IMG/VR virus record: IMGVR_UViG_2778261571_000011
Location: 1-5,183 of that record
Source of the DNA: a virus
Lineage: Duplodnaviria > Heunggongvirae > Uroviricota > Caudoviricetes
Reading direction: 5' to 3' (one strand)
DNA: 5,183 nt
Part shown: piece by piece, positions 1 to 5,183 of the stretch
Layout of the letters: each line of letters begins with the position of its first letter
How positions within the stretch are numbered: the stretch's first letter is position 1
Made by a program: the position numbers and the translations under genes
The notes under the pieces: model-generated
What the model was told of the DNA's origin: nothing
The model's database searches: none
What the model saw: only the letters and a program-made list of their open reading frames with translations

Positions 1-309
1 ATGATTCTGACTCTGAATGATAAGCGCGAAATATCGCAAATAATCGCAAGTTTTACTGATGCAGATTACGAGCGAATCAACAGTGAAGTTGATCGCCTCT
101 GCAAACGTTGCGACCCAATAAGCGAAATGCTTCGCTCATATAAACCAGATGAACACACTAAGGACGCTATCGACTGGCTGGAAGATGATGACTGTAACTA
201 TCAGGAAAAAGCCGCTGAATGGTTCTGGGATGCAATAACCGAAAGAGTTAAGGCTGAATATGCCTTCGCAATATTCAAACGCAGACATATTTTTGGAGAA
301 GCTGCATGA
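1..309 (+). CDS. Hypothetical phage protein (102 aa), function unknown
   Basis: ORF begins at ATG at position 1, so the true start could lie upstream of the window. Its TGA stop (307-309) overlaps the recT ATG (306-308) as ATGA, implying translational coupling. No recognisable motif. Confidence 0.5.
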   Translation: MILTLNDKREISQIIASFTDADYERINSEVDRLCKRCDPISEMLRSYKPDEHTKDAIDWLEDDDCNYQEKAAEWFWDAITERVKAEYAFAIFKRRHIFGEAA

Positions 310-1217
310 GCAATATCGTTGAATTCGTTAAACAGCAGGAGCAGTTATTCTGCGGAGCATTGACTGAACAGACGGTGACATGGGCTAAGGAAAGCCAGTT
401 TGCAATTCAGTATTTCCAGAAAAACGATTACCTTGCTAAAACGGCACTGGCAAATCCAACCAGCGCACAGAACGCCATCATCAATGTTGCGGCGATCGGC
501 ATCACCTTAAACCCGGCCAGCAAACTGGCTTATCTGGTTCCGCGCGACGGCATGGTGTGCCTTGATATCAGTTATATGGGATTGCTCCATATTGCAATGG
601 AGTCTGGTGTTATCTCATGGGGTCAGGCAAAACTTGTTCATGCTAACGATACCTATGAGTCAAACGGGCTTGATAAAGCACCAACCCATAAATACAACGC
701 CTTCGGTGATCGTGGTGATATCGTTGGCGTTTACTGCACAGTTAAGACGCCAGCAGGTGATTATCTAACGGAAGAGATGAGTCTGGCTGAAATTGAGGCT
801 GTAAGGAAAACAAGCAAGGCGGCCTTCAGCGATAAAGGACCATGGGTAAATCACTGGAATGAGATGGCGCGAAAGACGGTCGTAAAGCGTGCAAGCAAGT
901 ATTGGCCTAAGGCATCACGTCTTGATAGTGCTATTCACGTACTAAACGAAGAAGAAGGTGTGTGGACTGAACCAGTTATGCCGCACAAATCAGAGGAAGA
1001 TATCCGCGAAGATGAACGGAAACGCCAGCAGGAAATAATGGAAAAAGCACAACTTCTTTGTGATGAAATGGCTCAGGCTGAAAACATGGATGATTTGAAG
1101 AGATATTTTGCAGAAGCATATCGCCTGACATCTGGAATGAAATTGCAGCAGAACGTACAAGCCATTTACATAGAATGCAAAGCGAAACTGGAGGTTGCCA
1201 GTGAGCAAACTGTATGA
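306..1217 (+). CDS. recT: RecT-family single-strand annealing recombinase (RecT/Red-beta superfamily)
   Basis: 303-aa ORF with GGAGA Shine-Dalgarno at 295-299, 6 nt before the ATG. The segment GPWVNHWNEMARKTVVKRASKYWP closely resembles the conserved core of Rac-prophage RecT as I recall it (GPWVTHWEEMAKKTAIRRLFKYLP). Size and acidic C-terminus fit RecT. Confidence 0.85.
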   Translation: MSNIVEFVKQQEQLFCGALTEQTVTWAKESQFAIQYFQKNDYLAKTALANPTSAQNAIINVAAIGITLNPASKLAYLVPRDGMVCLDISYMGLLHIAMESGVISWGQAKLVHANDTYESNGLDKAPTHKYNAFGDRGDIVGVYCTVKTPAGDYLTEEMSLAEIEAVRKTSKAAFSDKGPWVNHWNEMARKTVVKRASKYWPKASRLDSAIHVLNEEEGVWTEPVMPHKSEEDIREDERKRQQEIMEKAQLLCDEMAQAENMDDLKRYFAEAYRLTSGMKLQQNVQAIYIECKAKLEVASEQTV

Positions 1218-1683
1218 AATTGCCAATGAATACGCAAAATTGATGGATTCAGATTTAGAACCAGAGATGATTGCTGACACAATAGAAGGCATGGAAGGAG
1301 AATTTACCGATAAAATAGAACAACTTCTCGCCATTATTAAAAATGAATCTGGTTATGCTGAACGCCTCAAGGAAGAGGCAAAGTCACTGAATGAACGAGC
1401 AGCAGTAATTCAAAATAAGATTGACAGCATCAAATCATATATAGCGTCATCGCTTGAAATGGTTGGCAAGAAAAAGATTAGAGCAGGTATTCACCAGGTA
1501 ACAATCCGCAAACCGTCAGAAACTGTAGAAATCATCGACTCAAGTGCCCTTCCTCCTGAATACGTTGAGTTTGAAACGACAATTAAAGCCGACAAGTTGG
1601 CAATCAAGCACCAACTAAAAGCAGGAATAAATATCCCAGGCGCTCAACTCAAGGTTGGGAAACCTTCACTTCTTATCAAATAA
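1201..1683 (+). CDS. Probable Siphovirus Gp157-family protein (RecT-associated, function unknown)
   Basis: ORF-track frame 1195..1683. I favour the GTG start at 1201, which has a GGAGG Shine-Dalgarno at 1190-1194 and 6-nt spacing. It overlaps the recT 3-prime end by 17 nt. Coiled-coil-rich N-terminus and position directly after recT match the Gp157 family from memory; not verified by search. Confidence 0.6.
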   Translation: MSKLYEIANEYAKLMDSDLEPEMIADTIEGMEGEFTDKIEQLLAIIKNESGYAERLKEEAKSLNERAAVIQNKIDSIKSYIASSLEMVGKKKIRAGIHQVTIRKPSETVEIIDSSALPPEYVEFETTIKADKLAIKHQLKAGINIPGAQLKVGKPSLLIK

Positions 1684-1694
1684 CGGTATCGACT

Positions 1695-2009
1695 ATGAAA
1701 AAGACTCCATGGGAGAAATGGGAAGTCGATTTCTTGCGCGAAGTGGCGGCGACAATGCCAGTTGAAGTTATCGCTGAAAAACTGGAAAGGACTGAAAAAG
1801 CAGTAATGGCGAAAGCAACAAGGATTGGCGCTGACATTGTTAGCCGACTTCGTGGAAGACGATGGACAAGAGCCGAAGTATCACTTTTCGGTAAGTTCTC
1901 CGCAGAAGAAATAGCAATTGCAACCTGCCGCTCAATTTATTCAGTAAGAGCTATGCGATACAAGCTAAAAAAACTCGATGAAGAAAGAGCGGGCATACGA
2001 ATAAATTAA
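1695..2009 (+). CDS. Small putative DNA-binding protein with two tandem HTH-like repeats (104 aa)
   Basis: Two internal repeats, WEKWEVDFL...[23 protein letters not shown] and WTRAEVSLF...[22 protein letters not shown]. Each contains an E-[VI]-I-A-x-x-L-x-R-[TS]-x-x-[AS]-V motif resembling LuxR/sigma-70 region-4 or Myb-type recognition helices. Inference from pattern only. Confidence 0.55.
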
Positions 2010-2025
2010 AAAAGAGGAATTTACC

Positions 2026-2190
2026 ATGAGAGGACTTGCATACAATCCCGGCATTCTTCCGGCAGAAATGATTATTCGCCAACGCGTAAAGCCAATGCCA
2101 TCGAGAGAGGAATTGCTAAAGAGAAATTCTTTTCCGTCAGTGAATCAAAACAAATATCTGAATGCGATGTGGCGGAGTGGGAAAAAATGA
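2026..2190 (+). CDS. Small basic protein, 54 aa ([54 protein letters not shown]); absent from the ORF track
   Basis: ATG at 2026 with AGAGGA Shine-Dalgarno at 2013-2018, 7-nt spacing. It fills the only otherwise unexplained gap in the operon. Its TGA stop (2188-2190) overlaps the ATG (2187-2189) of the next gene as ATGA. Confidence 0.45.
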
Positions 2191-2648
2191 AACAAATGAC
2201 ACTAATTGAGATGGATGGATTTCTGAAAGGTAAATGCATCCCATGTGATTTAAAGGTTAACGAAACAAACGCTGAATATCTGGTGCGTAAGTTCGGTGAG
2301 CTTGAATCAAAACTGGAAACGGCGTTGCGGGAGTGTCGTTCTGCTGGAATCACGATTGATAACCTTGAGGCTAAATGCGCGAAGATGGCTGCAGAAAATA
2401 CCTCGCTTAAGCAATCTGAGAAGGAATTTAATGACTTTTGTCGTGAGGAGTTTAGCGAATGGGAAGATGATGTTACTGAAACCCCAGCCACCGATGCTTT
2501 TCTGGCTGAAATTGAACGCAAAGCAATCCGCAAGTTCATTAACAGCATTGAACACATCCTGCGTGACAAACTGTCTCCGTATGACACCGAAGAGATGCTT
2601 GAGGCTATGCGTATTTTTCTGGAAGAACAGGAAGGTGAGCAAAAATGA
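2187..2648 (+). CDS. Acidic coiled-coil protein (153 aa from ATG 2187), possibly ead/Ea22-like
   Basis: The ORF track starts at GTG 2169. I prefer ATG 2187 because of the ATGA coupling with the upstream small ORF. Glu/Lys-rich heptad-like sequence; the [12 protein letters not shown] segment is reminiscent of Ea22-family proteins, from weak memory. Confidence 0.6.
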
Positions 2649-2962
2649 CGATCACAAAACAACGTGTAGAAGAAATCATATCCCGTATTGAAATGTATGG
2701 GCATGGTGCCGGGTATACCGCTGATGAGGTTTATGACCTTGCTGTACTGGCGCTGAATTTATCAAATATCGCAAAACTCAAGCGATACGAGCTTGATATG
2801 GATGGTTGTGACTCGTTCGGTCAGGATTGTGGCGCTGACATGACTGAAGATTCTGATGGCGATTATGTCCTGTTTGATGACGTGGTTAAGTTGTTTGAGT
2901 TTGATACAACCACTCAGAAGATAGAAAGCCCAGCAAAGGAGGCAGCCAGTGAGCGAGATTGA
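2645..2962 (+). CDS. Small strongly acidic protein (105 aa); N-terminal module shared with the DUF551 protein
   Basis: ATG 2645 overlaps the upstream stop (ATGA at 2645-2648); AGGTGA Shine-Dalgarno at 2633-2638. By my count about 24 Asp+Glu against 10 Lys+Arg, with an Asp-rich stretch (DMDGCDSFGQDCGADMTEDSDGDYVLFDD). The N-terminus [23 protein letters not shown] parallels MTTITKERLLTIKQWRETYGPGS of the 4124..4657 protein. Confidence 0.6.
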   Translation: MTITKQRVEEIISRIEMYGHGAGYTADEVYDLAVLALNLSNIAKLKRYELDMDGCDSFGQDCGADMTEDSDGDYVLFDDVVKLFEFDTTTQKIESPAKEAASERD

Positions 2963-3356
2963 CTATCAGGTACTGCGTGAGGCGGCAGAGAAAGCCGGTG
3001 AAGATAAGTGGCAGGCTAAAAAAATAAATGGTGATTTTTTCGTTATTCGTCACGGTAGTTATACAAGACAGCATGGCTACACATCGTATCAACCCATTGC
3101 GGAGATTGATTGTAAGCAAGTCCGGGATTTTGTTGCCAAGGCTAATCCGGCTACCGTGCTGGAATTACTGGATGAACTGGAAGAAGCAAAAAAGCGCATT
3201 GCAGAACTGGAAGCGCGGGAAATACTGCTCCCGGAACGTAGCAGCATGCTTCATAGAACAGATTTTCACGAGGATTACCAAACGGTAATGGCATACAAAG
3301 TTTCTGAGGTCATCGCTGCAATCCGCGCCGCTGGCATTCGCATCAAAGGAGAGTGA
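2949..3356 (+). CDS. Probable ead/Ea22-like family protein (135 aa)
   Basis: GTG start at 2949 with AAGGAGG at 2936-2942, 6-nt spacing; overlaps the upstream gene by 14 nt. N-terminus MSEIDYQVLREAAEKAGEDKWQA and coiled-coil LLDELEEAKKRIAELEARE resemble Ea22-like prophage proteins from memory. Confidence 0.55.
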   Translation: MSEIDYQVLREAAEKAGEDKWQAKKINGDFFVIRHGSYTRQHGYTSYQPIAEIDCKQVRDFVAKANPATVLELLDELEEAKKRIAELEAREILLPERSSMLHRTDFHEDYQTVMAYKVSEVIAAIRAAGIRIKGE

Positions 3357-3357
3357 G

Positions 3358-4113
3358 ATGATTCACTACCACGGTGGGCCTATTACTCCTGATACGTGCG
3401 CAATGAGAGCATGGAAAGGGCGACATGCGTTTATCAGTTTTGCGCATTCAGGCCAGATCAATCTCGCGGCTGAATACTGTCAGTCGTTCGCGCTGGACAA
3501 CGGTGCATTCACCGCCTGGAAAGCAGCTGGCAAAAACAAAATCGACTGGAGCGATTACTACGAGTTTGTCGCTCGCTGGAAGAATCACCCAGGATTCGAT
3601 TTTGCCATTATCCCTGATGTTATTGATGGCGGAGAGGAAGAAAATGATGCGCTTCTGAATGAGTGGCCTCACGGAAAACTAGCTGGCGTTCCAGTGTGGC
3701 ACATGAATGAAAGTGACGAGCGATTTATTCATTTGTGCAATGAGTTTCCGCGAGTGGCTATCGGTAGTTGTGGCGACTATGACGTAAAGCGCCCAACTCT
3801 TGCGGTAGCCAGAATGAAAGACCTGATTCGTCACATTGTTGATGAGCATGGTCAGCCGGTTACGAAACTACATGGATTGCGCATGTTAAATCCGCTGATA
3901 TTCACAAAATTACCCTTAGCCAGCGCAGATAGTACGAACGTCGCTCGAAACATCGGTATTGATAAAGCCTGGTCTGGGGCTTATGCACCTGCAAGTAAAG
4001 AGACACGCGCAGCATTAATGGTAGAACGGATTGAGGCACACAATAGCCCTGGTTCTCTTGCGTATTGTGAACAACGCGACCGCTTTGAAATGCAATTGCA
4101 ACTAGCAGTTTAA
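3358..4113 (+). CDS. Candidate TGT-superfamily (DpdA-like) transglycosylase, 251 aa; otherwise hypothetical
   Basis: AGGAG Shine-Dalgarno at 3347-3351, 6 nt before ATG 3358. An ordered motif series matches the TGT TIM-barrel active site: LDNGAF (aa 46-51, cf. TDSGGY), IIPDVIDGG (aa 84-92, cf. MAFDEC), IGSCGDY (aa 135-141, cf. AVGGLAVGE), LHGLRML (aa 171-177, cf. LMGVGKP), and ADSTNVAR (aa 190-197, cf. DMFDCVLPTR with the same Asp-to-Arg spacing). No Cys/His zinc motif. Motif-level inference only. Confidence 0.6.
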   Translation: MIHYHGGPITPDTCAMRAWKGRHAFISFAHSGQINLAAEYCQSFALDNGAFTAWKAAGKNKIDWSDYYEFVARWKNHPGFDFAIIPDVIDGGEEENDALLNEWPHGKLAGVPVWHMNESDERFIHLCNEFPRVAIGSCGDYDVKRPTLAVARMKDLIRHIVDEHGQPVTKLHGLRMLNPLIFTKLPLASADSTNVARNIGIDKAWSGAYAPASKETRAALMVERIEAHNSPGSLAYCEQRDRFEMQLQLAV

Positions 4114-4123
4114 GGATTAACAA

Positions 4124-4657
4124 ATGACCACTATAACCAAAGAGCGACTGCTGACAATCAAGCAGTGGCGCGAAACATACGGACCTGGTAGCAACGTTGT
4201 ACTGCCAGCAGAAGAAGCGGAAGAACTGGCGCGGATTGCACTGGCATCGCTGGAAGCAGAGCCGGTGGCGTGGAAGGCAACCTTCACGCAAATTGACAAT
4301 GAATATAATACGTTCACTGCTCTGTATTCTGACAAAGCAGAAGTCGAACGGTGGGTGCGACTGCATGAAATAGCTGACTTTCGGGCAGATATAACACCGC
4401 TTTATACAGCCCAACCAGCGCCGGTAGCTCCGGATGGTTGGATAAGCTGTAGTGAGCGAATGCCTGAAAAGAACCAGAACGTGCTTATTTCGGTGAATTT
4501 CGATAGTGATCTGGTTGAGCCGCTAATATGCTCCGCACGCTATACCGGAAGCACCTTTCGGCGCGGAGATGCAACGATTAAGCCGGGTAATGGTATTGAG
4601 CAAGCAACTCACTGGATACCTCTACCGGAACCGCCTCAGGAGGTTAACCGTGGCTAA
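4124..4657 (+). CDS. DUF551 domain-containing phage protein (177 aa)
   Basis: AAGGA Shine-Dalgarno at 4112-4116 overlapping the upstream TAA stop, 7 nt before the ATG. The C-terminal region WISCSERMPEKNQNVLISV...ATHWIPLPEPPQ matches the hallmark of DUF551 from enterobacterial prophages. Confidence 0.75.
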   Translation: MTTITKERLLTIKQWRETYGPGSNVVLPAEEAEELARIALASLEAEPVAWKATFTQIDNEYNTFTALYSDKAEVERWVRLHEIADFRADITPLYTAQPAPVAPDGWISCSERMPEKNQNVLISVNFDSDLVEPLICSARYTGSTFRRGDATIKPGNGIEQATHWIPLPEPPQEVNRG

Positions 4658-4719
4658 CCTGCAACTTGCCGTAAAAGGTGAATAACAATCCTCGCACTCG
4701 CGTGGATTTCTTTTATCTG

Positions 4720-4745
4720 AACTCGCTACGGCGAGTTTTGTTTTA
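4720..4745 (+). terminator. Candidate Rho-independent terminator ending the recT-to-DUF551 operon
   Basis: Perfect 7-bp stem AACTCGC / GCGAGTT (4720-4726 and 4731-4737) with a TACG loop, followed by the T-rich tract TTTGTTTTA. It lies 63 nt after the DUF551 stop. Confidence 0.45.
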
Positions 4746-4757
4746 TGGAGATGATAA

Positions 4758-4925
4758 ATGCACTTCCGAGTCACAGGTGAATGGAATGGAGAGTCATTCA
4801 ACAGGGTTATCGAAGCAGAGGACATCAACGACTGCTATAACCACTGGATGATATGGGCGCAGATAGCGCATGCAGACGTAACCAATATTCGAATTGAAGA
4901 ACTGAAAGAACACAAAAACGCCTGA
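4758..4925 (+). CDS. Small ORF, 55 aa (MHFRVTGEWNGESFNRVIEAEDINDCYNHWMIWAQIAHADVTNIRIEELKEHKNA); absent from the ORF track
   Basis: ATG at 4758 preceded by GGAG at 4747-4750, 7-nt spacing. It has no internal stops and is bracketed by two hairpin plus T-tract structures. Coding status is uncertain. Confidence 0.4.
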   Translation: MHFRVTGEWNGESFNRVIEAEDINDCYNHWMIWAQIAHADVTNIRIEELKEHKNA

Positions 4926-4937
4926 TGGCGGTTTTTT
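4914..4937 (+). terminator. Weaker terminator-like hairpin spanning the small-ORF stop codon
   Basis: AAAAACGCC (4914-4922), TGAT loop, GGCGG (4927-4931), then TTTTTT (4932-4937). Only 4 G-C pairs plus a bulged A-T extension; it might instead be part of an att arm. Confidence 0.3.
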
Positions 4938-4947
4938 ATTGCCTGAT

Positions 4948-4963
4948 TTGCAGGTTCGATTCC
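4948..4963 (+). other. Orphan tRNA T-arm fragment TTGCAGGTTCGATTCC; candidate integrase crossover core (att core)
   Basis: GCAGG (5-prime T-stem), TTCGATT (canonical T-loop) and CC, with no complementary 3-prime T-stem, acceptor stem or CCA following. From memory the 16 nt equal the matching stretch of E. coli tRNA-Arg(CCU) argW, the KplE1 integration target. Confidence 0.45.
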
Positions 4964-4982
4964 CTATTCGGAGATAGCACTC

Positions 4983-5183
4983 ATGCAACACGAACTACAG
5001 CCTGATTCACTGGTTGATTTGAAATTCATCATGGCTGATACTGGCTTCGGTAAAACCTTCATCTATGACCGGATTAAGTCCGGCGACCTGCCAAAAGCCA
5101 AAGTTATCCACGGACGCGCAAGATGGTTATATCGTGACCATTGTGAATTCAAAAATAAGCTCTTAAGCCGCGCTAATGGGTAA
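4983..5183 (+). CDS. torI: Winged-helix excisionase / recombination directionality factor (Xis/TorI-like, 66 aa)
   Basis: GGAGA Shine-Dalgarno at 4970-4974, 8 nt before the ATG. The core TFIYDRIKSGDLPKAKVIHGRARWLY parallels lambda Xis (TVRRWVRECRIFPPPVKDGREYLF). The 66-aa length and N-terminus MQHELQPDSLVDLKF match my recollection of TorI of prophage KplE1; the symbol is tentative. Confidence 0.75.
   Translation: MQHELQPDSLVDLKFIMADTGFGKTFIYDRIKSGDLPKAKVIHGRARWLYRDHCEFKNKLLSRANG

Follow-up and report, generated by a model that had tools for sequence, protein, structure and literature searches.

The gene at positions 3358 to 4113 (+ strand) of the window, by which we mean the whole 5,183-nt stretch of phage DNA analyzed here, is best explained as encoding a minimal phage DpdA in the DpdA1 sense, that is, a zinc-free, TGT-like TIM-barrel transglycosylase that would exchange guanine in DNA, and we give this explanation a probability of about 0.62. 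Membership of its product in the solo DpdA-like transglycosylases is very probable, and it is plausible that the enzyme modifies DNA with preQ0 drawn from the host. We infer its substrate, the timing of its expression, the level of modification, and the benefit to the phage. Neither the gene nor the proposed reliance on host preQ0 is new, as the family and the idea were both published in 2019.

According to the open reading frame listing, the gene starts with ATG and encodes 251 amino acids, and the protein is 100% identical to E. coli WP_032988176.1. Reading of the sequence places a Shine-Dalgarno AAGGAG at 3345 to 3350 (+ strand), 7 nt 5′ of the ATG, and the stop codon of the upstream ORF (3354-3356) falls between this site and the ATG. 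The upstream ORF is an Ead/Ea22-like gene (2949 to 3356, + strand; PF13935, E = 8.8e-18), which we regard as context and not as a functional partner, and the downstream ORF is a DUF551 gene (4124 to 4657, + strand; PF04448, E = 1.2e-20), also context, whose start at 4124 is preceded by its own AAGGA. As the flanking ORFs end at 3356 and start at 4124, the dpdA-like gene is one cistron in a tight, long + strand operon. The gene order of the window is RecT, Gp157/Gam-like, unknowns, Ead/Ea22-like, dpdA-like, DUF551, a small ORF, and TorI/excisionase-like, and the window represents a lambdoid prophage's early-left arm, heading to xis-int. The idea of an autonomous moron that brings along a promoter and a terminator was considered and rejected, as no + strand promoter-like site flanks the dpdA-like gene; promoter and terminator site counts in the window were at or below shuffle expectation, and a search of the window for structured RNA returned zero Rfam matches.

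The window protein matched phrog_887, named "queuine tRNA-ribosyltransferase," with an E value of 2.9e-103 over residues 1-248. CAjan DpdA matched the same family (E = 8e-96), whose further members include HK106 gp29 and homologues from Phleasolo, a 7-11-like phage, and a Caulobacter phage. When a 52-sequence family profile (A2) was compared with CAjan DpdA using hhalign, the probability was 98.9%, with an E value of 2.3e-17 over 175 columns, and BLASTP aligned the window protein directly with CAjan DpdA (E = 3e-8; ~24% identity over 152 aa), pairing LDNGAF with LDSGAF, KLHG with KLHA, and ADST with CDSS. H172...D191-S192 of the window protein is aligned to KLH187...CD206SS of CAjan, and in the pairwise alignment D47 corresponds to CAjan D63 and D191 to CAjan D206. 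The phrog_887 membership and the hhalign result bear out an earlier sequence-only reading of this DNA, which had described the protein as a DpdA-like enzyme of the TGT superfamily. CAjan residues 147-209 weakly matched the PADLOC DpdA model over its positions 200-259 (E = 1.3e-3), and this is the segment aligned to window residues ~132-194; these model positions plausibly cover the Gly-rich loop and the nucleophile region, a correspondence that is approximate, as profile positions are not residue numbers.

Counterparts of the TGT active-site motifs were found as D47-N-G-A-F51, F82-A-I-I-P-D87 together with D90, V133-A-I-G-S-C-G139, L171-H-G-L174, and D191, followed six residues on by R197, an order that is the same as that of DSGGF, IFDEC, AVGGL, YLMG, and DCVMPTR in E. 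coli Tgt. All of them lie at the residues given by the sequence-only reading, which had claimed both their order and their spacing. The codons for D47-N-G-A-F51 (3496 to 3510, + strand) are the counterpart of TGT DSGGF and encode the putative general acid/base Asp and base-stacking aromatic residue. Those for D87-V-I-D90 (3616 to 3627, + strand), which follow strand 80-84, hold a candidate base-recognition Asp, and the stretch from H172 to D191-S192 (3871 to 3933, + strand) contains D191 as the putative nucleophile and H172 as its likely partner. In the alignment of 52 homologues, with identity down to ~34%, D47, H172, D191, and S192 are each present in 52/52 sequences, D87 and H115 are each found in 51/52, and F/Y51 is found in 50/52. 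D90 is variable (29/52), and by this alignment the family-conserved Asp is D87, not D90. Although D87 is the conserved one, CAjan DpdA carries its Asp at the D90 position and not at that of D87 in the pairwise alignment, so the functional candidate is D87 or D90. The roles proposed for the catalytic residues rest on motif order and on the alignment to CAjan DpdA, by which D47, D87, and D191 would be the catalytic, recognition, and nucleophile Asp of a phage DpdA. The window protein has Cys at 14, 41, 127, 138, and 237 only, with C237 as the sole Cys after D191, and the zinc motif CxCxxC...H (CDCYTC...H in E. coli Tgt) is absent, so that the earlier claim of a missing zinc subdomain holds.

An AlphaFold2 model built on a diverse alignment reached a mean pLDDT of 91.7 and a pTM of 0.89, with eight beta-strand/helix repeats, and superseded a first model (pLDDT 72.6) whose shallow alignment was limited to sequences ≥65% identical. 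The model places D47, D87, H115, G136, H172, and D191 at the C-terminal ends of strands 3, 4, 5, 6, 7, and 8, respectively, or immediately beyond them, with D47 as the last residue of strand 43-47, H172 in strand 170-174, and D191-S192 in strand 189-192. In this model, the conserved residues are on the canonical TIM-barrel active-site face, and the predicted fold is the TGT-like (beta/alpha)8 barrel of a phage DpdA. Structure prediction had been suggested as a check in the sequence-only reading, and the TIM barrel, with the conserved D47, D87, and D191 at strand C-terminal ends, speaks for it. Foldseek against the PDB retrieved only generic TIM barrels (TrpA, dehydroquinase) with weak E values (>1e-3), so the fold result lends further weight to the sequence-based link with phage DpdA and does not stand alone.

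Scans of the window protein against Pfam, NCBIfam, and PADLOC gave nothing at E ≤ 10, and none of the 52 members of the A2 family matched PF01702 in the Pfam scan. Searches of PDB sequences with phmmer and profile hmmsearch (single protein, A1, A2, and A3) returned chance matches only (GCN4 and designed repeats), and hhalign of A2 against the single E. coli Tgt sequence gave a probability of 0.6%. CAjan DpdA, used as a control, was also without a Pfam match and without a PDB phmmer match, and E. coli Tgt, the positive control, matched PF01702 at 2.8e-168. Because the experimentally validated CAjan DpdA gives the same negatives, those of the window protein are uninformative at the HMMER level, and the lack of a TGT profile match, which the sequence-only reading had linked to its refutation, is not valid as such. 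The profile check suggested there was answered in part, as neither Pfam TGT nor the PADLOC DpdA model was matched, and the link to DpdA came from phrog_887, which is shared with CAjan DpdA, itself without a Pfam match.

Compared with its SPN3UB orthologue, the gene shows 93.2% amino acid identity and 81.5% nucleotide identity, with a dN of 0.042, a dS of ~2.2, and a dN/dS of ~0.02. From these sequence comparisons, the ORF is judged to be a real gene under strong purifying selection. None of six more orthologues (77-94% amino acid identity) is disrupted, and synonymous sites are saturated in all of them. In a collection of 5.8 billion proteins, at least 7,851 clusters match the window protein, and 823 matches at E ≤ 0.001 were found among 50%-identity representatives. 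The matching clusters belong to phages of Salmonella, E. coli, Providencia, Pantoea, Erwinia, Serratia, and Yersinia, and further hosts are Hafnia, Pectobacterium, Cronobacter, Aeromonas, Shewanella, and Vibrio; the named matches are all labeled "hypothetical protein," with zero precomputed Pfam domains. At a cut-off of ≥95% nucleotide identity, the gene is present in 204 of 5,426 complete E. coli genomes (~4%), where the RefSeq label (WP_032988176.1) is always "hypothetical protein." Its position varies, as it lies in the ea region beside xis in the window and in HK106, and SPN3UB has it in the nin region, behind O/DnaC. The copy of E. coli HSP60 is in an e14/ymf-like prophage, and another copy is on a 91.6-kb plasmid, possibly a P1-like phage-plasmid, with a gene for a Ref-family nuclease.

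Homologues of FolE, QueD, QueC, QueE, and YhhQ were searched for with CAjan queries at E ≤ 0.01, a search that very remote homologues could escape, and none were found in the 5,183-nt window, as the sequence-only reading had claimed for preQ0 genes. None were found either in the complete 36.9-kb Stx1a-converting phage EH2115, whose copy of the dpdA-like gene is 98.8% identical, or in 80 IMG/VR loci (67-100% identity, up to 10 kb of flank on each side, 1.06 Mb in total). Among more distant homologues, the gene is linked to the preQ0 pathway: in Caulobacter phage DMCA, the start of the homologue (37% identity) overlaps the end of a QueD/PTPS-like gene, which scores 22.5 bits on PF01242 vs a cutoff of 22.4. 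The Phleasolo homologue (a T1-like phage) is preceded by a gene that the depositors labeled VUT family, a label that Pfam did not confirm.

A conserved partner gene did not emerge from neighbor clustering, which yielded mosaic proteins of the Ead/Ea22/DUF551 type only. These proteins have a common N-terminal module and flank the dpdA-like gene on both sides in 50 of the 80 loci. A DpdB-like partner was also rejected, with no ParB-like gene in the window and no PADLOC DpdB match. Elsewhere, a ParB-like gene is located directly upstream of the dpdA homologue in Pantoea phage AH07, and one is found on the same strand, at most ~3 kb upstream, in ~10 of the 80 loci.

Hutinet et al. (2019) described 76 phages that encode DpdA only, with no homologs of G+ or preQ0 biosynthesis, and proposed that these phages rely on host preQ0 (PMC6884629). 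Their list (PMC6884629, Supplementary Data 1) includes SPN3UB YP_007011024, HK106 YP_007151699, SfI, SEN1, BTP1, and 7-11. YP_007011024.1 is the SPN3UB gene at 38030-38785, named queuine tRNA-ribosyltransferase in RefSeq, and YP_007151699.1 is HK106 gp29, which is 36% identical to the window protein. Because the 93%-identical SPN3UB protein is already on the DpdA-only list together with the host-preQ0 proposal, both our object and our hypothesis had been put forward before (PMC6884629), and the sequence-only reading, which took the gene as a candidate for an undescribed function, is not supported on this point. In the same study, singleton DpdAs were noted to group according to the clade of the host, gamma-Proteobacteria among them, and it was remarked that they may have diverged functionally (PMC6884629). 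Our literature search found no measurement of DNA modification for the lambdoid solo-DpdA clade.

Phage DpdAs function without DpdB and can draw on host precursor (PMC6884629, PMC10516641). Deletion of dpdA in CAjan abolishes dPreQ0 in phage DNA (PMC6884629, Table 2), and 9g DpdA alone in E. coli produces 790 dPreQ0 per 10^6 nt in plasmid DNA (PMC6884629). DpdA2 of nt-1 alone produces 926 per 10^6 nt, which drops to zero when queD is deleted, and DpdA2 of VH7D inserts preQ1, preQ0, or CDG, following what the host accumulates (PMC10516641). In CAjan and Rosebush, which have their own pathway, ~30% of G is replaced (~32% in CAjan) (PMC6884629). Two phages with a solo DpdA have been measured: Orion showed no modification, and Salmonella phage 7-11, the only enterobacterial one measured, carried 50 dADG per 10^6 nt, or ~0.02% of G (PMC6884629). 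For the bacterial DpdA of S. Montevideo, Asp256 is the nucleophile and Asp95 the general acid/base, and Ala at either catalytic Asp ends guanine exchange (PMC10164549). In the same enzyme, the base is recognized by Asp130 and His181, with stacking contributed by Phe99 and Leu236, and the Gly-rich loop is formed by Gly206/207 (PMC10164549).

We propose that the dpdA-like gene would be transcribed with the + strand early-left (recombination/ea/xis) operon and that the protein would appear after induction or infection, a timing that we infer. By analogy with TGT and bacterial DpdA, the reaction would be a double displacement, in which D191 would attack a deoxyguanosine of duplex DNA at C1′ and expel guanine, with D47 acting as the general acid/base. 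H172 would be the hydrogen-bond partner of D191, comparable to the D248/H226 pair of Cap10, D87 (or D90) and H115 would read the base edge, and F51 would stack on the base. A free 7-deazaguanine (preQ0, possibly preQ1) would then resolve the covalent intermediate, and its source would be the FolE-QueD-QueE-QueC(-QueF) pathway of the host. Newly replicated phage DNA would as a result carry sparse dPreQ0-type marks, and these may blunt some restriction or other DNA-targeting defenses.

Several findings stand against this explanation. The base detected in 7-11 is dADG, which is not the predicted product, and no HMMER-level search tied the window protein to Pfam TGT, NCBIfam, the PADLOC DpdA model, or PDB sequences. 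Bacterial DpdA requires the ATPase DpdB (PMC10164549), and the window has no DpdB-type partner. A strong anti-restriction role of a solo DpdA is doubtful, because 7-11 carries only 50 dADG per 10^6 nt; at this density a genome of 40-50 kb would have only a handful of marks, not enough to protect it from restriction in general. An alternative that we hold to be possible, although unlikely, is that the enzyme is an active DNA transglycosylase that places a few sequence-specific 7-deazaguanine marks in phage and possibly host DNA, with no broad anti-restriction effect; such marks could serve in evading one defense, in marking self DNA, or at packaging or replication sites. The ~50 modified bases per 10^6 nt of 7-11, whose enzyme is of a 35%-identical type, would fit, although this low level may reflect a limited precursor supply. 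Strict motif specificity occurs among DpdA enzymes, as for the GA motif of phage iggy, and purifying selection together with the spread of the gene in Enterobacterales, Vibrio, and Aeromonas prophages implies a real benefit. The sequence, however, gives nothing to separate this alternative from the main explanation. In a more speculative form, which we put forward very tentatively and do not expect to hold, the solo DpdAs of temperate enterobacterial phages would be sparse, sequence-specific writers that use a small host pool of preQ0/preQ1 at induction, and in some relatives the adjacent ParB-like protein could be a DpdB analogue. If true, this would amount to a minimal phage-borne epigenetic marking, used, for example, to evade one defense or to tell self from non-self among competing prophages.

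It is improbable that transglycosylase activity has been lost, or that the protein serves solely in DNA binding or as a glycosylase-like factor and leaves DNA unmodified. Mycobacteriophage Orion has a solo DpdA and no detectable modification (PMC6884629), and the separate clusters of singleton DpdAs, with their possible functional divergence (PMC6884629), as well as the inactivity of phiSM DpdA1 in E. coli (PMC10516641), would agree with such a loss. However, three Asp and two His are invariant or nearly so in 52 sequences, at a dN/dS of ~0.02, which would be unexpected for a decayed site, and the host of Orion is without a preQ0 pathway, whereas E. coli has one. A target other than DNA, either tRNA, with the protein as a minimal TGT altering host translation, or a protein-linked 7-deazaguanine as with Cap10, seems to us very improbable.

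If the enzyme is active, ~4% of complete E. coli genomes would have prophages able to place 7-deazaguanine in DNA using host metabolism only, and the same would be true of many prophages in Salmonella, Serratia, Yersinia, Vibrio, and Aeromonas, Stx-converting phages among them. Restriction and other DNA-targeting defenses would be affected, such phages would become targets of systems that recognize 7-deazaguanine, such as GrwAB and Dag1, and nanopore base-calling of induced phage DNA could suffer. A practical gain is the correction of annotation, as WP_032988176.1 and its relatives are "hypothetical protein" in RefSeq, although the family has been listed as DpdA since 2019.

Compared with known systems, the window protein has, as judged from the model, the same fold as tRNA TGT, bacterial DpdA, and Cap10, and it belongs to none of the three. 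It is ~125 residues shorter than E. coli Tgt, and membership in the tRNA TGTs (PF01702) was rejected, as it has no PF01702 match and no CxCxxC...H zinc site. Cap10 of type IV CBASS (PDB 9NTN) shares 10% identity with the window protein; its partners in a defense operon are the QueC-like Cap9 and a CD-NTase, neither of which is near the window gene, and membership in Cap10 was rejected on that account. Bacterial DpdA (S. Montevideo, PDB 7UI4) is 14% identical, and its 413-aa length, structural zinc site, DpdA-specific insertions, ParB-like ATPase DpdB, and dpdA-K cluster are all absent in the window; the PADLOC and NCBIfam models left the window protein unmatched, and with no profile match, no DpdB or dpd cluster, and no zinc site, this membership was rejected as well. 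The DpdA1 of CAjan and 9g (Queuovirinae; CAjan YP_009196829), for which preQ0 insertion into DNA was shown by experiment, is closer. CAjan DpdA and the window protein share phrog_887, LD[NS]GAF, PxxH, an IG-rich strand, KLH, and [AC]DS[TS], and both are without the zinc motif and without a Pfam TGT match. CAjan DpdA differs by its 306 aa, with a longer C-terminus, and by its folE-queD-queC-queE-yhhQ cluster, which the window gene does not have. With the singleton DpdAs that temperate phages of gamma-Proteobacteria encode (Hutinet group 3), there is essentially no difference: they are of the same family, with 93% identity to SPN3UB and 36% to HK106, they are 251-266 aa long, and they are likewise without preQ0 genes. 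SPN3UB differs by the mosaic position of its gene, and HK106 carries its homologue in the same spot as the window gene, just upstream of xis-int.

The start of the dpdA ORF (3358-4113, + strand) is placed too late in some database entries. The E. coli protein cluster P0004 is annotated as 236 aa, starting at M16, and in L010 the SeKF_80 CDS spans 4169-4750 versus 3998-4750 for the long form, leaving out the conserved N-terminal HFHGGPIW strand. The long form is correct, because the first strand (residues 2-6) has a pLDDT of 97 in the AlphaFold2 model, and H5 and G6 of the dpdA product are nearly invariant among homologues. A 170-aa antisense ORF (3902-4414, - strand) overlaps the final part of dpdA and the beginning of the DUF551 gene. 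This ORF is most likely spurious, since the + frame opposite it shows strong purifying selection and its synonymous sites are saturated.

Further upstream, recT (306-1217) is followed by a Gp157-family ORF (1195-1683), which carries the PHROG label "Mu Gam-like end protection". Its TTG start falls within recT, 23 nt from the 3′ end, suggesting that the two genes form a translationally coupled recombination module. On its + strand the window has a single terminator-like hairpin (4719-4738), made up of an 8-bp stem and a T-rich tail after it, between the DUF551 gene and a small ORF (4758-4925). The number of such hairpins does not exceed that in shuffled sequence.

The genes flanking dpdA (2645-2962, 2949-3356 and 4124-4657) are of the Ead/Ea22/DUF551 type, and in 50 of the 80 related loci (neighbours in L012-L091) one such family, whose members have a common N-terminal module, "MTTITKER...", is present both upstream and downstream of dpdA. 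These common modules may serve as recombination linkers by which the dpdA cassette moves between the ea and nin regions and a 91.6-kb, possibly P1-like plasmid that encodes Ref.

In Escherichia phage Phleasolo (L005:6522-6998), a T1-like member of Drexlerviridae, a 42%-identical DpdA homologue lies directly 3′ of a gene labelled "VUT family" by the depositors. The VUT family includes YhhQ, a preQ0 transporter; neither Pfam nor tblastn with CAjan YhhQ confirmed the label.

A different neighbour is found in Pantoea phage AH07, where a 440-aa ParB-like gene (L092:2182-3504) runs 4 bp into the start of an 89%-identical dpdA homologue. Same-strand ParB-like homologues are present within about 3 kb upstream of dpdA in roughly 10 of the 80 related loci, for example in L054, L044, L071, L050, L085 and L053. 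The window has no ParB-like gene, and the AH07-type protein had no match to PADLOC DpdB. As bacterial DpdA requires DpdB, a ParB-like ATPase (PMC10164549), the ParB-like protein encoded upstream of dpdA in these relatives could be a DpdB analogue.

Follow-up and report, generated by a model that had tools for sequence, protein, structure and literature searches.

The window analyzed here is the whole 5,183 nt stretch of viral DNA, and it represents part of the early-left (pL) operon of a lambda-like, P22-family prophage, in which all of the real genes lie on the + strand. The genes include those for RecT (306–1217), a Gp157-like protein (1195–1683), an Ea22-like protein (2949–3356), a phrog_887 protein (3358–4113) and a DUF551 protein (4124–4657; Pfam DUF551, E = 1.2e-20; phrog_60). 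The DUF551 gene is the last before a short cassette consisting of a 55-aa ORF (+ strand, 4758–4925; phrog_676) and three terminator-type hairpins, which is followed by the gene for an excisionase (recombination directionality factor) of the TorI/HkaC type (+ strand, 4983–5183; phrog_66), the product of which is 100% identical to both K-12 TorI and HK620 HkaC. The prophage type carrying the cassette is HK620/Sf6/N7-like and belongs to the P22 family; across the segment 4600–5183 the identity to Escherichia phage N7 (Lederbergvirus) is 96.4%, and parts of this segment recur in 335 phage records as well as 3174 of the 5426 complete E. coli genomes. An antiterminator gene and a nut site are not within the window. 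We also note that the 251-aa ORF at 3358–4113 matches phrog_887 'queuine tRNA-ribosyltransferase' (E = 3e-103; no Pfam or NCBIfam match), and this part of the early-left operon may encode a DpdA-like enzyme.

Judged by its sequence, the 55-aa ORF is orf55 of lambda (locus tag lambdap35), an uncharacterised early gene that has been part of the lambda sequence ever since this was first determined. The translation of lambda 29118–29285 (complement) has the same residue at 50 of 55 positions (91% identity), and the phrog_676 profile matches across residues 1–55 of 55 (E = 8.1e-37); no family was found in Pfam and NCBIfam. A preliminary description of this region had credited the ORF with its own ribosome-binding site, and it does have one: the Shine-Dalgarno sequence GGAG at 4747–4750 is 7 nt 5′ of the ATG at 4758 and is kept in all copies of the leader. 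The frame ends with TGA at 4923–4925.

There are several indications that orf55 is a real, conserved protein gene. First, none of 44 distinct orf55 alleles contains an internal stop. Second, the variable sites among the alleles number 11, 2 and 17 at codon positions 1, 2 and 3, and the changes comprise 16 synonymous and 16 non-synonymous substitutions (16/32 synonymous versus 19% expected, p = 7.5e-5). Third, an exhaustive profile search recovers full-length relatives of 51–57 aa with about 45% identity and a conserved core. It is the combination of synonymous enrichment, stop-free alleles (n = 44) and relatives at about 45% identity that argues for the protein-coding status of orf55. An observation on database entries should be mentioned here. 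The orf55 and torI genes share one reading frame (they are 225 nt apart) and are split only by TGA codons at 4923 and 4944, and the database proteins include Orf55-TorI fusions with Trp at both TGAs, of which P0093 (141 aa) is one; these read-through fusions are most likely the product of gene calling with TGA as Trp.

The diverged relatives (about 45% identity) are always found in early operons of lambda-like prophages, and their site in the genome varies. Those in L091–L096 occupy the beginning of the early-left operon, directly 3′ of the N gene (PF25694/PF11438 in L091 and L092), and the relative in L102 is in a similar place after a repressor gene, where no N gene is called. Others are just 5′ of xis/int (L090, L097 and L099) or 3′ of the replication genes (L100). 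Given these varied positions, the gene has no fixed association with either the att site or the excisionase. The diverged L089, L091–093 and L094 likewise have a terminator with the stop codon in its loop and a 5′ arm that encodes C-terminal Ala residues, relatives in which the gene overlaps the next gene have no such stop-in-loop terminator, and those in L097, L099, L100, L101 and L102 are without an adjacent terminator, so the hairpins are not obligatory for orf55. In L094 and L102, a separate hairpin of the terminator type lies immediately 5′ of the Orf55 relative. There is no copy of orf55 in K-12 KplE1, where ypdJ is unrelated and only a degenerate hairpin is present before torI.

The three hairpins are all on the + strand and are the counterparts of the predicted lambda terminators t3, t4 and t5, which are found at equivalent positions; we refer to them as hairpins 0, 1 and 2. 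Hairpin 0 (t3; 4687–4716) has a stem of nine pairs including one mismatch (4687–4695/4700–4708), an ACTC loop and a T-rich tail. Hairpin 1 (t4; 4719–4745) has a stem-loop at 4719–4738 (8 pairs, TACG loop) and a T-rich tail, TGTTTTA, reaching 4745; it folds at -11.9 kcal/mol with z = -4.5 relative to dinucleotide shuffles, and is the sole + strand terminator-like site that the pattern scan reports in the whole 5.2-kb window. Hairpin 2 (t5; 4914–4937) has a core stem of 4919–4922/4927–4930 (CGCC-TGAT-GGCG) with an A5/T6 extension; the orf55 stop codon lies in its 4-nt loop and the last sense codons of orf55 form its 5′ arm. The preliminary description had placed an intrinsic terminator at 4720–4745, where a terminator-type hairpin does lie. 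Its two bracketing hairpins are both present, as is the stop codon (4923–4925) within the loop of the second (4919–4930); it missed a third hairpin with a T-rich tail at 4687–4708, and its second hairpin is weak in the window (z = -1.2).

Two of the three hairpins are present in the window as weaker, minority alleles (G4703T, and C4918A with its neighbors). Hairpin 0 folds at -9.6 kcal/mol in the window versus -13.1 in lambda because of a T.T mismatch at 4692/4703; position 4703 is G in 51 of 53 variants and T, as in the window, in two. Hairpin 2 folds at -7.7 kcal/mol in the window, no better than shuffles and too short for the pattern scan, whereas for the usual allele, which lambda, P22 and HK620 carry (GCCGCC-TGAT-GGCGG), the value is -13 kcal/mol; only four G-C pairs precede the T6 tract in the window as opposed to 5–6 in lambda. 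Fifteen of 53 variants have the A at 4918, together with A at 4914 and 4917, and the window has all three. These substitutions at 4914–4918 change the C-terminus from HQAA, as in lambda, to HKNA and create the A5 tract, with which hairpin 2 looks bidirectional.

The hairpins have the geometry of intrinsic terminators (a G+C-rich stem, a short loop and a U-tract), and termination at them is predicted only. Terminator-pattern counts are not above chance (1 versus 1.2 expected and 4 versus 4.9 expected from shuffles), and the case for the hairpins depends on fold z-scores and conservation and not on these counts. The variation among copies fits the stems: at 4734 in hairpin 1 an A/G polymorphism keeps the pairing (U-A or U.G), and apart from this the changes are mostly in loops. 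There are only wobble-preserving changes and no double compensatory changes, which reflects the similarity of the relatives (at least 91% identical). Hairpins 0 and 1 (4687–4738) have a common core, CTCGC-N4-GCG(G/A)G, and on this similarity may represent a tandem duplication. The possibility that hairpins 0 and 1 pair with each other in the manner of an attenuator was rejected, as no competing structure is more stable.

There are precedents for these assignments. Bloch et al. [quoted passage not shown] Sequences homologous to hairpin 2 (94–95% identical) are annotated as terminators in HK140 and P22, as a rho-independent terminator on the sense strand in the HK140 record, and on the opposite strand in the P22-pbi record as t'I, '3'-end of aI RNA'. 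Nothing relevant on a lambda terminator named 'tL4' at the location of orf55 came from a literature search.

The gene and its hairpins constitute a mosaic cassette (4679–4945) that is 91–98% identical among lambda, HK022-like, Stx and P22-like phages; the window copy is about 94% identical to lambda DNA and 97.6% identical to phage N7. Across 80 viral contigs and the reference phages, homology to the window starts at 4679–4683 and stops at 4937–4945, and these edges define the cassette as leader, gene and third hairpin. The edges coincide with hairpins across many phages. The leader (+ strand, 4679–4757) is the left part of the module and contains the two tandem terminator-type hairpins and the Shine-Dalgarno sequence. 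It is found 5′ of orf55 in lambda, HK140 and N7, 5′ of unrelated ORFs in VT2-Sakai, Sf6 and Salmonella phage 118970_sal4, and alone in many Salmonella and Stx phages. At the other end, a remnant composed of the last ~45 nt of orf55 and hairpin 2 is present in P22, HK620 and Sf6, and hairpin 2 adjoins four different recombination modules (those of lambda, of the HK620/Sf6/window type, of P22, and of the HK140 type).

Lambda has the same arrangement as the window, with the same gene, two upstream hairpins, ribosome-binding site and downstream hairpin with the stop codon in its loop, and in both genomes orf55 is the last gene before the excisionase gene (xis in the lambda pL operon). The differences are in the alleles, with hairpins 0 and 2 weakened in the window, and in the neighbors, the upstream gene being DUF551 in the window and ea8.5 in lambda, and the downstream module being of the torI/HK620 type in the window and, in lambda, xis with an internal pI. 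P22 and HK620 differ from the window in keeping only the last ~45 nt of orf55, and in P22 the terminator is assigned to the opposite strand. The cassette has something in common with phage morons, units of promoter, gene and terminator that are inserted between genes, in that orf55 is a small accessory gene with its own terminator at varying genome positions; morons have their own promoter, however, and none is found 5′ of orf55 in the window, where the upstream elements are terminators.

Immediately downstream of hairpin 2, the sequence at 4938–4976 (+ strand) aligns with a promoter annotated 'phage integration' in the HK620 record. The cII site annotated there maps to TTGC-N5-TTGC at 4939–4951, identical in the window and one base short of the lambda consensus, TTGC-N6-TTGC. 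A sigma-70 promoter scan of 4938–4976 gives nothing above threshold, as is expected for an activator-dependent promoter. Overlapping this segment at 4948–4963 (+ strand) is a 16-nt exact copy of the T-arm of K-12 tRNA-Arg argW, TTGCAGGTTCGATTCC, which is conserved in HK620, Sf6 and K-12 KplE1; argW is the integration target of the HK620/KplE1-type integrase family. The 16-mer provides the second TTGC of the annotated cII site, and about 1e-4 such matches are expected by chance.

An att core had been placed in front of the excisionase gene, and here the preliminary description does not stand. The HK620 attP core, CTGCAGGGGACACCAT, is absent from the window (the best match has 5 mismatches in 16), and nowhere in the window is there identity with the argW 3′ end at the crossover (CTGCAGGGGACACCA); what was taken for the core is probably the argW T-arm copy, TTGCAGGTTCGATTCC, at 4948–4963. 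In HK620 and K-12 KplE1 the attP core is ~75 nt 3′ of the excisionase gene, and the real core lies beyond torI, outside the window. Within the tRNA gene itself (K-12 L104, 155–184), TTGCAGGTTCGATTCC overlaps the attP/attB core CTGCAGGGGACACCA by one base, and in HK620 (L002) the 16-mer is at 1571–1586 and the core at 1880–1895, some 290 nt further on and past the excisionase gene. From this placement, the excisionase gene looks to be set between the two halves of a 30-nt argW 3′ fragment.

How might the cassette be expressed? The early-left operons of lambda contain terminators throughout, and polymerase passes these once N or an analogue has modified it; reaching lambda xis/int requires either N antitermination of pL or the cII-dependent pI. 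In the window, the three hairpins sit directly 5′ of torI and are the sole such cluster in 5 kb. A promoter scan of the + strand from 4000 to 5183 finds no promoter-like site, and thus none belonging to orf55; with terminators as its upstream elements and no promoter of its own, orf55 depends for expression on read-through of the operon. We consider it likely that the orf55 cassette, with its counterparts of t3, t4 and t5, is transcribed by antiterminated read-through from pL, that it stops unmodified polymerase before torI, and that a cII-type promoter offers a separate route. In this scheme, transcription from pL would reach the cassette after induction or infection, and polymerase modified by a phage N-type antiterminator would pass all three terminators and transcribe orf55 and then torI. 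Unmodified polymerase from stray upstream promoters would halt at the cassette, leaving torI silent in the lysogen, and the cII-type activated promoter directly 3′ of hairpin 2 would give separate access to the recombination genes during lysogenisation. Orf55 itself is a small, acidic protein made early, and binding to a host factor is its most plausible role. For the torI type of module, Panis et al. 2010 (PMC2951348) report low-level constitutive production of the integrase and find that expressing torI is enough to bring about excision; they propose the RDF gene as the target of excision control. Since expression of torI is enough for excision, halting unmodified polymerase in front of it is a plausible role for the terminators. 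The preliminary description had reasoned that transcription arriving at the excisionase gene from upstream would need antitermination or a separate promoter, which is sound, and the alignment of 4938–4976 with the HK620 promoter annotation is in keeping with it. Its term 'operon end' is misleading, and an internal terminator cluster of the early-left operon is the better description.

Four other proposals bear on the hairpins or the gene. The first is that the hairpins are mainly conserved junction ('boundary') sequences for the swapping of modules by homologous recombination, that termination is incidental, and that there is no consequence for torI. Lambda-like boundary sequences or mosaic joints, as described in the HK620 and Sf6 records, are short, highly conserved non-coding module borders and in this respect resemble the cassette edges. 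The occurrence of the leader before unrelated ORFs, and alone in many Salmonella and Stx phages, is what would be predicted, as is the ~45-nt remnant of orf55 with hairpin 2 in P22, HK620 and Sf6. The module edges are exactly at the hairpins, and the Sf6 record calls the adjoining stretch a boundary sequence, although this element ('bsq2') extends over the promoter and excisionase segment on the right-hand side of hairpin 2 and does not include the hairpins. Such a role is nonetheless compatible with terminator function, and a canonical stem and U-tract are kept in three separate hairpins. Moreover, a terminator is at the same place relative to the stop codon in relatives at about 45% identity, where the DNA homology needed for recombination is gone. 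We think it unlikely that the hairpins serve mainly as junctions.

A second proposal concerns the Orf55 protein and its translation. Orf55 is acidic, 55 aa in length, and has a predicted beta-beta-alpha-beta fold (AlphaFold2 pLDDT 89.8). Donaldson 2021 (PMC8614690) speculatively modelled it as an analogue of T7 Gp2 and a possible RNA polymerase modulator, which would bind the beta-prime jaw and inhibit sigma-70 holoenzyme. T7 Gp2, an inhibitor of E. coli RNA polymerase, is likewise a small acidic beta-beta-alpha-beta early protein, and it is the best match to the Orf55 model in a Foldseek comparison with the PDB (4lk0_M; E = 0.038, TM ~0.6, 25% identity). The published resemblance is weak. A genome-wide CRISPRi essentiality screen (PMC10695390) did not cover lambdap35. 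The location of the stop codon in the loop of hairpin 2, with the last sense codons as its 5′ arm, raises the further idea that a ribosome finishing orf55 would cover the hairpin, such that translation suppresses termination and acts as a translational gate on excision; access of unmodified polymerase to torI would then depend on the translation of orf55. Family members with about 45% identity share the stop-in-loop layout. Orf55 might in addition be an early protein that binds host RNA polymerase, as Donaldson 2021 proposed. This reading as a whole seems to us distinctly improbable.

Third, hairpin 2 could act mainly on the minus strand, or in both directions, ending an antisense transcript from the recombination module in the manner of the P22 aI RNA. 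The t'I annotation in the P22-pbi record is of this kind, and in the window allele the minus-strand hairpin is followed by TTTTTGTGTT. In the commoner allele, by contrast, the minus-strand tail, CTTGGTGTTC, is a poor U-tract, the HK140 record annotates the hairpin on the sense strand, the promoter scan finds no promoter-like site on the minus strand of 4926–5183, and the torI module has no relation to P22 eaC, where the aI promoter is located. We regard a chiefly antisense role as very unlikely. Finally, the preliminary description had offered a small RNA locus or an att-site arm with a fortuitous 55-aa frame as alternatives, and these are effectively refuted: the tRNA-like 16-mer (4948–4963) is nearby and there is weak Rfam similarity to STnc130 (E = 0.12) and STnc420 (E = 0.17), well short of the gathering scores, but the Rfam matches cover the terminator stem only, the frame is open in 44 of 44 alleles with synonymous enrichment and a confident structure model, the protein family is conserved to about 45% identity at other genome positions far from any att site, and the attP core is absent from the window. 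At a permissive E-value no Rfam family reaches threshold (best E = 0.12–0.5; 30.4 bits versus 55, 24.6 versus 70, and 21.3 versus 50). A small RNA locus was dropped because the Rfam matches are sub-threshold and confined to terminator stems, and an att arm was rejected with the absence of the attP core.

The terminator-controlled micro-gene that the preliminary description had also suggested was essentially right, in that a conserved gene, lambda orf55, is flanked by terminator-type hairpins. The cassette is an ordinary and previously described feature of lambda-like phages, and its recognition here is a rediscovery in a related prophage: the gene was known in the lambda sequence, the hairpins as predicted terminators (2014), and the antitermination and cII route likewise. 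The use of the analysis is in assigning an uncharacterised prophage stretch to a known cassette, in correcting the reading of an att core, and in matching the cassette edges to hairpins. For the argW-integrating phages, the terminator cluster 5′ of torI may help to keep excision off in lysogens, which, if true, would be a modest refinement of what is known of their control.

Follow-up and report, generated by a model that had tools for sequence, protein, structure and literature searches.

The window analysed here, 5,183 nucleotides of viral DNA, carries on its + strand the early-left genes of a lambdoid or P22-like phage (RecT, Gp157, Ead/Ea22 and DUF551) and closes with a 66-aa ORF that matches PDB entry 1Z4H, the "Tor inhibition protein", over residues 1–66 (E 7e-43). 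The corresponding gene is annotated as torI in strain VE-F10, NU14, K-12 and thousands of E. coli genomes. Judged by its sequence, the product is TorI, the excisionase, or recombination directionality factor (RDF), of the module found in KplE1, HK620, Sf6, CUS-3 and Kapi1. The nearest chromosomes (e.g. that of strain VE-F10) are 99.8% identical to the window over 4700–5183 and have dsdC directly 3′ of torI, and the nearest phages are the P22-like podoviruses HF4s, N7, Louie, Kapi1, Sf6 and HK620. The window constitutes the right-hand end, on the attR side, of a P22-like prophage integrated at argW. The features that bear on the region between the last early-left gene and the end of torI are as follows.

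4758..4925, + strand: last early-left ORF, 55 aa, without Pfam assignment, ending in a TGA stop within the terminator loop.
4919..4937, + strand: intrinsic-terminator-like hairpin CGCC TGAT GGCG followed by a T run (fold prediction).
4932..4947, + strand: linker TTTTTTATTGCCTG (TTTTTATTGCCTG), a mosaic boundary (sequence comparison).
4939..4951, + strand: TTGC-CTGAT-TTGC, annotated in HK620 as the cII-binding site of a predicted promoter pI.
4948–4963, + strand: 16-mer TTGCAGGTTCGATTCC, identical to argW nt 46–61; single copy in the window.
4954..4963, + strand: conserved box GTTCGATTCC, consensus GTTCGATTnC, opening with the pentamer GTTCG, the core of mapped TorI sites.
4966..4970, + strand: ATTCG, a second and degenerate pentamer that overlaps the ribosome-binding site, 12 nt from the first; GTTCG or GTCCG in other lineages.
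4970..4973, + strand: Shine-Dalgarno sequence GGAG of torI, read from the sequence; CGGAG in relatives.
4983..5183, + strand: torI, encoding the 66-aa RDF; the window ends with its stop codon.
4990..4997, − strand: TAGTTCGT, the window's best match to a TorI matrix, in torI codons 3–5.
5000..5007, + strand: second copy of the 8-mer GCCTGATT, in torI codons 6–9 (CAG CCT GAT TCA).
From 5178, + strand: first probable IntS arm-type repeat, GGGTAA(AAT).

The original prediction had recognized a tRNA T-arm segment at 4948–4963, and this observation is borne out: the 16-mer occurs once, on the + strand, with 19 nt between it and the torI ATG at 4983. The accompanying guess that argW would match it was also correct. 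The 16-mer aligns exactly with the K-12 argW gene for tRNA-Arg(CCU) (positions 555–570 of locus L006), and the identity ends on both sides. It consists of two variable-region bases (TT), the 5′ strand of the T-stem (GCAGG), the T-loop (TTCGATT) and the CC of the 3′ stem. An exact argW 16-mer would be expected by chance about 1e-4 times in 5.2 kb, and an exact 16-mer from any E. coli tRNA gene about 0.007 times (both estimates). In K-12 and NU14 the 16-mer is present exactly twice, in argW and before torI, with a shuffle expectation of 0. No tRNA gene is found in the window by ARAGORN. The 55-aa ORF likewise lies 5′ of the 16-mer in CUS-3, HF4s and HK140.

With one copy in argW and another before torI, the 16-mer forms a perfect 16-bp direct repeat that brackets nearly the whole prophage, and it is readily taken for an att crossover core. 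This was the reading of the original prediction, and it is also that of the CUS-3 GenBank record (CP000711), which starts and ends on the 16-mer under the labels "attL core" and "attR core". It is very unlikely to be right. The borders of KplE1 are a duplicated 16-nt core, CTGCAGGGGACACCAT, from the 3′ end of argW (PMC2951348), and in Kapi1 a stretch of 17 bp at the 3′ end of argW is duplicated; that attB was deleted as a test (PMC8787464). In K-12, VE-F10, Sf6 and HK620 the core CTGCAGGGGACACCAT lies ~75 nt 3′ of the torI stop codon, a position just past the window, and in the nearest genomes it is followed by dsdC. To the right of the 16-mer there are ~294 nt more of phage DNA, comprising torI, the arm-type GGGTAAAAT repeats and the core, before the host gene is reached. 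Crossover within the 16-mer would be expected to leave a fused junction, and such a junction appears in no phage record; all nine phages listed keep the ~294-nt torI segment in between, and a search of the phage records for an attP without torI yielded none. The excision scar that would join argW, the 16-mer and torI occurs in 0 of 5426 complete E. coli genomes. Finally, an attR substrate of 135 bp recombines in vitro (PMC3509656); its primer, attR-IHF2, lies in the 3′ end of torI, so the substrate does not include the 16-mer.

The prophage boundaries therefore map elsewhere, with a different core; yet the true core is the adjoining piece of the same tRNA. In argW the core begins at the last base of the 16-mer, while in the phage the two are ~235 bp apart with torI between them. 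The 16-mer lies within the P arm, to the left of the core, which accounts for the phage DNA on both of its flanks; this position replaces the earlier suggestion of an attP-like context or a tandem-prophage junction. The expectation of a second copy at the other prophage end holds in that the 16-mer is present in argW as well as before torI, and fails in that the phage/host junction is not there. The remark that the layout departs from that of lambda was sound: the element integrates at argW and has attP between xis (torI) and int, a layout published for KplE1, HK620, Sf6 and Kapi1. In Kapi1 this arrangement places int and xis at opposite ends of the prophage (PMC8787464).

The CUS-3 record can be examined through NU14, a lysogen of the CUS-3 type, in which torI and an attR core follow the 16-mer labelled "attR core" and precede dsdC. 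For this reason CP000711 seems to have been cut ~300 bp short. The attR core of NU14 has lost one G (CTGCAGGGACACCAT), which leaves the 16-mer as the sole perfect repeat there, and this lost G may be the reason that the other repeat was chosen in CUS-3. The practical value of the present observation is mainly that of a warning. The 16-bp tRNA repeat is a trap in prophage boundary calling: it has yielded a CUS-3 "genome" apparently without its excisionase and real attR, and a reader working from sequence only made the same call again.

Recombination of the KplE1 attL and attR sites with IntS, TorI and IHF has been carried out in vitro, and the same recombination module has been reported in HK620, Sf6 and CUS-3 (PMC2951348). 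Its hallmarks are present here: a TorI-type RDF and, in VE-F10, K-12, Sf6 and HK620, a core from the argW 3′ end with intS across attP. The association extends to other genera. Among 22 cross-genus torI genome loci, 20 have the argW 3′-end core ~75 nt past torI, in some cases with one or two changes; it is absent at a Proteus locus, where int adjoins torI, and at one Arsenophonus locus.

An 8-mer, GCCTGATT, occurs on either side of the tRNA segment, at 4941–4948 and 5000–5007, and had been proposed as a protein-binding site. Both copies exist, and the proposed function is unsupported. With 0.23 copies expected, at least two were found in 5 of 200 shuffles; since about two local 8-mer repeats of this kind are expected in a 5-kb window (estimate), the repeat is at chance level, to which coding constraint on the second copy is added. 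The first copy is the end of the conserved terminator linker (GCCTG) joined to the start of the box region. An 11-mer, CAGCCTGATTC, also occurs early in an unrelated small gene of HK140 after the same terminator, in another reading frame.

The hairpin that precedes the linker corresponds to a site in HK140 annotated "rho-independent terminator". It may be bidirectional, because a run of A residues precedes it. A terminator consensus scan of the window did not call the hairpin at 4919..4937, because its stem here has only four pairs. Many relatives have different hairpins with a T run at the same position, their sequences varying by lineage; hairpin and T run are absent from the Serratia, Edwardsiella/P. 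stewartii, L130-type and Pantoea L017 leaders. A search of Rfam returned nothing above threshold, and the sub-threshold matches to STnc420 and STnc130 rest on the terminator hairpin. The linker itself is a boundary between mosaic segments, annotated in Sf6 as "bsq2 boundary sequence": homology to phages that carry other int/xis modules (HK140 and Gally) ends at 4941–4945, and homology to K-12 runs from ~4932. Since homology to HK140 and Gally stops short of the box, the box is part of the torI module.

The stretch that contains the 16-mer has been annotated twice before, once as pI and once as an att core. In the former annotation the 16-mer would form part of a cII-dependent promoter for integration, predicted in HK620, where TTGCCTGATTTGC is marked as "promoter, phage integration" with "cII protein" binding, and copied to Sf6, where pI is annotated. 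A weak −10 element (TATTCG) is found 13 nt past the second TTGC, and an Arsenophonus relative has TTGCGTGTAATTG at the same position, which we take to resemble the lambda pI cII box. The details make a role of this kind improbable. The TTGC repeats are spaced by N5; cII/C1 sites in lambda or P22 have N6 spacing. K-12 and many E. coli loci have TTAC for the first tetrad, and other genera lack the second, while the box is invariant throughout. The predicted pI start would come after the Shine-Dalgarno sequence, and a scan for sigma-70 promoters found none. Moreover, a cII promoter driving the excisionase would oppose integration; the prediction dates from a time when hkaC still carried the annotation "unknown".

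Evidence on the nature of the 16-mer comes from the leaders of other torI genes. TorI homologues were gathered from other genera and from viral contigs, and the resulting box alignment contains 17 copies from 12 leader types. Nine of the ten box positions (GTTCGATT and the final C) are invariant in all 17. In the same lineages the conserved codons of torI agree with those of the window at only 42–74% of third positions, ~58% on average; that the box is invariant while synonymous sites diverge implies purifying selection on the box. The motif (C)AGGTTCGATT(C/T)C stands 19–29 nt before the ATG in many lineages, and carriers include Enterobacter, Citrobacter, Serratia, Pantoea and Edwardsiella loci as well as Pantoea stewartii and several IMG/VR types. 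The DNA 5′ of the box is unrelated between lineages, and on the 3′ side only the region of the ribosome-binding site is partly alike. GTTCGATTnC is a cis element that has been conserved and moves together with torI. Cross-genus conservation of the box independent of its flanks, its duplication, and its coincidence with the tRNA segment that abuts the core were not found described in the literature.

Duplication of the box is seen in several leaders. Two tandem boxes are present in L130, L131 and L134, with a period of 16, and in L127, with a period of 13; L012 has three. All 72 matches to the pentamer in the leaders lie on the top strand and none on the bottom, a count that is descriptive only, the leaders being related. 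The box is absent from a number of lineages with the same layout (L016, L018, L019, L025–L029 and L031), and it must be dispensable, since these have torI and the core in the same arrangement and go without it. The box is also missing from the Proteus type, where torI and int converge beside argW.

It is conceivable that the box is a functionless relic that hitchhikes with torI, either a piece of argW captured a single time through illegitimate recombination or a remnant of the insertion of torI into a longer tRNA-like attP. What was copied is precisely the part of the tRNA beside the core, and the match to argW is extended differently in different lineages, as TTGCAGG in E. coli and as ...TTCCTG in Serratia and Pantoea. 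The box region also has the look of an insert of ~25 nt, because GCCTG abuts GGAG directly in HK140 and in a Dryocola relative, and some lineages are without the box. A relic would hardly be expected, however, to keep nine of ten positions invariant beside synonymous sites that are ~58% identical. Decay of the box is confined to its edges, and tandem duplications have been kept. We regard the relic explanation as doubtful at best. The 16-mer belongs to the excisionase gene's leader as a short conserved box, lying between the terminator and the Shine-Dalgarno sequence, and most likely serves as a regulatory binding site.

The box could in principle act in RNA, as a T-arm mimic or as an anti-Shine-Dalgarno element that affects the translation or processing of torI. 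It is transcribed within the torI leader, 6–8 nt before the Shine-Dalgarno sequence, and pairing of UUCC with GGAG and of UUCGA with UCGGA is possible in most lineages. The pairing pattern makes this unlikely. Pairing in the T-stem has not been preserved, with 51.8% of cells paired as against 51.0% in shuffles. Only the inner GG/CC is kept, and in 11–13 of 17 sequences the three outer pairs of the stem do not form. The alternative hairpin onto the Shine-Dalgarno sequence shows no covariation, the fold of the leader is no better than that of shuffled sequences (z-score −0.89), and no Rfam family or tRNA is detected. An anti-Shine-Dalgarno role would, in addition, need no GUUCGA.

One of the module's own recombination proteins is a better candidate for the reader of the box, and TorI is the likeliest binder, because its sites in attL are same-strand repeats of GTTCG, GATCG or GTCCG and because it represses the intS promoter. 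The five mapped 8-mers are CAGTTCGC, CAGTCCGC, CAGTTCGT, TGGTTCGC and CAGATCGT, and TorI repression of PintS is lost when the I3–I5 pentamers are changed to CAAGC (PMC2951348). The proposal is that the torI leader contains an operator through which TorI would exert feedback on RDF synthesis from read-through transcripts. In such a scheme expression of torI would depend entirely on read-through of the terminator, from antiterminated pL or on loss of Rho, and TorI bound to the box and to the adjacent pentamer over the Shine-Dalgarno sequence would hold down its own production. Weak pairing of the box with the Shine-Dalgarno sequence in the mRNA (UUCC with GGAG) may occur as well. Taken as a whole, this scheme is our leading suggestion, held tentatively and at slightly less than an even chance.

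The leaders of other lineages supply part of the case for TorI. Second leader sites reading CAGTCCGG, TAGTTCGG or CTGTTCGG are present in L128, L133, L012 and L119, and they contain GTTCG or GTCCG. A TorI matrix was built from the five mapped 8-mers and used to scan 10352 positions in the window. Placed in that ranking, the two sites of L128 and that of L012 would stand 5th, 13th and 15th, and that of L119 30th. The window's own sites score lower, AGGTTCGA ranking 129th and CTATTCGG 250th of 10352; relatives have CAGTTCGA and CAGTCCGG. The window's best match, TAGTTCGT, is not conserved in other genera, where relatives encode QHQL or THNM. Most leader types contain two or three same-strand direct repeats, all on the top strand. 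Their spacing of 12–16 bp is not one helical turn, and is neither 10 nor 20 bp, and the second pentamer is absent from Citrobacter-type and Serratia-type leaders. In the mapped TorI sites GTTCG is followed by C or T; the invariant ATTnC of the box is unexplained by TorI specificity.

It is this tail that makes IntS a serious rival, because it agrees with the B arm of attB. The box may be a core-type half-site for the integrase, a copy of the attB B arm through which IntS gates torI or helps to assemble a larger complex. GTTCGATTCC is the 10 bp, from the argW T-loop, that directly abut the core in attB. In other genera TTCGATGT is often found directly 5′ of the core, on the C side of attP, and the invariant ATTnC agrees with the tRNA and not with the TorI sites. 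In addition, GGTTCGAT is found amid arm-type repeats ahead of other P4-like int genes, both in tandem argW islands and at leuX, where it precedes intB. The C sites of E. coli phages, however, read GTAGATGTC, so that IntS must tolerate changes at positions where the box is invariant. The box is unneeded for recombination in vitro, and intB at leuX carries GGTTCGAT even though the T-loop of leuX is GGTTCGAG, a mismatch that may indicate a generic motif of the module instead of a straightforward tRNA copy. In a test of whether the box tracks the target tRNA, intA at ssrA likewise had no box of the GGTTCGAT type, the comparison as a whole being suggestive rather than decisive. Integrase binding seems unlikely, if somewhat less so than a role in RNA.

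A bolder reading combines these elements. The box might be a deliberate mimic of the argW T-loop DNA beside the crossover site in attB and attL; the protein that recognizes this T-loop in recombination (TorI or IntS) would then gate the excisionase from the torI leader as well, and the GGTTCGAT boxes elsewhere might be the same device. We would put this forward as a minority possibility, rather unlikely but worth stating, since if it were true, islands that target tRNA genes would share a general "T-loop box" code of regulation, intB at leuX included. Should the box be an operator for TorI or for IntS, it would add a feedback loop to a well-studied model and would open no new field. Expression of the RDF is regarded as the main level at which excision is controlled in the KplE1-type module (PMC2951348), which makes the box a concrete and cheap target for the study of that control.

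Like the tRNA-derived att cores of elements with tyrosine integrases, the 16-mer is an exact tRNA fragment repeated at argW and inside the element. Unlike them, it is off the phage/host junction and outside the minimal attR, and it forms no junction in circular phage genomes. The TorI sites I1–I5 of the KplE1 attL also have a GTTCG core, are same-strand direct repeats and lie over the expression signals of a gene, and CAGT(T/C)CG is matched by the second sites of some lineages. The box departs from them in having an extra G before the core, ATTnC after it, and a repeat spacing of 12–16 rather than 10 or 20 bp.

Regulation by an RDF has precedents. Apl of phage 186 is an RDF that also regulates transcription (PMC7498355). 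Apl, P2 Cox, P4 Vis and TorI acting on PintS are likewise small winged-helix RDFs that bind direct repeats in att and also in a promoter or leader, with feedback on recombination genes as the result. The promoters on which these systems act have been mapped. For torI, self-regulation is a proposal, and the stretch from the terminator to torI has no known promoter.

The torI–attP–intS module, its core, its xis–attP–int layout and TorI itself have all been published already, and the window belongs with the KplE1 (CPS-53), HK620, Sf6, CUS-3 and Kapi1 version of that module: it has the same 66-aa TorI and, in the nearest genomes, the same core and the same dsdC flank. Nothing material distinguishes it from the KplE1 type, the core, the IHF site and int lying beyond the end of the window. 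Upstream, its early-left genes form a mosaic that differs from the ones in K-12, Sf6 and HK620. The torI leader with its 16-mer is common to the window, K-12, Sf6, HK620 and CUS-3.

The GenBank record of phage CUS-3 (CP000711) annotates the 16-mer, the tRNA-Arg(CCU)-identical segment of the torI leader, as both its attL and its attR core (L001 3249-3264 and L002 1-16), and the record stops there. The genome of NU14, a CUS-3-type lysogen, continues past that point into torI and the real attR core (L007 41917-42240). This core is CTGCAGGGACACCAT, with 1 bp deleted, and the deletion might impair excision. Many prophage contigs in IMG/VR (for example L035, L036, L039, and L041) have the torI stop codon as their last bases, as does the window (5183). 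Boundary calls at such contigs seem to have been trimmed to the last gene, with loss of the attR core that lies about 75 nt beyond.

Sequence beyond the torI-side argW core indicates that tandem islands occupy argW in many genomes, since the core is followed, approximately 200-300 nt on, by the gene of a second and distinct P4-like integrase (L032, L197, L010, L119, L206, L018, and L031). Upstream of these second integrase genes is a GGTTCGAT box flanked by direct and inverted arm-type repeats. The same box is found upstream of K-12 intB at leuX (L275 430-460), again between direct and inverted arm-type repeats, and there is no GGTTCGAT box upstream of intA at ssrA.

When the window is scored with the TorI 8-mer matrix, built from five mapped TorI attL sites, two of its three highest-scoring sites lie inside torI itself, on the opposite strand:

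4990-4997, minus strand: TAGTTCGT, best match in the window
5083-5090, minus strand: CAGGTCGC, third-best match in the window

The first of these is not conserved in other genera. The 11-mer CAGCCTGATTC (4998-5008), 15 nt past the torI ATG, recurs in phage HK140 (L276 6820-6850), 11 nt past the ATG of a small gene unrelated to torI and in another reading frame. That gene is downstream of the same terminator as torI and convergent with the HK140 integrase. The sharing of the 11-mer may be due to chance.

Two Salmonella sRNA families in Rfam give full-length, sub-threshold matches in the window: STnc420 at 4886-4941 on the plus strand (24.6 bits, E 0.012-0.016) and STnc130 at 4906-5033 on the minus strand (30.4 bits, E 0.009-0.011), the E ranges reflecting variation with the stretch searched. 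Both matches are anchored by the A-run/hairpin/T-run, an element that could support bidirectional termination.

In the Arsenophonus nasoniae leader (L023), TTGCGTGAGATTTGCGTGTAATTGAG lies about 40 nt upstream of the torI homologue and closely resembles the lambda pI cII box, TTGCGTGTAATTGC. A cII-type promoter may precede the RDF gene in that lineage. Proteus hauseri (L027 2992-4567; also L213-L217) has a different arrangement: the torI homologue is convergent with a 385-aa ORF and overlaps its 3′ end, and the T-loop box is absent from the homologue's leader. The ORF, which matches IntS in size, adjoins a complete tRNA-Arg(CCU) gene.

Directly to the left of the argW core, loci from other genera (L012-L031) carry an attP C side of the form (A/G)TTCGATGT-N-TGCAGGGGACACCA, which is a degenerate copy of the T-loop with three conserved mismatches relative to argW. 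In the E. coli phages, by contrast, the attP C side is GTAGATGTC.
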